Part shown: in pieces, positions 1 through 64,000 of the stretch
Layout: the number at the start of each line of letters is the position of its first letter
Numbering within the stretch: the first letter of the stretch is position 1
Origin: Candidatus Coproplasma sp.
GTDB taxonomy: Bacteria > Bacillota > Clostridia > Christensenellales > Borkfalkiaceae
Direction of reading: 5' to 3'
Length of the DNA stretch: 64,000 nucleotides
NCBI GenBank assembly: GCA_051884175.1
Contig: JBJEVD010000054.1
Span: 2,294 to 66,293, forward strand
Notes under the pieces: model-generated
What the model saw: only the letters and a program-made list of their open reading frames with translations
The model's database searches: none
What the model was told of the DNA's origin: nothing
Program-made: the position numbers and the translations under genes

Positions 1-1
1 T

Positions 2-565
2 GCCGGCAGGTTTCAAAGCTTTATCGGCTTTATAAAATTTGCCCTTGCGTTCACCGCCGCAACTTTTATCAGCGGAGGAGCACTCATAGCGGTGTTCACC
101 TTAACAGGCGTTTCATACACCGACGGCGGCGGATATATCCTCTCTTCGATTCCCGTAGGTATGCCGTTATTTGCGGTAATCTGCCTGTTGATTGCAATCA
201 AAAAGATATCGGCAAAGAGGGTTAATGCAAAGACTGTAGAGGCAAAGTGCAAAATATATTTAAACGGTAAGTGCGTGGCAAGTAATGCTTTTTACGATAG
301 CGGTAACAAGGTCTACTTAAACGGCGTACCCGTCTGCGTTGTACCAAGGCACGTCGCCTTGCAGCTTGTTGATATCACGGGTATAAAGACCTTTGCTCCC
401 ATACATACTGTTGCAGGGGAGGGAAAGCTCGCCGTGTTCACTGCCGATAAAATAGAGATAGACGACGGCAAAGATAAAAAAACAATAAACAACGTTTTAA
501 TAGGGGTATCGCCGAAGCATATTAACAAAGCGGTGCTTCACCCCGACCTTTCGGAGGTTAATTAA
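2..565 (+). CDS. spoIIGA: Sigma-E processing aspartic peptidase SpoIIGA, C-terminal part (5' end lies upstream of the window)
   Basis: Frame 2 is open from the window edge to TAA at 563-565. Hydrophobic segments are followed by a YDSGN aspartic-protease-type motif. The stop overlaps the sigE ATG (TAATG), giving the canonical spoIIGA-sigE-sigG order. Confidence 0.8.
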
Positions 566-1260
566 TGTTTGAAAAAATCAAAAACTTTTTCCGCTCAATT
601 TTAGGCCTTAACACTTTGGATTACATCTGCGGTACGGAGGCATTGCCCCTGCCCCTCTCAGCCGAAGAGGAAAAGCAGCAGTTGGAGCTTATGGAACAGG
701 GTGACGAGGATGCAAAGGCACAGCTCGTAGAGCATAATTTACGCCTTGTGGTGTACATAGCCAAAAAGTTTGAAGGTACGGGAGTAGACGGCGACGACGT
801 CGTATCCGTAGGTACGATAGGGCTTATTAAGGCAATAGACTCTTTCAAAACGGACAAGAACATTAAGCTTGCCACCTACGCTTCACGCTGCATTGAAAAC
901 GAAATTTTAATGTATTTAAGGCGAATATCCCGCTCCAAGCAGGAGGTGTCTTTTGACGAACCGCTAAACACCGATTGGGAGGGCAACGAGTTGCTTCTAT
1001 CCGACGTAATGGGTACCGACGCCGATACCGTCTATTCAAGGGTAGAGGGCGGAGTTGAGAGAGAATTGCTGAAAAAATCGCTGAACAACTTAAGTCCGAG
1101 GGAGCAGAAGATTATGCGTATGCGCTTCGGGCTGGACGGCGGAGAGGAGATGACTCAAAAAGACGTTGCCGATTGCTTAGGCATCTCCCAAAGCTACATA
1201 TCGAGGCTTGAAAAAAAGATTATAGCCAAACTTAAAAAAGATATCTCCAAACAAATTTAA
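565..1260 (+). CDS. sigE: Sporulation sigma factor E (pro-sigma-E)
   Basis: 231 aa with an N-terminal pro-sequence. Sigma-70 regions 2 and 4 are present ([26 protein letters not shown]). It sits directly after spoIIGA. Confidence 0.93.
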
Positions 1261-1294
1261 CGGCAAAATATCGTACATATTGGAGGTAAAAAAT

Positions 1295-2065
1295 ATGTAC
1301 GATAAAGTTGTTATTTGCGGAGTAGATACGTCGGGATTGCCCAAGCTGACCCCAAAGGAGCAGGAGGAGCTAATGCTCAAGCTCAAGGCGGGTGACTCTC
1401 AGGCGAGGGAGAAATTCATCATAGGCAATATGCGTTTAGTTTTATCCCTGGTTAAACGTTTCTGGTCCAAAAGGGCAAACGCAGACGACGTGTTTCAGGT
1501 GGGTTGCGTGGGGCTTATCAAGGCGATAGACAACTTCGACGTCTCCGTCGGGGTCAAGTTTTCCACCTACGCGGTTCCCATGATTTTAGGCGAGATTAAA
1601 AGGTATATGCGTGACGGAAATTCTTTAAGGGTATCGCGCTCCATTCGCGATACGGCGTATAAGATATTAAAGGTGAGGGAAAAGCTGGAGGAGGACGACG
1701 AGGACGTAACTTATGATAAGATAGCGGCAGAGATGAACGTAGCCGTATCCGAAGTAGCTTATGCATTAGACGCAATCTCCGACCCCGTTTCCCTATACGA
1801 CCCGGTTTACGATAAACAGGGCGACACTCTGCTTTTAATGGACCAGCTCTCCGACCCCAAGAACAACGACGAAACGTGGACAGAAAAAGCTGCCTTGTAC
1901 GAGGCTCTCTCTCACCTCAACGAGAGGGAGAAAAACGTGCTTTTCTTGCGCTACTTCGAGGGTAAGACGCAGACGGAGATTTCCCAAAGGGTTGGCATAT
2001 CCCAAGCCCAGGTCTCAAGGTTAGAAAAAGCCGCCCTAAAGCGTATCCGCTCGGATATGGGGTAG
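1295..2065 (+). CDS. sigG: Sporulation sigma factor G
   Basis: The N-terminus MYDKVVICGVDTSGLPKLT is typical of SigG/SigF-type sigmas, and region 4.2 reads ISQAQVSRLEKAALKRIR. GGAGG at 1283-1287 precedes the ATG at 1295. The TTG at 1280 in the ORF track would overlap that RBS. Confidence 0.92.
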   Translation: MYDKVVICGVDTSGLPKLTPKEQEELMLKLKAGDSQAREKFIIGNMRLVLSLVKRFWSKRANADDVFQVGCVGLIKAIDNFDVSVGVKFSTYAVPMILGEIKRYMRDGNSLRVSRSIRDTAYKILKVREKLEEDDEDVTYDKIAAEMNVAVSEVAYALDAISDPVSLYDPVYDKQGDTLLLMDQLSDPKNNDETWTEKAALYEALSHLNEREKNVLFLRYFEGKTQTEISQRVGISQAQVSRLEKAALKRIRSDMG

Positions 2066-2156
2066 TGCGGCTACGGCGAGGTATCTTAACTTCAGAAACG
2101 TTTAACAAACTAAATTCCAATCAAGCATAAACGACTTGCAGTCGGGCAAATATAAT

Positions 2157-2193
2157 TTAAGGCGTAGTGAAGAATTTATTCGCTACGCCTTAA
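2157..2193. terminator. Hairpin between convergent sigG and ylmC
   Basis: TTAAGGCGTAG (2157-2167) pairs with CTACGCCTTAA (2183-2193). It lies between two convergent stop codons. Confidence 0.6.
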
Positions 2194-2196
2194 ACT

Positions 2197-2556
2197 TTAC
2201 TCATAGTCGTCAAAGTTTCTGCGGTTGTCGCAGGGGTTGCATGGTGCGCACGGGTCAGGGGGAGGGCACCGTCTGCATGGGTCGGGCGGAGGACAATCGG
2301 GCTTGTTGTCCTTGCCCTTTTTCGGCTTTTCCCCTGTTTTAACCAATATTGCGTCCTCGCCAACTTTAACAATATCCGAAAGGGGAATAAATATTTCCGT
2401 CTTTGTAAACTTAATACCCTTACAGCCCGTTGCAGTAAAGCCCTTTATTTTACCTTCGGGTAGAGTAAAAGTAACGTCGCAAAACTTACCGAGGTTTTTG
2501 CCGTCGGAAAGGGAAATAACGTCTAATTTTTTAAGCTTGCTGAATAAAAATTCCAT
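2197..2556 (-). CDS. YlmC/YmxH-family (PRC-barrel) sporulation protein with a Cys/Pro-rich C-terminal tail
   Basis: The N-terminal roughly 75 aa (KLDVISLSDGKNLGKFCDVTF...GFTATG...IPLSDIVKVGEDAILV) match the YlmC/YmxH pattern. The tail reads PDCPPPDPCRRCPPPDPCAPCNPCD. Confidence 0.78.
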   Translation of the reverse strand: MEFLFSKLKKLDVISLSDGKNLGKFCDVTFTLPEGKIKGFTATGCKGIKFTKTEIFIPLSDIVKVGEDAILVKTGEKPKKGKDNKPDCPPPDPCRRCPPPDPCAPCNPCDNRRNFDDYE

Positions 2557-2624
2557 ATAAAAATATATGCGGCTAAGCCTTTAAAATTGCCTGCCGCATA
2601 AATTATTATTGAGTTTTTAGTATT

Positions 2625-3188
2625 TCAGCCGCCAATCCACATATCCGCGATTATGCGTAAGGGGTTATTATCGTATAAGACGTTAAGCTTAAGCGCACCC
2701 GTCAGATATTCCCTGAAGTTTTCGGAGGTAGTACCGCCGATAAGGTAAATAATCTGAAAGATAATGAGTGCAATCATTGCAAAGAACGCAAGCGAGAAAA
2801 TCAAACCTAAAGTCTTATTGATAACCCTTATAACTACGTTTTTGGATTCAGATATGCCGTTAACTATATTGACGATAAGTATTCTTATAAGCTGTACGAT
2901 CAAGAACAGAGCTACGGCAAGTACTATAGATTCAATGCCTATGGTCTTTAAGAACATGCAGAAACCGCTTCCGTTATCAACTAAAGCCTGGGTAAACTTA
3001 GCAAGCAAGTCCTGTACGAAGCCCCAGCTTCCGACGATACCGATAAGGAAGTAGGTAACTACAATAGAAATTATAATACCAACCAGTCCGCCTGTGAAGA
3101 TCTTTAGGCACTTGCCAAAGCCGAGCAATATACCGATAAGAGCTACAAGTAATACAATTCCGAGTGCAATCCAATCTACAATCTGCAT
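2625..3188 (-). CDS. CvpA-family integral membrane protein
   Basis: 187 aa with 4-5 TM helices. The N-terminus MQIVDWIALGIVLLVALIGILLGFGK is typical of CvpA. Confidence 0.65.
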   Translation of the reverse strand: MQIVDWIALGIVLLVALIGILLGFGKCLKIFTGGLVGIIISIVVTYFLIGIVGSWGFVQDLLAKFTQALVDNGSGFCMFLKTIGIESIVLAVALFLIVQLIRILIVNIVNGISESKNVVIRVINKTLGLIFSLAFFAMIALIIFQIIYLIGGTTSENFREYLTGALKLNVLYDNNPLRIIADMWIGG

Positions 3189-3350
3189 TATATCTCTCCT
3201 TATGTTTTACTCTTTTGTATTCTCATTATAACATAGATAATTGTAAATTGCCATAAAAAACACAAAAAAATCAAAAAAATTTTTATATATTTTGTAAATA
3301 TTAACCTTTAAATATGACAAATCAGTCATATTTACAATTAAAATGCAATC

Positions 3351-3869
3351 TTAATAGATGGTTTTGCCATAACAGTCGGTTGCAACCACTGCGGGGAAAT
3401 CTTCAACTTCAAGCTTTCGTATTGCCTCGGAGAGCAATTTCGGAAAGGCGATAAGCTCGCTTGTCTTTATAGCTTTGGAGTACAAAGCACCCGCACCGCC
3501 GATAGCGGCAAAGTATACGCAGCAATTTCTGACAAGGGCGTCCGTTACATCCTCGCTCATCTCGCCCTTGCCTATCATACCTCCCAATCCGATATCCAAA
3601 AGGGTAGGCGCGTAGGCGTCCATTCTCGCGGAGGTGGTGGGTCCGCAGCTGCCGCTTGCATAGCCGGGCTTTGCAGGGCAGGGACCTGCGTAGTAGATGA
3701 TTGCGTCTTTAATGTCAAAGGGCAACTCTTCGCCCCTTGCAAGCATTTCGCACAAACGCTTATGAGCACAATCCCTCGCGGTGTATATGTAACCCGAAAT
3801 GGTAACGCTGTCGCCTGCGTGCAAATCTTTAATCTGTTCTTTAGTCAAAGGTAGTGTAAGCTTTTTCAT
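3351..3869 (-). CDS. Class I (Fe-S) fumarate/tartrate hydro-lyase, beta subunit
   Basis: GPTTSARMD and GKG motifs are present. The ATG at 3869 overlaps the alpha-subunit stop (ATGA). Confidence 0.85.
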   Translation of the reverse strand: MKKLTLPLTKEQIKDLHAGDSVTISGYIYTARDCAHKRLCEMLARGEELPFDIKDAIIYYAGPCPAKPGYASGSCGPTTSARMDAYAPTLLDIGLGGMIGKGEMSEDVTDALVRNCCVYFAAIGGAGALYSKAIKTSELIAFPKLLSEAIRKLEVEDFPAVVATDCYGKTIY

Positions 3870-4705
3870 AATTCCGCCTTCTCGCAACGAATACAATGGC
3901 ATTGAATATTAATCGCAACGGGGAGTCCTGCAATATGAGTATAAGCCCACTCGCAGCTTACGCCCAACGCCGTAGTTTTTCCGTGGAAGCCTTGACAGCC
4001 GATACCCAACGCGTTGACCCTTTCAAGTGCAACCCTTTCAATCTCCGCAACATCTTCTCTTTGGTTATGTGTGCCGACGTCCCTCGTCAACGCCCTTTTT
4101 GCAAGGTATGCACAGGTATCGAAGCTGCCGCCTATTCCCACGCCGATATAGACGGGAGGGCAGGGACGGGAACCTGCTTTTTTTACCGTTTCAACTATTG
4201 CGTCTATTATGCCGTTAACCCCTTGCGAGGGTTTAAGCATATACATTGCGCTCATATTCTCGCTGCCGAACCCTTTAGGTAAAAAAGTGATTTTAACCTT
4301 GTCGCCGGGGCATATATGGGTATGTATCGCGGCAGGAGTGTTATCGCCCGTGTTGTTGCGCGTGATGGGGTCGCAGACCGATTTGCGGAAATAACCGTCC
4401 TCGTACGCACGCCTGACTGCACCGTTTACGGCGTCCTCTAAAAGTTCTCCCGTCAAAAAGATATCTTGACCTATTTCCAATATTACAACGGACATACCCG
4501 TATCCTGACACACGGGCAACTCGTTTTCCGTTGCGGCGGTATAGTTGTCAATCAAGGTCTTTAACGAAAATTTTGCCGCTCCCTCGTCTTCGGTTTGGTA
4601 CGCCTTGTTCAAGGCGTTTTTGCAGGACGGGGTTAAATTGACGCCTGCTTTAAGGGCAAGAGAATAAACGACGTCTGCAATCTGTTTAGTGTCTAACGTT
4701 CTCAT
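3866..4705 (-). CDS. Class I (Fe-S) fumarate/tartrate hydro-lyase, alpha subunit
   Basis: 279 aa with CQDTGM and the Cys ligand pattern of Fe-S-type hydro-lyases. It is translationally coupled to the beta subunit. Confidence 0.85.
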   Translation of the reverse strand: MRTLDTKQIADVVYSLALKAGVNLTPSCKNALNKAYQTEDEGAAKFSLKTLIDNYTAATENELPVCQDTGMSVVILEIGQDIFLTGELLEDAVNGAVRRAYEDGYFRKSVCDPITRNNTGDNTPAAIHTHICPGDKVKITFLPKGFGSENMSAMYMLKPSQGVNGIIDAIVETVKKAGSRPCPPVYIGVGIGGSFDTCAYLAKRALTRDVGTHNQREDVAEIERVALERVNALGIGCQGFHGKTTALGVSCEWAYTHIAGLPVAINIQCHCIRCEKAEL

Positions 4706-4781
4706 AGCATAAATTTTAATATATTTTTTATTAAAAGTAAACTCTTTTCGTTTACTTTAATCGACACCTTAATGTATAATT

Positions 4782-5711
4782 ATGGCGATGAACAAAACAC
4801 AACCTGAAAAATTTAAACAACTTCCGCTCTCTGCAAGAGGGGGTGGGCTATCGTTCAGCATAGCGGTAATATTAAATATTTTCGTCGGGTTTATTGCCTC
4901 TTTAATCATAGGCGTAAGCAACCTTGCAGGTACGGACGCGGCAAAGTATTTAGGGTATTTAACCTCTTCCGTCGCACTCATAATAACCGTATTAATAATG
5001 CGGTTTATGTTTAACCAGCCTTTGCGCAAACTTGCTACGGTAAGATGTAACCCCAAATATATACTTATAGGGCTGCTTCTCATCTACGGATTGCTGTTTT
5101 CTTTAAACTCGCTGAACGGCTATTTGATAAAGCTCTTCGAGCTTTTAGGTTATACGCGCAAGGCAAGCACTCTGCCCGACCTTTCGGGTTGGAATTTACT
5201 TCCGGCGATTTTAGTAATAGCCGTGCTGCCGGCTGTATTTGAAGAGCTGTTATTCAGAGGAATAATTCTAAACAATTTAGAAGGGGAGGCAGGCTCGGTA
5301 AGAACGGTATTTTTAGTAGGCTTTATATTCAGCCTTTACCACGGTTCGGTGGAGCAGACAATCTACCAATTTATCTGCGGTTGCCTGTTTGCCCTGCTCG
5401 CCGTCCGTTCAAGGTCTGTAACCCCCGTCGTACTTATACACTTTATCAACAACGCCCTTATTTTAATACTCTATTCGGTTGGCGCGCTAGACGCAAACGG
5501 GGATTTGATAATCTCCCAGGGGGGCGGTATAGCAATAACGGTAACGTCCGCGCTCTGCCTTGCAGGTGCAATCGTCTGGCTTATTCTCGACAGAAAGATT
5601 AAATTCGGTTTAATCAAGGGTGAGAAAAGCAGTTTGAAGGGCTTTTTCCTCTTTGGTTCGGCTGGCATAGCCGTAACCGTCCTGACGTGGATTTTGGGGG
5701 TGTTTACGTGA
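4782..5711 (+). CDS. CPBP-family intramembrane glutamic endopeptidase (CAAX protease-like)
   Basis: Polytopic membrane protein with the EELLFRG and HFINN motifs. Confidence 0.8.
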   Translation: MAMNKTQPEKFKQLPLSARGGGLSFSIAVILNIFVGFIASLIIGVSNLAGTDAAKYLGYLTSSVALIITVLIMRFMFNQPLRKLATVRCNPKYILIGLLLIYGLLFSLNSLNGYLIKLFELLGYTRKASTLPDLSGWNLLPAILVIAVLPAVFEELLFRGIILNNLEGEAGSVRTVFLVGFIFSLYHGSVEQTIYQFICGCLFALLAVRSRSVTPVVLIHFINNALILILYSVGALDANGDLIISQGGGIAITVTSALCLAGAIVWLILDRKIKFGLIKGEKSSLKGFFLFGSAGIAVTVLTWILGVFT

Positions 5712-6145
5712 TTAAGGTCAATATCGTCTGTATAGGTAAAATTAAAGAGGGTTACTTAAGGGAAGCTATTGCAGAGTACTCCAAACGCCTTTCCCGTTTT
5801 TGCAAGCTGGAGATTAAAGAGCTTGCGGAGGGCAAAAACTTAAAGGAAGAGGCACCCCTCGTTTTAAATGCTTGCACGGGCTATAAGATTGCTCTTTGCG
5901 TAGAGGGCAAAAAATACTCGAGCGAACAGCTCGCCTCGACCGTCAAGTCGCTTTGCGATAGCGGTAAGGAGATGACTTTTATAATAGGCTCTTCCTACGG
6001 CTTAGACGACAGCGTAAAGGCACAGGCGCAATTAAAGCTGTCCTTTTCGGATATGACCTTCCCCCACCAGCTGATGAGGGTAATTCTACTCGAACAGGTC
6101 TACAGGGCGTTTATGATCAACAGCGGCAGCGAATACCACAAATAG
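5708..6145 (+). CDS. rlmH: 23S rRNA (pseudouridine1915-N3)-methyltransferase RlmH
   Basis: The N-terminus IKVNIVCIGKIKEGYLREAIAEYSKRL and the SPOUT C-terminus fit RlmH. The GTG start overlaps the preceding stop (GTGA). Confidence 0.88.
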   Translation: MIKVNIVCIGKIKEGYLREAIAEYSKRLSRFCKLEIKELAEGKNLKEEAPLVLNACTGYKIALCVEGKKYSSEQLASTVKSLCDSGKEMTFIIGSSYGLDDSVKAQAQLKLSFSDMTFPHQLMRVILLEQVYRAFMINSGSEYHK

Positions 6146-6163
6146 ACAAAACCACCCCAAGCA

Positions 6164-6348
6164 CTAATTTCTTGAATGTATCTTTTTGCCCCTGCCTGTG
6201 TTGAGCGGTCTTGACGTACGTCCGTGTACGCCTGCAACCACTCGCCTTGGCAGGAACAAAAATCTTCTATTCAAGACGCTTTGCGGTTTTAAGCAGAAAA
6301 AATACAAAAAACTGCTTTTGTGTCTATCAAAATTTTTTCTGCTTAAAA
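6164..6348. repeat. Copy A of a roughly 185-bp two-hairpin intergenic element (copy B at 26092-26280)
   Basis: About 125 bp are near-identical to 26092-26216, including the core GTTGAGCGGTYTTGACGTACGTCCGTGTACGCCTGCAACCACTCGCC. A long hairpin spans 6171-6275. A second, perfect 17-bp inverted repeat pairs 6287-6303 with 6332-6348. Confidence 0.8.
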
Positions 6349-6414
6349 CAATCAGCGATGGGGCGGTTTCGTCTATCTAATCATACAACTAATATTATTT
6401 TCGTATAATGTCGT

Positions 6415-7179
6415 ATGGATATTTACGAAGAAGTCAGTGCGGCATACTCGTCCTACAAAAGCAAAAAGTGCGTGATAGGCTATTCCTGTCGGGGCAGGGA
6501 GATTTACGCCTTTCACGTGGGGAAGGACTACGGCAAACAGTTCATTGCCGTCTTTTCGACCCACGCAAGGGAGTGGATATGTTCACGCCTCGCCTTGAAG
6601 TATATCAAGCAAAGGGTGTCTTGCGGCGGTTGGATAATACCACTTTTAAACCCTGACGGCGCAATAATTTCTCAAACGCAAAAGCCGCTGTGGAAGGCTA
6701 ACTTTCGAGGGGTTGACCTGAATTGCAATTTCGACGCCGATTGGGGCGCAGGCGTACTCAATACCACGGTAAGGGGTGCGGAAAACTGCATAGGCGACTA
6801 TCCGCTTTCGGAGCCGGAGGCAGCCTCTTTAGCCCGTTTTACTAGTCGTGTTTCGCCCTTCGTTACTTTAAGTTTCCACACTAAGGGCGGTGAAATATAT
6901 TGGGAGTACGGCGGCTTCGGGGATAAATCTGGGGCAAACATTATCTCTGCCTACACGGGTTATCACCCCAAATTAATAAGGGGCAGCGCAGGCGGCTACA
7001 AGGATTGGTGCATAAAAAAACTGTCTATTCCTGCCTACACGATAGAGTGCGGAAACGATAGCTTAACCCATCCCGTCACCAAACTTAAAGATATCAGCGA
7101 GTGTTTCGGACTTCTTACCTATTTTTTCGATAATTACGACCCCAAGACGGGCGGTTTAAAAAAATATAACTATGTTTAA
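6415..7179 (+). CDS. M14-family zinc carboxypeptidase (gamma-D-glutamyl-diamino-acid peptidase-like)
   Basis: A HAREW zinc-binding motif (HxxE) is present, with FHTKGGEIYW later in the protein. There is no SD; TATAAT at 6404-6409 lies 5 nt from the ATG. Confidence 0.72.
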   Translation: MDIYEEVSAAYSSYKSKKCVIGYSCRGREIYAFHVGKDYGKQFIAVFSTHAREWICSRLALKYIKQRVSCGGWIIPLLNPDGAIISQTQKPLWKANFRGVDLNCNFDADWGAGVLNTTVRGAENCIGDYPLSEPEAASLARFTSRVSPFVTLSFHTKGGEIYWEYGGFGDKSGANIISAYTGYHPKLIRGSAGGYKDWCIKKLSIPAYTIECGNDSLTHPVTKLKDISECFGLLTYFFDNYDPKTGGLKKYNYV

Positions 7180-7191
7180 TTAAGGTAACAC

Positions 7192-7683
7192 ATGAAAAAC
7201 AAGTATATGAGTGCGGCGTTGAAGTGTGCCCAAAAGGCGTTTGACGAGGGAGAAGTGCCTATAGGCGCAGTCGTCGTTCTGGACGGCAAGGTAATTGCAA
7301 GGGGACATAATCGACGTACAGGCAGGCAGATTGCCACCGCGCACGCCGAGATTGAGGCGATAGAAAAGGCGTGTAAAAAACTCAAGAGCTGGCGCATACC
7401 CGAATGCGAGTTGTACGTAACCTTAGAACCCTGTCCTATGTGTATGGGTGCGGTACTCAATTCAAGGATAAAAAAGGTTTACTTCGGCGCGAAAGAGGAC
7501 AAGGGGAGAAGCTTAACCGCCCAGATTGCGAGCGCGAACCTTTTAAACCACACGGTCGAAGTCGAAGGCGGAGTGATGGAGGAGGAGTGCAGAAAGATAT
7601 TATCCGACTTCTTCTCGTCAATGCGCAAGAGGGAGAAGGCAAAATCGGTTGAGGAAAATAAAACGGAAGGCGACGGCGACTAA
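7192..7683 (+). CDS. tadA: tRNA adenosine(34) deaminase TadA
   Basis: HAEIEAI and PCPMCMGA CDA-fold zinc motifs are present. Confidence 0.9.
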   Translation: MKNKYMSAALKCAQKAFDEGEVPIGAVVVLDGKVIARGHNRRTGRQIATAHAEIEAIEKACKKLKSWRIPECELYVTLEPCPMCMGAVLNSRIKKVYFGAKEDKGRSLTAQIASANLLNHTVEVEGGVMEEECRKILSDFFSSMRKREKAKSVEENKTEGDGD

Positions 7684-7748
7684 AACTTTTCAGTTTAAAA
7701 GTTACAAATTAACATTTTGAATGAAAAATTTTAATGTTACACAGTCGT

Positions 7749-7777
7749 TTGACATTAAGTTTACAAAAATATACAAT
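7749..7777 (+). promoter_or_regulatory. Sigma-A-type promoter for prs
   Basis: TTGACA (7749-7754), a 17-nt spacer, then TACAAT (7772-7777). Confidence 0.55.
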
Positions 7778-7908
7778 TAATGTGTAGTAAACATTTGCCC
7801 AAGCTAGCAAAAGGCAGGTAAAAGTCTTAGCCAATCAAGGCAGGTTAAAAAGAATTTAAACGGAAGACAACCCGTGAAAATAATATAATATCGGAGGAAG
7901 CAACCCCA

Positions 7909-8856
7909 ATGATTAACCACGGCAACGAAATTAAGATTTTTTCTGGCAACTCCAACAGACCTTTGGCAGAAAAAATAGCCGCACAGCTCAACACAACCCT
8001 CGGCGAGATGGAAGTAACCCACTTTTCCGACGGTGAAATCTACGTTCGTTATGACGAAACGGTTCGTGGCAAGGACGTGTTCTTAGTTCAGTCTACGAGC
8101 TATCCCGTCAACATGAACCTGATGGAACTGCTCATTATGATTGACGCTGCAAAGCGTGCAAGCGCAGGCAGAATTACTGCGGTTATTCCCTACTTCGGCT
8201 ATGCCCGTCAGGACAGAAAAGCGCGTTCGAGGGAACCCATCACTGCAAAGCTCGTTGCAAACCTTTTGACGAGTGCCGGTGCAGACAGAATTTTAACTAT
8301 GGATTTACACTGCTTACAGATCCAGGGCTTCTTCGATATTCCCTTGGATAACCTCGTCGGCGGTCCCACCTTATATAACTACTTCAAACCCAAGGTAGAC
8401 GACAACTTCGTAGTCGTTTCCCCCGACATCGGCTCGGTTGCGAGGGCAAGAAAGGTTGCGGCAAAGATGGACGCTAAGATGGCGATTATCGATAAACGCC
8501 GTCCCAAGGCAAATATGATGGAGGTTATGAATATAATCGGCGACGTAGAGGGCAAGAACTGCCTTATGGTCGACGATATGATAGACACCGCAGGTACTAT
8601 CGTTCAGGGTGCAAAGGCTTTAAAGGAAGCCGGAGCAAAGGAGATATATGCATGCTGTTCTCACGGCGTTCTCTCCGGTCCCGCAATCGACAGGCTCGCC
8701 GCATCTCCCATAACCGAGCTTGCAATATTGGATACCATCAATATTCCCCAGGAAAAGATGCTCCCCATCTTCAAGATTATTTCAACCGCAAGCATCTTTG
8801 CAAACGCAATCGAGAACGTATATCTCGACAAGCCTATGTCCAAGATTTACGACTGA
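7909..8856 (+). CDS. prs: Ribose-phosphate pyrophosphokinase
   Basis: 315 aa. A PRPP-binding loop (LMVDDMIDTAGT) and YFGYARQDRK are present. Confidence 0.95.
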   Translation: MINHGNEIKIFSGNSNRPLAEKIAAQLNTTLGEMEVTHFSDGEIYVRYDETVRGKDVFLVQSTSYPVNMNLMELLIMIDAAKRASAGRITAVIPYFGYARQDRKARSREPITAKLVANLLTSAGADRILTMDLHCLQIQGFFDIPLDNLVGGPTLYNYFKPKVDDNFVVVSPDIGSVARARKVAAKMDAKMAIIDKRRPKANMMEVMNIIGDVEGKNCLMVDDMIDTAGTIVQGAKALKEAGAKEIYACCSHGVLSGPAIDRLAASPITELAILDTINIPQEKMLPIFKIISTASIFANAIENVYLDKPMSKIYD

Positions 8857-8874
8857 TTTTAAAAAAGTACTTAC

Positions 8875-8906
8875 TTAAGCCACGGGCTGACCGTGGCTTA
8901 AATTTT
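8875..8906 (+). terminator. Intrinsic terminator after prs
   Basis: TTAAGCCACGG pairs with CCGTGGCTTAA and is followed by ATTTT. Confidence 0.65.
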
Positions 8907-8929
8907 AATAACAGATAAAAGGGTATAAT

Positions 8930-9493
8930 ATGTATATAATAGTAGGTTTGGGTAACCCCGAACAGCAGTACTTAAAGACCTTTCACAATATGGGCTGGCT
9001 TGCGGTAGGCGACGCCGCAAACATTTTAGGCGTCAAGTTTAAAAAGAAGGAGTGCGAGGCGCAGACCGCCGAAGCATATATAAACGGTGAAAAGGTAATT
9101 TTAGCCCAACCGCTCACCTATATGAACAATTCAGGCAGGGCTGTCAAGCAGTTGCTTGCAAAGTACAAAGCCTCCCCCGAAGATTTGATAGTAATGTATG
9201 ACGACTACGACATTCCCAAGGGTAAAATTCGTATTCGCCCGGAGGGTAGTGCAGGTACTCATAACGGTATGCGCTCGATAATCGCGGAGATAGGCACGCA
9301 GAAGTTTGCACGTATCCGCATAGGTATCCGTGACGAAGAGGTCAATATTCCCATAATAAATTACGTCCTATCCAACGTTAAAGCGGAGGACTACGACTTA
9401 TTTATAGGTTCATGCAACAGGGCGGCGCAGGCTGCGATAGCCTTTGCAAAGGGTACGCCGATAGAGCAGGTTATGACTTCGTTCAACGGCTGA
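8930..9493 (+). CDS. pth: Peptidyl-tRNA hydrolase
   Basis: IVGLGNPEQQYLKTFHNMG and GTHNGMRS motifs are present. Confidence 0.93.
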   Translation: MYIIVGLGNPEQQYLKTFHNMGWLAVGDAANILGVKFKKKECEAQTAEAYINGEKVILAQPLTYMNNSGRAVKQLLAKYKASPEDLIVMYDDYDIPKGKIRIRPEGSAGTHNGMRSIIAEIGTQKFARIRIGIRDEEVNIPIINYVLSNVKAEDYDLFIGSCNRAAQAAIAFAKGTPIEQVMTSFNG

Positions 9494-9545
9494 TACTAAT
9501 CGGAAAAGCGTATAACCTGACCCAACCGGTTTGGTGTAAATTTAG

Positions 9546-12500
9546 ATGAAAAGAGGTTTTTTCAACCCTGAATTTTTACAAGGGGAGTTTCCCTCCATAA
9601 AAGAAGATATCCGCCTCGGCGTGCCGACGGCGGTTTTCGGCGTTGCGGACAGTTTGAAATATCTCACCGCTTCGGTGTGCGAAAGACCTGTTTTATATAT
9701 CTGCGCAACCCCCGTTGAAGCGGCGCAAGCGTATGCAGGCATGTCAACTTTATCGGGTAAAAAGTGTGCCTACCTCACCCCCAAAGACGACGTTTTATTA
9801 TACAAATCCGCCGTATCCAAGGACGCTCTTTTTAAGAGGATAGAGGGGTTATGCGGGATTTTAGGCGGTGCCGAAATTATCGTCTGCGACGTGGAGTCGG
9901 CACTGCAGCTTGTGCCCGACAAGCTCCCTGCAATAGCAATTAAAAAGGGGTGCGAGTATGATTATGCCTCGCTGCCCGCCCTGCTTGTACAGATGGGATA
10001 CACCCGTGAATATACGGTAGAGAGCAAGGGTGCCTTTGCCGTAAGGGGGGATATTTTGGATATATTTCCCGTCGGTGCGGAAAACCCCGTCAGAGTAGAT
10101 TTCTTCGGCGACGAGGCGGAGCGTATTCGCCCCTACGAGATAGGAAGCGGAGAAAGGCTGCCCGATATCGACGGCGTAGTCATAATGCCTGCGATAGACT
10201 GTTATATCGAAGAGGGAGAGGGGGAGAACCTTATTGCCTCGCTGAACAGGGAACTTAAAGCCTGCAAAAGCGACGCCCAATACAAACGCCTTTCCTCACT
10301 TTGTTCCACGCTTGCCGAAAAGCTTGCCGCTGCTACCCCGTTTGCAGGTCAGGACTTTTTATATCCTAAACTCAATTGCGCCCGAACCCTTTTCGATATT
10401 CTGCCCCCCGAAACGCTTGTAATCTTCGACGAGTGCAAGCCCGTTTACGATAGGTTGCAGGCACTTGAAAAGGAACACGCGGAGAGGTTTAAGGAACTCT
10501 ATTCGGGGGGAGAAGTCTGCAGTTTTTCTAATAATCAATTTTTGACCGAGGAGCAATTCGTAAGCGGAGCAACAAAGTATCTGAATATGGCGTTGCAGAC
10601 CTTTACAACGCAGATACCCTTCTTCAGACCGCTTAAGACCTACAACTTAAAATACGTTCCCTCGCCCTCCTATTTAAACAACGTGCCCCTGCTCGCCGAG
10701 GACGTTAAGCATTGGCTCTCCGGCGGCTACAGAGTTTTAATTTTTGCCGACGGCGTCAACCATTACGAAAGGCTGTGCGAGGTATTGCACGAGGCATATA
10801 TAGGGGTTAATACCCTTCCCGACCGCCTTGACGCACTGTTAGACGTGTGCGTATCTTCCGAAGCTTTAACAAAGGGGTTTATCCTTCACGACGCAAAGCT
10901 TGCGGTGGTAGGCAGCGGAAACGTCTTTACCAAAACCACGCAAAAGCGAATTAGAAAGCGCAGGGGGGATATGTTCTCCGCACCCGAAGTGGGTGACTTC
11001 GCCGTACACGAAAAGCACGGCGTCGGAAGAATTACAGGCACCAAAAAGATTGAAACGACGGACGGAATTAAGGAGTATATCGCAATCGCCTACCGCGGAG
11101 GAGACGTTTTATACGTCCCCGTAGAGCAAATGGACACCCTCTCAAAGTACGTGGGGGAGGATAACCCCACCCTGTCCAAAATAGGCGGTGCGGAGTTTGA
11201 AAGGGTAAAAGAGAGGGTGCGCCAGTCGGTGCGCAAGCTCGCCTTCGACCTAAAGCTTCTCTACGCCGAAAGGGGGGAGAGAAAGGGCTTCGCCTTCCCC
11301 GAAAACGCCGTTATGATGGAGGAGTTTGAAAACGCCTTCGAATACGAGGAGACGCCCGACCAGCTTACCTGTATTGAAGAGATTAAATGGGATATGTGTT
11401 CGGATAAGGTCATGGACAGGTTGCTATGCGGAGACGTGGGCTACGGCAAGACCGAGGTGGCCCTGCGTGCCGCATACCTGTGCATACTCGGCGGCAAGCA
11501 GGCGGCGTTGATGTGCCCCAGCACCATTCTGTCCGAACAGCATTTCAATACGGCTGTAAAGAGGTTTGAGGACTTCGGGGTAAGCGTGGAAAAGCTCAAC
11601 CGCTTCAAGACGCCCAAGCAGCAGGAGGAGACGTTAAAACGCCTTGAAAAGGGTGAAGTTGATTTAATAATCGGAACGCACAGGCTGCTCTCTTCCGACG
11701 TAAAATTCAAAGATTTAGGCTTACTCATTCTCGACGAGGAACAGCGTTTCGGCGTGGAGCATAAGGAGAAGATTAAACACATAAAAAATAACATAGACTG
11801 TCTTACAATGACTGCGACCCCCATACCCCGAACGTTGCATATGTCGCTCTCGGGCATAAGGGATATAAGCACGATAAACACCCCTCCGGGCAGAAGATTG
11901 CCCGTGCAGACCTACGTGGTTGAGGAGAGCGAAACGCTCATAAGGGATGCAGTCTTAAGGGAAATAACCCGCGGCGGTCAAGTGTTTATTTTGTATAACC
12001 GTGTAGAGAGCATCTCCGAATTTGCAGGCAGGATTGCAGGAATTATTCCCGAAGCCAAGGTGGTGTACGCCCACGGCAGAATGGATAAAAACCTGCTGGA
12101 GGGCAACGTTTTCTCCTTCTACAGGGGGGAGAAAAACGTGTTGGTCACTACGACCATCATAGAAAACGGCATAGATTTACCCAACGCCAACACTATAATA
12201 GTCATAGACGCCGACAGGCTGGGCATATCCCAGCTCTATCAGCTCCGCGGCAGGGTAGGCAGGGGTTCAAGGCTTGCCTCTGCATATTTCACGTTTAAGC
12301 CCGAAAAGGTTATGACGAGCGACGCCGCCGAAAGGTTAAAGGCAATAATGCAGTTTACCGAACTCGGTTCCGGCTTTAAAATAGCTATGAGAGATTTGGA
12401 GATAAGAGGTGCGGGTAACGTACTCGGTGCAGAGCAGCACGGGCATATGGATAAGGTAGGTTACGAGCTGTACTCCAAGATATTAAAGGAAGAGGTGTCC

Positions 12501-12968
12501 GGCGAAAAGCAGTTTACGGCAGAGCTGGATATCAAGACGGGAGCCTATATCCCCGAAAGCTATATCGAAAGCAGTCCGGGCAGAATGGACTGCTACAAGC
12601 AGATTGCCGAAATACGATCGGTCGACGACTATAAGAGGGTTTTAAGAAGTATGGAGGACAACTACGGTCAAGTTCCCGACGAGGTGTTAAACCTCTTGAT
12701 TATCGCAGTGCTTAAAAGCTACGCCGCAAAGTTCAACGTCAAAAAGATTACGGTTGACCCCCAGGGCGGCTGTCTGGAATTGCCTTCGATTAACAGTCTG
12801 CACGACGTAAGGTTAGCCGCCGCGATCGACAATTACAAGAGGGAGATAACGCTTTCTATGGCAAAAGTACCTCAAGTAGTCTTCAGACCGCAGTCGACGC
12901 AGACAAAAACCATGTTAGGGATGACAAAATTTTTGAAATTTGCACTAAGTTTTAACCAAAATACTTAA
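9546..12968 (+). CDS. mfd: Transcription-repair coupling factor Mfd
   Basis: 1140 aa. It has a UvrB-homology N-terminus, GDVGYGKTEV (Walker A), LDEEQRFGV and a TRCF C-terminus. The pth-mfd order is conserved. Confidence 0.96.
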   Translation: MKRGFFNPEFLQGEFPSIKEDIRLGVPTAVFGVADSLKYLTASVCERPVLYICATPVEAAQAYAGMSTLSGKKCAYLTPKDDVLLYKSAVSKDALFKRIEGLCGILGGAEIIVCDVESALQLVPDKLPAIAIKKGCEYDYASLPALLVQMGYTREYTVESKGAFAVRGDILDIFPVGAENPVRVDFFGDEAERIRPYEIGSGERLPDIDGVVIMPAIDCYIEEGEGENLIASLNRELKACKSDAQYKRLSSLCSTLAEKLAAATPFAGQDFLYPKLNCARTLFDILPPETLVIFDECKPVYDRLQALEKEHAERFKELYSGGEVCSFSNNQFLTEEQFVSGATKYLNMALQTFTTQIPFFRPLKTYNLKYVPSPSYLNNVPLLAEDVKHWLSGGYRVLIFADGVNHYERLCEVLHEAYIGVNTLPDRLDALLDVCVSSEALTKGFILHDAKLAVVGSGNVFTKTTQKRIRKRRGDMFSAPEVGDFAVHEKHGVGRITGTKKIETTDGIKEYIAIAYRGGDVLYVPVEQMDTLSKYVGEDNPTLSKIGGAEFERVKERVRQSVRKLAFDLKLLYAERGERKGFAFPENAVMMEEFENAFEYEETPDQLTCIEEIKWDMCSDKVMDRLLCGDVGYGKTEVALRAAYLCILGGKQAALMCPSTILSEQHFNTAVKRFEDFGVSVEKLNRFKTPKQQEETLKRLEKGEVDLIIGTHRLLSSDVKFKDLGLLILDEEQRFGVEHKEKIKHIKNNIDCLTMTATPIPRTLHMSLSGIRDISTINTPPGRRLPVQTYVVEESETLIRDAVLREITRGGQVFILYNRVESISEFAGRIAGIIPEAKVVYAHGRMDKNLLEGNVFSFYRGEKNVLVTTTIIENGIDLPNANTIIVIDADRLGISQLYQLRGRVGRGSRLASAYFTFKPEKVMTSDAAERLKAIMQFTELGSGFKIAMRDLEIRGAGNVLGAEQHGHMDKVGYELYSKILKEEVSGEKQFTAELDIKTGAYIPESYIESSPGRMDCYKQIAEIRSVDDYKRVLRSMEDNYGQVPDEVLNLLIIAVLKSYAAKFNVKKITVDPQGGCLELPSINSLHDVRLAAAIDNYKREITLSMAKVPQVVFRPQSTQTKTMLGMTKFLKFALSFNQNT

Positions 12969-13053
12969 AAATAATTTGTCTTTGCGCATTTAATAGTATA
13001 TAATAATACGGATAATCGTTTTATAACGATAATTGCCATTTAGGGGATTTTCA

Positions 13054-15243
13054 ATGAAGAAACTTAAAAGCAAACTGATTGCAATTGCGGCGGTAGCCGT
13101 ATCGATAACCATGGCTGCATCTTTCAGCGGCTGCGTCACGTTGAACGAGAAGGACGTCAAGCAAACCGTGTCTACGGTAAATTTATCGGCAAGCTCCGAT
13201 TTTAAGACGGAGTTTGGCGACTATGCCGATGCAATCGAAGAAGAAACCGTCACCAAGATGGATTTAATCGTATCCTATCTTAACTCCGGTTCTTCTTACG
13301 TTCAGCAGGGTTATACCTATGCACAGGTGTTCGATATGCTCTCCGAGGCGTTGGTTGAAAACGCAGCGGTTACCCAGTACGCTACGGCATACGTTTTAAA
13401 GAGTAAGTGCGAAGCGAGTGATTTAAATATTACTCTCGATACCTATCTTTTGCAGGAGACTGAAAAGGATAAGTATGAATACCTCCTCGGCGGTGAAACT
13501 TCGGATGCGGTAAAGAGTGCTAAGTATTCCTTATATTCCTCGCTCAACAACGTTTTGGACAGTTATGAAAAGAATTATATCAAGTCTGACAGCGAAGAGA
13601 GCTATACGGGTACCGCTTCCCGTACTACCCCCACGGGCGTAGATACGCTCAAGGAAGACTACATTCCTGCTGACTATAACGTATACACCGGTTACACGGG
13701 CAATCTCCTTGCAGACGCAGGCAGCGAGTACGAGCCTTTAGAGGGCACCAACCGCACCACTCGCCGTAAAGCTTATTCGGCTTTCATCAACTATCTTAGA
13801 AATAATTATCTGTTAGGCGAAAACGAGACGGACAATACCAAAATCGAAAACTTGAAGTACGTTCAGGATATGTACGTTTCTCAGCTTAAACAGGAAATAA
13901 TATCCGAGTTCAGCGATTTGTTTGAAGAGGACAGGGAAGCGATAATAACCACCGTAGAGGGTGGCGTTTACACCTACGTTAAGGGCAGATATGATAAAAT
14001 CTACGAGGAGCAGGTCTCCGCATATGGCAAGACTTCTTCGTTTGAAACGGCTATGGATAGCATTTCCGATACCTCGTTTATACTCTACAGCCCCTCTACA
14101 ACGGAGGATACCGAGCAACAGGCAGACGGAAGTTACGGTACCTACGGCTACGTATACAACATCTTGCTTCCCTTCAGTGAAAAGCAGTCCGACAGGCTCA
14201 CCGAGTTGCAGTACTATCGTGATAACAACAGCGGTATAACCGACAGCGACTATTTCGCTGACAGAAACAAGCTGTTAAAAAATATAGAGACGACCGACCA
14301 GCGTTCGGCTTGGTTTAACGGAACTACCGATTATTCCTTCAACGCTAAAGAATACAATACCCAAAACGCAGACAAAGCTATAGACTACTACTATGGCACA
14401 GACAGCAGCAGAGCTTACCTCTTCTTTGAAAATAATTTAACCAAGACCGAAAAGTACGAGGCTTTGGAAAAATACGACGGCAGATACAGCTATAACGGCA
14501 CGGTTAAGAAGAACGCAAACGGAAGCTATACCCTTACGCCCAAAAAGATCGGTATCGACGGTATGTTGGATGAGTTCGTTAATTACGTAAACTTCGTTCT
14601 CGAGGGTGAAAAGGCTGACTTCAGCTACGGCGATAAGTACGTTTCAGGAAACAGAGGAACTAACGACAGCTACTACGCAACGACCGATTTCACCAAGGCA
14701 GGCGACGAGGACGAGATCGACTATTCCAAGCTTGTATACGCAACCGGCAAGGTTGACGTTTCCGACCTTTCCGACCAGAATATGTTTGTAGATGGCAGCG
14801 ATCGTTACAAAGCCCTTTGCGCAGTAAACGAATTGCAGTACGCGTACACCACCGACACGGGAATTCTTTCAAGATATATCGGCTATTCCGTATCGGCATA
14901 TTCAACCAGCTATATCAAGGAATTCGAGTACGCGGCTCAACAGGCGTTAAGAATGGGCGTAGGTGCGTTCAAGGTATGCGCAGGCGATTACGGCTGGCAC
15001 ATCATCTACGTAACCGACACGTTCAGCTGCGAAGGCGGTGCAACCTATACTCCCGTATTCTCAAAGGAAAACGTTGAAAAGGAAGGCACCTTTGAAAACC
15101 GCTTCTACGAGTGGATAAAGGAATCTGATTTAACCAACGAAGCAACGTTAAAGCGTTCCGAAATAATCCGTACCCTTGTCAACGACGATACAGTTAAGAC
15201 GGATAAGAACGTCTATAAAGATTTATCAGAGTTGGATTCATAA
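13054..15243 (+). CDS. Large secreted lipoprotein, possibly a PrsA/SurA-like foldase with a degenerate parvulin-like C-terminus
   Basis: A signal peptide and lipobox are present (AASFSGC). The C-terminal GDYGWHIIYV resembles the G(Y/W)HII motif of PpiC domains. Its position after mfd is where Clostridia often carry a PrsA-like gene. The functional assignment is weak. Confidence 0.45.
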   Translation: MKKLKSKLIAIAAVAVSITMAASFSGCVTLNEKDVKQTVSTVNLSASSDFKTEFGDYADAIEEETVTKMDLIVSYLNSGSSYVQQGYTYAQVFDMLSEALVENAAVTQYATAYVLKSKCEASDLNITLDTYLLQETEKDKYEYLLGGETSDAVKSAKYSLYSSLNNVLDSYEKNYIKSDSEESYTGTASRTTPTGVDTLKEDYIPADYNVYTGYTGNLLADAGSEYEPLEGTNRTTRRKAYSAFINYLRNNYLLGENETDNTKIENLKYVQDMYVSQLKQEIISEFSDLFEEDREAIITTVEGGVYTYVKGRYDKIYEEQVSAYGKTSSFETAMDSISDTSFILYSPSTTEDTEQQADGSYGTYGYVYNILLPFSEKQSDRLTELQYYRDNNSGITDSDYFADRNKLLKNIETTDQRSAWFNGTTDYSFNAKEYNTQNADKAIDYYYGTDSSRAYLFFENNLTKTEKYEALEKYDGRYSYNGTVKKNANGSYTLTPKKIGIDGMLDEFVNYVNFVLEGEKADFSYGDKYVSGNRGTNDSYYATTDFTKAGDEDEIDYSKLVYATGKVDVSDLSDQNMFVDGSDRYKALCAVNELQYAYTTDTGILSRYIGYSVSAYSTSYIKEFEYAAQQALRMGVGAFKVCAGDYGWHIIYVTDTFSCEGGATYTPVFSKENVEKEGTFENRFYEWIKESDLTNEATLKRSEIIRTLVNDDTVKTDKNVYKDLSELDS

Positions 15244-15246
15244 GTT

Positions 15247-16074
15247 ATGCAGTGGTGGCAAGCAATAGTTTTAGGTCTAACGCAGGGCTTAACTGAATTT
15301 TTACCTGTATCATCGTCGGGACATCTGACATTTTTACAGAGGGTGTTAGGTATCGATATCGGCGGTGCGGAACTCTTTTTCAACTTAATTTTGCATCTCG
15401 GCACGCTGGTTGCGGTGTGTGCAATATTCTGGAGGGATATTGTAAATCTCTTCAAAAAGCCTTTTAAAACGCTTCTGTATTTAATCGTTGCTTCAATCCC
15501 TGCGGCAATCATAGGTTTCCTGTTGGACGACGTCATTGACGAGCATATTATGGGTAGCTCGTACGTGGGAATAATCCTTGCGGTATTCTTCCTCATAACG
15601 GCGGCGGTGCTGTTTGCAACCGAAATCTATGCAAAGCGTAGGAAGAAGGTTCTGCCCTTAGGCTGGAGAACGACAATTCCCATGGGCGTTGCGCAGGCAA
15701 TTGCCGTGTTGCCCGGTATTTCAAGGAGCGGTTCAACCATAGCGGCAGGTATATTTGCAGGCGGCGACAACGACGAAGTTGCGCATTTCTCCTTTTTAAT
15801 GTCAATTCCCGTAATCTTAGGCGGCTTTCTTGTGGAGCTTGTCAAGGGTTTGGTCAAGACGGGGGAGGAGAGCTTTGCCTATTCCTTCCAGGTGGCAGGC
15901 GACCAGTTCGGTTGGTGCATAGCGATAGGCTTCATCATCTCCGCAATCGCAGGTCTGTTTGCAATCAAGGTTATGCTCAAGGCAATCAAAAAGGCAAATT
16001 ACAAGTGGTTCAGTTTGTACCTCGTTCTGCTTTCGATAACCTGCATTGTGCTTCATTGCTGCGGGTTGTTCTAA
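15247..16074 (+). CDS. uppP: Undecaprenyl-diphosphate phosphatase
   Basis: The QGLTEFLPVSSSGHL and PGISRSG motifs are present. Confidence 0.93.
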   Translation: MQWWQAIVLGLTQGLTEFLPVSSSGHLTFLQRVLGIDIGGAELFFNLILHLGTLVAVCAIFWRDIVNLFKKPFKTLLYLIVASIPAAIIGFLLDDVIDEHIMGSSYVGIILAVFFLITAAVLFATEIYAKRRKKVLPLGWRTTIPMGVAQAIAVLPGISRSGSTIAAGIFAGGDNDEVAHFSFLMSIPVILGGFLVELVKGLVKTGEESFAYSFQVAGDQFGWCIAIGFIISAIAGLFAIKVMLKAIKKANYKWFSLYLVLLSITCIVLHCCGLF

Positions 16075-16096
16075 ATACATATTAGTATAATAATAA

Positions 16097-16122
16097 AACC
16101 CGTCTGTCGACACGGACGGGTT
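16097..16122. terminator. Hairpin 1 of a tandem terminator pair between uppP and the SRP RNA
   Basis: CCCGTCTG pairs with CGGACGGG. The T-run lies on the minus-strand side (TTTTATT). Confidence 0.6.
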
Positions 16123-16144
16123 AAAAATTGTCAATGCAAGTAAA

Positions 16145-16170
16145 AACCCGTCTGCAAATGCAGACGGGTT
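16145..16170. terminator. Hairpin 2 of the tandem terminator pair (primary terminator for the SRP RNA)
   Basis: CCCGTCTGCA pairs perfectly with TGCAGACGGG. On the minus strand it is followed by TTTTT. Confidence 0.7.
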
Positions 16171-16186
16171 AAAGTATACAAAAAAA

Positions 16187-16454
16187 GCCGTGCAGTCCCT
16201 TTTGCCGAATAAAGCCGAAACGTTACCTTTACAGGTGGCTACTACAAGGCTGCCTTATGGCACACTCGTCATTCCGCTTAGTGCTGCTATATCCCTATCC
16301 TGACACGGTTCACGGCGAAAAGTTGCATAAGACCTTGTTATCAACACCCCTTATAAAGGGCTGCTTTCCACTTTAGTCGTCGAGAGGGGCGGTTCGGTCT
16401 CGCTATAGCGGATTGCGAGTACAGGGCACCGCTAACTCCCCACTTAGCACGGTA
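16187..16454 (-). ncRNA. ffs: Signal recognition particle RNA, large Bacillus-type (scRNA) with Alu domain
   Basis: The reverse complement reads CCGTGCTAAGTGGGGAGTTAGCGGTGCCCTGTACTCGCAATCCGCTATAGCGAG..., closely paralleling the B. subtilis scRNA 5' domain as I recall it. The domain IV-like GTCAGG...AGCAGCACTAAG is present. The 3' end GCACGG pairs with the 5' CCGTGC. Confidence 0.85.
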
Positions 16455-16459
16455 AAGGC

Positions 16460-16488
16460 ATTATAACAAATAAATTCAAACAAAGCAA
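16460..16488 (-). promoter_or_regulatory. Sigma-A-type promoter for the SRP RNA
   Basis: On the minus strand: TTGCTT (16488-16483), a 17-nt spacer, then TATAAT (16465-16460). Confidence 0.55.
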
Positions 16489-16505
16489 GTAAATTTATAA
16501 ATAAC

Positions 16506-16534
16506 TTGACTTTTATTGGGCGATACTCTAAAAT
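16506..16534 (+). promoter_or_regulatory. Sigma-A-type promoter for the mrp-like gene
   Basis: TTGACT, a 17-nt spacer, then TAAAAT. GGAGG lies 6 nt upstream of the ATG at 16560. Confidence 0.6.
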
Positions 16535-16559
16535 ATAGCTTGAAAAATTTGGAGGTATT

Positions 16560-17393
16560 ATGGCAGAAAATTGTAGTCACGATTGCTCGTCATGCGGAGA
16601 AAGCTGTTCTTCCCGTAAGCCTGAGAGCTTAAAGAAGAAGCCGCACGAGCTAAGCACGGTTAAAAAGGTTATCGCCGTCGTATCAGGCAAGGGCGGCGTA
16701 GGCAAATCTATGACGAGCGCGTTGCTCGCCGTTTCAGCGCAGAGGCGCGGTTATAACGCAGCGTTAATGGATGCCGATATAACAGGTCCTTCTATCCCTA
16801 AGATGTTCGGTATACACGAAAGGGCTATGGGCAGTGAGAAGGGGATATTGCCCGTCGATTCAAAGTACGGCGTACAGGTTATGAGTATGAACGTGCTGTT
16901 GGAGCACGAGGACGAGCCTGTAGTATGGAGGGGTTCGCTTATTTCCGGTACAGTTCTTCAGTTCTGGACGGACGTCATTTGGGAAGCGGTAGATATAATG
17001 TTTATCGATATGCCTCCCGGAACGGGCGACGTACCCTTAACCATCTTCCAAAGCCTGCCCTTGGACGGTATAATTATCGTCACTACCCCGCAGGATTTGG
17101 TGGGTATGATTGTTCAAAAGGCAGTCAACATGGCAAAGATGATGAACGTACCCATCTTAGGTATCGTGGAGAATATGTCCTATATTTCCTGTCCCGACTG
17201 CGGAAGAAAAATTAACATTTTCGGTGACAGCAAGGCAGACGCCCTCGCGCTTGAGTATAACATACCCGCAGTTGCAAAGGTGCCCGTAGACAGTCAATTG
17301 ACCAATCTTGCGGACAGCGGTAAAATCGAGGAAATAGAAAACAACTATCTTCAGGACTTCTTCGATAAAATCGATAAAAACCTCAATAAGTAA
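16560..17393 (+). CDS. Mrp/NBP35/ApbC-family Fe-S cluster carrier ATPase
   Basis: A deviant Walker A (VVSGKGGVGKS) is present, with an N-terminal Cys cluster (CSHDCSSCGESC) and a CPDCG motif. Confidence 0.88.
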   Translation: MAENCSHDCSSCGESCSSRKPESLKKKPHELSTVKKVIAVVSGKGGVGKSMTSALLAVSAQRRGYNAALMDADITGPSIPKMFGIHERAMGSEKGILPVDSKYGVQVMSMNVLLEHEDEPVVWRGSLISGTVLQFWTDVIWEAVDIMFIDMPPGTGDVPLTIFQSLPLDGIIIVTTPQDLVGMIVQKAVNMAKMMNVPILGIVENMSYISCPDCGRKINIFGDSKADALALEYNIPAVAKVPVDSQLTNLADSGKIEEIENNYLQDFFDKIDKNLNK

Positions 17394-17404
17394 TTTTAAT
17401 TATA

Positions 17405-17439
17405 GTGCCGCGTCGGTAAGCAAATATCCGACGCGGCAC
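17405..17439 (+). terminator. Hairpin after the mrp-like gene
   Basis: GTGCCGCGTCGG pairs with CCGACGCGGCAC (12 bp). The T-run is weak. Confidence 0.55.
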
Positions 17440-17533
17440 GTACCTTTTATCCATAATCTATTGACTATTACTATATTTGGGCGTATAATGTATGACAAAT
17501 ATGACGGTGCAAGCCGTGACAAGAGGAGATAAT

Positions 17534-18241
17534 ATGAGGGCAAAAGATTTTAGAACCCGTGCTTGGAACAGCATGGACGGAAAATGGGGAACGCTTGCGG
17601 TTATTACGCTTATAGTTTCCCTTATCGAGGGCGTGCTTGGCGGATTAGGCGTAATAGGTATCGGAGCAATAGCATTATTATTGGTGATCGGTCCGATTAC
17701 TCTTTCTATGGCGATAATCTCGTTAAAGGTAATACGCGGTTATAACGTGGAAATAGGGGATACGTTCCTCGGATTTAAGAATTTCACTAACGCATTTTTA
17801 CTTATGTTCGTTAATGAAATTTTAATTTTCCTTTGGTCGTTACTATTTATCATTCCCGGTATCGTAAAGACGTATGCCTACAGCATGAGCCATTACATAT
17901 TAGCAGATAATCCTGATATGGACTCTAATCAGGCACGTTTGCGTTCAATCGAAATGATGAATGGCAACAAATGGCGTTTATTCTGCCTTGATTTAAGCTT
18001 TATCGGCTGGGGTATTTTATGTATACTAACCTTCGGAATACTCTCGTTCTGGGTACAGCCCTATAAACAGTGCGCTTATGCGGCTTTCTATGAGGAGATT
18101 AAAAGGGAGCAGAGTATAATGAATAACGGTGCTTCCTCGCAGCCTGCCGCAGATCCTGTCACCGAAGCTGCCCCTGCAGATGAAGTAAATGAGGATACGC
18201 AGTCAAGCAAGACCGTAGATGATAACGGCGATAACGCTTAA
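17534..18241 (+). CDS. DUF975-family integral membrane protein
   Basis: AGGAG precedes the ATG at 17534. The MRAKDFRTRAWNSMDGKWGT N-terminus and the TM pattern are typical of DUF975, and the C-terminus is acidic. Confidence 0.65.
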   Translation: MRAKDFRTRAWNSMDGKWGTLAVITLIVSLIEGVLGGLGVIGIGAIALLLVIGPITLSMAIISLKVIRGYNVEIGDTFLGFKNFTNAFLLMFVNEILIFLWSLLFIIPGIVKTYAYSMSHYILADNPDMDSNQARLRSIEMMNGNKWRLFCLDLSFIGWGILCILTFGILSFWVQPYKQCAYAAFYEEIKREQSIMNNGASSQPAADPVTEAAPADEVNEDTQSSKTVDDNGDNA

Positions 18242-18269
18242 CAGCAAAAAATTCAAACAGATACATTAA

Positions 18270-18302
18270 TCGGGTTGCTTTAAACGGGCAACCCGAATTT
18301 TT
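18270..18302 (+). terminator. Intrinsic terminator after the DUF975 gene
   Basis: CGGGTTGC pairs with GCAACCCG and is followed by AATTTTT. Confidence 0.65.
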
Positions 18303-18310
18303 AAGGTGAG

Positions 18311-18348
18311 AAAAAACCCGTAAGACAGTTTAAATCTTACGGGTTTTT
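18311..18348. terminator. Bidirectional terminator (A-run, hairpin, T-run)
   Basis: AAAAAA CCCGTAAGA ... TCTTACGGG TTTTT. It also serves the minus-strand gene that ends at 18369. Confidence 0.7.
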
Positions 18349-18368
18349 AACATGAATTTTACTTTAGT

Positions 18369-18581
18369 TTATTGCAGGTCTTCGTTCTTAATGCAAAGCA
18401 CGAATATACCGCCTAACAAACTGCAAAAAAGCAGGTCTAAAACGCCCCATACTTTAAGTTCGGATACGTCTTTTGCTGACTTCATTTTACTAAGCGTAAT
18501 TCCGCCGAAAATGAGCGGCAGTATTGCGATAGCACCAAAAATCATTCCGATAATAGTGAAAACTTTCGCTGCTGTTTTCAT
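18369..18581 (-). CDS. Small two-TM membrane protein, function unknown
   Basis: 70 aa. AGGAGG lies upstream and a strong promoter is present. The gene is divergent from an XRE regulator. Confidence 0.55.
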   Translation of the reverse strand: MKTAAKVFTIIGMIFGAIAILPLIFGGITLSKMKSAKDVSELKVWGVLDLLFCSLLGGIFVLCIKNEDLQ

Positions 18582-18636
18582 ATTCTTTCCTCCTTTGTAT
18601 AATAATATAAGTACAAGAATTTTGTACTTTTTACAA

Positions 18637-18666
18637 AATTATACAAGCAGCTTGTACATTTGTCAA
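18637..18666 (-). promoter_or_regulatory. Sigma-A-type promoter for the small membrane gene, overlapped by palindromic operator candidates
   Basis: On the minus strand: TTGACA (18666-18661), an 18-nt spacer, then TATAAT (18642-18637). The spacer contains the palindrome TACAAGC-A-GCTTGTA (18641-18655). A 9-bp inverted repeat, AATTTTGTA-N5-TACAAAATT (18617-18639), covers the predicted start site. Confidence 0.6.
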
Positions 18667-18671
18667 GTGAT

Positions 18672-18887
18672 ATGAAGACTAAAATTGCGCAGAATATAAG
18701 ATTTTACAGAAAACAACTCAACTTGACTCAGGAAGAGCTTGCCGCCAAGCTTTGCGGCAAAAAGAGCCTTATTTCCAATTACGAGAACGGCTACAGCACC
18801 CCCGATATCTACACGCTCTGCAAGCTTGCCGACATCTTCGATATAACGTTGGACGAGTTGGTGGAATGGGATAAAAGCGTAGACTAA
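18672..18887 (+). CDS. XRE-family helix-turn-helix transcriptional regulator
   Basis: IRFYRKQLNLTQEELAAKL...ISNYENG is a classic Cro/C1 HTH. The ATG at 18672 is preferred over the TTG at 18660. Confidence 0.8.
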   Translation: MKTKIAQNIRFYRKQLNLTQEELAAKLCGKKSLISNYENGYSTPDIYTLCKLADIFDITLDELVEWDKSVD

Positions 18888-18951
18888 CGGTAGCCGTGAA
18901 TAAAATTAACGTATAAAGATAAAAGCGCGTTGGAAAATTTTTCCGACGCGC

Positions 18952-19677
18952 TCAATTTTTTTCCGGCAAAAATTTCCAATACCGAACGGGCATATAACCC
19001 TTCATCTGCTTTTCGTGCGGTCGGGATAGGATGTTGACAGATTTATAGTACCGTTTCCACAAATCCTCGAAATACTTCTCGTATTCCGAAAGGTAAATTT
19101 CAGCGTCCTCGACCCTCGTCATAACAATCTCTTCCCCGTCGTACAGGGCAGCAATCTTCCTCTTCACGTCGTGTATGACGAATTTCTGTCCTCCAAGCCG
19201 TTCGGCAAAGTGTACGGATAGCATATCGGTTATATCGTTGTCGGGCGAATAGGGGGCGTACAGCACTCCGTCGGCATTCTCCATAAACCGCAAAAACCCC
19301 TTCATGCGGTGCGTTTCACCCGTAACTTTAGATATTGTATCCGTCGCCTCCAGCACTCTCGGGTCAGCCTGCATATTGCGCACCGCACCGCTGTTTTTTA
19401 CTATTAACTTTACGTAAGCGAAGGCAATGTTCTCTTTAAGCGGGTCGCAGCTTCTTAGCAGCAGTTTAACGTCGTTTAACGCACCTGCGTCCAATAGAGC
19501 AAGTTTTCGTCTTACCCGTTCAGCCTTTTGGCTGTCCGGTTTAACTTCAACAAGCTCACACCCCAGTCCCAGCTGAACGTCGCCCGAAGAAGTAATTATG
19601 CAGTCCTCGTTTTTATAGGCGTCAAAGACGGCTGTATAAAAGCCGTCCTTGGTGCCGTCTGTAATGTAATACGTCAT
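18952..19677 (-). CDS. TIGR03915/DUF4130-family probable DNA metabolism protein (partner of the radical SAM protein)
   Basis: 241 aa with the MTYYITDGTKDGFYTAVFDAY N-terminus. It overlaps the stop of the upstream radical SAM gene by 4 nt. I recognise this pairing as a conserved two-gene cassette. Confidence 0.72.
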   Translation of the reverse strand: MTYYITDGTKDGFYTAVFDAYKNEDCIITSSGDVQLGLGCELVEVKPDSQKAERVRRKLALLDAGALNDVKLLLRSCDPLKENIAFAYVKLIVKNSGAVRNMQADPRVLEATDTISKVTGETHRMKGFLRFMENADGVLYAPYSPDNDITDMLSVHFAERLGGQKFVIHDVKRKIAALYDGEEIVMTRVEDAEIYLSEYEKYFEDLWKRYYKSVNILSRPHEKQMKGYMPVRYWKFLPEKN

Positions 19678-20933
19678 ATCTCACCTGTAAGGGCAGAAAG
19701 CGCAACCGAAGGGGAGGAGAACATAGAAAGCTGTTCGGCGTTTTCGCCTCGCTCCTGTAACGTTAAAGATGCGTTGACCGTACTTACGTTATCCGAGCCG
19801 TAAAATTTCCCCTTGCAGGTAATAAAGTGTTTCGCCCTCTTAAGTATTATGCGCATTTTTGCAAGATTATCAAAGTCGAGGGCGGTATATTTTCTCGCCT
19901 CGGTAATGCGGTAGGCACCCCTCGCCCCGATACCCGGTACCCTTAAAAGGTTTTCAAGCGGTGCGGTGTTGACCTCCACGGGAAACAGCTCCATATGCCT
20001 TAACGCCCAGGCGCACTTGGGGTCAAGCTCGGGGGAAAGGTTTTCGCCCTCGCCGCATATCTCGTCTACGTTAAATCCGTAAAAGCGTATCAGCCAATCG
20101 GCTTGATACAGCCTGTGTTCCCTTAAAAGTCCGGCCCCGACCTGCGGCAGTTTGTCGCTTTGAACGACGGGGATATAGGAGGAGTAGTACACCCTCTTCA
20201 GTCCCATACGTCGGTACAGTGCCTCGGTAAGCCGCAAAATCTGTCCGTCGCTCTCGGGCGAGGCACCTACAATCATCTGCGTTGTCTGCCCTGCAGGTAT
20301 AACCCTGTGACTGTGCTTAACCTTGTTTTCCTTGTCATAGCAAATCGCCTCGCTCAGCTTTTTCATAGGCAAAAGCAAGCTGTCCTTGGTCTTTTGCGGT
20401 GCAAGCAGCTTAAGCGATTTTTCGCTGGGCAATTCGACGTTAAAGCTCATTCTGTCCACGTATTTTGCCGCCCGCATGATGAGTGCGTCGTCGGCGTGGG
20501 GTATGCCCTTCAGATGAATATACCCGTTAAAATTGTAAATCTTTCTAAGTTTTATAACCGTGTCGGTGAGTAGTTCCATAGTGCGGTTAGGCGAAGAGAA
20601 CACCGCAGAGGAGAGGAACAGCCCCTCGATATAATTTCGTTTGTAAAAGTTAATAGTCAGCTCGCAGATCTCGTCGGGTGTAATCGTCGCCCTTGCTACG
20701 TCCGCGCTGCGCCTGTTCGGACAGTATTCGCAGTCGTACAGGCAGGCGTTGCTCATTAAAATTTTCAAAAGGGATATACATCTTCCGTCGGGGGTAAAGG
20801 AGTGACAAATTCCCCCAACGGAAGCGTTACCCAATCCCCCTTTCGTGTTCACCCGTTTTGAACCCGAAGAGGAGCAGGAGACGTCGTACTTCGCGCTTTC
20901 GGTCAATATTTCAAGTCTGTTTGCGTCAAGCAT
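19674..20933 (-). CDS. Putative DNA modification/repair radical SAM protein (TIGR03916-like) with a C-terminal helix-hairpin-helix
   Basis: A CLYDCEYCPNRR (CxxxCxxC) motif is present, and LLRVPGIGARGAYRI is HhH-like. AGAGGAAG precedes the ATG at 20933. The longer track ORF (to 20981) would run through the promoter and operator. Confidence 0.8.
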   Translation of the reverse strand: MLDANRLEILTESAKYDVSCSSSGSKRVNTKGGLGNASVGGICHSFTPDGRCISLLKILMSNACLYDCEYCPNRRSADVARATITPDEICELTINFYKRNYIEGLFLSSAVFSSPNRTMELLTDTVIKLRKIYNFNGYIHLKGIPHADDALIMRAAKYVDRMSFNVELPSEKSLKLLAPQKTKDSLLLPMKKLSEAICYDKENKVKHSHRVIPAGQTTQMIVGASPESDGQILRLTEALYRRMGLKRVYYSSYIPVVQSDKLPQVGAGLLREHRLYQADWLIRFYGFNVDEICGEGENLSPELDPKCAWALRHMELFPVEVNTAPLENLLRVPGIGARGAYRITEARKYTALDFDNLAKMRIILKRAKHFITCKGKFYGSDNVSTVNASLTLQERGENAEQLSMFSSPSVALSALTGEI

Positions 20934-20948
20934 ATCTTCGCTTCCTCT

Positions 20949-20964
20949 ACAAACATATGTTTGT
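20949..20964. promoter_or_regulatory. Perfect 16-bp palindrome ACAAACATATGTTTGT, a candidate operator (LexA-box-like)
   Basis: It lies between the predicted -10 and the RBS of the radical SAM operon. It resembles the Gram-positive SOS box CGAACATATGTTCG, with AAAC/GTTT arms. Confidence 0.5.
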
Positions 20965-20971
20965 ATTGAAT

Positions 20972-21000
20972 ATGATATCACATAAAAACAGCTTTGTCAA
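20972..21000 (-). promoter_or_regulatory. Sigma-A-type promoter for the radical SAM operon
   Basis: On the minus strand: TTGACA (21000-20995), a 17-nt spacer, then TATCAT (20977-20972) with a TG extension. Confidence 0.55.
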
Positions 21001-21105
21001 CCTAATAAATAAAAAAAATTTTTAAACTTTCACTAATTTTTCATTAATACACCCTTTTTTTATTACTAAAACGGGTGTATAATTAAATAAAGGCAGGTTA
21101 ATATT

Positions 21106-21771
21106 ATGAAAGTACTTATTGTAGACGACGAAGAGATGATAAGAGGCGTTTTGAAGGAATACGTCGAGTTCGAGGGCAACGAGGCATACGAGGCGGCCGA
21201 CGGTATGGAAGCTGTAAGAATGTGCAAGGAAACCGACTTCGACGTCATTTTAATGGACGTTATGATGCCCCGTTTAGACGGGTTCTCTGCCGTCAAGGAG
21301 ATCAAAAAGAGCAAGGACGTTCCCGTAATAATGCTCTCTGCAAGGGGGGAGGAGTACGATAAACTCTTCGGCTTTGAAATAGGTGTAGACGACTACGTCA
21401 CCAAGCCTTTCTCGCCTAAAGAGGTTATGGCGAGAATAAACGTCGTAACCAAGCGTAAGCAGCAAAAGGACGAGACGGGCGATAAGGTTACGTTCGAGGG
21501 GTTAACCGTCGATATGGCAGGCAGAAACGTATTCGTCGACGGCGAAAAGATTGATTTAACGCCCAAGGAGTACGACATACTCTTCTACTTCATCAAGAAC
21601 AAGGGCATTGCATTGACGAGGGAAAAGCTTCTATACGACGTATGGGGGTTTGACTTCTACGGTGACGACAGAACTGTAGACACACACATAAAGATGCTCA
21701 GGGCGAATTTAAAGCAGTACCGCAAATTTATCGTAACCTTAAGGGGGGTTGGCTATAAGTTCGAAGTCTGA
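21106..21771 (+). CDS. OmpR/PhoB-family response regulator
   Basis: The receiver domain has DD...D...K, and the winged-helix C-terminus reads LRGVGYKF. Confidence 0.9.
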   Translation: MKVLIVDDEEMIRGVLKEYVEFEGNEAYEAADGMEAVRMCKETDFDVILMDVMMPRLDGFSAVKEIKKSKDVPVIMLSARGEEYDKLFGFEIGVDDYVTKPFSPKEVMARINVVTKRKQQKDETGDKVTFEGLTVDMAGRNVFVDGEKIDLTPKEYDILFYFIKNKGIALTREKLLYDVWGFDFYGDDRTVDTHIKMLRANLKQYRKFIVTLRGVGYKFEV

Positions 21772-23218
21772 GGGGAAGAAGTTACCCTTAAAACCTAAAA
21801 AAATATATAGAACAAACGTCATTCTATGGCGATATTTTGCCCTGTTTACGTTTGGTATAGTAGCCGTAATTTCGTTAGTATTTTACGGCTTTTTGTCGAG
21901 CATGGGTATGGAAGGCGCAGAAAAGAGGGTACAGTCCGTAAGTTCGGATATTGCCGAAAGAATTACCGCGCCGGACGTAACAGAAGAACAGCTGCAGAGC
22001 ATTGTATACGAGTACGCCCTTACGGAAGGCGTTTCCACCTTCCTCTTTGACGAAAGCGGCAACGATATATTAAACGTCGGTCATCTCAGCGAGGAGACCG
22101 TTCAGACGATTTACGCTTCTGTAAACGAGAGAGTACCCGATTGGAAGGCGGGGAAGGTATACGACTTCTCTACGCAATATAATAATAGGGTAGCCTATAA
22201 CGTAGTAATCTGTCTTACCTTTCAAGGTCAAAGTGCAAAGCTGGTTGCGCGTTACCCCGTAGGTCCCGTAGCGGCTTCCGTATCGAGGGTGGAAATAATC
22301 CTCGTTATCATTGCCCTTTCGGCTGTTATTATTGCATTTTTCATATCGTATACGCTGTCAAAAAAGCTATCGTCGCCGTTAAGGGAGATTTCAAGCACGG
22401 CTAAAAAGCTGGCAAGCGGCGACTACTCCGTGCAGTTTACCTCCGCGCAGTATGCTGAAATTGCCACCCTTTCCGACAGTTTAAACTATATGAAGGACGA
22501 GATGAAGAAGTCCGACGATTTCAGAAAGGAACTTCTCGCCAACACTACACACGACTTGAAAACGCCACTCACGATGATTAAGGCGTATGCCTCTATGATA
22601 AAGGAAATTTCGGGTGACGACAAGGTTAAAAGGGAAAAACACCTGCAGGTAATCATAGACGAGTCGGATAGGCTTACGGGTCTTGTAAACGATATTTTAA
22701 ACACGTCTAAGATAAGCTCGGGATTGCAGGACTTAAATATAAAGGTTTTCAACCTGACCGACTTAATCTACAGTGTAATAAATAAATTTTCATATTTGCA
22801 GGACACGCAGGGTTACTCCATAATGGTGGACGTAGACCCCAATATGTACACTTCGGGCGACGAGGAAAAACTGTATCAAGTAATTTACAACCTTGTGTCA
22901 AACGCCATAAATTATACGGGTGAGGACAAGACGGTTTACGTGTCGTTAAAGTACGTTCCTAAGACCAACCATATCAACTTCTCCGTGCGTGACACAGGCA
23001 AGGGTATAGGAGAAGAGGAGCTTGCCCATATCTGGGATAGATACTATAGAAGTAAGGACAGCCACACGCGCCCTGTAAAGGGTACGGGTCTGGGTTTGAA
23101 CATAGTAAAAATTATTATGGAAAACCATAAATTCAGCTACGGTGTAACCTCCAAAGAGGGCGAAGGCTCTACCTTCTACGTCAACTTCCCCTACGTTCCC
23201 TCCACGCCTGAACAATAA
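21749..23218 (+). CDS. Sensor histidine kinase (two TM helices, HAMP, HisKA, HATPase_c)
   Basis: The H-box THDLKTPL, an N-box (SNAINYT) and the G-boxes DTGKGI and GTGLGL are present. The TTG start overlaps the end of the response regulator gene, and the exact start is uncertain. Confidence 0.87.
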   Translation: MAISSKSEGKKLPLKPKKIYRTNVILWRYFALFTFGIVAVISLVFYGFLSSMGMEGAEKRVQSVSSDIAERITAPDVTEEQLQSIVYEYALTEGVSTFLFDESGNDILNVGHLSEETVQTIYASVNERVPDWKAGKVYDFSTQYNNRVAYNVVICLTFQGQSAKLVARYPVGPVAASVSRVEIILVIIALSAVIIAFFISYTLSKKLSSPLREISSTAKKLASGDYSVQFTSAQYAEIATLSDSLNYMKDEMKKSDDFRKELLANTTHDLKTPLTMIKAYASMIKEISGDDKVKREKHLQVIIDESDRLTGLVNDILNTSKISSGLQDLNIKVFNLTDLIYSVINKFSYLQDTQGYSIMVDVDPNMYTSGDEEKLYQVIYNLVSNAINYTGEDKTVYVSLKYVPKTNHINFSVRDTGKGIGEEELAHIWDRYYRSKDSHTRPVKGTGLGLNIVKIIMENHKFSYGVTSKEGEGSTFYVNFPYVPSTPEQ

Positions 23219-23241
23219 CGGCGCATATAAATAACAGTCAC

Positions 23242-23275
23242 AACCGACGGAAAATTCTTCCGTCGGTTTGCTTTT
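23242..23275 (+). terminator. Intrinsic terminator after the kinase gene
   Basis: AACCGACGGAA pairs with TTCCGTCGGTT and is followed by TGCTTTT. Confidence 0.65.
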
Positions 23276-23302
23276 ACTTCGTCGGCGTGTTATAATACGG
23301 CT

Positions 23303-24004
23303 ATGAAAGAAGAATTTACAAGAACTGCCCTCGTCTTGGGCGAGGAGAATATTGAAAGGTTGTCTCTCTGCCGTGTAGCCGTTTTCGGCTTGGGCGGAGT
23401 CGGCGGCTACGCCGTGGAGTGCCTTGCCCGTATCGGTATAGGGACTCTCGATTTGTTCGACGGGGACGTCTTTTCGTTAAGCAATATTAACCGTCAGATT
23501 TTGGCTGTACAGTCGAGTATAGGTGTGTTAAAAACGCAGGCTGCCGTGCAGCGGATAAAGTCGATTAACCCCGACATATGTGCCAACGAACACCCTTTTT
23601 TCTTCAACGAGCAGACTAAAAACGAGGTTGATTTTTCAGCCTTTGATTACGTCATAGACGCCATAGACGACGTGGGCGCAAAGATACTGCTTGCCGTCTG
23701 CTGCAAAGAGGCAAATACGCCTTTAATCTCCTGTATGGGTACGGGCAACAAGCTCAACCCCATGGGCTTTAAGGTTGCCGATATCTATAAGACCAAGGTC
23801 TGCCCCCTTGCAAGGGTAATGAGAAGGGAGTTAAAGGCAAAGGGAATTGAGAGGTTAAAGGTCGTCTATTCGGAAGAGGAGTCCACAACGGCGGTAATAT
23901 GCGAGGGCGGCAGGCATATTCCCGGTTCGGTATCATTTGTTCCCCCTGCTGCAGGACTTCTGCTCGCCGCCGAGACGGTTAAGGATTTGATAAATAAAAT
24001 CTGA
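23303..24004 (+). CDS. tcdA: tRNA threonylcarbamoyladenosine dehydratase (ThiF/MoeB-like E1 fold)
   Basis: GLGGVGG nucleotide loop, NINRQ motif, about 233 aa. Confidence 0.82.
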   Translation: MKEEFTRTALVLGEENIERLSLCRVAVFGLGGVGGYAVECLARIGIGTLDLFDGDVFSLSNINRQILAVQSSIGVLKTQAAVQRIKSINPDICANEHPFFFNEQTKNEVDFSAFDYVIDAIDDVGAKILLAVCCKEANTPLISCMGTGNKLNPMGFKVADIYKTKVCPLARVMRRELKAKGIERLKVVYSEEESTTAVICEGGRHIPGSVSFVPPAAGLLLAAETVKDLINKI

Positions 24005-24037
24005 TATAACCAACTTAAATAACCCTATCTCAAACAT

Positions 24038-24066
24038 TTGCTTTTTTGCAACGGTTGATATATAAT
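24038..24066 (+). promoter_or_regulatory. Sigma-A-type promoter for uvrB
   Basis: TTGCTT, a 17-nt spacer, then TATAAT. The palindrome AAACTTTTGTTT follows at 24080-24091. Confidence 0.55.
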
Positions 24067-24099
24067 AGAGTAAATTAAAAAACTTTTGTTTATATACAT

Positions 24100-26073
24100 A
24101 TGTCAGTACAATTCAAGCTTCATTCAAAATACAAGCCTACGGGTGATCAACCCCAGGCAATAGAAAAGCTCGTCGAGGGTGTAAAGGACGGTATCCGTAC
24201 GCAGGTACTTTTAGGCGTTACGGGTTCGGGCAAGACCTTTACCATGGCTAACGTCATAAAGGAGGTGGGTCGCCCTGCCTTAGTCATTGCCCACAACAAG
24301 ACGCTGGCGGCACAGCTCTGCAACGAGTTCAAGGAGTTCTTCCCCGAAAACAGGGTGGAGTACTTCGTATCCTACTACGACTATTACCAGCCCGAGAGCT
24401 ATATCCCTTCCACCGACACCTATATCGAAAAGGATATGAGTTTAAACGACGAGATAGACAAACTGAGAAACTCCGCAACCAGCTCTTTAGGCGAGAGGGA
24501 GGACGTCATAGTCGTAGCCTCTGTCTCCTGCATATACGGCTTAGGCGCACCCGAGGAGTACTTCCGCCTCGCCATTTCTCTGCGACCCGGCGACGAGATG
24601 GAGAGGGATGAACTTTTAAGAAAACTTGTAGAAATTCAGTATCAACGCAACGATACCGACTTTCACCGTTCCTGCTTCAGGGTAAGAGGGGATATAGTAG
24701 AAATCTTCCCTGCAAGCAATTCCGAAATTGCGGTCAGGGTGGAGTTCTTCGGCGACGAGATAGACAGGATTTGCGAAACTGACGCCTTAACGGGCAATAT
24801 ACTTTCGGAATTAAAGCACGTTTTAATCTTTCCTGCCAGTCAATACGCAGTGGGCAGCGAAAAGATGAAGCTTGCTCTGTCTATGATAGAGACGGATATG
24901 AATAACGAGGTCACTGCATTCCGAAACGAAGGTAAGCTGTTGGAAGCTCAACGCCTTGAACAGCGTACCCGTTTCGATTTGGAGATGATGAAAGAAATAG
25001 GTTATTGCTCTGGAATTGAGAACTATTCCCGTTACTTTGACGGCAGAAGTCCGGGCGAACCGTCGTTCACGCTCCTCGACTACTTCCCCGACAACTTCTT
25101 AGTCTTTATAGACGAAAGCCATATGACCATACCGCAGATAAGGGCAATGTACCACGGCGATAAGTCGAGAAAGGACAACTTGGTTGGTTACGGTTTCCGT
25201 CTGCAATCGGCATACGACAACCGCCCCTTGACCTTTGAAGAATTCGACGCGAGGGTACCCCAGCTAATCTGCGTCTCCGCAACCCCTGCCCCTTACGAGC
25301 TGGAGCAGTCGGGTCAGACGGTGGAGCAGCTCATTCGCCCCACAGGTCTATTAGACCCCGAAATTTTCGTTCGACCCACCAAGAACCAGATAGACGATTT
25401 ACTGGGTGAAATAAACACCGTAACCGCTCAAAAGGGTAAAATACTCGTAACCACGATGACCAAGCGCATGGCAGAGAGCTTAACCGACTATTTAAAGGAG
25501 CACGGCAAACGTGTGCGCTATATGCATTCGGATATAGACGCCCTTGAGAGAATAGATATAATCAACGGCTTAAGGGGTGACGAGTTCGATATTCTCTGCG
25601 GAATAAACCTGTTAAGAGAGGGGTTGGACCTACCCGAAGTTAAATTAGTCGCCATACTCGACGCCGACAAGGAGGGCTTTCTGCGCAGCGAAACGGCATT
25701 AGTGCAGACGATAGGCAGGGCGGCAAGAAACGCAGAGGGCAGGGTAATAATGTACGCCGACGTAATAACGGGCAGTATGCAGAGGGCTATTGACGAAACG
25801 GCACGCCGCCGCAAGGTACAGGACGAGTACAACAAAGCCCACGGCATAACGCCCAAGACGATAATCAAAGAGGAGAAGATATCCCTCGGCATAACCAGCA
25901 AGAAGAGCAGCGCAGACGATATCAAGCTTAACGACATTCCCGCCGAAATAGAGAAGTTAAAGGCACTTATGAAAGTGGCTTCCGCACAGCTCGATTTTGA
26001 AAGGGCGATAGAAATCCGCGATACCATTGCACAGCTCAGGAAAAAGCTTTTAAAGGCAAAGAAGAGCTGGTAG
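24100..26073 (+). CDS. uvrB: Excinuclease ABC subunit B
   Basis: 657 aa with GVTGSGKTF, helicase motifs and a C-terminal UVR domain. Confidence 0.96.
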
Positions 26074-26091
26074 ACGAAACTATCTCCATTC

Positions 26092-26280
26092 CTAATTTCT
26101 TGAATGAACCTTTTTGCCCCTGTCGGCGTTGAGCGGTTTTGACGTACGTCCGTGTACGCCTGCAACCACTCGCCTTGACAGATGACAAAAATTTTCTATT
26201 CAAGACGCTTTGCGGTTCTAAACAAAAAAAGCTTTTAGTAGAACTACTTATGAATTAATTAAAAATTTTTCTGTTTAGAA
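26092..26280. repeat. Copy B of the two-hairpin intergenic element (copy A at 6164-6348)
   Basis: It has the same order of blocks as copy A. The long hairpin spans 26099-26204. In the second hairpin, 26216-26230 pairs with 26266-26280. Arm sequences differ from copy A but remain complementary. Confidence 0.8.
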
Positions 26281-26328
26281 CAATTATTAATGAAAATAAT
26301 TTCGTCTATACACACAAACTTAATTAAT

Positions 26329-29145
26329 ATGAAAGAAGAGATATTCGTAAAAGGCGCAAAAGGGAACAATTTAAAAAACGTAGATCTGCACATACCTCGC
26401 AACACTTTAACCGTGTTCACGGGTCTTTCGGGCAGCGGTAAATCTACTTTGGCTTTCGACACGATTTTTGCCGAGGGTCAAAGGCGGTATATCGAAAGCC
26501 TTTCCTCCTACGCAAGGCAGTTTTTAGGTCAGATGGAAAAGCCCGACGTGGAGCTTATAGACGGACTTTCCCCTGCCATTTCCATAGACCAGAAGACGAC
26601 TTCCCACAACCCCCGTTCAACGGTGGGTACGGTTACGGAGATTTACGACTATTTCCGTCTGCTCTTTGCCCGTGTGGGCGTACCTCATTGCCCCCAGTGC
26701 GGCAGGGAGATTAAAAGGCAGTCTGTTGACGAAATTGCAGACAGGGTAATGCTGCTTCCGCAGGGCAGTAAAATTATAATCGAGGCCCCCGTAGTCAGGG
26801 GAAAGAAAGGTGCCTTTGAAAAGGAGCTGAAAAGCTATAAAAAGAGCGGTTACGGCAGGGTCAAGATAGACGGCATAATATACGACTTGCAGGAAGAAAT
26901 TCATTTAGAGAAGAATGTTCGCCACAATATTTCTGTGGTTATCGACAGGCTCGTCGTCAAAGAGGGAGTGCTTAAACGCCTTTCGGACAGTTTAGAAAAC
27001 GCATTAAAGCTTGCAGACGGGTTAGTAGTAGTCGACGACGGCGAAAAAGAGGAGCTGTACTCCACCAAGTACGCCTGCCCCGACTGCGGTATTTCCATTG
27101 AGGAAATAGAACCCCGTCTTTTCTCCTTCAACACCCCCTGGGGTGCCTGCCCCGAGTGTTCGGGTTTGGGCTTTAAACAGTCCGTCGACCCCGACTTAAT
27201 CTGCCCCGACAAGACTAAAACCTTAAGGGAGGGGGCAATCAAAATCAGCGGTTGGAACCTCGATTCCTCTTCAATGACGCAGATGTACATTTCAGCCCTT
27301 TCCAAGGTGTACAACTTCTCTTTAGACGTGCCCGTCAAGGATTTGCCCGACGGCGTTTACGATATGTTAATGTACGGCAACGGCGGCGAGAAGATAGAGA
27401 TGGAGTACAACGCCTACCGCTTTCAGGGTAACTACAAGACCTCTTGGGAGGGGTTTGCAGCCAACCTCCAGCGCAGGTATAACCAGACCTCTTCGGACTC
27501 GGTCAAGTGGGATATAGAACGCTATATGCACACCACCGACTGCCCCTGCTGCCACGGCAAAAGGTTGAAAAAAGAGGCACTCGCGGTTACCGTAGGCGGC
27601 AAAAATATAGCCGAAGTCTGCGATATGTCTGTTGAAGAACTCCGTGCTTTTTCGGACTTTTCCTTCTTCACCCCCACCGAGCATATGATTGCCGACAATA
27701 TAATCAAAGAAATCGACAACCGTATCAGCTTTTTGGAGAACGTGGGTTTGGGTTATTTAACCCTTTCCCGTTCAGCGGCAACGCTTTCGGGCGGCGAAAG
27801 CCAGCGCATCCGCCTCGCCACGCAGATAGGCAGTGCGCTCACAGGCGTTTTGTATATTTTGGACGAACCCTCGATAGGTTTACACCAGAGGGATAATTTA
27901 AAGCTTTTAAACAGCTTAAAGGGTTTAAGGGATATCGGCAATACGTTAATTGTTGTCGAACACGACGAGGACACAATCCGCGCCGCAGACTATATAGTCG
28001 ACATAGGACCCATGGCAGGCGTTCACGGCGGCGAAATAGTCGCTTGCGGTACGCAGCAAGATATTATGAACGAGCCTCGTTCGATAACGGGCGACTACCT
28101 TGCAGGCAGAAGAAAAATTCCCGTTCCCGAAAGAAGGGTAATGCCCGACGGCAGATTTTTTACCGTCAAGGGCTGCAGGCAGAACAATTTAAAGGGTATA
28201 GACGTCAGCTTCCCCGTTGGATTAATTACGGCGGTTACGGGCGTTTCGGGTTCGGGTAAGTCAAGCTTAGTCAACGAAATTATCTATCCCTACCTTGCAA
28301 ATACGCTCAACGGCGCAAGGCAAAAGACGGGCAACGCCGAAAGTTTTGAAGGCATTGAGTACTTCGATAAGGTAATAGCAATCGACCAACAGCCTATCGG
28401 CAGAACCCCCAGGAGCAACCCTGCAACGTACACGGGCGTGTTCACGCTCATTCGCGATATGTTTGCCGCAACTCCCGACGCAAAGGAAAGGGGATACAAG
28501 AGCGGCAGGTTCTCCTTTAACGTCGCAGGGGGCAGGTGCGAGCATTGCCAGGGCGACGGCATATTGCAGATAGCTATGCATTTCTTGCCCGATATCTTCG
28601 TACCCTGCGAGGTGTGCGGAGGCAAACGCTACAACAGGGAAACGCTGGAGGTCAAGTATAAAGGCAAATCCATTGCCGACGTGCTTGAAATGACGGTAGA
28701 GGAGGCGGCAGAGTTCTATGAACCCGTACCCTCAATATATAATAAGCTAAAAACCTTGGTGGACGTAGGATTGGGTTATATCAAGCTCGGTCAAAGTGCG
28801 ACCACGCTTTCGGGCGGCGAGGCGCAGAGGGTCAAGCTCGCAACCGAGCTTTCAAAGCGCAGCACGGGCAAGACGGTGTATATCTTGGACGAACCTACCA
28901 CGGGCTTACACAGCTACGACGTGGATAAACTCGTTAAAATTCTCGCCCGTTTAAGGGAGAGCGGAAACACGGTAATAGTCATTGAGCACAATTTAGACGT
29001 AATTAAAACCGCCGATTGGATAGTCGATTTAGGACCCGAGGGGGGCGACAAGGGCGGCACGTTAATCGCCAGCGGCTCTCCCGAACAGATTGCAGAGGTT
29101 CCCGAAAGCTACACAGGGCAATTCTTAAAAGATATGTTAAAATAA
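26329..29145 (+). CDS. uvrA: Excinuclease ABC subunit A
   Basis: Two ABC modules (GLSGSGKSTLAFDT, GVSGSGKSSLV), zinc-finger Cys pairs and LSGGE signatures are present. The start MKEEIFVKGAKGNNLKN at 26329 is preferred over the ORF-track start at 26290. Confidence 0.96.
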   Translation: MKEEIFVKGAKGNNLKNVDLHIPRNTLTVFTGLSGSGKSTLAFDTIFAEGQRRYIESLSSYARQFLGQMEKPDVELIDGLSPAISIDQKTTSHNPRSTVGTVTEIYDYFRLLFARVGVPHCPQCGREIKRQSVDEIADRVMLLPQGSKIIIEAPVVRGKKGAFEKELKSYKKSGYGRVKIDGIIYDLQEEIHLEKNVRHNISVVIDRLVVKEGVLKRLSDSLENALKLADGLVVVDDGEKEELYSTKYACPDCGISIEEIEPRLFSFNTPWGACPECSGLGFKQSVDPDLICPDKTKTLREGAIKISGWNLDSSSMTQMYISALSKVYNFSLDVPVKDLPDGVYDMLMYGNGGEKIEMEYNAYRFQGNYKTSWEGFAANLQRRYNQTSSDSVKWDIERYMHTTDCPCCHGKRLKKEALAVTVGGKNIAEVCDMSVEELRAFSDFSFFTPTEHMIADNIIKEIDNRISFLENVGLGYLTLSRSAATLSGGESQRIRLATQIGSALTGVLYILDEPSIGLHQRDNLKLLNSLKGLRDIGNTLIVVEHDEDTIRAADYIVDIGPMAGVHGGEIVACGTQQDIMNEPRSITGDYLAGRRKIPVPERRVMPDGRFFTVKGCRQNNLKGIDVSFPVGLITAVTGVSGSGKSSLVNEIIYPYLANTLNGARQKTGNAESFEGIEYFDKVIAIDQQPIGRTPRSNPATYTGVFTLIRDMFAATPDAKERGYKSGRFSFNVAGGRCEHCQGDGILQIAMHFLPDIFVPCEVCGGKRYNRETLEVKYKGKSIADVLEMTVEEAAEFYEPVPSIYNKLKTLVDVGLGYIKLGQSATTLSGGEAQRVKLATELSKRSTGKTVYILDEPTTGLHSYDVDKLVKILARLRESGNTVIVIEHNLDVIKTADWIVDLGPEGGDKGGTLIASGSPEQIAEVPESYTGQFLKDMLK

Positions 29146-29160
29146 GTTAGCCATAAGCTT

Positions 29161-29203
29161 GCGGGCGGTGCGTTTTGGATAAACGCCCCGCCCGCAATTT
29201 TTT
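29161..29203 (+). terminator. Intrinsic terminator after uvrA
   Basis: GCGGGCGG..GCGTTT pairs with AAACGC..CCGCCCGC and is followed by AATTTTTT. Confidence 0.75.
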
Positions 29204-29224
29204 CTATAAATTTTAAAAAAAAGG

Positions 29225-29253
29225 TTGAAATTATAACGGCATTGTGATATACT
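29225..29253 (+). promoter_or_regulatory. Sigma-A-type promoter driving the structured RNA or leader
   Basis: TTGAAA (29225-29230), a 17-nt spacer, then TATACT (29248-29253). Confidence 0.5.
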
Positions 29254-29260
29254 ACGAATT

Positions 29261-29452
29261 GCCAAACAATTTCATCACCGTAAACGGTATAATTTTTTAT
29301 GCTAATGTTAACCTTATTAATAGGCATTTTTGTATCCTATTTTTCTAAGGTTTGCGTTGGCTTTATGCCGTTTACAAAAAATACTAAGAAATTGTTTGGC
29401 GACGTTAGGGTACATTATGCGGGCGACCTTAACGGTCGCCCTTATTTTTTTG
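29261..29452 (+). ncRNA. Candidate stand-alone structured RNA (6S-like rod with a central bubble), or a terminator-controlled 5' leader
   Basis: A 13-bp closing helix pairs GCCAAACAATTTC (29261-29273) with GAAATTGTTTGGC (29388-29400). A nested helix pairs GTAAACGG with CCGTTTAC. A large internal loop follows, then the distal helices AACCTTA/TAAGGTT and ATAGG/CCTAT. The intrinsic terminator GGGCGACC-TTAAC-GGTCGCCC with a T-run lies at 29421-29451. Confidence 0.35.
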
Positions 29453-29479
29453 CCCGAAAAAACTTTGGAGGAAAATATT

Positions 29480-30436
29480 ATGAACAAATGTCCTAAATGC
29501 GGTACTGAGTATGAAGGTAATTTCTGCTCAAACTGCGGAGAGCAAAGGCAAGTTGCGCCTGTTGAGCCTATCGTTGTGTCTAAACCTAATGAACCCGAAT
29601 CGTATTCTTCAAAAGAAGAATACAAAAAAGCTTGCAAAAAATACAAAGAATATTGCAAGGAAAGTATCGAATACAAATATGCTAAACGTGATTATGAACG
29701 TTCTGACGGAAAAACAACGCCTGCCGCAGTTGTTTGGTTGGATGTTAATAAAAAACGCCTTGGTGTTGCATTAACTGTAGTTGTGATAGCTGCATTTGTT
29801 GTTTATCTTTTTGTAAATATCATATTACAAGCATCCTCATTTTTCTTTAGTGTTTCAAACGTTTCCAGAATCGAGGTTGGATATACTCAAGAGCAGGTAA
29901 AAGGGGTACTCGGCGAACCAAATAAAGATAAAAGTAAGGATTATACATGGGTTTATTACGATAATGCGTATACTGATTTATTGAATAAAATTGCAGCTAA
30001 TGACGAGGCACAGCTAAAAGCCTTTGATGCAGGGGATGAAAAAAAGCTGTTTAGCCTTATGGAAGAGGAATTAAAATTGGATGAACAGATTAATAAACTT
30101 GTTCATAAGTATATTGAAGTTAATTTTACATATTCTATGAGTGAAGATGGAGAAAAGATTTATTATGTAAGCACCGTGCTGTTGGATACTACAAGTTGTG
30201 ATAGTGATTATACAAAAAAGGAATTAAAAGAATATACGTTATTGACAAGTGAAATGGATGATTCTAACACTTATTGTAATATTTCATATTCGGTTGAATT
30301 TACTGATGGTAGTTATTACATGGCAAAATCAAGGGCAAAATGTGAAGAAAGCGCAAGCTCATCACAAGATACGGTTTTAATTACTTGGTCGGATGCTTAT
30401 TTTAATGAGTATCAATCATATGTTTCCGTCCAATAA
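29480..30436 (+). CDS. Zinc-ribbon membrane-anchored protein, function unknown
   Basis: GGAGG lies 9 nt upstream of the ATG at 29480. The N-terminus CPKCGTEYEGNFCSNCG is a zinc ribbon, followed by one TM helix (LGVALTVVVIAAFVVYLFVNIIL) and an extracytoplasmic domain. The gene is visibly more AT-rich than its neighbours. Confidence 0.6.
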   Translation: MNKCPKCGTEYEGNFCSNCGEQRQVAPVEPIVVSKPNEPESYSSKEEYKKACKKYKEYCKESIEYKYAKRDYERSDGKTTPAAVVWLDVNKKRLGVALTVVVIAAFVVYLFVNIILQASSFFFSVSNVSRIEVGYTQEQVKGVLGEPNKDKSKDYTWVYYDNAYTDLLNKIAANDEAQLKAFDAGDEKKLFSLMEEELKLDEQINKLVHKYIEVNFTYSMSEDGEKIYYVSTVLLDTTSCDSDYTKKELKEYTLLTSEMDDSNTYCNISYSVEFTDGSYYMAKSRAKCEESASSSQDTVLITWSDAYFNEYQSYVSVQ

Positions 30437-30490
30437 GGTTTATAGATTATAAAATCTAGATAATTAAAATTTTAAAAAATTTCAGTTTTA

Positions 30491-30518
30491 GCCGTACGGA
30501 TAGCCGCACGGCTTTTAA
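30491..30518 (+). terminator. Intrinsic terminator after the zinc-ribbon gene
   Basis: GCCGTACGG pairs with CCGCACGGC and is followed by TTTT. Confidence 0.6.
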
Positions 30519-30588
30519 CTTGCCTTTCACAAATTAACCCCTTATTAGAATACTTTGAATATATAAGTATATATAAGGAGCTAAATTT

Positions 30589-31098
30589 ATGATCCAACCC
30601 ATTATTGCCGAAGGAAGCTACCCCAGCCTCGACGGGCTGTCCTGCGACCCTCAGTCAGTGCGTATAATTTCGCCTGCCTATGCCACGTCCTGCGGAGAGC
30701 TAAACGCCATTTTGCAGTATATTTACCATTCGATAAACTTCACCTGCGCAGGCGACGAGGACACGGCGACCAAACTCGAGGGCATTGCCATAGCCGAAAT
30801 GCACCACCTCGACCTTTTGGCAGAGGCGTTAATCAGAATGGGCGCACAGCCCGTCTACACCTTTAATCCTCCCGGGCAGTACAACTTCTATTCAACCAAA
30901 TTCGTGTCCTATTCACGCTCTCTGCGCAATATGATAGAGGACGACATAATGGGCGAAAAGTACGCCATATATACATACGAACGAATGTTAACCCGCCTTA
31001 AAAACCCCACCCTGCAGGCGTTAATCTGCCGAATTATCGACGACGAAAACGTTCATTTAGAGGTGCTTAAAGGTATACTTGAAAATATGAAATGTTAA
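30589..31098 (+). CDS. Ferritin-like dimetal protein (Mn-catalase/CotJC-type)
   Basis: GELNAILQYIYH, EMHHLDLLAEAL and DDENVHLE are ExxH-type ligand motifs. No cotJA or cotJB gene is adjacent. Confidence 0.55.
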   Translation: MIQPIIAEGSYPSLDGLSCDPQSVRIISPAYATSCGELNAILQYIYHSINFTCAGDEDTATKLEGIAIAEMHHLDLLAEALIRMGAQPVYTFNPPGQYNFYSTKFVSYSRSLRNMIEDDIMGEKYAIYTYERMLTRLKNPTLQALICRIIDDENVHLEVLKGILENMKC

Positions 31099-31180
31099 AT
31101 TTTTTACACTTAAGGTGCGGTGCATTTATTGCACCGCACTATCTATTGACATAAACCCGCTAAAGTTGTAAAATTAGGGT

Positions 31181-32359
31181 ATGGAAAATTACGACGTAGC
31201 CGTAATCGGCGGCGGTGCGGCAGGGCTCGCCTGCGCCGTTACTTTAAAGCAACTTAATAGTAATCTCTCCGTGATAATAGTGGAGGCAGGCGAAAGGCTG
31301 GGCAAAAAGATTGCCGCAACGGGCAACGGGCAGGGCAACCTCTCCAATGCGGATATGACGGTTAAGCACTACCACGGCGGTTGCGCCCACCTTGCAAAGA
31401 CGCTCTGCGAAGATAAGGCGGTAAATCCGTTAACCCTCTTTGACTTTATAACGGTTTGCGATAAGTCGGGCAGAACGTACCCTGCCGGTAAACAGGCTTC
31501 CGCCATTTCGGACAGCCTTATAAAAAGGGTTAACAGCCTCGGTGTAAAAGTTTTGTGCGGTTGCCCCGTGGCTTCGATAAGCAAAAATTTGACCATAACC
31601 TTAAAAAACGGCACCTCTCTCAAGGCAAAAAAAGTGTTGCTTGCAACGGGCGGTAAGGCGCAAAAGCAGTTTTTTACCGACGGCTCCGCATACTCGCTTG
31701 CCACCTCTTTAGGGCACACCTTAACGCCCCTCTATCCCTCGCTGGTGCAATTAAAGTGCACAGGCGGTTTTAAACAGCTTAAGGGCATACGCTCCGAGTG
31801 CAGGGTAACCGTCTTTAATTCAAACGGTAAAAAGCTTATAACAACAGAAGGCGACGTAATTTTTACCGACTACGGTCTTTCCGGCAATGCCGTTTTCTAC
31901 GCTTCGGCGTATTGTACGGGCGAAAAGGGTGTAACGCTTTCAATCGAATTTCTGCCCGAAATTTCCAAAGAAGAAATAGTTGTAATAATAAAAAAACGCC
32001 AAGTTTTGGGTTATGGAGAAAGCGAGCTTTTAGGCGGAACTCTGCACAACGCCCTGGGCAGGGAGATAATAAAGAGGTGTAAAACCAAAGACGCCGAAGC
32101 GATAGCAAACACGGTTAAAAATTTCCCCGTCACGGTTGAGGGCAGCCTCGGTTTCGACTATGCCCAGGTGACCAAGGGCGGCATTCCTGGCAGTGAAATA
32201 ACCCAAAATTTAGAGAGTAAAATTGTAAACGGTCTGTATTTTGCCGGCGAGATTTTGGATATCGACGGCGACTGCGGCGGCTATAATCTGCACTTCGCTT
32301 TTGCAAGCGGAATGTATGCGGCAGAGTGCATTCATCAAAGCATACTAAGGGGGGAATGA
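31181..32359 (+). CDS. HI0933/BaiN-family NAD(P)/FAD-dependent oxidoreductase
   Basis: The YDVAVIGGGAAGL Rossmann motif and the C-terminal GEILDIDGDCGGYNL are present. Confidence 0.8.
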   Translation: MENYDVAVIGGGAAGLACAVTLKQLNSNLSVIIVEAGERLGKKIAATGNGQGNLSNADMTVKHYHGGCAHLAKTLCEDKAVNPLTLFDFITVCDKSGRTYPAGKQASAISDSLIKRVNSLGVKVLCGCPVASISKNLTITLKNGTSLKAKKVLLATGGKAQKQFFTDGSAYSLATSLGHTLTPLYPSLVQLKCTGGFKQLKGIRSECRVTVFNSNGKKLITTEGDVIFTDYGLSGNAVFYASAYCTGEKGVTLSIEFLPEISKEEIVVIIKKRQVLGYGESELLGGTLHNALGREIIKRCKTKDAEAIANTVKNFPVTVEGSLGFDYAQVTKGGIPGSEITQNLESKIVNGLYFAGEILDIDGDCGGYNLHFAFASGMYAAECIHQSILRGE

Positions 32360-32360
32360 T

Positions 32361-33902
32361 ATGTCAATCGTTAGAATAGACAACATTAAACTGCCCGTAG
32401 ACCGCCCCGAAACCGACCTTATCTCCATTGCTCAAAAAAAGCTTCACGGCAAAATTAAGTATTTTAAAATCTTAAAAAAATCGCTTGACGCAAGAAATAA
32501 AAGCAACGTATTTTATCTGTATTCGGTTGCCTGTTCAACCCAACCTGTAAAGGAAGAGGTAAAGACCTTTGAAAAGGTCGAAAGTCCCCCGACGGTTGCG
32601 GTAATAGGTGCAGGACCTGCAGGTTTATTTTGCGCCTTGCGCCTTGTCGAACACGGCTTTAAACCTATAATTATCGAGCGCGGCGAAGCGGTCGAGGAGC
32701 GAAAGAAAAGTTGCGCAAACTTCTTTACCGACCGTATTTTAAACGAGGAGAGCAACGTTCAATTCGGTGAGGGCGGCGCAGGTGCCTTTTCGGACGGTAA
32801 GCTGTTAACCCGAACCAAGGACGGACTAAATTCAGACGTGCTTGAAGGCTTCGTTCGCTTCGGTGCTCCCGAAGAAATACTATATTTAAACAAACCGCAC
32901 GTCGGCAGTGATAAGCTGTACGGCGTACTGCAATCAATGCGCCGATTCATTGAAAGCCGGGGCGGTAAATACCTCTTTAACACCAAGCTTATCGGCTTTG
33001 AAAAGGAGGGTGACAGTTTAACCGCCCTGAAATTAAAAGATGTAAAAAGCGGTGAAGAAAGTACACTTCCCGTCTCCGCTGCTGTGCTCGCCGTCGGACA
33101 TTCGGCAAGGGATACCTTCCAAATGCTAAACAAAAACGGCGTGTACATGGAACCGAGGGACTTTGCCGTAGGCGTGAGAATAGAGCACCTATCTAAGAAT
33201 GTTTCCTTTGCACAGTACGGTCAGGCTGCAAAATATCTCCCTGCGGCAGACTACGGCTTGGTAAGCCATGCAGGCGAGAGGACGGTATTCACCTTCTGTA
33301 TGTGCCCCGGCGGCGTGGTCATTCCTGCCGCAAGCGAGCAGGGAGGGGTGGTTGTAAACGGTATGAGCGATTACGCCCGTGACGGCGTAAACTCCAACTC
33401 CGCAATAATGGTGCAGATGAGAAGGGAGGACTTCGACGGCGACGACCTGTTTGCAGGAGTACGCTTTCAGCAAAAGTTGGAGCAGGCGGCGTTCAGCCTT
33501 GGCGGCGGTAATTTCAAAGCCCCCGTTCAGCTTTGGGGCGATTTTGAAAGAGGAAGGATTTCGGACAGGTTCAACGAGGTTAATCCCACCTACGCAGCAG
33601 GCGTAACTTTTGCGCCGTTAGCCGACCTTTTGCCGCAAGTTGCAGTCAGCTCGCTAAAGAAAGCGATACCCGATATGGCAAAGAGGTTAAAAGGGTTTGA
33701 CAGCCCCTCTGCGGTGATGACGGGTGTGGAGAGCCGTTTCTCCTCACCTGTAAAAATAGTAAGGGATATTGACGGGCAGAGCGTTTCTATAAAAAATCTG
33801 TACCCCTGCGGAGAGGGCAGCGGCTATTCGGGTGGAATAACCTCCTCTGCGGCAGACGGACTTTCTATAGCTGAAAAGCTGTTTGAAAGATTTAAGGCAT
33901 AA
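32361..33902 (+). CDS. FAD-dependent oxidoreductase (COG2509-type)
   Basis: The VAVIGAGPAGLF Rossmann motif and the C-terminal PCGEGSGYSGGITSSAADG are present. Confidence 0.78.
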   Translation: MSIVRIDNIKLPVDRPETDLISIAQKKLHGKIKYFKILKKSLDARNKSNVFYLYSVACSTQPVKEEVKTFEKVESPPTVAVIGAGPAGLFCALRLVEHGFKPIIIERGEAVEERKKSCANFFTDRILNEESNVQFGEGGAGAFSDGKLLTRTKDGLNSDVLEGFVRFGAPEEILYLNKPHVGSDKLYGVLQSMRRFIESRGGKYLFNTKLIGFEKEGDSLTALKLKDVKSGEESTLPVSAAVLAVGHSARDTFQMLNKNGVYMEPRDFAVGVRIEHLSKNVSFAQYGQAAKYLPAADYGLVSHAGERTVFTFCMCPGGVVIPAASEQGGVVVNGMSDYARDGVNSNSAIMVQMRREDFDGDDLFAGVRFQQKLEQAAFSLGGGNFKAPVQLWGDFERGRISDRFNEVNPTYAAGVTFAPLADLLPQVAVSSLKKAIPDMAKRLKGFDSPSAVMTGVESRFSSPVKIVRDIDGQSVSIKNLYPCGEGSGYSGGITSSAADGLSIAEKLFERFKA

Positions 33903-34090
33903 TTTAAAGGGGAAAACGACTAAAGTTTACATTAAAAACATTATTTTTTCATATGTTTTACACAATGGCAGGTTATAATACAGTCATAAAAAGGAAGGGC
34001 GGTAGTACCAGAGGCAACGCCAGAGGTATCGACTGACCCGACAGTATCAAACTTGCTTACACAAACTTTTTTCATATTCTCTCTTTTTTG

Positions 34091-34118
34091 AAAATGCACG
34101 GCGTCCGCCGTGCATTTT
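34091..34118. terminator. Hairpin with flanking A and T runs
   Basis: AAAATGCACGGCG..CGCCGTGCATTTT. On the plus strand it is followed by TTTTCTTTT. Confidence 0.6.
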
Positions 34119-34134
34119 CTTTTACTCCGAAAGA

Positions 34135-34174
34135 AAACCGCCGCGCCTTCCCAAAGGGAAAAGCACGGCGGTTT
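34135..34174 (-). terminator. Intrinsic terminator after ilvE
   Basis: AAACCGCCG pairs with CGGCGGTTT around an inner stem. On the minus strand it is followed by TTTTCTTTC. Confidence 0.65.
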
Positions 34175-34188
34175 GAAATATTCAAAAA

Positions 34189-35211
34189 TTATTTGATTTC
34201 GTGTATCCAGTCTTCGGGAGCCTCTATGGTACCCATCTGAATACCCGTCAATAAGTCGTACAGCTGCTTGGTAACCTTGCCCATCTCGCTCATACCCGAG
34301 GGCAGGCAGATCTCGTTTCCGTGGTCAACAATCTTACCGACGGGGGAGATGACCGCCGCCGTACCGCAAAGACCGCACTCCGCAAAGTCCTTGACCTCTT
34401 CAAATTTAACGGGGCGGTGTTCAACCGTAAGTCCCAAGTACTTTTCAGCAACGTAGCACAGCGAACGCCTTGTAATGGAGGGAAGAATGGAATCCGATTT
34501 AGGGGTAACCACCTTGCCGTCCTTGGTTACGAACAAGAAGTTTGCGCCGCCCGTCTCCTCGACGTAAGTCCTCGTTCCTGCGTCAAGGTACATATTCTCG
34601 TCAAAGCCTTTGTTATGGGCGTCAACGATTGCGTGTAAGCTCATGGCATAGTTAAGCCCTGCCTTGATGTGACCCGTGCCGTGGGGAGCAGCTCTGTCAA
34701 AGTCGCAGACTCTGATAGTAATGGGTTTAACGCCGCCTTTGAAGTAGGGACCTACAGGGGTAGCAAACAGTCTGAACTGGTACTCGTCTGCAGGTTTAAC
34801 GCCTATAACGGGGGAAGAACCGAACATATAAGGTCTTAAGTAAAGGGTTGCGCCGCTGCCGTAGGGGGGAACGTAGTCCTTGTTTGCCGCAACGACCTGT
34901 TCAACAGCCTTTAAGAACATACCCTCGGGGAGGGTGGGCATCTCCAACCTTGCAGCGGACTGCTGCATACGTTCCTCGTTCAAATCGGGGCGGAAAACAA
35001 CTATTTTACCGTCTTTTGTTGTGTAAGCCTTCAGCCCTTCGAAAGCCGTCTGCGCATACTGCAAAACGCCTGCGCATTCGGATATAACAATTTTATCGTC
35101 CTCGGTCAAACGCCCTTCGTCCCATTTGCCGTTTTTGTATTCGGCAACAAAGCGGTAGGGAGTTTTCCTGTAACCGAAGTTAAGCGACGACCAATCCATA
35201 TCAACTGCCAT
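34189..35211 (-). CDS. ilvE: Branched-chain amino acid aminotransferase (fold type IV)
   Basis: 340 aa with FEGLKAY, ...GTGHIKAG... and GGANFLFV motifs. Confidence 0.92.
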   Translation of the reverse strand: MAVDMDWSSLNFGYRKTPYRFVAEYKNGKWDEGRLTEDDKIVISECAGVLQYAQTAFEGLKAYTTKDGKIVVFRPDLNEERMQQSAARLEMPTLPEGMFLKAVEQVVAANKDYVPPYGSGATLYLRPYMFGSSPVIGVKPADEYQFRLFATPVGPYFKGGVKPITIRVCDFDRAAPHGTGHIKAGLNYAMSLHAIVDAHNKGFDENMYLDAGTRTYVEETGGANFLFVTKDGKVVTPKSDSILPSITRRSLCYVAEKYLGLTVEHRPVKFEEVKDFAECGLCGTAAVISPVGKIVDHGNEICLPSGMSEMGKVTKQLYDLLTGIQMGTIEAPEDWIHEIK

Positions 35212-35345
35212 AGTAAATACCTGCTTAATTAAAATTTGCTATTATTATATAACGCTATGGGCGTAAAGTCAAACGATTGACAAAAAAGGTTGACAATGTT
35301 AAAATTGTAAAATAATTAAGGTTTATTTTAATTAAGGGGTATAAA

Positions 35346-35960
35346 ATGTCCACGATAACTTCAATCGAGCCGCAAGTTAAGGATAAATCCCGCTGTTCAA
35401 TATTTATTGACGGCAGGTTTTACTGCGGAATAAAGTTGGAAGTTGCCGTAAAATACCGTCTCAAAGCAGGTATGACGGTGGACAAAACCTTCCTCGACAA
35501 TATACAACTTGAAACCGAAAAGTCACAGGCGTTGGATAAGGCGTTAACCCACATCTCTTCAAGCCCCAAGACGAGAAAGCAGATTGCCGACTTCCTGTCA
35601 AAAAAAGGCTACGTCGAAGCCGTAATAAACTACGTTTTCGAGCGGTTAGATTACTACGGCTATGCGGACGACAGGCAGTACTGCCGTATGTATGCCGAGA
35701 GCGTTTCCGGCAAGAGCAAGAAGGCGATAGAGGTTGAACTTTTAAAAAGAGGAGTAGATAAAGGCATTATAGAAGAGGAACTCGCCGACCTTTCCAACGA
35801 CGAAGACGAGGTGTTTTGCCTGCTTAAAAAGTATTTAAGAGGTAAGCCGCTTTCGAAAGAAAACATATATAAAGGGTGCCGATACCTGATTTCAAAGGGA
35901 TATGATTACGATACTGTCAAATCGGCAAGCGAGAGGATAGATGAAGATACAGAAAGTTGA
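35346..35960 (+). CDS. recX: Recombination regulator RecX
   Basis: 204 aa with the three-repeat helical pattern and the FLSKKGY, RLDYYGYADD and LISKGYDYD motifs. Confidence 0.82.
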   Translation: MSTITSIEPQVKDKSRCSIFIDGRFYCGIKLEVAVKYRLKAGMTVDKTFLDNIQLETEKSQALDKALTHISSSPKTRKQIADFLSKKGYVEAVINYVFERLDYYGYADDRQYCRMYAESVSGKSKKAIEVELLKRGVDKGIIEEELADLSNDEDEVFCLLKKYLRGKPLSKENIYKGCRYLISKGYDYDTVKSASERIDEDTES

Positions 35961-36642
35961 ATTAGACGAGATAGATTCTACAAACGAATTTTGTAAACGT
36001 TTCCCCAAGGAAGCCGATTTGTTAGTCTGGGCAAAGCGGCAGACCAAGGGCAAGGGAACCAAGGGCAGAAGCTTTATTTCCGACGAGGGCGGCGTGTACG
36101 TTTCGCTTATGAGAAGGTATAAAAATTTTGATTTTGCCAACACCTTTTCGATAATGATTAACGCCTGCGTAGCCGTATGCAAAACGCTTGAAGCGTTTAA
36201 TATACACCCCACGGTTAAATGGGCAAACGACGTATTGGTTAACGGTAAAAAAATCTGCGGAACGCTTATCGAAAACAGGTTGGGTGCAAACGGCGTATGC
36301 CTTTCAATAGTGGGCATAGGGTTAAACGTCAACAATATCCTGCCCGACGAATTAAAAGATATTGCAACCACAATGAGGGAATGTAGGGGCAGAAAATTAA
36401 ATTTGAAGTCTGTCCGCAAGCAGCTCATTAAAAATTTGACCGAGCAGTACACCGTAGATGAGTATAAGACCTTTATCGATTGGTTCGGTCAGGAAGTTTA
36501 TTTAGATACCAACGGCGAGAGATTTTGCGCAACCGCCGTTGACGTGGACGAACGCGGAAATTTGATTTGTAATATCGACGGCGAAATCAAAAAAATAAGT
36601 AGCGGAGAAATGAGTTTGAGGTTCAAATGCAACGCTGTTTAA
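35941..36642 (+). CDS. birA: Biotin--[acetyl-CoA-carboxylase] ligase (group I, no HTH)
   Basis: A QTKGKGTKGRSF (GRGRxGR-like) loop, KWANDV and GIGLNVN are present. Confidence 0.8.
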   Translation: MKIQKVELDEIDSTNEFCKRFPKEADLLVWAKRQTKGKGTKGRSFISDEGGVYVSLMRRYKNFDFANTFSIMINACVAVCKTLEAFNIHPTVKWANDVLVNGKKICGTLIENRLGANGVCLSIVGIGLNVNNILPDELKDIATTMRECRGRKLNLKSVRKQLIKNLTEQYTVDEYKTFIDWFGQEVYLDTNGERFCATAVDVDERGNLICNIDGEIKKISSGEMSLRFKCNAV

Positions 36643-38054
36643 AAAACGAAACAATGCGTCAAGCCGACAGGGCGACAATAGAGGGCGGAATACCCGGCAA
36701 AGAGCTTATGGCAAGGGCAGGAAAAGCCGTTGCGGACGAGGTGGCTTGCGAGTTCAAAAAGTTAAATGCAAAAAGCGTTTTGATAGTCTGCGGTACGGGC
36801 AATAACGGCGGAGACGGCTACGTTTGTGCAAGGCTTTTAAAAGGGCAGGGAATAACTGTAAAAGTATACGCCGCAGAGGGTACGCTCTCACCCGACTGCC
36901 AAAGGGAAAAAGAGGCGTACGATGGGGAATATGCCTCAACTATTAAAGGTGATATTATAGTAGATTGTCTGTTCGGCACGGGGTTAAACCGCACCGTAAC
37001 AGGTCAATACGCGGACATAATCGATGCGATTAATAACACAAAGTCCTACGTTATTTCCGTAGATATTCCAAGCGGTTTAAACGGCGACAACGGCATAGCT
37101 TTAGGCTGTGCGGTAAAGGCAGATAAAACTATTGCAATCGCATATTCCAAGGTCGGGCTGTACTTAAACGACGGCATAGATTACAGCGGTGAAATAGTTG
37201 TAAAGAATATAGGAATTAACTGCGATACTCCCGACGCCATGCTTATAGAGGAACAGGACGTAAAGCAATTCTTCCGGAACCGCAATAGGAACACACATAA
37301 GGGCAGCTATGGTATATCTTGCGTGGTTGCAGGGTCAAGTCAGTATTTAGGTGCCTCCGCACTCGCTATATCCACCGTATTGAAAACGGGGTGCGGCTAC
37401 GTCTACGCCGTCGTGCCTCAAGAGATAAAATTTAACCTTGCGGTCAGCTTCCCTCAGTGCATCTATTGCGATACGCCTTACCTTAACGCCCAGGCAATAG
37501 CAATCGGTATGGGGTTAGGTTGCAGTGAAAGCACTTACGAAAAGGTGTGCAGCCTATTAAAAAACTATAAAGGTAAACTCATAATCGACGCAGACGGGCT
37601 TAACAGTTTAGCAAAGTACGGCAAAGACGTTTTAAAGACGACCGAAGCGCAAGTGCTGTTAACTCCCCATGTGGGTGAAATGGCAAGGCTTTGCGGCGTG
37701 ACCGTGCAGGAGGTTAACGCCGACCCCATAGGCGTTGCAAAACGTTTTGCGCAGGAATACGACCTGACCGTGCATTTAAAAAGTGCGGTGTGCATAACCT
37801 GCGATAAAGATAAAAGCGTAATTACCCACCGAGGTTCAACCGCCCTTGCAAAGGCAGGAAGCGGGGATATGCTTGCAGGGCTTATTTGCGGAAATTCTGC
37901 AAGGGGGCTTTCGCTCTTTGACGCGGCTGTCTGCTCTCAGTACATCTTAGGTTGTTCGGCTGAGCTATGTTCTCAAAAATATTCCGACTACGCAACGACT
38001 GCAAAAGAGATAGAAGAGAATATTTCTTTTTCTGTCAAACGCTTGACAGATTAA
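36627..38054 (+). CDS. nnr: Bifunctional NAD(P)H-hydrate epimerase / ADP-dependent dehydratase
   Basis: GTGNNGGDGY marks the YjeF N-terminal domain. The carbohydrate-kinase C-terminal domain has GSGDMLAG. Confidence 0.9.
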   Translation: MQRCLKNETMRQADRATIEGGIPGKELMARAGKAVADEVACEFKKLNAKSVLIVCGTGNNGGDGYVCARLLKGQGITVKVYAAEGTLSPDCQREKEAYDGEYASTIKGDIIVDCLFGTGLNRTVTGQYADIIDAINNTKSYVISVDIPSGLNGDNGIALGCAVKADKTIAIAYSKVGLYLNDGIDYSGEIVVKNIGINCDTPDAMLIEEQDVKQFFRNRNRNTHKGSYGISCVVAGSSQYLGASALAISTVLKTGCGYVYAVVPQEIKFNLAVSFPQCIYCDTPYLNAQAIAIGMGLGCSESTYEKVCSLLKNYKGKLIIDADGLNSLAKYGKDVLKTTEAQVLLTPHVGEMARLCGVTVQEVNADPIGVAKRFAQEYDLTVHLKSAVCITCDKDKSVITHRGSTALAKAGSGDMLAGLICGNSARGLSLFDAAVCSQYILGCSAELCSQKYSDYATTAKEIEENISFSVKRLTD

Positions 38055-38078
38055 CTTTTGCCGTGTTAAACTAAATGC

Positions 38079-38175
38079 GTTGAAAGGGAGTAGTTTAAGG
38101 CAAATCTCGTCAGGACAGCTATCAAAAGCTCGGGGTTTGACACCGCTAAATTTTTTCGGTAACAAGACTTTTAAC
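38079..38175 (+). promoter_or_regulatory. yybP-ykoY (Mn2+-sensing) riboswitch aptamer
   Basis: GUUGAAAG-GGAGUAG ... GGGGUUUGACAC ... UAACAAGAC-UUUUAAC matches the conserved GGGGAGUAG / UUGACA / (A)GCAAGAC blocks. P1 pairs GUUGAAAG with CUUUUAAC. Confidence 0.7.
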
Positions 38176-38208
38176 TTAAAGCAATTTAAGTTAGAAGTCT
38201 GTTTTTTT
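38165..38208 (+). terminator. Riboswitch expression-platform terminator
   Basis: AGACTTTTAACTTAAA pairs with TTTAAGTTAGAAGTCT and is followed by GTTTTTTT. The 5' arm overlaps the 3' strand of aptamer P1, which gives ON-switch logic. Confidence 0.7.
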
Positions 38209-38244
38209 ATATTTAAAGCAAATTAATAAAGAGAGGTAAATATT

Positions 38245-39360
38245 ATGGTTGGTTGGGCAATACTTTGGTTCTTGCTTCTAATCGTCGGTTTCGTGCTACT
38301 TGTCAAGGGTGCGGACTTCTTTGTCGACGGTGCGGCAGGCATAGCGAAAAAATTACACGTTTCTACCTTTATAATTGGTTTAACCGTGGTGGCTCTCGGC
38401 ACGTCTGCACCCGAGGCGGCGGTATCTATTATAGGCGGTATCAAAACCGCTATGGGTCAGCCCGACGGAGCGGAAGTTATAATGGGTAACGTGTTAGGCA
38501 GCAATATGATAAATATTCTGCTTATTCTCGGTTTATCTGCTGTAATAACCAAAGTGCCCGTCGAAAAGAGTTCCCGTTTTATCGAAATCCCCTTCCTTAT
38601 AGTAACTAGTATAATCTTTATCCTGCTTGGCGATATAGGCGGCGGTTATGCCTGGTACGACGGACTTATCCTGCTAGCACTCTACGGCGGCTTTATGGCG
38701 TACACAATTATTATGGCAAAGCGTTCGGGTCCCGTACTTTTGGACGAGCAGGCACCCACCGCTTCGGCGGCGGAGGCTGCGGCACCCGTCCGCACGGGCT
38801 TCGGCGGATTAATGGACAAGCTCAAGGCAAAATACGAAGAACTCTCCGAAAAGACCTGGTTCCTTATAATAATAACCGTAGTCGGTTTAGGTATGGTCGT
38901 AGGCGGTGCACAGCTCGTAGTTGATAACGCAACCTCAATTGCAGACAAGCTTTTAGGTTTACCCACCAACGTAATTGCTTTGACCGTTGTTGCCTTCGGA
39001 ACCTCTCTTCCCGAGCTTGTCACCTCGGTAACCGCTGCAAAGAAGGGCGATATGGGCTTGGCAACGGGCAACATAATAGGCAGCAATATTGCAAATATCT
39101 TACTTGTTGCCGGTTTGGGTTTTGTCAGTACGGGTGCGGCAGGCGTTGCGTTTGACTCCGGTGCTCTTATGGATGGCTATATGTCGATAATTGCTGCGGC
39201 AACGCTTTTAGGCTTCTCCTTCTTCAAGGAAAATAAGCTTGGCAAAGCGGCAGGCATAACTATGCTTATATTGCTTGTCTGCTACTTTACCTACAGAATT
39301 TTAGCCGCTTACGGCGTTTTACCTCTTTTAGAAATCCCTGCGATATTTACAAAAGCTTAA
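38245..39360 (+). CDS. CaCA-family cation/Ca2+ antiporter (YrbG-like)
   Basis: Two alpha-repeats are present (GTSAPE and GTSLPE), with about 10 TM helices and a central hydrophilic loop. Confidence 0.87.
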   Translation: MVGWAILWFLLLIVGFVLLVKGADFFVDGAAGIAKKLHVSTFIIGLTVVALGTSAPEAAVSIIGGIKTAMGQPDGAEVIMGNVLGSNMINILLILGLSAVITKVPVEKSSRFIEIPFLIVTSIIFILLGDIGGGYAWYDGLILLALYGGFMAYTIIMAKRSGPVLLDEQAPTASAAEAAAPVRTGFGGLMDKLKAKYEELSEKTWFLIIITVVGLGMVVGGAQLVVDNATSIADKLLGLPTNVIALTVVAFGTSLPELVTSVTAAKKGDMGLATGNIIGSNIANILLVAGLGFVSTGAAGVAFDSGALMDGYMSIIAAATLLGFSFFKENKLGKAAGITMLILLVCYFTYRILAAYGVLPLLEIPAIFTKA

Positions 39361-39472
39361 TTTAAAACGAACAGCTGTATAAAATCAATCTATCCCGTCA
39401 ACAATTATGGGTACAGGCGGCGTATAATGTATTATTACCGCCCCGTAAAAAATAAAAGACGAGGTAACGGAT

Positions 39473-39823
39473 ATGACCATTAAGCGAGGCGAACTGTACT
39501 ATGCAGACCTATCGCCCGTTGTGGGTAGCGAGCAGGGTGGCGTACGCCCTGTATTGGTTGTTCAGAACGATATCGGCAATAAATACTCACCGACGATTAT
39601 CGCCGCCGCCGTAACGAGCAAAATAAACAAGGCGAAGCTCCCTACGCATATCGAGCTGCCTGTAGGCGAATACGGGCTTGCAAAGGATTCGGTTATACTC
39701 TTAGAACAAATTCGCACTCTCGATAAACGGAGATTAAAGGAGAGGATAGGCGTACTCCCCGACCTAACTATGGCAAAGGTGGATAAGGCAATACTCATCA
39801 GTCTCGGGTTTATCAAACAATAA
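39473..39823 (+). CDS. mazF: MazF/PemK/EndoA-family endoribonuclease toxin
   Basis: 116 aa. [31 protein letters not shown]...[11 protein letters not shown] is near-canonical EndoA/MazF. Confidence 0.9.
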
Positions 39824-39830
39824 AAAGAAG

Positions 39831-39866
39831 AAATCTGCAAAGCCTAAAAAGCCTTGCAGATTTTTA
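39831..39866 (+). terminator. Intrinsic terminator after mazF
   Basis: ATCTGCAAAGC pairs with GCCTTGCAGAT and is followed by TTTTT. Confidence 0.7.
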
Positions 39867-39927
39867 ATTTTGCAAATATACGCTTAAACGCTTTTAAAAA
39901 GTCTTTTTAATATGTTATAATCAAGCT

Positions 39928-40575
39928 ATGGCTGAAAAGAAATTCAAACTTAAAGTCAGCTTCGGTATATCCGGGCTGATACTTTTGGCGGTATTTGCGG
40001 TGTTGCTTACCGCCGACTTAGTGCTTAAATATTGTGCAGAGCAATACGTTTGGCAGTTCAAAGTAATTCCCGGGCTTATTGAGGTCGTTCCCGTACAGCA
40101 CAACCCGGGTGCGGCATTCTCCTTTTTGGCGGATAAAGCTTGGGCGCAGACCTTTTTTATTGTGCTTACGTTTATAATGCTAGCCGTTATGATTGCGGCG
40201 TTTTTATTCATTCCCAAGCGTTTCGTCGTGTTAAAGGTTGCAATCGTTCTCGTTGCTTCGGGTGCCGTGGGTAACCTTGTCGACAGGCTCGCCTTCGCCT
40301 ACGTAAGAGATTTTGTAAACGTCTGGATGTTCGGCAACATGGCTTGTTGTAACTTTGCAGATTTTTGGATAGTTTTCGGCGTTATATTAGCCGTAATCGA
40401 CCTGCTGTTTTTAAACGAGTGGGCGGTGTTCCCTTTAACCAAAAGGGCGAAGGCGGCGCAAAAAGCCAGAAAGCAGGATGAAGAGACAACCGCACTTGAC
40501 CAAACGCAAGTTGAAGACAGGGTTGAAAATACGCAGGAAGAGAAGGACTCGACTTCCCACGGCGAAGAGAAATGA
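39928..40575 (+). CDS. lspA: Lipoprotein signal peptidase II, with a roughly 45-aa acidic C-terminal extension
   Basis: NPGAAFSF, GNLVDR and FADFWIV motifs are present. Confidence 0.87.
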   Translation: MAEKKFKLKVSFGISGLILLAVFAVLLTADLVLKYCAEQYVWQFKVIPGLIEVVPVQHNPGAAFSFLADKAWAQTFFIVLTFIMLAVMIAAFLFIPKRFVVLKVAIVLVASGAVGNLVDRLAFAYVRDFVNVWMFGNMACCNFADFWIVFGVILAVIDLLFLNEWAVFPLTKRAKAAQKARKQDEETTALDQTQVEDRVENTQEEKDSTSHGEEK

Positions 40576-41495
40576 GAGAGGTAACCTTTACAGCGGAAAA
40601 CAGTGCTAACCGTGCAGACGTCCTGGTTAGCGAAAATCTGACCGATTACACCCGTTCAGCCGTCAAAAAGCTGTTCGAGGGCGGTGGCGTTTTAATAGAC
40701 GGCAAGGTGGCAAAGCCCTCCCAAAGCGTTGCCAAAGGCGCAACAATTACGGTTACGTTGCCCGATTTAACCGAGTGTATCGCCAAACCCGAAGACATTC
40801 CCATAGAAATAATATATGAAGACGACGATTTAGCGGTTATAAACAAACAGCAGGGCTTGACCGTACACGCAGGCAACGGCAATCTGGACGGAACGCTCGT
40901 CAATGCACTTTTATTTAAGCTTAAAAATTTAAGCGGCATAGGCGGTGTCGTTCGCCCGGGAATAGTACACCGCATAGATAAAAACACCTCGGGTCTTTTA
41001 GTCGTCGCAAAAAACGATAAGGCTCATCTAAGCTTAGCCGAGCAGATTGCACAAAAGACCTGTCACAGAACCTACGTTGCCCTTTTGGAGGGTAATTTAA
41101 AGGACGACGAGGGCAATATAACGACTTACATAGGTCGCAACCCAAACGACAGGGTTAAAATGACAGTCGTTGCTCCGGATAAGGGAAAAATTGCTATAAC
41201 CGATTATAAGGTTTTAGACAGAAATAACGGCTACACCCTCTGCCGATTTGATCTGCACACGGGCAGAACTCATCAGATAAGGGTACACGCAAAATATTTA
41301 AACCACCCCATAGTCGGAGACGACGTCTACGGCAGGAAGAAGAGGGAGTTCAATTTAAGCGGTCAGCTTCTCCACGCCTACAGGCTGGAGCTGACGCACC
41401 CTGCTACAGGGGAGAGGATGACTTTTTTTGCCCCGTTGCCCGATTATTTCACAGCCGTGCTCAAAAAGCTTAGTATAAATTTTTCCGATATTTAA
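40572..41495 (+). CDS. rluD: RluA/RluD-family 23S rRNA pseudouridine synthase
   Basis: An S4-like N-terminus and the HRIDKNTSGLLVVAK catalytic motif are present. The lspA-rluD order is conserved. Confidence 0.9.
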   Translation: MREVTFTAENSANRADVLVSENLTDYTRSAVKKLFEGGGVLIDGKVAKPSQSVAKGATITVTLPDLTECIAKPEDIPIEIIYEDDDLAVINKQQGLTVHAGNGNLDGTLVNALLFKLKNLSGIGGVVRPGIVHRIDKNTSGLLVVAKNDKAHLSLAEQIAQKTCHRTYVALLEGNLKDDEGNITTYIGRNPNDRVKMTVVAPDKGKIAITDYKVLDRNNGYTLCRFDLHTGRTHQIRVHAKYLNHPIVGDDVYGRKKREFNLSGQLLHAYRLELTHPATGERMTFFAPLPDYFTAVLKKLSINFSDI

Positions 41496-41569
41496 AATTA
41501 ATTGATTTTTGTTGCAAAACGTAAATGCGTCTGATATAATTTATAAAAAAATTTGAGGAGATAAAAATA

Positions 41570-41899
41570 ATGGCAAAGAAAAAAACAACGACAACTTCGA
41601 CTACAAGCAATTATTCCATAGTTAAGGTATGCGCTTTCGTAGGTTTAGTACTTGCAGGCGTTGCAGGTATTATATCCTTCGTTATTTGGCTTTTGGGTTT
41701 AATCGGCGTTACTATCAGTTGGGCAAACACGGCACGCAGCATCTGCAACATAGTATCACAGGTAGCTCTGTTCATAACCGTCTGGCTTGCCGCATGGGAT
41801 TACGTAAAGCACAGAAATAAGACCTGGAGAATAATCTACGTTATTTTCCTCGTGTTGGGAATTCTCGGTTTGTGCGGTTTATCGTTCTTTAAATTATAA
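41570..41899 (+). CDS. Small 3-TM membrane protein, function unknown
   Basis: GGAG lies upstream. The protein is 109 aa with a Thr-rich N-terminus, and a strong terminator follows. Confidence 0.5.
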   Translation: MAKKKTTTTSTTSNYSIVKVCAFVGLVLAGVAGIISFVIWLLGLIGVTISWANTARSICNIVSQVALFITVWLAAWDYVKHRNKTWRIIYVIFLVLGILGLCGLSFFKL

Positions 41900-41917
41900 T
41901 TATAAAGATATGTTATC

Positions 41918-41968
41918 GTAAAAGCGGTTTACGTTAGTTTATGCGTAAACCGCTTTACTTTTTTTTTA
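41918..41968 (+). terminator. Intrinsic terminator
   Basis: GTAAAAGCGGTTTACG pairs with CGTAAACCGCTTTAC and is followed by a T9 run. Confidence 0.8.
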
Positions 41969-42058
41969 AGTTATTTTATAATTGAATTACGCTCTGAAAA
42001 TATGCTTTGCAGAGACACTTACCCATAAACAGGGTTACTATTAAAACAGGTAAAAAAT

Positions 42059-43372
42059 ATGGCAAACCCTTTAGTAGCAATCGTCGGCAGACCTAACGTG
42101 GGCAAAAGTACCTTCTTTAACAAGGTTGTCGGCAGAAAAATATCAATAACCGAAGACAAGCCCGGCGTCACGCGTGACAGGCTCTATGCCGATGCGGAGT
42201 GGAGGGGCAAGGCTTTCTCTCTCGTCGATACGGGCGGTATCGAGCTAAAGAGCGACGATATTATGTGGCGTCAGATTAAAAAGCAGGCGGAAGTCGCAAT
42301 CGAGACGGCGCAGGTAATTTTATTCTTTGTAGACGCAAAGGAGGGATTGACCTCCTCCGACTACGACGTTGCGGATATGCTCCGCCGCTGCAAAAAGCCG
42401 GTAATATTAGTCGTAAACAAGGTAGACGAATACTCCGAAGAAAAGGTGTTTGAGTTCTACTCTTTAGGCTTAGGCGAACCCTATCCCATCTCCTCCGAGC
42501 ACGGCAAGGGTATAGGCGACGTGTTGGACGAGGCGGTCAGTTGGTTTGAAAAATACGAAAATGAAGAAGACGATAGCTTAAAAATTGCAGTAGTAGGCAA
42601 ACCCAATGCAGGCAAAAGCTCTATCGTCAACCGCCTTTTAGGTTTTGAACGCTCAATTGTAACCGATATTGCAGGTACCACGAGGGATGCAATCGACACA
42701 AAGTTCACCTACGACGGCAAAAACTACACCATAATCGACACGGCGGGTATCCGCAAAAAGGCAAAGGTAGAGGACGATATCGAATACTATTCGGTCATGC
42801 GTGCATTCGACGCCGTCCGCCGTGCAGACGTGTGTCTACTAGTTGTCGACTGCTCGGAGAATTTAACCGAACAGGACACCAAAATCATAGGCTACGTTCA
42901 CGAGCAGGGCAAACCCTCTGTCATAGTTATGAATAAGTGGGATTTGATCGAAAAGGATACGCACACAATAAACAAGTTTAACGAAAAGCTTAAGGAAGAT
43001 TTAAAGTTTATGGACTACTTCCGCCCCGTATACGTGTCAGCAAAGACCGGTCAGCGTGCGGAAAAGATAATGAAGGAAGTAGATGCCGTCTACGCAAACT
43101 CTCAAAGGAGAATTTCAACGGGAACTTTAAACGACCTTATCTTGGATACGGTCAGGGCAAACGAACCTCCTTCGTACAACGGTAAACGCTTAAAGGTATA
43201 TTATTCCTCGCAGGTTTCGGTTGCACCTCCCACGTTCGTACTGTTTGTAAACAGCACTAACCTTATGCATTTCTCCTATCAAAGATTTTTGGAGAACAAC
43301 ATAAGGAATGCCTTTGACTTTTCGGGTACGCCCATCAAAATCGTAACGAGGGAAAAGAAGGAAGACCAATGA
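42059..43372 (+). CDS. der: Ribosome biogenesis GTPase Der (EngA)
   Basis: Two G domains (GRPNVGKST, GKPNAGKSS) and a KH-like C-terminus are present. Confidence 0.95.
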   Translation: MANPLVAIVGRPNVGKSTFFNKVVGRKISITEDKPGVTRDRLYADAEWRGKAFSLVDTGGIELKSDDIMWRQIKKQAEVAIETAQVILFFVDAKEGLTSSDYDVADMLRRCKKPVILVVNKVDEYSEEKVFEFYSLGLGEPYPISSEHGKGIGDVLDEAVSWFEKYENEEDDSLKIAVVGKPNAGKSSIVNRLLGFERSIVTDIAGTTRDAIDTKFTYDGKNYTIIDTAGIRKKAKVEDDIEYYSVMRAFDAVRRADVCLLVVDCSENLTEQDTKIIGYVHEQGKPSVIVMNKWDLIEKDTHTINKFNEKLKEDLKFMDYFRPVYVSAKTGQRAEKIMKEVDAVYANSQRRISTGTLNDLILDTVRANEPPSYNGKRLKVYYSSQVSVAPPTFVLFVNSTNLMHFSYQRFLENNIRNAFDFSGTPIKIVTREKKEDQ

Positions 43373-44094
43373 TTGAATTCGATATAGCTCAAGGCTGGTA
43401 TTGGCTTGTTTTAGGTGCGGTGGTAAGCTATTTAATAGGCTGTTTCCACTTTGCCATCTTAATTGCAAAAATCAAGAACAAAGATATTTTAAACGAGGGC
43501 AGCGGCAACCCGGGTGCCATGAACGTCTCCAGAAAGCTGGGTTTTAAATACGGACTTATTAACTTTTTCTGCGATGCGTTAAAGGGAGTTATCCCCGTGT
43601 TTGTCGGCTACTTCTGCTTTCAGGGAATGGTGTTTAAGGGCACGAACGTGTTAGTCTCCGACTTTATGCGTTACTATTTTGCCATATTTGCAGTGTTGGG
43701 TCACGTGTTCCCCGTGTTTATGAAGTTTAAGGGCGGTAAAGGCATTTCTACAACGATAGGGCTTTTATGGTGTTCGATTTCATGTGATACCTGGTGGTTC
43801 GCATTCGTCGGACTCGCACTGTTTATCTCGCTGTTTGTGTACGTATTCTTCACCGAATGGGGTTCAATGGGTTCGCTTATCGGCGTTGCAGGCTTTTCAA
43901 TCTGGCAGATAATAATCTTTCTTCTCCGCTACAAAACCTGCCTTGATAACGTGTACGTCATAATAACGCTTATGATTATTCTCGCCCTCAACGTTATAAC
44001 GTGGGGTGCACATAACAAAAACCTGCACCGCTTGTTGCAGGGTGAGGAACATCACACCTCGCTTAAAAAGATGCTGCATATAAAATCAAAATAA
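43369..44094 (+). CDS. plsY: Glycerol-3-phosphate acyltransferase PlsY
   Basis: GSGNPGAMN and KGGKG motifs are present. The der-plsY order is conserved, and the C-terminus is extended. Confidence 0.87.
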   Translation: MIEFDIAQGWYWLVLGAVVSYLIGCFHFAILIAKIKNKDILNEGSGNPGAMNVSRKLGFKYGLINFFCDALKGVIPVFVGYFCFQGMVFKGTNVLVSDFMRYYFAIFAVLGHVFPVFMKFKGGKGISTTIGLLWCSISCDTWWFAFVGLALFISLFVYVFFTEWGSMGSLIGVAGFSIWQIIIFLLRYKTCLDNVYVIITLMIILALNVITWGAHNKNLHRLLQGEEHHTSLKKMLHIKSK

Positions 44095-44105
44095 CAACAT
44101 AAAAA

Positions 44106-44138
44106 ATCGGGGTGAGTTTTCTCACTCCGATTTTTTTA
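44106..44138. terminator. Bidirectional terminator between plsY and the ABC operon
   Basis: AAAAAATCGGGGTGAG pairs with CTCACTCCGATTTTTTT. Confidence 0.75.
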
Positions 44139-44147
44139 TAACTAAAT

Positions 44148-45032
44148 TTATAAGACCTTGGATAAGAAATCTTTAAGCCTTGCGTTCTGGGGATTGCCGA
44201 AGAATAACTGCGGCGAGTTTTCCTCTTGAATTTGCCCCTCGTCCATAAACAGCACACGGGAGGCGACTTCCTTTGCAAAGCCCATTTCGTGGGTTACGAC
44301 AACCATAGTCATACCCTCTTTTGCAAGGTCTATCATAACCTTTAAAACCTCGCCGACCATCTCGGGGTCGAGTGCGGAAGTCGGCTCGTCAAAGAGCATT
44401 ACGTCCGGCTCCATAGCCAAAGCTCTGACAATTGCTATTCGCTGCTTCTGTCCGCCCGACAGGGTGGAGGGGTATGCGTCGGCTTTATCCTTAAGTCCAA
44501 TTTTTTCAAGCAGTTTAACAGCCCTTTCCTCAGCTTCCTGCTTTGAACAAATCTTAAGCCTTACGGGCGCAAGCGTAATGTTCTGCATTACGGTCAGGTT
44601 AGGGAACAGGTTGAACTGCTGAAAGACCATACCTATCTTACGCCTGTGCGCGTTAAGCCCCTTGTTAATTTTTTTACGTATTGCAAGCTCGTCCTTTTTA
44701 ACCTGCTTATACTTTTCCTTCAGCTCTTCAAGCTTTTCCTTGTTTTCGTCCTTGTGCTTTTTATGCTCCTTGATTTCAGCCGCAATCGCACTGCGTTCGT
44801 TTTTGAAGACGTATTCACCCTCAAGCAGAATTTCGCCGGCGGTGGGTTCCTCAAGCAGATTTAAACAGCGCAGGAATGTGGATTTTCCGCACCCGGAAGG
44901 ACCTATTACGGCTATTACGTCGCCTTGATAAACGTTAAGGTCAACGCCCTTTAATACCTGCAGATCTCCAAACGATTTATGCAGATTTTTAACTTCTATG
45001 ATTTTCTGTTTATCTTCGTTCATTCTTTGCAA
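44148..45032 (-). CDS. Polar amino-acid ABC transporter ATP-binding protein (GlnQ-like) with a roughly 45-aa Lys/Glu-rich insertion
   Basis: Walker A (GPSGCGKST), Q-loop ([12 protein letters not shown]), signature (LSGGQKQR) and Walker B ([11 protein letters not shown]) are all present. Confidence 0.88.
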
Positions 45033-45699
45033 GCCTCCTTTCCAAAAGGCGAATAATAAGCGTGATTATCATAACAAGAACGAAATATATGATAGCAAGT
45101 GCAATATACGGTACAAAGTATTCGTAAGTCGAATCGGCAATTGCCTTAAACGCCCTTGTAAGGTCTGCAAGACCTATAACGCTGACGATTGAGGTTTCCT
45201 TCAACAACGAAATAAATTCATTGCCGATAGAGGGAAGAATGTTTTTGATTGCCTGCGGAAGAACTATTCTAACCATAGTTGTGGAGTAACTTAAGCCCAA
45301 CGACCTGCCTGCCTCCATCTGCCCCTTGTCGACGGCGTTTATACCGCCTCGGATAATTTCCGCCATATAAGCACCGCTGTTAAACCCGAAGATTAAAGAA
45401 ACTTCTATAACAGGTTCAATCTTAACGCCTATAAAAACAGCGAAGTGCAAGAGTAGCAACTGCACCATCATAGGTGTGCCTCTGAATACCGCAATATATA
45501 CGTCGGCAAGTCTTTTCAAAACTTTTACAAAGACGTTTTCGGAGGGTAAAAGCTTTGCCGTCGTCAAAAGACAGCCTATAAAAAATCCCAATAAAAGACC
45601 TAACACGGCGATTATCGCCGTGTTTTGCAGTCCCACCAACACGGTTTTCAACGTGCCGGGTGTTGTAAATCTGTTCCAGAAAATTTCAAAATTGCTCAT
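45010..45699 (-). CDS. Polar amino-acid ABC transporter permease (HisM/GlnP-type)
   Basis: The EAA-loop region ([13 protein letters not shown]...IVLPQA) and 5 TM helices are present. Confidence 0.88.
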
Positions 45700-45710
45700 A
45701 CAGATTGATA

Positions 45711-46565
45711 TTATTTGTTGTAGCTTGCAGCAATCATAAGCGAAGGCTGTTTATCAAGGATAACCGCATTGATTTTGCCGTTTGATAAATCTTTCATTGC
45801 AAGCGCGCCTGTCGAGTAAGCCTTTGTCGTTAAGTTTTCAAAACCGTCATAGCCGAAATCTTCGTCGCCGTTGCTGTACATATAGCCCGTGGTGCCTGTC
45901 TGAGTACCTATTATATAGGACTTATCTTTAGTGGCGAGAATGGCTTCAACGTCAGCCGCCGTCTTGCAGTTGTCAAACGTGGTATCGCTTTCAACTACGG
46001 TTATTACCTGTGCTGAAGTGTAATAGGAAGTTGCAAAGTTAACCTGCTCTTTACGGGTATCGGTTACGGTCATACCTGCCATACCGATGTCGCTATCACC
46101 CGACCTAACGCTTGAGATAATAGAATCGAAATCCATATCTTTTACAAACAGCGTCTTACCGAGCCTTTGTGCAATGTTGTATGCTATTTCAATATCTACA
46201 CCTACGAAAGCACTGTTATTGTTGTAGGATTCGAAGGGAGGGAAGTAGGCGTTGGTTGCAACTACGAAATCTCCTTTCTGGGCAGACGTTGTCTGGTTGG
46301 AATACGAGAAGGTTGCGGTGCCGTTGAAGTAGGAGTTAATCAAGGTATTAAGGCTTCCGTCTGCTTTCCATTCGGCAATGTAGCCGTTTACCTGTTCAAG
46401 GAGCGTTGTGTTCTCCTTTTTAATTGCGAAGGCGTAATCTTCTGCCGTAAGCTCTATTTCCTTTACCGAAAGCTTTTCGCTCTTTCCGCAAGCGGCAGCC
46501 GATACAGCTAAAACCACGGCGCATACAACCGCAGCCATTGCGCATAAAATCTTTTTAATTTTCAT
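45711..46565 (-). CDS. Amino-acid ABC transporter substrate-binding lipoprotein (family 3)
   Basis: A signal peptide with lipobox (SAAAC) is present, with the family-3 SBP pattern (GVDIEIA...GMTVT..R). Confidence 0.85.
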   Translation of the reverse strand: MKIKKILCAMAAVVCAVVLAVSAAACGKSEKLSVKEIELTAEDYAFAIKKENTTLLEQVNGYIAEWKADGSLNTLINSYFNGTATFSYSNQTTSAQKGDFVVATNAYFPPFESYNNNSAFVGVDIEIAYNIAQRLGKTLFVKDMDFDSIISSVRSGDSDIGMAGMTVTDTRKEQVNFATSYYTSAQVITVVESDTTFDNCKTAADVEAILATKDKSYIIGTQTGTTGYMYSNGDEDFGYDGFENLTTKAYSTGALAMKDLSNGKINAVILDKQPSLMIAASYNK

Positions 46566-46794
46566 ATTTTCACCTCTGAAATAAATTCAATTTAATTATG
46601 AATTAATATTAATCTTTTAACTTTCGTTTGTCAACCAATATAATGCATAAATTTAAACAATTATGTATTTTTATAAATTTACAATTAATGAAAATAATGA
46701 GCAGAAGTGGAATATAGCTTACAGTATATCTTAAAATATCAATAATTATATATAATATTGTGCATAAATATAGATTATATGAGGTATTAAAAAA

Positions 46795-46822
46795 CGGCGT
46801 GAAACAGAAAATTTTCACGCCG
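46795..46822 (-). terminator. Intrinsic terminator after the gene at 46860-47348
   Basis: CGGCGTGAAA pairs with TTTCACGCCG. On the minus strand it is followed by TTTTTTAAT. Confidence 0.7.
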
Positions 46823-46859
46823 AAATTAATTTGTTTTTATACAATTTCCAACACTAAAA

Positions 46860-47348
46860 TTATTTTAACTTATCTTCCTTGTCCAAATCTGTTTTGTCAA
46901 GCGAGATGATGGAGTATTCAATCTTTCTGTTTGCCGCAAGCAGAGCCTCGATAAAATCGTTGTACCATTCCTGTTTGACTACGATAACCATATACTGACC
47001 GTCGTCAAACGTTACGGTTAATTTTCCCGTCTTTTTATCGTCTATAATGCTGTCGATTTTTTCAACGTCGTACTTGCTTACGATAAACCCGAACTTGGTT
47101 TTAAAAATTTTTCCGTCAATTATATAGCAGGATGAGAGTAAAACGCTTACTAAAATAGCAGTCAAACCGACGGTTACAAGGAACATAAGCGTGTATTGCA
47201 GTATGGGGTAGACGGGGTCAGCCGCACCTTTGATTCCGTTTGCAATACAGTAGTAAAGGTTTACCGCAAAGCCCGCAACGCTTAAGGCTATGCCTGCGTA
47301 AATTAAAGCGGTAATTAGTTTGGTAAATTTATACTTAAATTTCTTCAT
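46860..47348 (-). CDS. Two-TM membrane protein with a C-terminal bacterial PH-like domain, function unknown
   Basis: 162 aa. Two TM helices are followed by a beta-rich domain of about 80 aa. The family assignment is tentative. Confidence 0.45.
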   Translation of the reverse strand: MKKFKYKFTKLITALIYAGIALSVAGFAVNLYYCIANGIKGAADPVYPILQYTLMFLVTVGLTAILVSVLLSSCYIIDGKIFKTKFGFIVSKYDVEKIDSIIDDKKTGKLTVTFDDGQYMVIVVKQEWYNDFIEALLAANRKIEYSIISLDKTDLDKEDKLK

Positions 47349-47480
47349 GCTTCAATTATAAACCATTAAAGCGCAAAACGCAACGTAAAGATATGTATTT
47401 TTATCGCTTAAATGGTTGAAAAATATTTCACAATAGGGTAAAATAAATATCACTTATTCTAAACTTTTGGAGAAAGGGCT

Positions 47481-49706
47481 ATGTTAAAGCTTATCAAAGG
47501 CGGCGTTTACTATATTCAGGGCAAGCTGGTTAAGGAAAATCAGGCGTTTATGCTCGAGGCGCAGAAGCAACAGGCTATAAAAGGTACGCTTGCGTACTCA
47601 ATTTTAAAGAGCCATAACAAAGGCGACGACGAGAAGTTAAAGATCTCTTTCGACGCAATGGCTTCACACGATATAACCTACGTCGGCATTATCCAGACGG
47701 CAAAGGCTTCGGGTCTTAAAAACTTCCCCATATCCTATACGCTTACCAACTGCCACAATTCGCTCTGCGCAGTAGGCGGTACGATAAACGAGGACGACCA
47801 CGTCTTCGGTCTGTCTGCGGCAAAGAAGTACGGCGGCAACTACGTACCCGCCCACCTTGCGGTTATCCACCAGTATATGAGGGAGTGCGAGGCGGCTTGC
47901 GGCAAGATGATTTTAGGTTCGGACAGTCATACCCGTTACGGCGCGTTCGGCACAATGGCGGTAGGCGAGGGCGGACCCGAGCTCGTTAAACAGCTCCTCG
48001 GTCAGACCTACGACATAGCTCGCCCCGGCGTTATCGCCGTATATTTAAAGGGTAGGCCTAAAAAAGGCGTAGGTCCCCACGACGTGGCAATAGCGTTAGT
48101 CGGCGCAACGTTTAAAAACGGCTTTGTAAAAAATAAGATTTTGGAGTTCGTAGGTCCCGGAATTAAAAACCTTTCAATGGACTTCAGAAGCGGTATAGAC
48201 GTAATGACTACCGAAACGGCATGTCTATCCTCCATTTGGGAGACGGACGATACCGTTAAGGAATTCTATAAATTACACGGCAGAGAGGGGGATTTCAAGG
48301 AACTTCACCCTGCAGACCCTGCCTACTACGACGGCGCAGTCGTTATAGACCTTTCAAGGATAGAGCCTATGATTGCCCTTCCTTTCCACCCGTCAAACGC
48401 GTATACGATTAAAGAGTTTATCGAAAACGCCAACGATATTTTGGGCGAAGTAGAGGCAAAGGGTAACGCCCTCAAAAAGGCAGGCAGCGCGCCTTTCAGA
48501 CTTTTAAACAAAGTAAGGGACGGCGGTGTATACGTCAACCAGGGTATAATCGCAGGTTGCGCAGGCGGTTCGTACGAGAACGTAGCGGAGGCAGCAGAGA
48601 TATTAAAGGGTGCTTCCTGCGGTAACGGTGAGTTCAATTTAAGCGTATATCCCCAGTCCGTACCCGTCTATAAATGCCTTGTCGATAACGGCTACGTATC
48701 TACGCTTCTTTCTGCAGGCGCAGTCGTTAAAACGGCTTTCTGCGGACCTTGTTTCGGCGCGGGTGACGCCCCTGCGGACAACGCGCTCTCCATTCGCCAT
48801 ACCACCCGTAACTTTGAAAACAGAGAGGGCAGCAAACCCGGCGAGGGTCAGCTTTCGGCGGTTGCGTTGATGGACGCCCGTTCGGTTGCGGCAACGGCGG
48901 CAAACGGCGGCAGGCTCACCCCTGCAACCGAGGTTGAGTACGTCAAGAAGTTTAAAAAGTACTACTTCGACGGCGAAATCTACGCAAAGAGAGTGTACCA
49001 CGGCGCAGGTCAGCCAAATGACGAAGCGCAGCTTGTCTACGGCAACAACATTGCAGATTGGCCCGAACAGCTCCCCTTAGCAAAGAACCTGTTAATTAAA
49101 GTCGTATCTGTAATCAACGACCCCGTAACCACTACGGACGAACTCATTCCTTCAGGTGAAACGTCCTCGTACCGCTCCAACCCCTTAAGGCTTGCAGAGT
49201 TTGCACTCTCAAGAAAGGACCCTGCATACGTAGGCAGGGCTAAAGAGGTTAAAGCTTTAGAGGCTGAAAGAAGGGTAAACGGTACACTCCCCGAAGAGGT
49301 ACTCAAAGCGGTAGGCGCAAGCGTTGACAATACCGCAATGCTCGGCAGCTGCGTAGCGGCTAAAAAGCCCGGCGACGGCTCCGCAAGGGAACAGGCGGCG
49401 TCCTGCCAAAGGGTACTTGGCGGCGTGGCAAACGTCGCATTAGAGTATGCAACCAAGCGTTATCGCTCCAACCTCATCAATTGGGGTATGCTTCCGCTAA
49501 TTTGCAAAAAGTTCGACTTTGAAGTCGGTGATTATATCTATATAGAAAACGCCGTAGACTTTGTTTTGAACAGCGAAAGTACAATCTGCGCAAAGCATAT
49601 TTCAAACGGCAAGGTAAAGGATATCTTCTTGACTATCGGCGCGTTGACCCCCGAAGAAAAGCAGATTATCTTAAAGGGTTGCTTAATCAACTACAACAGA
49701 AAATAA
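47481..49706 (+). CDS. Aconitase-family hydratase (probable aconitate hydratase)
   Basis: 741 aa. LGSDSHT and CGPCFG are Fe-S ligand motifs, and the swivel domain carries [10 protein letters not shown]. Confidence 0.8.
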
Positions 49707-49737
49707 TGATTAAATTTTAATTTCTAAGTCTAAAGGT

Positions 49738-49842
49738 TCGCCTGAAGATAAAGAGGTAATAAAAAATCCTTTTTGCCCCGTTCGTCGGGGCATACTATGG
49801 GGTGTATTATGTCCTCCTTTCAGGCGAAGGGAGGATTTTTAT
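49738..49842 (+). promoter_or_regulatory. Candidate cis-regulatory leader with an SD-sequestering hairpin and an alternative long-range helix
   Basis: TCCTCCTTT (49812-49820) pairs with AAGGGAGGA (49827-49835), which contains the SD. The mutually exclusive helix pairs TCGCCTGAA (49738-49746) with TTCAGGCGA (49819-49827). An internal hairpin GCCCCG..CGGGGC is also present. Confidence 0.4.
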
Positions 49843-50091
49843 ATGTCGGAAAACAGGCTTGCAGTCATTTCAATCATAGTCGAAAACAGGGAAGTCAGCC
49901 CACGGATTAACGCCATTTTGTCTGAGTACGGCGACTACGCCATTGGTCGAATGGGTATACCATATCAAGTAAAGGGCGTATCAGTAATCTGCGTTGCGCT
50001 CGACGCCCCCATGGAAATTATTAATACCGTAACAGGCAAGATAGGAATGTTAAACGGAGTCTCTGCCAAAACTGTAGTGAGTAAAAAATAA
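49843..50091 (+). CDS. TM1266-family small ACT-like protein (annotated in databases as a putative iron-only hydrogenase system regulator)
   Basis: 82 aa. RLAVISIIVENRE...INAILSEYGDYAIGRMGIPY..KGVSVICVALDAP...GKIGMLNGVSAKT matches my recollection of the family. Confidence 0.68.
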   Translation: MSENRLAVISIIVENREVSPRINAILSEYGDYAIGRMGIPYQVKGVSVICVALDAPMEIINTVTGKIGMLNGVSAKTVVSKK

Positions 50092-50104
50092 ATTTTTTCA
50101 CAGA

Positions 50105-50245
50105 ACGTCATTGCGAGCCGACTGTATGTCGGCGTGGCAATCCCATCGGGTATGGCGGACTATTTCTTATGAATCAATTCCGCAATTTCGCCTTCCCTAA
50201 AGAATAGGGAAGGTGGCACAAACGCAGTTTGTGACGGAAGAGTTT
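50105..50245. repeat. Hairpin-rich intergenic element (three stem-loops) resembling dispersed CATTGCGAG...GTGGCAATC-type repeats
   Basis: ATTGCGAGCCGAC pairs with GTCGGCGTGGCAAT. CCTTCCCTA pairs with TAGGGAAGG (50191-50213). CACAAA pairs with TTTGTG (50217-50233). Only one copy is present in this window. Confidence 0.35.
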
Positions 50246-50317
50246 GAAAAAATATCATAACGACAAAATAAATTTAAGGCGAAAGGTTTGCCCTGACGCC
50301 GAAAAGGAGTAAATAAA

Positions 50318-51343
50318 ATGAAAAAATTTTTAGCAATTTTGGTTGCCGCTGTAATGGCGGCAGGGTTAGCCATGGGCATCACCGCCTGCAACAAAGTAGA
50401 GGTGGGCAAGTACAAAGTTTACGCCCCCGACGGTGCGCCTGCGCTTGCATTAGCGCAGCTGTGTACGGACGATAAATCGGAATTTGCAATCAACGTCGTA
50501 AAAGCCTCTACAATAACTACTTACGTAACAGGTGAAGAACTCAAAGCTGATTTTGCCATTGTACCCGTAAATGCAGCCGTAAAGACGTTAGGCAGCGGTG
50601 AAAAATACAAGATGCTCGGCACTGTAACTCATGGAAACCTCTTTCTTTTAAAGAAGGCAAACGGAGTTGAAATTACAACCGAAAACCTCTCAACGCTTGT
50701 TGGTAAAACGGTTGGCGTAATCAACCTTGCCAACGTACCCGGGCTTATGCTTAAAGTCATTTTACAGCAGAATAATATACCCTTTAACCAGCTTACCGAG
50801 GGCAATGAAGTTGCAACCGATAAGGTAAATTTAAAGAACATCAGCGATGAGGAGGCAAAAACTGCAATTAATCCTACCAACGCCGAATGTGACTACTTTG
50901 TAGTCCCCGAACCTGCCGCAACCACCAAGATAAATGCAACAGGCGGCAAGCTCTCAAAAGCTGCAAGTCTTCAGACTCTTTACGGTGGAGAAAACGGCTA
51001 TCCCCAGGCAGTAGCAGTTGCAAAAACTTCAGTAATAGAGAATAATTCCAAGGCGGTCGAAACCTTTATAAACAAGCTTAAAGATAACCAAACTTGGATA
51101 AACAACAGCGAAACTTCAGCAGAAACCATAGTAAACGCTATTCAATCAAAACTCACCGCTGACCTTTCCCCCACGTTTACCGCGGCAAATCTCAACGCAA
51201 CTGTTATAGCCAACTGCGGTATAAGGTTTACCTCCAACGCAGACGGCAAGCAGAGCGTTCTGGACATTTTGGAAAAGCTCAACGCAGTATCCAACAATGC
51301 CTGGGGAACGCCTGCCGACGCCTTTTTCTACGGAGTAAATTAA
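50318..51343 (+). CDS. ABC transporter substrate-binding lipoprotein (NitT/TauT, NMT1-like)
   Basis: A lipobox is present (GLAMGITAC). The periplasmic-binding fold pattern is present, and AAGGAG precedes the ATG. Confidence 0.75.
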   Translation: MKKFLAILVAAVMAAGLAMGITACNKVEVGKYKVYAPDGAPALALAQLCTDDKSEFAINVVKASTITTYVTGEELKADFAIVPVNAAVKTLGSGEKYKMLGTVTHGNLFLLKKANGVEITTENLSTLVGKTVGVINLANVPGLMLKVILQQNNIPFNQLTEGNEVATDKVNLKNISDEEAKTAINPTNAECDYFVVPEPAATTKINATGGKLSKAASLQTLYGGENGYPQAVAVAKTSVIENNSKAVETFINKLKDNQTWINNSETSAETIVNAIQSKLTADLSPTFTAANLNATVIANCGIRFTSNADGKQSVLDILEKLNAVSNNAWGTPADAFFYGVN

Positions 51344-51352
51344 GCGTAACAA

Positions 51353-52132
51353 ATGAAAAAGTTTTTCACTGCGAAAAAACTTAATATCATAGCCTCGGCG
51401 ACCGCACTATTATTGATGTGGCTTGTTTGGATAATTGCGGCGGCAATAGTTAAAAACGAGTATCTCATTCCGCCCTTTGCACAGTCTGCAGAGCAGTTTT
51501 TTAACTTATTCACCCTTGCTTTTTTCTGGAAGGCACTCGGCTGGACTATTTTAAGAACGGTTATTGCCTTTTTAGTCTCCTTTGCAATAGCTGCAATTTG
51601 TGCGGTAGTTGCGGCATATGTTAAGCCCTTTGCCGCATTTATGCGCCCCATAGTCGCGGTGTTCCGCTCGCTCCCCACAATGGCAGTACTGCTGCTTATT
51701 CTGGTCTGGACAACCCCACGCACAGCCCCCGTAGTAGTTGCGTTTTTAGTACTGTTTCCTATGTGTTATAGTCAGCTTTCGCAGGGTATAGCCGAGGTGG
51801 ATAGCGAGCTTTTGCAGATGGTCAAGGTGTATAACGTTAAGCCTTCCAAAGTCTTGACAAAAGTGTATTTATCTCGCCTCGCACCGCAGCTTATCGAACA
51901 GACGGGTGCTAATCTGTCGTTCGGCATAAAGCTCATTATCTCAGCGGAGGTAATGGCTTCCACGTATACCGCCTTAGGCGGAATGATGAGCGAAGCGGTT
52001 ATCTATAGCCTGCCCCGCCTTGCGGCGTTGACGCTGTTTGCCGTGCTGTTCGGGATAGCGGTAGAAGCTGTATTTTCGCTCATTGCAAAGTACGCCTTTC
52101 CGTGGGTAAGGGGGTGTAAAGATGAAGATTGA
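51353..52132 (+). CDS. ABC transporter permease (NitT/TauT family)
   Basis: Six TM helices with an EAA-like loop. Confidence 0.82.
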   Translation: MKKFFTAKKLNIIASATALLLMWLVWIIAAAIVKNEYLIPPFAQSAEQFFNLFTLAFFWKALGWTILRTVIAFLVSFAIAAICAVVAAYVKPFAAFMRPIVAVFRSLPTMAVLLLILVWTTPRTAPVVVAFLVLFPMCYSQLSQGIAEVDSELLQMVKVYNVKPSKVLTKVYLSRLAPQLIEQTGANLSFGIKLIISAEVMASTYTALGGMMSEAVIYSLPRLAALTLFAVLFGIAVEAVFSLIAKYAFPWVRGCKDED

Positions 52133-52772
52133 AAATTTAAGCGTATCCTACGGGGAAGCGAAAGTCTACGACAATTTTAACCTTGAGTTTGACAATAGCG
52201 GCGTAACCTGCCTGCTTGGTGAAAGCGGTTGCGGCAAGACGACGATTTTAAACGCAATAGCAGGTTTGATTCCCTACTCAGGCAGCATAACCCCCGTTAA
52301 AATTTCATACGTGTTTCAAACCCACCGACTTGTGCCCAACCTTACCGTCTTAAACAACCTTACCCTTATAGGAGCGGAGGAAAATAAAGCAATAGATATG
52401 CTTGAAAAGGTGGGGCTAAAGAATAAGGCAAACGTCTACCCTAAAACGCTGTCGGGCGGCGAGGCGCAGAGGGTATCTCTTTGCAGGGCGTTTTTATACC
52501 CTGCCGAGCTGCTGCTTTTAGACGAGCCGTTCTCTTCCCTTGACTTAAAGACCAAGCTTGCGGTGATGGACTTATTTAAAAGTCTGCAATCGTCAAGCGG
52601 CAGGGGCGCGCTCTTCGTCACCCACGATATCGACGAGGCTTGCTACCTTTCCGATAAAATTTTCGTCTTAAACAAAGGGGAAGTTGCGGCAGAGTATTTA
52701 AGCGCAGACCACCAACCCTTCGGCGCAAACTCCGAGTTAAGGCAAAGCCTAATAAATACCCTGCTTAAATAA
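52122..52772 (+). CDS. ABC transporter ATP-binding protein (NitT/TauT family)
   Basis: GESGCGKTT, LSGGEAQR and LLLDEPFSSLD motifs are present. Confidence 0.88.
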   Translation: MKIENLSVSYGEAKVYDNFNLEFDNSGVTCLLGESGCGKTTILNAIAGLIPYSGSITPVKISYVFQTHRLVPNLTVLNNLTLIGAEENKAIDMLEKVGLKNKANVYPKTLSGGEAQRVSLCRAFLYPAELLLLDEPFSSLDLKTKLAVMDLFKSLQSSSGRGALFVTHDIDEACYLSDKIFVLNKGEVAAEYLSADHQPFGANSELRQSLINTLLK

Positions 52773-52790
52773 AATCACCAAAACGAAAAA

Positions 52791-52823
52791 AAGCCGCCGC
52801 TTGCACACAATGCAAGCGGCGGC
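52791..52823. terminator. Hairpin between convergent ABC and ychF genes
   Basis: AGCCGCCGCTTGCA pairs with TGCAAGCGGCGGCT. The A-run upstream gives a T-run on the minus strand. Confidence 0.7.
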
Positions 52824-52849
52824 TTCAACTATGTTTCAACAATATTCAA

Positions 52850-53950
52850 TTACACGTTAAACCTGAACAGAACGACGTCGCCGTCTTTAACGACGTATTC
52901 CTTGCCTTCGCTTCTGACCTTGCCCTTTTCTCTCGCGCCTACAAGTCCGCCGCAGTCTAAAAGCGTCTGGTAGTCAACAACTTCAGCTCTGATAAACCCC
53001 TTTTCAAAGTCGGTATGGATAACGCCTGCAGCCTGGGGTGCCTTAGTGCCCTTTTTAATCGTCCATGCCCTCGTCTCTTTCTCGCCTGCGGTGAGGTAGG
53101 AGATAAGACCCAAAAGGGAGTAACTCTTCTTAATGAGTCTGTTCAAACCGCTCTCCTTGAGTCCAAGCTCTTCCAAGAACATCGCGCTCTCTTCAGGTTC
53201 CATCTGTGAAAGCTCTTCCTCGGTCTTAGCGCAAATGGTTAAAACCTCGCTTCCTTCAGTCTTAGCGTATTCCTTAACCTTCACAACGAGGGGTATATCG
53301 TCCTCGTCCTTGCCCATATCGAATTCAGAGATATTAGCGGCATAGATAACGGGTTTAGCGGTTAATAAGAACAGGTTATCTAAAAATGCCTTTTCGCTTT
53401 CGTCGCACTCAAACAGCCTTGCAGGCTTTTCTTCGGTCAGGAACTTTTCCAGCCTTTCAAGCATAGCGAATTCTGCGGCAGCCTCTTTGTTTGCACCGCC
53501 CCTTGCCGTATTTCTTATCCTGTCCTCACGCTTGTTTACAGCTTCGATATCGGCAAGAATTAACTCCATCTGTATGGTAGTAATATCGTCAACGGGGTCG
53601 ACCTTATTGTTTACGTGGGTAACGTTAGCGTCCTCGAAGCAGCGCACGACGTGAACTATTGCGTCGCACTCGCGAATGTGCGAAAGGAATTTGTTGCCCA
53701 GACCCTCCCCACGGGAAGCACCTTTGACAAGTCCTGCAATGTCTACAAATTCAACTATAGCAGGGGTGATTTTTTTGCTGGAGTAAAGAGCTCCAAGCTT
53801 ATCCAGCCTCTCGTCGGGTACGGCAACGACGCCTACGTTGGGTTCAATGGTGCAGAAGGGGTAGTTTGCCGCCTCTGCGCCGGCGTGAGTAATTGCATTG
53901 AAAAGTGTCGATTTGCCTACGTTGGGTAAACCTACAACGCCTAATTTCAT
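52850..53950 (-). CDS. ychF: Ribosome-binding ATPase YchF
   Basis: [13 protein letters not shown] is present, with the TGS/YchF C-terminus. 366 aa. Confidence 0.95.
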
Positions 53951-54059
53951 AAAAATAATTCCTTAAAAAACTTTTATTCAAGCGGAGAAGAAAGGCTTAC
54001 CGCCTGAAAGATTACAGCACAATTATATAATAATAAATATTTTTAATCAAGTCTTTTAT

Positions 54060-54088
54060 TTGCCTAAAACGTAATCTTATGCTACAAT
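54060..54088 (+). promoter_or_regulatory. Sigma-A-type promoter positioned for a (near-)leaderless argS mRNA
   Basis: TTGCCT, a 17-nt spacer, then TACAAT ending 9 nt before the ATG at 54098. There is no SD in between. Confidence 0.5.
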
Positions 54089-54097
54089 TATCCTGCT

Positions 54098-55783
54098 ATG
54101 AATTATAAAGAATATATTGCTGAAAAAATTGTTGCTTGCGGCTTACCCGAAGAGGGGATTGAAGAAAATATCGCAGTTCCCCCCAACACGGATATGGGCG
54201 ATTACGCTCTTCCCTGCTTTAAATTTGCAAAGGTTTTACGTAAATCCCCCGTAGCCATTGCGCAGGAGCTTGCGGAAAAGATACAACCCGATAGCGTAAT
54301 TTCAGAGGTTTTGGCTTTAAACGGCTATTTAAACTTTAAAATAAATAAAGCCTCCCTTGCAAAGGAAACGGTTGAAAAGGTGCTGTATCAGGGTGAAAAT
54401 TACGGCTCTTCAACTCTTGGCGAGGGCAAGACGATTTGTATAGACTACTCGTCAGTAAACATTGCAAAACCCTTCCACATAGGTCACCTTTCAACGACGG
54501 TTATCGGCGGTGCGCTGTATAAGATATACAATTTCCTCGGCTACAACGTGGTGGGTATCAACCACCTCGGCGACTACGGTACCCAGTTCGGCAAGCTTAT
54601 CTGCGCCTACAAAAAGTGGGGTAACAAGGACGAGGTAGAAAAGGGTGGTATTCACGCAATCAATGAGTTATACGTCCGCTTCAATAACGAAGCCACACCC
54701 GAAATGGAGGAAGAGGCGAGGGAGTACTTCCGCTTAATCGAGAGCGGTGATAGGGAGGCAAACGAAATCTTCGAGTGGTTCAAGTCCTTAACCTTGGAGT
54801 ACGTCAATAAAATTTACGCAAGGCTGGGCGTTAAGTTCGACAGCTACAACGGCGAGAGATTTTATTCGGACAAGATGCAACCCGTCATTGACGAGCTTCA
54901 ACAAAAGGGTTTGCTTAAAGAGAGCGAGGGCGCGAAAATCGTAGATTTAGAAGCTTACGGTATGCCCCCCTGTTTGATTTTGCGTTCGGACGGCGCGTCG
55001 CTCTACGCAACCAGGGACTTAGCCGCAGCCTTTTACCGTAAAAACACCTACAATTTTGATAAATGCTTATACGTCGTAGCCTACCAGCAGAATTTGCACT
55101 TCAAGCAGATTTTTAAGGTGTTGGAGCTTATGGGCAAGGAATGGGCAAAGGATATGGTGCACGTTGCCTATGGCATGGTCTCTTTGGAGGACGGTGCAAT
55201 GTCCACCCGTAAGGGCAAGGTGGTCTGGCTTGAAGACGTAATTCAAAAGTGTGTAGATAAGGCGTATAAGGTAATCGAAGATAAGAACCCTGCCCTTGAA
55301 AACAAGACGGAAATTGCGGAGAAGGTGGGCGTAGGCTCGGTAATCTTCGGTGCACTCTACAACAATAAAATCAAGGATATTGTGTTCTCATACGACAAGG
55401 TTCTCTCGTTTGAAGGCGAGACGGGCGTATATTGCCAATACACCTGCGCAAGGGCATATTCAGTCCTTCAAAAGGCAGGCGTAACTTCATACACCCTTCC
55501 CGAAAAGGTCAATCTTCTTCCTCAGGAATACGAGGTTGTCAGGACAATTTCCTCCTTCCCTGAAATTGTGGAAGAGGCAGGTGAGAAGTACGAACCCAGC
55601 GTAGTTGCCCGTTTTGCGGTAGATCTTGCGCAGAAGTTCAACAAGTTCTACTTTGACTGCAAAATTTTAACCGCAGAGGATGAGGATACAAAGTCATTCC
55701 GTCTCGCGCTCTGCGCCGCAACCTTGCAGACGCTTAAAAACGCGTTGGGGCTTTTAGGCATAGGCGTGCCCGATAAGATGTAA
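54098..55783 (+). CDS. argS: Arginine--tRNA ligase
   Basis: 561 aa with the PFHIGHL (HIGH) and MSTRKG (KMSK-like) motifs and a DALR anticodon-binding C-terminus. Confidence 0.95.
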   Translation: MNYKEYIAEKIVACGLPEEGIEENIAVPPNTDMGDYALPCFKFAKVLRKSPVAIAQELAEKIQPDSVISEVLALNGYLNFKINKASLAKETVEKVLYQGENYGSSTLGEGKTICIDYSSVNIAKPFHIGHLSTTVIGGALYKIYNFLGYNVVGINHLGDYGTQFGKLICAYKKWGNKDEVEKGGIHAINELYVRFNNEATPEMEEEAREYFRLIESGDREANEIFEWFKSLTLEYVNKIYARLGVKFDSYNGERFYSDKMQPVIDELQQKGLLKESEGAKIVDLEAYGMPPCLILRSDGASLYATRDLAAAFYRKNTYNFDKCLYVVAYQQNLHFKQIFKVLELMGKEWAKDMVHVAYGMVSLEDGAMSTRKGKVVWLEDVIQKCVDKAYKVIEDKNPALENKTEIAEKVGVGSVIFGALYNNKIKDIVFSYDKVLSFEGETGVYCQYTCARAYSVLQKAGVTSYTLPEKVNLLPQEYEVVRTISSFPEIVEEAGEKYEPSVVARFAVDLAQKFNKFYFDCKILTAEDEDTKSFRLALCAATLQTLKNALGLLGIGVPDKM

Positions 55784-55784
55784 T

Positions 55785-56441
55785 ATGTTCAAGACGGTAA
55801 TTTTCGACCTTGACGGCACCCTTTTGGATACCTCAATGGATATACAAAAGGTATTAAATAATACGCTAATACACTTTAATCTGCCCCGAATTTCGCTTGA
55901 AAAGACGGTTGAGTACGTCGGCAACGGCGCAAAGCTATTAATAGAAAGGGCAATTCCGCAAAGCGCGATGGACAATTTTGAGCAAATTTACGCCCACTAC
56001 GCGAAAAACTTTGCCGCCTGTGATAATGAGTTGACTTGCCTTTATCCGGGTGAAGAAGAGGTGCTTTTAAACCTCAAAAAAGCAGGGATAAAACTTGCAC
56101 TTGTAACCAATAAACCGCAGGACGCAACCGAAGGCGTTTATGAAAAACATTTAAAGAGATTTGATTTTGACTTCGTTGCAGGCAATTCGCTTTCATTCCC
56201 CTTAAAGCCTGACCCTGCATTAGCTCTTTATGCGGCAAAAAGTACGGGTGCTAGGGCAGAGGAGTGCTTATTCGTTGGCGACGGCGAAACCGACGTTCAA
56301 ACGGCAATAAATGCAAAAATGGAGCATTTATCCGTTTTGTGGGGTTTCCGCAGTAAGTTACAGCTTAAAGCGGCGGGTGCCAAAAATTTTGCAAAAAGCT
56401 ATTCAGAGCTTGAAAAATTCGTACTCAGCCATAACCAATAA
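55785..56441 (+). CDS. HAD-superfamily phosphatase (phosphoglycolate phosphatase / PpaX-like)
   Basis: FDLDGTLLDT, VTNK and GDGETD motifs are present. Confidence 0.8.
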   Translation: MFKTVIFDLDGTLLDTSMDIQKVLNNTLIHFNLPRISLEKTVEYVGNGAKLLIERAIPQSAMDNFEQIYAHYAKNFAACDNELTCLYPGEEEVLLNLKKAGIKLALVTNKPQDATEGVYEKHLKRFDFDFVAGNSLSFPLKPDPALALYAAKSTGARAEECLFVGDGETDVQTAINAKMEHLSVLWGFRSKLQLKAAGAKNFAKSYSELEKFVLSHNQ

Positions 56442-56499
56442 TTATAATAAATAGCAATAATTTCACTAAAATTTTTAAAAAAAAATTACTTATTGGATG

Positions 56500-56528
56500 T
56501 TGAAATTTTGCAATACCTATGATATAAT
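56500..56528 (+). promoter_or_regulatory. Sigma-A-type promoter for the rubrerythrin gene
   Basis: TTGAAA, a 17-nt spacer, then TATAAT with a TGA extension. Confidence 0.6.
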
Positions 56529-56569
56529 ATAGCCATAAAACAAAATTCAATTATAAGGAGATATTTTTT

Positions 56570-57097
56570 ATGAAAAGATGTACCGTTTGCGGCGAAATCG
56601 TTGCTGATGACGTAGACGTTTGCCCCGTATGCAAGGCTAAGACTTTTGCACCCGTAGAAGAAAAGGCAGGTTATGCCTGCGAACATCACGTAGGCGACGG
56701 CGTGGTTGACGACGCTGAAGTTATGGCAGGTCTTAGGGCACATTTTACCGGTGAATGTACCGAAGTCGGTATGTACCTCGCTATGGCAAGAGTTGCAGAA
56801 AGAGAGGGCTATCCCGAAGTTGCAGAAGCTTTCAAGCGTTATGCTTATGAAGAAGCTGATCACGCATCCAAGTTCGCAGAGCTTTTGGGCGAAGTGGTTA
56901 CTCCTTCTACCGAGAAGAACTTACAGCTTCGTGCAGAGGCTGAAGCAGGTGCTTGCGAAGGTAAGCTTGCTATTGCAAAGCGCGCTAAACAGCTCGGCTA
57001 CGACGCTATTCACGACACCGTTCACGAAATGGCAAAAGACGAGGCTCGCCACGGCGCAGGCTTCTCCGGTCTTTTGAAGAGATATTTCGGCAAATAA
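56570..57097 (+). CDS. Reverse rubrerythrin (N-terminal rubredoxin-like Cys4, C-terminal diiron ferritin-like domain)
   Basis: CTVCG...CPVCKA is followed by the diiron ligand motifs EEADHASKF and DEARH. Confidence 0.85.
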
Positions 57098-57114
57098 TTA
57101 AGTCAGTTATTTAT

Positions 57115-57150
57115 ACGCTCCGCACTGCTAAGTGCGGAGCGTTATTTTAT
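57115..57150 (+). terminator. Intrinsic terminator after the rubrerythrin gene
   Basis: ACGCTCCGCAC pairs with GTGCGGAGCGT and is followed by TATTTTAT. Confidence 0.75.
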
Positions 57151-57151
57151 C

Positions 57152-57179
57152 ACCATATAATAAGAATAAGCATATTATA
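57152..57179 (+). promoter_or_regulatory. Possible sigma-K-type promoter upstream of the Cys-rich repeat gene
   Basis: AC (57152-57153), a 17-nt spacer, then CATATTATA (57171-57179), compared with the consensus AC-16/17-CATAnnnTA. A TATAAT hexamer without a -35 is also present at 57156-57161. Confidence 0.3.
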
Positions 57180-57239
57180 AACTATAGGGTCAGGCGGAAA
57201 AACTTGCCCCTTAATACCAAAGCAAAGGAAAGTTTATAT

Positions 57240-57713
57240 ATGTGTTTTTGCGGTAACTTTGGCAACAGTTGCGGCTGTTCGGGTTTATTCTCCATATTAA
57301 GCGGTTGCAACTCCTGCAATTGGAACAATTGGCGTAGCGGCTGTAATTCCTGCGGCTGCAACACCTGGCGTAGCGGTTGTAACGGATGCGGCTGCAATTC
57401 CTGCGGCTGCAACACCTGGCGTAACGGTTGTAACGGATGCGGCTGTAATTCCTGCGGCTGCAACACCTGGCGTAGCGGTTGTAACGGATGCGGCTGCAAT
57501 TCCTGCGGCTGCAACACCTGGCGTAACGGTTGTAACGGATGTGGCTGCAATTCTTGCGGCTGCAACACCTGGCGTAGCGGCTGTAACGATTGCGATTGCA
57601 ACGGCTGTTCGTGCAGTACAGGTACGTGCGGCGTAGGCTGGACTGGTAACGGGTGGAGCAGAAGCGGTTGTTCTTCGTGCAGATGCAATAGCTGTAATAG
57701 CTGTAGTTGTTAA
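57240..57713 (+). CDS. Cysteine-rich tandem-repeat protein (157 aa, about 41 Cys), family and function unknown
   Basis: AAGGAA lies 9 nt upstream of the ATG at 57240, the stop is TAA at 57711-57713, and clean terminators lie on both sides. The product is MCFCGNFGNSCGCSG..., then (GCNGCGCNSCGCNTWR[S/N])n, then ...CSSCRCNSCNSCSC. Confidence 0.7.
   Translation: MCFCGNFGNSCGCSGLFSILSGCNSCNWNNWRSGCNSCGCNTWRSGCNGCGCNSCGCNTWRNGCNGCGCNSCGCNTWRSGCNGCGCNSCGCNTWRNGCNGCGCNSCGCNTWRSGCNDCDCNGCSCSTGTCGVGWTGNGWSRSGCSSCRCNSCNSCSC
57330..57600 (+). repeat. 51-bp tandem repeat array inside the Cys-rich gene
   Basis: TGG codons recur at 57366, 57417, 57468, 57519 and 57570, exactly 51 bp apart. A 36-bp shortened unit lies at 57330-57365. 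AGC and AAC alternate, giving a 102-bp super-repeat. Confidence 0.92.
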
Positions 57714-57725
57714 ATAATTTAACCG

Positions 57726-57754
57726 TACGGGGGTGGGTACACCCCCGTATTTTT
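57726..57754 (+). terminator. Intrinsic terminator after the Cys-rich gene
   Basis: TACGGGGG pairs with CCCCCGTA and is followed by TTTTT. Confidence 0.8.
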
Positions 57755-57790
57755 AGTATATCAATGTTTGTAAATGCCAAAAATATATGT

Positions 57791-58606
57791 ATGCGGACAA
57801 TAATAAAAGAGTTCAGATATTATTCGGATAAACGCTTTACAACGCTTTCGGGTACGCTTGTATACTTTTTTCTTATGTCTGTCACGCCGTTTTTCTTCTG
57901 GCTTGCGCTGATAGTGGGAGATTTCGATTTGAGCCGGTTTCTGTCTGACGATTTATTCTCTGTTATTCAGCCGGTAATTGGTGCTCTGCAACAGGCGGCA
58001 GTCAGTGCGACGGGCAGTGCAACACTCATTTTATTGCTAACCTCGCTCTGGTCGTCAACAAACTTTTTCTACCATCTGCGCAGAAGCGGGGAGATTATCT
58101 TTGCCCCAAACGTCAAGACGGGTGCAATCAAGCTGCGCATAAGCGCGATGTTTGCGGTGTTTGCGATTTTATTGATTGCAGCCCTCGCCGCAGTAACGCC
58201 CTTTTTAGGTGTAAACGTTTTGGAAATGATAATGCCCCGACCTATAGCCGAGGCAATTACAATGATATTTTTAACTATGTTTGCATTCTTCGCGTCCTAT
58301 TTTTTAAACGTCTTTGCCTGTCCGTATAAGCTCAATTGCTCTCAGGCGAGCGGAGGTGCGCTTTTAACCGTAATACTATGGATACTGTTTGCGATTGGAT
58401 TTAAGGTTTATTTGCAATTTTCCAACCCACAAAGGCTGTACGGTGCAATAACCGCAGTAATAGTCTTTCTGCTCTGGTGTTATCTCATGATAAACAGCCT
58501 GGTTATAGGTTTAATTTATAATTCAAAGTACCTTATAAAAAACTCAATACTTGATGCAGCAAGCGCAGGCAAGCGCACCGGGACCGATATGGCAGGCAAC
58601 CGATAA
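57791..58606 (+). CDS. YihY/BrkB-family integral membrane protein
   Basis: MRTIIKEFRYYSDKRFTTLSGTLVYFFLMSVTPF is the typical family N-terminus, and there are about 6 TM helices. The start is uncertain (57764 is an alternative). The track start at 57707 lies before the terminator. Confidence 0.7.
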   Translation: MRTIIKEFRYYSDKRFTTLSGTLVYFFLMSVTPFFFWLALIVGDFDLSRFLSDDLFSVIQPVIGALQQAAVSATGSATLILLLTSLWSSTNFFYHLRRSGEIIFAPNVKTGAIKLRISAMFAVFAILLIAALAAVTPFLGVNVLEMIMPRPIAEAITMIFLTMFAFFASYFLNVFACPYKLNCSQASGGALLTVILWILFAIGFKVYLQFSNPQRLYGAITAVIVFLLWCYLMINSLVIGLIYNSKYLIKNSILDAASAGKRTGTDMAGNR

Positions 58607-59419
58607 GGACAGGGGGTCTACGTAGCGCAGCTCGCAGTCGGGGAAAGCGGCTTTAAGCTCCTCGGCAAACTGGTTTGCGTCATCCAAACAGTTGGTGTGT
58701 GCAACGGCAATTACCATTTTACCGTTATCGCGATAGGGTTTAAAACGCCCTTCAAGGTCATTTTTAAGTGCGCCTATCATCGTCGTCTTTGCGTCTGAAA
58801 GCTTTCTTACCTTAGCGTATTGGTCAAGCACTTCGCCTTGAATTTGCAACACGGGTTTAATCTTCAAAAGCGTACCGATTGCCGCAACGGCAGGGGTTAA
58901 TCTTCCGCTCTTTTTCAAGAACTTCAAGGTATTGACCGCGATATATATGGAAGAAATTCTGGAGGTCTCGTTCAGCCAGTCGTAAACTTCTTTCGCGCTT
59001 TTGCCCTCTTCAAGCATCTTAAGCGCGTCGAATACGGTCTGTTTCTGCGTAACCGAAACTCTGTGATTGTCGAGGGCGTAAACTCTGCCTTTGAATTCCT
59101 CTTCGGTTTCCGCCATATTTTTAATGGTAAGTGCCGTCTGCGAAAGTCCGCTGGAGAGGGGAAGGTAGATAATATTATCATACGTCTTTAACAGTCTGCG
59201 GAAACGCTCTGCAACGTCGTAGGGGTTGGGTTGAGAGGTGGCAACGGTTGCGTTATCGTCGTTTAAGCTCTCGTAAAACCGGGCTTGCGTAAAACCCTCT
59301 TCCTCGAAGTATTGCTGTCCGTTGAGTAAAACGGGGGTGGGCTGAATTTCAATACCCAGCTCTTTTGCGTAATCTACGGTTATTCCGCAGTTGCTGTCTG
59401 TAACAATAATAGTTTTCAT
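58544..59419 (-). CDS. DegV-family fatty-acid-binding protein (paralog 1)
   Basis: IIVTDSNCGI, SSGLSQT and GRLTPAVAAIGTLLKIKPVL motifs are present. Confidence 0.9.
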   Translation of the reverse strand: MKTIIVTDSNCGITVDYAKELGIEIQPTPVLLNGQQYFEEEGFTQARFYESLNDDNATVATSQPNPYDVAERFRRLLKTYDNIIYLPLSSGLSQTALTIKNMAETEEEFKGRVYALDNHRVSVTQKQTVFDALKMLEEGKSAKEVYDWLNETSRISSIYIAVNTLKFLKKSGRLTPAVAAIGTLLKIKPVLQIQGEVLDQYAKVRKLSDAKTTMIGALKNDLEGRFKPYRDNGKMVIAVAHTNCLDDANQFAEELKAAFPDCELRYVDPLSLSVACHIGPGALACACCIKY

Positions 59420-59505
59420 TTGTTCTCCCTTAAATCATATTATGAGTATAAATTAATATTTTTTAAAAGTCCGCTCCTCAATTTATGCGGAACGGACGTA
59501 ATTTA

Positions 59506-60372
59506 TCAGTATTTTACCGTTGCGGCACAGGCAAGAGCCCCGGGACCGATATGGCAGGAAACGCTTAAGGATAGGGGGTTAATGAACGTAAACTCTACGT
59601 CGGGGAAGGCTGCCTTCAACTCACGGGCAAAAACTTCAGCCTCTTCAAAGTTTTCCGTATGAGCTACTGCAACTGTCATCTTACCTGCTTTGCGAAGGTC
59701 GGCAAATCTCTCGTCAAAGTCCTTGATAAGTGCAGAAATCATAGTTTTCTTTGCGTCTGCAAGCTTTCTTACCTTAGCAAACTGGTCAAGCTTAAAGCCC
59801 TGAATGGTTAGCACGGGTTTAATCTTCAAAAGTGTTCCGATTGCGGCTACGGCAGGGGTTAACCTTCCGCCCTTTTTAAGGTATTTAAGCGTATCCACCA
59901 TAATATAGATGGAGGACTGCATCTTCGTATCCAAAAGGTAATCTCTTATCTCTTCAGCCGTCTTGCCGTCCTTAATCATTGCAATAGCGTCCATAATCGA
60001 CTGCTTTTGCGTTATAGAAATACGCTGGTTATCTATAACGTAAACCTTACCTGCAAATTCGGTTTCGGCAAGGTTAGATAGCGTTGCGCAGGTCTGGGAA
60101 AGACCGCTGGACATAGGGATATGAATTATTTTGTCGTAATCCTTTAAAACCTCCGTCCAAAGCTCGCCAACGTCGTACGCGCTGGGCTGAGAGGTAGAAA
60201 CGGAAGCGTCGCTCTTCAGCTTTTCGTAGAACTCTTCCTGCGATAAAGAAATGTCTTCAAAATACTGTTCGCCGTCTATTAAAAAGGGCATAGGCACGAC
60301 GAAAATGCCAAGCTCTTTAGCTTCGCTCTGGGTTATTCCGCTGTTACTGTCCGTCACTATTGCGGTTTTCAT
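59506..60372 (-). CDS. DegV-family fatty-acid-binding protein (paralog 2)
   Basis: It shares the same motifs and is roughly half to 60 percent identical to paralog 1 by eye. Confidence 0.9.
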   Translation of the reverse strand: MKTAIVTDSNSGITQSEAKELGIFVVPMPFLIDGEQYFEDISLSQEEFYEKLKSDASVSTSQPSAYDVGELWTEVLKDYDKIIHIPMSSGLSQTCATLSNLAETEFAGKVYVIDNQRISITQKQSIMDAIAMIKDGKTAEEIRDYLLDTKMQSSIYIMVDTLKYLKKGGRLTPAVAAIGTLLKIKPVLTIQGFKLDQFAKVRKLADAKKTMISALIKDFDERFADLRKAGKMTVAVAHTENFEEAEVFARELKAAFPDVEFTFINPLSLSVSCHIGPGALACAATVKY

Positions 60373-60529
60373 AAAACAAATATCCTCTCAAAAAAATTAA
60401 AATTTATTAAAAATTTTAAATATAATTATACGCAGAATTATAAATCATTCTGCGTTTATTGTCAAATAGATTAAGCTTTAGTGTAATATCAATTAATTAC
60501 AATCGACCAAACTGTTACAAAAGCGGGGG

Positions 60530-60901
60530 TTATATCTCAGCTATTGCCTCGACTTCCACAAGGCAGCCCTTGGGAATATCCTTAACCGCTACACAGCTTC
60601 TGGCAGGTGCGGAGGTGAAATACTTTGCATAAACTGCGTTAAAAGCCGCAAAGTCGGCAATGTCTGCAAGGAAGCAGACGGTCTTTATAACCTTGTCAAT
60701 AGAGGTGCCTGCAGCCTCCAAAACGGCAGCAACGTTTTTGCAAACCTGTTCGGTCTGCCCCTCGATATCGGTTGCTTCAATAGTTCCTGTTGCAGGGTTA
60801 ACGGGGATTTGACCGCTGGTAAATACAATGTTGTTAAAAATCTTTGCCTGGGAGTAGGGACCGATTGCCGCAGGTGCGTTTTTGGTTTCAACTGTCTTCA
60901 T
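60530..60901 (-). CDS. ridA: RidA-family reactive enamine/imine deaminase
   Basis: 123 aa with APAAIGPYSQA and the conserved C-terminal VEVEAIA. Confidence 0.9.
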   Translation of the reverse strand: MKTVETKNAPAAIGPYSQAKIFNNIVFTSGQIPVNPATGTIEATDIEGQTEQVCKNVAAVLEAAGTSIDKVIKTVCFLADIADFAAFNAVYAKYFTSAPARSCVAVKDIPKGCLVEVEAIAEI

Positions 60902-60922
60902 AAATTATCTCCTTATATTCTC

Positions 60923-62128
60923 TTAATCAACCAACTTAAAGCCGTTATTTTTAAGTGTGTCTTTAATGAGTTTAATCTGTTCAAAGTCCTTGGTTTCAAT
61001 CTGCATCTTAAGGTAACAGCCGTTAATGGCGGTACCCTCGTTAGTTCTCTCGTGCAGAACGGCGGTAACGTTGCCGCCGCACTTTGCAATTATTTCGGAA
61101 ACGCCTACAAGCTGACCGGGTTTATCCATAAGCTCAAGCGTAAGCGAACACTGCCTGCCGCCCATAAGCAGACCACGATTGATTACCCTCGATAAAATGG
61201 TAACGTCTATATTACCGCCCGAGATGAGGCAGACAACCTTTTTGTCCTTAATATCGGGTATTTTGTCGAACATAACAGCCGCAAGCGAAACAGCGCCTGC
61301 ACCTTCGGCAATCATCTTCTGCTTTTCAATCAACGCAAGTATTGCGGCTGACACCTGATCGTCGGTTACCGAAACGATTTTGTCAACGTATTTGGAACAC
61401 AGTTCAAAAGTGAGTTTGCCCGGCTCTTTAACTGCGATACCGTCTGCCACGGTGGAAACGGAGGGCAGGGTCTCAATATGCTTATGCTCAACCGAATTAA
61501 GCATGGAGGGGGCACCGTCCGCTTGAACGCCGTAGACCTTGATTTTAGGGTTAAGAGACTTAATCGCAAATGCCACGCCGGATATAAGTCCGCCGCCGCC
61601 GATCGGTACTACAACCGCGTCTGCGTCCTTAAGCTGGTCCATAATCTCAAGACCAATCGTACCCTGACCGGCAATGACGTCCTCGTCGTCGAAAGGATGG
61701 ATAAAGGTGTAACCCTTTTCGTCCTTTAACCTCTCTGCCTCGTTGTGGGCGTCGTCGTAAACGCCCGGGACTAAAACGACCTCCGCGCCGTAGCTTTTGG
61801 TTGCCTCAACCTTGGAGATAGGCGCGCCGTCGGGCATGCAGATAATAGATTTAATGCCGAACTTTTCGGAGGCAAGGGCAACGCCCTGGGCATGGTTGCC
61901 TGCCGAGCAGGCGATAACGCCCTTCGCCTTTTCCTCTTCGGAGAGCTGGGATATTTTATAGTAAGCTCCTCTTACCTTGAACGAACCCGTAATCTGCAGA
62001 TTTTCTGTCTTTAAATAGATCTTTGCACCGCATTGACCGGAGAGTACAGGCGAATAAATTATATCGGTTTCACGGATAGCGTCTTTTAAGACGTAGTGGG
62101 CGTGATATACCTTATCTAACGTAAGCAT
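60923..62128 (-). CDS. ilvA: Threonine ammonia-lyase (single ACT-like regulatory domain form)
   Basis: SFKVRGA is the PLP lysine motif. GNHAQG and GGGGLISG are present, with a C-terminal ACT-like domain. Confidence 0.92.
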   Translation of the reverse strand: MLTLDKVYHAHYVLKDAIRETDIIYSPVLSGQCGAKIYLKTENLQITGSFKVRGAYYKISQLSEEEKAKGVIACSAGNHAQGVALASEKFGIKSIICMPDGAPISKVEATKSYGAEVVLVPGVYDDAHNEAERLKDEKGYTFIHPFDDEDVIAGQGTIGLEIMDQLKDADAVVVPIGGGGLISGVAFAIKSLNPKIKVYGVQADGAPSMLNSVEHKHIETLPSVSTVADGIAVKEPGKLTFELCSKYVDKIVSVTDDQVSAAILALIEKQKMIAEGAGAVSLAAVMFDKIPDIKDKKVVCLISGGNIDVTILSRVINRGLLMGGRQCSLTLELMDKPGQLVGVSEIIAKCGGNVTAVLHERTNEGTAINGCYLKMQIETKDFEQIKLIKDTLKNNGFKLVD

Positions 62129-62198
62129 TTGTTTTCCTTCTTAGACTAAACTATCTTCATCACCGAGTATAGTTTTGTCTAACTCTTTTATTCACTCA

Positions 62199-62227
62199 AT
62201 TATAGGCAAAAGCGCGTAATTTGTCAA
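62199..62227 (-). promoter_or_regulatory. Sigma-A-type promoter for ilvA-ridA, with its -35 inside the upstream terminator loop
   Basis: On the minus strand: TTGACA (62227-62222), a 17-nt spacer, then TATAAT (62204-62199). Confidence 0.55.
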
Positions 62228-62240
62228 TCATTACGCGCTT
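62210..62240 (-). terminator. Intrinsic terminator after the Hrb-like gene
   Basis: AAGCGCGTAAT pairs with ATTACGCGCTT (11 bp). On the minus strand it is followed by TTTGCC. Confidence 0.65.
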
Positions 62241-62269
62241 ATATGTATAAATATTCAGTAAATAGAAAG

Positions 62270-62884
62270 TTACTTCTCAACCGTAACCTTTACGAAATCT
62301 TCCTTGCCGTGTTTGCACAAAGGGCAGATAAAGTCGTCGGGCAGTTCCTCGCCCTCGTATTCGTAACCGCAGACAGAACATCTCCAAACCGTTTTAGTCG
62401 CCTTTTGGGGTTGAGGTTTTATTGAGGAGTGGTAGTAGGCATAGGTTGCAGAGGGGTCTTTTGTCAAAGTCTGTCCGTCGATAACCTCTGCAATAAACAG
62501 GGTGTGGGTGGGGAAGTCTACGGTGTTTATAACCTTTGCACACATATATGCGTTTGTACCCTCGGTTATATAGTAAAGCCCGTTGTTCGCCCTCTTAGCC
62601 TGAGAGTAATCTGCAAATTTGTTTGCATTTGCTCCGCTCTGGAAGCCGAACCTTTTAAAGAGTTCAAAGTCGGCTTTTTGAGAGATGACGCTTACGCAGA
62701 ACTCACCCGTTCTCATAATCATTCCGTGGGTATAATTTGCCTTGTTAACCGCCAGCGTTATGACGTTTGGCGTCGTTGTAACCTGTTGAACGGTGTTGGT
62801 TATGCAGCCGTTATCAACCCCGTTTTCTTTTGCCGTAACCACAAAAAGTCCGTAGGTTAAAGCTCTCATACAAGAATTATCCAT
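62270..62884 (-). CDS. Flavin reductase domain fused to a C-terminal rubredoxin (high-molecular-weight rubredoxin, Hrb-like)
   Basis: The N-terminus is a flavin-reductase-like FMN-binding fold. The C-terminus WRCSVCGYEY...CPLCKHGKEDF is a rubredoxin. Confidence 0.8.
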   Translation of the reverse strand: MDNSCMRALTYGLFVVTAKENGVDNGCITNTVQQVTTTPNVITLAVNKANYTHGMIMRTGEFCVSVISQKADFELFKRFGFQSGANANKFADYSQAKRANNGLYYITEGTNAYMCAKVINTVDFPTHTLFIAEVIDGQTLTKDPSATYAYYHSSIKPQPQKATKTVWRCSVCGYEYEGEELPDDFICPLCKHGKEDFVKVTVEK

Positions 62885-62901
62885 AATATATATCTCCTAT
62901 T

Positions 62902-63738
62902 TTAATCTCTTAATTTCCTCGTTGATGCAATGTGGTGAAGAGAGTCGAGGTGCGCCATATCCTCGCTTGAGATGGCAAAGTCTAAATCGGTGTTGTCAAA
63001 AATTCTCTCCTTGTGCGTACTCTTAGGCAGGGGCAGAACACCCTTCTGCAGACAGTAGCGCAGGCAGATTTTCGCAACGCTCTTGCCGTATTTGTTTGCA
63101 ATTGCGTCAAGCGTTCCGTTCTGTAACAACTCACCCGTAGCGAGGGGGGAGTACGCTTCGATTAATATACCTTCTTTTTTGCAGTATTCGCTGACTCTCT
63201 CCTGGGTATTACCCACGAAATAGCGTATCTGGTTGACCATAGGCTTTACACCCGTCGCTTTGATAAGCGGTTCAATATTTTCAGGGTGGAAGTTGGAAAC
63301 GCCGATAGCTTTTACTTTTCCGCTTTTGTATAGCTCGCAAAAAGCCTTCCAGACTTCTATATTTCCCTCGGTGCAGTCCATGCCAACGTCGCTCCACGGC
63401 CAGGGCGCGTGAATGAGGTAGAGGTCTATATATGCCGTGTCTAACGCCTTTAAAGAGCTTTCAAAATGTTCCATTGCTCCTTGATAGGTCTTAATTTCCG
63501 CAGGCAGTTTGGTAACGATAAAAATTTCCTCCCTTGCAATACCGCTGTCGGCAATTGCCTTGCCCACGCTCTCTTCATTGCCGTAGGCATAAGCAGTGTC
63601 AATGTGTCTATAACCTGCTTCAAGTGCCCATTTAACCGAATTGTAAGCTTCTTCTCCGCTCTTGGTCTGCCAGGTACCAAAGCCCACTTTAGGTATTTTT
63701 ACCCCGTTTGAAAGGGTATAAGTATCATTAATTATCAT
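62902..63738 (-). CDS. Aldo/keto reductase (YvgN/DkgA-like)
   Basis: GYRHIDTAYAYGNE, LYLIHAPWP and GVSNF motifs are present. Confidence 0.9.
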   Translation of the reverse strand: MIINDTYTLSNGVKIPKVGFGTWQTKSGEEAYNSVKWALEAGYRHIDTAYAYGNEESVGKAIADSGIAREEIFIVTKLPAEIKTYQGAMEHFESSLKALDTAYIDLYLIHAPWPWSDVGMDCTEGNIEVWKAFCELYKSGKVKAIGVSNFHPENIEPLIKATGVKPMVNQIRYFVGNTQERVSEYCKKEGILIEAYSPLATGELLQNGTLDAIANKYGKSVAKICLRYCLQKGVLPLPKSTHKERIFDNTDLDFAISSEDMAHLDSLHHIASTRKLRD

Positions 63739-63819
63739 CTGTTTCTCCTTGCAAAGCTTTAATTAATTATACCACGTTTTTAAACCTTTTCAACCCCTTT
63801 AAGGAAAAATAATTAAATA

Positions 63820-63848
63820 TTGACATTGCTTCTAAAAAGTAGTAATAT
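63820..63848 (+). promoter_or_regulatory. Sigma-A-type promoter for a gene running off the window
   Basis: TTGACA, a 17-nt spacer, then TAATAT. Confidence 0.5.
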
Positions 63849-63869
63849 ATAGGGCAGAGGTGTTGCACT

Positions 63870-64000
63870 ATGAAAGATGAAGAACAGCTTAAATGTAGCG
63901 AGGAGCAAAAAGAGGATAGGGGGCAGGTTGTACAAATTAGTATGCTCTGCGCAACGGTCATTGCACTGCTTTGCGAGGTTTTTAACCTTGTTGAAGTCAT
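63870..64000 (+). CDS. N-terminal fragment of an unknown protein (continues beyond the window)
   Basis: AGAGGTG lies 8 nt upstream of the ATG at 63870. The frame is open to the window end (MKDEEQLKCSEEQKEDRGQVVQISMLCATVIALLCEVFNLVEV...). It is preferred over the opposite-strand ORF at 63767-64000 because it has a promoter and an RBS. Confidence 0.3.
   Translation, partial: MKDEEQLKCSEEQKEDRGQVVQISMLCATVIALLCEVFNLVEV

Follow-up and report, generated by a model that had tools for sequence, protein, structure and literature searches.

Cysteine-rich, disulfide-stabilised proteins are a recurrent and convergent answer in the building of spore envelopes. CdeM (CD1581) and CdeC (CD1067), exosporium morphogenetic proteins of C. 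difficile, are proposed to be disulfide cross-linkers of the envelope, and both are encoded by monocistronic genes with sigma-K promoters, the expression of which is some 30- to 100-fold lower when sigK is mutated. CdeM comprises 161 aa, has no conserved domain, is confined to one species and carries Asn/Gly/Cys low-complexity repeats (NGNNGGNNNNC and CNCCNCCRK), its gene being flanked by housekeeping (amino-acid biosynthesis) genes. Other envelope proteins, namely CotY/CotZ/ExsY of Bacilli and the SPOCS/DUF3794 proteins CsxA/CsxC of Clostridia, self-assemble into lattices of the spore crust and exosporium; they too are made in the mother cell without a signal peptide, are Cys-rich and undergo cooperative disulfide bonding. 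CsxA carries ~25 Cys per subunit, and all of these are folded domains forming two- or three-dimensional crystals. Apart from these, CotG-like proteins of Bacillus are late mother-cell products of monocistronic genes, positively charged and of low complexity, with species-variable central tandem repeats that are rich in Lys/Ser/Arg, phosphorylated by CotH and devoid of Cys. Outside bacteria, the ultra-high-sulfur keratin-associated proteins (KAPs) of mammalian hair, with >20-30% Cys, Gly/Ser and short tandem Cys repeats of variable number, act as disulfide cross-linkers in the matrix of a tough extracellular material.

The gene described here lies in a 64,000-nt stretch of DNA (hereafter, the window) from Candidatus Coproplasma sp. 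(assembly GCA_051884175.1, contig JBJEVD010000054.1, forward-strand positions 2,294 to 66,293) and is the only Cys-dense ORF of the whole window (57240-57713). By analogy, CdeM and CdeC appear to be the closest counterparts of its product: like CdeM, it is small, lineage-restricted and rich in Asn/Gly/Cys repeats, and its gene is monocistronic and surrounded by housekeeping genes, with a sigma-K promoter that is putative here. Nevertheless, phmmer and profile searches (1.8 and 5.8 billion proteins) gave no homology between CdeM/CdeC and the Coproplasma family, and the Cys content differs widely (8.7-9% in CdeM/CdeC, 20-27% in the family). Charged repeats, acidic as well as basic (RREA, CHK), occur in CdeM, whereas the Coproplasma family is nearly uncharged except for Arg and, unlike CdeM, is organised in regular tandem units of 12, 13 or 17 aa with Trp-Arg linkers. 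Furthermore, expression and location are experimentally established for CdeM/CdeC and inferred for the Coproplasma family. In contrast to CotY, ExsY and CsxA, the protein is of low complexity, has no DUF3794 match at E<=10 and is given no confident fold. CotG shares a similar modular plan with no sequence similarity. KAPs are eukaryotic and sequence-unrelated, and the likeness is one of mechanism only.

The gene, its product and its orthologues

The original prediction had described a monocistronic gene, insulated by terminators and encoding a tandem-repeat protein of extreme Cys content, with its ATG at 57240, its TAA at 57713 and AAGGAA 9 nt before the start codon; the sequence and the orthologues both bear this out, and the terminators claimed on either side are present as stems followed by T-runs (Table 1). 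The 157-aa product has the composition C41 G31 N27 S23 W9 R8 T8 F3 L2 D2 M1 I1 V1 and lacks H, K, E, P, A, Y and Q altogether, in agreement with the predicted residue bias, absence of His and count of about 41 Cys. The Cys residues are spaced as 15 CxC and 15 CxxC, with almost no other kind. The predicted absence of a signal peptide and of a TM segment likewise holds on hydropathy and charge: the maximum 19-residue hydropathy is ~1.0, the longest hydrophobic run is 2 residues and residues 1-15 contain no K/R.

Table 1. Sequence features of the Cys-rich gene and its flanks, in window coordinates.
Feature	Positions	Strand	Details
Upstream terminator (of the rubrerythrin gene)	57115-57150	+	12-bp stem, 8 GC pairs, 57115-57142, plus T-run
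Predicted promoter, mother-cell-type (sigma-K-like)	57150-57179	+	-35 block tCACCATATA, 17-nt spacer, -10 CATATTATA
Leader stem-loop, predicted mRNA 5' end	57187-57210	+	8-bp, GGGTCAGG...CTTGCCCC (RNAalifold)
RBS	57225-57232	+	AAGGAAAG, 8-9 nt 5' of ATG; AAGGAA 57225-57230
CDS, Cys-rich protein	57240-57713	+	ATG 57240, TAA 57711-57713, 157 aa, 41 Cys (26%)
N-terminal module, aa 1-34	57240-57341	+	MCFC..., patch SGLFSILSG, then CNSCNWNNWRSG
Repeat core, aa 35-114	57342-57581	+	12-aa unit CNSCGCNTWRSG, then four 17-aa units CNGCGCNSCGCNTWR(S/N)G
C-terminal module, aa 115-157	57582-57710	+	ends ...GVGWTGNGWSRSGCSSCRCNSCNSCSC
Terminator of the Cys-rich gene	57725-57756	+	11-bp stem, 7 GC pairs, 57725-57750, plus T-run

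The N-terminal module is collinear in the alignment across all Coproplasma-group orthologues. With its short hydrophobic/amphipathic patch, SGLFSILSG, it has a hydrophobic moment of 0.9-1.5 at helical against 0.4-0.55 at beta periodicity, and is too short and uncharged for a signal peptide or TM segment. A lipoprotein, considered on account of the LSGC motif, was rejected owing to the lack of K/R among residues 1-15, the short hydrophobic run (<=3) and the absence of the motif from L050 and P0014; a YjcZ-like tiny sporulation membrane protein was likewise rejected, as neither the N-terminal module nor the L035 ORFs matched NCBIfam and no TM segment occurs in the window protein. At the other end, the motif WTG(N/S)GW...RSGCSSC is retained in every Coproplasma-group orthologue and is replaced by the C-terminus YYAxQYGLCNS-C in L006/L065 and P0014/P0015. 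AlphaFold2 assigned no confident fold (mean pLDDT 45 and pTM 0.42 for the window protein; pLDDT 36 for P0014), and the beta-strands that it placed in the repeats, compared with a disulfide-braced beta-solenoid of the insect antifreeze kind, reached a pLDDT of 50-60 only.

Within the repeat core, the four exact-length copies originally claimed correspond to the four 17-aa units, ahead of which stands the 12-aa unit. At the DNA level, TRF reported a 51-nt unit in 4.9 copies (57337-57588, 95% matches, score 455). Copies 1 and 3, as well as 2 and 4, are identical and reflect a recent exact 102-nt duplication, which makes the copy number uncertain in a short-read assembly; in a related MAG (L088/L046), the assembly is broken within the repeat array. 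The differences between copies are mostly synonymous (TGT/TGC, TCC/TCT, GGT/GGC), and the number of units varies among species.

The family was recovered only through DNA-level motif scanning together with synteny. Syntenic orthologues, situated between rubrerythrin and YihY, occur in Candidatus Coproplasma and in MAGs of related uncultured Clostridia, and the order YchF-ArgS-HAD-Rbr-gene-YihY-DegV holds from an ArgS identity of 95% down to 75%. At least eight independent assemblies carry orthologues with identical start, RBS, frame and end modules. A second subfamily (P0014/P0015) adjoins RNase Y, in the order RNase Y-gene-YitT, with its layout unchanged. The architecture is fixed throughout: an MC-x-C N-terminal module with the amphipathic patch, variable repeat units and a Cys-rich C-terminal module. 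The repeat units (C-N-x-C-G and C-N-x-W-R-x-G, variable in number) make CxxC and CxC alternate, and members have a net charge of +4 to +6 and 20-27% Cys in CxC/CxxC spacing all along. The lack of a signal peptide or TM segment, the positive charge, the pervasive CxC/CxxC spacing and the species-variable repeat number were counted in favour of a coat-type role. The family, ultra-Cys-rich, positively charged and of low complexity, is fast-evolving and previously undescribed, and resides in uncultured gut Clostridia.

The 57240-57713 stretch is a real protein-coding gene and more than a chance ORF, because in six of the six orthologues the Cys frame alone is stop-free and purifying selection acts on the non-repeat N-terminus (dN/dS = 0.05-0.33 over the N-terminal 33 codons, with pS up to 0.7). 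The repeat DNA by itself keeps antisense frames open, but those of the orthologues carry stops. The gene was left uncalled in the source genome annotation. Exact look-ups in the protein collection found none of the 157-aa product, its GTG-extended form and the two antisense ORFs, the source contig being absent from the gene-position index. In one relative, the gene call carries 37 spurious extra residues.

Searches with the protein placed it nowhere. Pfam and NCBIfam at E<=10 offered no family for the window protein, the N-terminal module, L006 or the L035/L082 ORFs, and a word-index protein search with the window protein gave 0 matches. Exhaustive phmmer against 1.84 billion representatives returned 11 matches, all false (unrelated tandem-repeat proteins, mostly of ~17-residue period and none Cys-rich), while a local control indicated that true orthologues would score E = 1e-20 to 1e-33. 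A phmmer search of the PDB gave a spurious PKC C1-domain match only and no metallothionein chain, and a motif scan of JGI metagenomes gave three identical chance matches and nothing else. The secreted protein P0016, which contains CGCN and whose gene precedes a ribosomal-protein operon, was judged unrelated (E about 1). These homology and metagenome searches uphold the original view that the protein fits no known family; its exclusion from SmtA/BmtA, SCIFF and CotY/ExsY also stands, no family model having matched. In sequence terms, the protein represents a new family, in which a known kind of protein is taken to an extreme.

Promoter, leader and genomic surroundings

The upstream terminator is kept, with compensated stem changes, at all orthologous loci and insulates the Cys-rich gene against upstream transcription; terminators equivalent to that 3' of the gene are found in L097 and L098. 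Downstream of the insulating terminator, a pattern search located AC-N17-CATATTATA at 57152-57179 (AC at 57152-57153, -10 box at 57171-57179). The -35 and -10 blocks are invariant in six of six Coproplasma-group sequences, in all of which the sigma-K AC lies within the conserved -35 block at 17-nt spacing, the spacer varying in its letters and constant in length. In C. difficile, mother-cell sigma factors share a -10 box of which CATATTAT is canonical, AC forms the sigma-K -35, and CATATAAT is the -10 at sigK P2 (PMC3789822). CATA-type -10 boxes stand 47-69 nt 5' of the start in five of the six independent contexts, with AC-N16-CATAGGATA in L035. No sigma-A-type promoter or -35 was detected for the Cys-rich gene, whereas neighbouring genes have canonical ones. 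The factor that reads this promoter would be one of the mother-cell sigma factors of sporulation, most likely sigma-K. The original prediction had noted the fit to the sigma-K consensus, which gains strength from the footprinted blocks in orthologues and from CATATTAT being the published mother-cell -10 box; the alternative that it had kept, a -35-less TATAAT (57156-57161), loses ground because orthologues do not conserve the hexamer.

Some observations count against sigma-K. No AC stands at 16-17 nt in L006/L065, and the spacer of L097/L098 is 18 nt long; sigma-E, or a -10-only sigma-A promoter, is possible beside sigma-K. Furthermore, no sigK gene occurs in the 64-kb window. The other sporulation genes of the window provided too few usable cases to calibrate sigma-E/sigma-K promoters. 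The genome is that of a sporeformer, as had been proposed, with SigE, SigG and SpoIIGA encoded within the window.

Between promoter and start codon, the leader stem-loop has a consensus energy of -8.8 kcal/mol with compensatory changes in 2 of 8 pairs (6 sequences; RNAalifold), which hints weakly that it is possibly a 5' stabiliser; Rfam models gave nothing near the gathering score on the leader and gene. AAGGAAA and the ATG are invariant across all eight aligned loci.

The adjacency of rubrerythrin, which had been thought possibly meaningful, carries less weight on three grounds: the conserved terminator in between, the sigma-A promoter of the rubrerythrin gene itself (TTGAAA-17-TG-TATAAT) and the absence of rubrerythrin from the RNase-Y-linked subfamily. 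A family-wide functional link with rubrerythrin was accordingly rejected. A flavin reductase-rubredoxin gene is situated at 62270-62884.

A possible spore-envelope role and its alternatives

Our leading proposal, held tentatively and at a little less than an even likelihood, is that the gene encodes a late-sporulation protein that cross-links the spore envelope through disulfides (or metal-thiolate bonds). With a mother-cell sigma factor, most likely sigma-K, driving the gene, synthesis would fall late in sporulation and within the cytoplasm of the mother cell, which would explain the missing signal peptide; the protein would then be put into an outer layer of the spore, whether coat, crust or exosporium. 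With ~40 thiols per chain, it could act as a high-density cross-linker in the manner of the ultra-high-sulfur KAPs of hair, forming inter-chain disulfides, and possibly metal-thiolate bridges as well, when the spore of this strict anaerobe passes out of its reducing surroundings in the mother cell or gut. The envelope would thereby become harder and gain sacrificial thiols that shield it. Docking would fall to the short N-terminal helix and to the conserved C-terminal module, and the repeat core would be an extensible array of spacers and cross-links that changes in length by slippage. Two comparisons count against a place in the spore: known Cys-rich envelope proteins have ~9% Cys as against 26% here, and the best-studied of them, CsxA and CotY/ExsY, build ordered arrays, while AlphaFold gives no confident fold here.

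Judged from sequence, the alternating CxC/CxxC grammar would suit metal-thiolate clusters equally well. A metallothionein-like protein is the first alternative, one that we consider unlikely: the CxxCxCxxCxC blocks would enclose Zn(II), Cu(I), Cd(II) or Fe-S-type clusters, with one bead per 17-aa unit, and the protein would buffer or store metal, be it in the cytoplasm or, loaded with metal, as part of the spore (the latter overlapping with the proposal above). The resemblance to metallothioneins (SmtA/BmtA; N. crassa Cu(I)-MT) consists of a high Cys content, nearly all of it in CxC/CxxC, a remainder mostly of Gly, Ser and Asn as in fungal Cu-metallothioneins, and a chain that is probably unfolded when ligand-free, AlphaFold2 predicting no confident fold; in addition, the group A gene adjoins a metalloprotein, rubrerythrin. 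However, that link is broken by the terminator and missing from the RNase-Y subfamily, and no metallothionein family in Pfam/NCBIfam matched even at E<=10. A BLASTP alignment to a Neurospora sequence was compositional and non-significant (E = 0.45, SGCSSCRCNS/SGASSCNCGS). Metallothioneins also differ in type: 7.6% aromatics (9 Trp, 3 Phe) and a size of 16 kDa are atypical of them, as are 41 Cys in tandem units, and the lack of His is unlike BmtA/SmtA. Lastly, the promoter resembles the sporulation-specific rather than a metal-responsive type, and the conserved neighbourhood holds no ArsR/SmtB, CsoR or MerR regulator, efflux pump or riboswitch.

A protein unconnected with sporulation is distinctly improbable; it might be a thiol buffer or oxidant sink of the cytoplasm, vegetative or induced by stress, under a -10-dominated sigma-A promoter. 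The -10 regions (TATTAT, TATAAT, TATCAT) do resemble sigma-A -10 hexamers too, L006/L065 lack a sigma-K-type AC, and the neighbours include housekeeping and oxidative-stress genes (rubrerythrin and flavin reductase-rubredoxin). Moreover, the window contains 3 matches to the sigma-K motif where 1.7 are expected, a count that is by itself not significant and speaks against a sporulation gene. On the other hand, sigma-A promoters of this genome have clear -35 boxes and the Cys-rich gene has none, the AC stands at the correct spacing in 6/6 Coproplasma-group sequences, and cdeM shows that sigma-K coat genes often sit amid housekeeping genes.

A RiPP precursor (a multi-core Cys-rich ranthipeptide, sactipeptide or SCIFF-like product) is very improbable. 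Small size, core-like Cys repeats with Asn/Cys motifs and the lack of a known family would agree with it, but no conserved neighbourhood contains a radical-SAM/SPASM maturase, protease or exporter, all of them consisting of housekeeping genes only, the protein has neither leader peptide nor cleavage motif, and it matches no SCIFF or other precursor model. The original prediction had seen no maturase nearby, and indeed the sole radical-SAM gene of the window (19677-20981) is of the TIGR03916 DNA-repair-linked type, 36 kb away. As for a non-functional origin (a spurious ORF of stop-free repeat DNA or an assembly artefact), the open antisense frames in the repeat, the uncalled gene and a 102-nt exact duplication that could be mis-assembled speak for it, but it is effectively refuted for the whole gene by the start, RBS, frame and end modules shared by at least eight independent assemblies, dN/dS well under 1 outside the repeats, stops in the orthologues' antisense frames and the conserved promoter, leader and terminators.

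Possible meaning for the spores of uncultured gut Clostridia

A bolder reading is one that we regard as rather unlikely. The protein would then be a bacterial counterpart of KAPs, a dedicated, expandable thiol-array and a major constituent of the spore envelope in strictly anaerobic gut Clostridia, reduced or metal-loaded in the gut and 'air-curing' to a disulfide shell when spores are shed. The gene would exemplify a broader class, small, Cys/Asn/Gly-rich and sigma-K-driven, that gene callers and protein databases largely overlook. The uncalled gene, the miscalled relative and the return of only false positives from billion-scale searches suggest that low-complexity sporulation genes are under-represented in protein databases. 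Predicted tryptic peptides, e.g. SGCNGCGCNSCGCNTWR, provide a concrete target for metaproteomics.

If the envelope proposal is true, the principle of the Cys cross-linker in spore envelopes would reach an extreme here, in a tandem-repeat and apparently unfolded protein, and would extend to Coproplasma and its relatives, a gut lineage that is uncultured and little studied. The protein would thereby be a candidate for the oxygen-triggered robustness of the spores of strict anaerobes during host-to-host transmission.

Composition of the product and its tandem array

The 157-aa product contains 41 Cys (26.1%), 31 Gly, 27 Asn, 23 Ser, 9 Trp, 8 Arg and 8 Thr, while His, Lys, Glu, Pro, Ala, Tyr and Gln are all missing. 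Its 19-residue hydropathy peaks at ~1.0, its first 15 residues hold no Lys or Arg, and by hydropathy and N-terminal charge it has neither a transmembrane (TM) segment nor a signal peptide. The start codon is preceded by AAGGAA, ending 9 nt upstream. Recomputation from the sequence bore out the original prediction on the ORF, Cys count, repeats, flanking terminators and lack of His, TM segment and signal peptide. No second ORF of similar Cys density was found in the 64-kb window.

Coordinates of the features discussed (window unless a locus is named; L-numbers are loci of other genomes)
Feature	Position	Strand	Remarks
YlmC/YmxH-family gene	2197-2556	-	PRC-barrel
Radical-SAM protein and partner	18955-20981	-	TIGR03916 (585 bits) and TIGR03915; putative UDG-linked DNA modification/repair pair
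Rubrerythrin gene	56570-57097	+	canonical sigma-A promoter at 56500-56528
Intrinsic terminator	57115-57142	+	strong
Predicted promoter, AC-N17-CATATTATA	57152-57179	+	fits sigma-K consensus
Stem-loop, 8 bp	57187-57210		predicted 5' mRNA end; 2 compensated pairs among six sequences (modest)
Cys-rich CDS	57240-57713	+	ATG to TAA, 157 aa
Tandem repeat	57337-57588		51-nt unit, 4.9 copies; Tandem Repeats Finder, 95% matches, score 455
Intrinsic terminator	57725-57750	+	strong
Tandem degV paralogues	58544-60372	-	3' of yihY
Split orthologue, MAG CAMAHZ01	L088 3198-3361; L046 1-340		contigs stop and start within the array
P0015 gene call	L098 2425-2931		over-long
Two adjacent tiny Cys-rich ORFs	L035 824-1069; 1417-1698		Peptococcaceae MAG; CGCN motifs
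Cys/Asn-rich ORF, 77 aa (…CNRCRCNSCGCNNW…)	L082 5387-5620	-	adjoins yunB
yunB	L082 5668-6267	-	TIGR02832

At the protein level, the array opens with a single 12-aa unit, CNSCGCNTWRSG, and continues with four of 17 aa, CNGCGCNSCGCNTWR(S/N)G. The basic grammar, C-N-x-C-G pentapeptides with C-N-T-W-R-x-G as the closing element, gives rise to 15 CxC and 15 CxxC spacings. In DNA, copy 1 is identical to copy 3 and copy 2 to copy 4, which points to a recent duplication of a 102-nt double unit; the differences between copies are mainly synonymous. The array defeated short-read assembly in MAG CAMAHZ01, whose orthologous gene is broken within it over two contigs; therefore, array copy numbers, that of the window among them, are best taken as uncertain.

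A conserved and selected gene missing from protein databases

Homology searches, a check that the original prediction had proposed, placed the product in no known family: Pfam and NCBIfam (E<=10) returned no families, a word-index protein search gave no hits and a PDB sequence search gave no genuine match. Exhaustive phmmer against 1.84 billion representatives returned 11 hits, none of them Cys-rich; these were rejected as unrelated proteins with tandem repeats, for the most part with a period of ~17 residues, and include eukaryotic junk ORFs and Bacteroidota surface repeats. Such spurious matches reached E = 1.5e-13, a caution for the automated annotation of repeat proteins. An exact look-up in a 15-billion-protein collection found neither the product, its GTG-extended form nor the antisense ORFs, while ArgS and rubrerythrin of the same contig are present; thus, the gene was left uncalled in its own genome. 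Since in a local control with default phmmer at full-library scale the Coproplasma orthologues would score E = 1e-20 to 1e-33, their absence from protein databases is genuine, and is due to unsampled MAGs and uncalled genes.

As protein searches were uninformative, the motif C-N-x-C-G-C-N-x-W was scanned at the DNA level across 185,579 species-representative genomes, yielding 93 matches, mostly chance, with true relatives among them. These are four Candidatus Coproplasma MAGs (L008, L032, L050 and L066; a genus name based on chicken-gut MAGs), one uncultured Clostridia MAG in which the gene is split (L088 and L046) and, in divergent form, two mouse-gut MAGs (L006 and L065). A pattern search had been foreseen in the original prediction, for metagenomic proteins; one JGI metagenome motif scan added no relatives. 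All relatives share the location YchF-ArgS-HAD-rubrerythrin-[gene]-YihY-DegV. Identity to the window ArgS is 95% in L032 and 75% in L006, so the window derives from a Coproplasma-like Clostridium. DegV is present as two tandem paralogues in the window and L046, but as a single copy in L050 and L006 (the former a Coproplasma locus), so its duplication varies within the lineage.

The repeat by itself holds antisense frames open, and an open frame in the window is therefore little proof of a gene. Nevertheless, only the Cys frame is stop-free in all six full-length orthologues, which retain the ATG, the ribosome-binding site and the N- and C-terminal modules. Neighbouring proteins are 85-99% identical among the Coproplasma-group loci, whereas the Cys-rich protein is only ~50% identical; the 33 N-terminal codons, which align collinearly, give a dN/dS of 0.05-0.33 in each of the 15 pairwise comparisons, in which pS reaches 0.7. 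The Cys frame, retained ends, dN/dS and synteny refute an artefact or a non-coding repeat for the whole gene, copy number alone being uncertain, and the locus is a conserved, selected, monocistronic gene.

A wider search, with the less repetitive L006 protein as query and then a 7-sequence profile (A2), recovered two called relatives, P0014 ('hypothetical protein' at NCBI) and P0015. Like the rest of the family, they begin with MC-x-C, have a short amphipathic patch (ALLNELSSAIRNLF) and carry G-C-G-C-G-C-N-x-N-R-S-G-N units in tandem (3 versus 4); with L006 they also have the C-terminal motif YYAxQYGLCNS-C in common. Their neighbourhood differs (RNase Y-[gene]-YitT-NrdR), and here too the gene lies between two terminators. 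In P0015, the conserved leader is open in frame, and the call is therefore too long by 37 spurious N-terminal residues; together with the uncalled window gene, this shows gene-calling trouble in the family. Family members span 108-157 aa, 20-27% Cys and net charges of +4 to +6; the product is thus a basic, ultra-Cys-rich repeat protein without signal peptide, its end modules conserved and its repeat number variable between species.

The ORFs of L035 and L082 are looser look-alikes that, judged from sequence, may belong to a wider class. Each L035 ORF has a true hydrophobic TM core (LIMLIIIIWLL; WIWWIIIFVIFLFFI) and no curated family matched them; they may be sporulation membrane proteins, small and Cys-rich, of a class of their own. 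The L082 ORF lies directly downstream of the sporulation gene yunB, close to a DacB-like carboxypeptidase.

Promoter, leader and genomic setting

The AC-17 nt sigma-K-type promoter of the original prediction gained support from comparison: 3' of the conserved rubrerythrin terminator, all six Coproplasma-group sequences carry the invariant blocks tCACCATATA and GCATATTATAAACTATAGGG, and the spacer between them is constant in length but variable in sequence, which argues for a promoter footprint. In C. difficile, sigma-E and sigma-K share a -10 box, CATATTAT being the 'canonical -10 box for mother cell sigma factors' and CATATAAT that of sigK P2, while the -35 element reads AC with sigma-K but ATA with sigma-E (Saujet et al. 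2013, PMC3789822). CATATAAT is present in L006 and L065, with AC missing at 16-17 nt; L097 and L098, which encode P0014 and P0015, have AC-N18-CATATCATA; L035 ORF1 is preceded by a textbook sigma-K-type motif, AC-N16-CATAGGATA, and the L082 ORF by a CATAGAATA box 52 nt from its start. A -10-type box lies 47-69 nt 5' of the start codon in five of six contexts. The sigma-K motif occurs 3 times in the window against 1.7 expected, which alone is not significant, so the promoter case rests on conservation. The leader (~55 nt) is conserved and matches no Rfam family; its stem-loop may act as a 5' stabiliser.

The genome is that of a sporeformer, as originally stated: the window encodes SigE (351.8 bits, exceeding the curated cutoff), SigG, a SpoIIGA fragment and a YlmC/YmxH-like protein. 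The latter bears an unusual Cys/Pro-rich C-terminal tail, KPDCPPPDPCRRCPPPDPCAPCNPCDNRR, extending past the end of the family model. The adjacent rubrerythrin has its rubredoxin-like CxxC...CxxC at the N-terminus ('reverse' domain order) and scores weakly against the NCBIfam rubrerythrin model (41.8 bits; cutoff 200).

Putative role in the spore envelope

The product would most likely be a late mother-cell protein that enters the outer layers of the spore and acts there as a dense thiol/disulfide cross-linker. Precedent is strong, as Cys-rich, disulfide-stabilised proteins are a recurrent, convergent answer in spore envelopes, including CotY/ExsY and CsxA/CsxC/CdeC. The closest analogue is C. 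difficile CdeM, a 161-aa protein (8.7% Cys) without conserved domain and unique to that species, with repeats NGNNGGNNNNC and CNCCNCCRK. The monocistronic cdeM is a sigma-K gene and lies between amino-acid biosynthesis genes that have no part in sporulation; in a sigK mutant, expression of CD1581 (cdeM) drops to 0.01 and that of CD1067 (cdeC) to 0.03 of the wild-type level. The new family departs from CdeM in its threefold Cys density and in tandem units that are regular and carry Trp-Arg linkers; no fold is predicted for it with confidence (pLDDT 45 and 36), and homology to CdeM or CdeC is not detectable.

The main rival, a metallothionein-like metal-thiolate protein, is compatible with a spore location, and the CxC/CxxC pattern in its G/S/N surroundings fits it; however, aromatics are plentiful, no metallothionein family matched (Pfam, NCBIfam, E<=10), comparison with a fungal Cu-MT was non-significant (E = 0.45) and no metal regulator was found nearby. 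A vegetative thiol buffer under sigma-A is possible; no sigma-A -35 was found for the Cys-rich gene, unlike the window's vegetative genes with their textbook promoters (rubrerythrin, TTGAAA-17-TG-TATAAT), and the TATAAT (57156-57161) first offered as an alternative is present in the window but not conserved in orthologues. A RiPP precursor finds no maturase (as the original prediction had noted), protease or exporter in any of the neighbourhoods, and the sole radical-SAM protein of the window belongs to the TIGR03916/TIGR03915 DNA-repair pair, which has no bearing on the gene.

The original proposal of a late-sporulation coat or metal-thiolate protein is thus partly supported and sharpened towards an envelope cross-linker, its function still an inference. 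Striking in composition and invisible to protein databases, the family nonetheless has a functional analogue already known, and its host is uncultured. It is best regarded as a new sequence family and, by analogy, as a probable extreme form of the sigma-K-controlled Cys-rich spore-envelope proteins.
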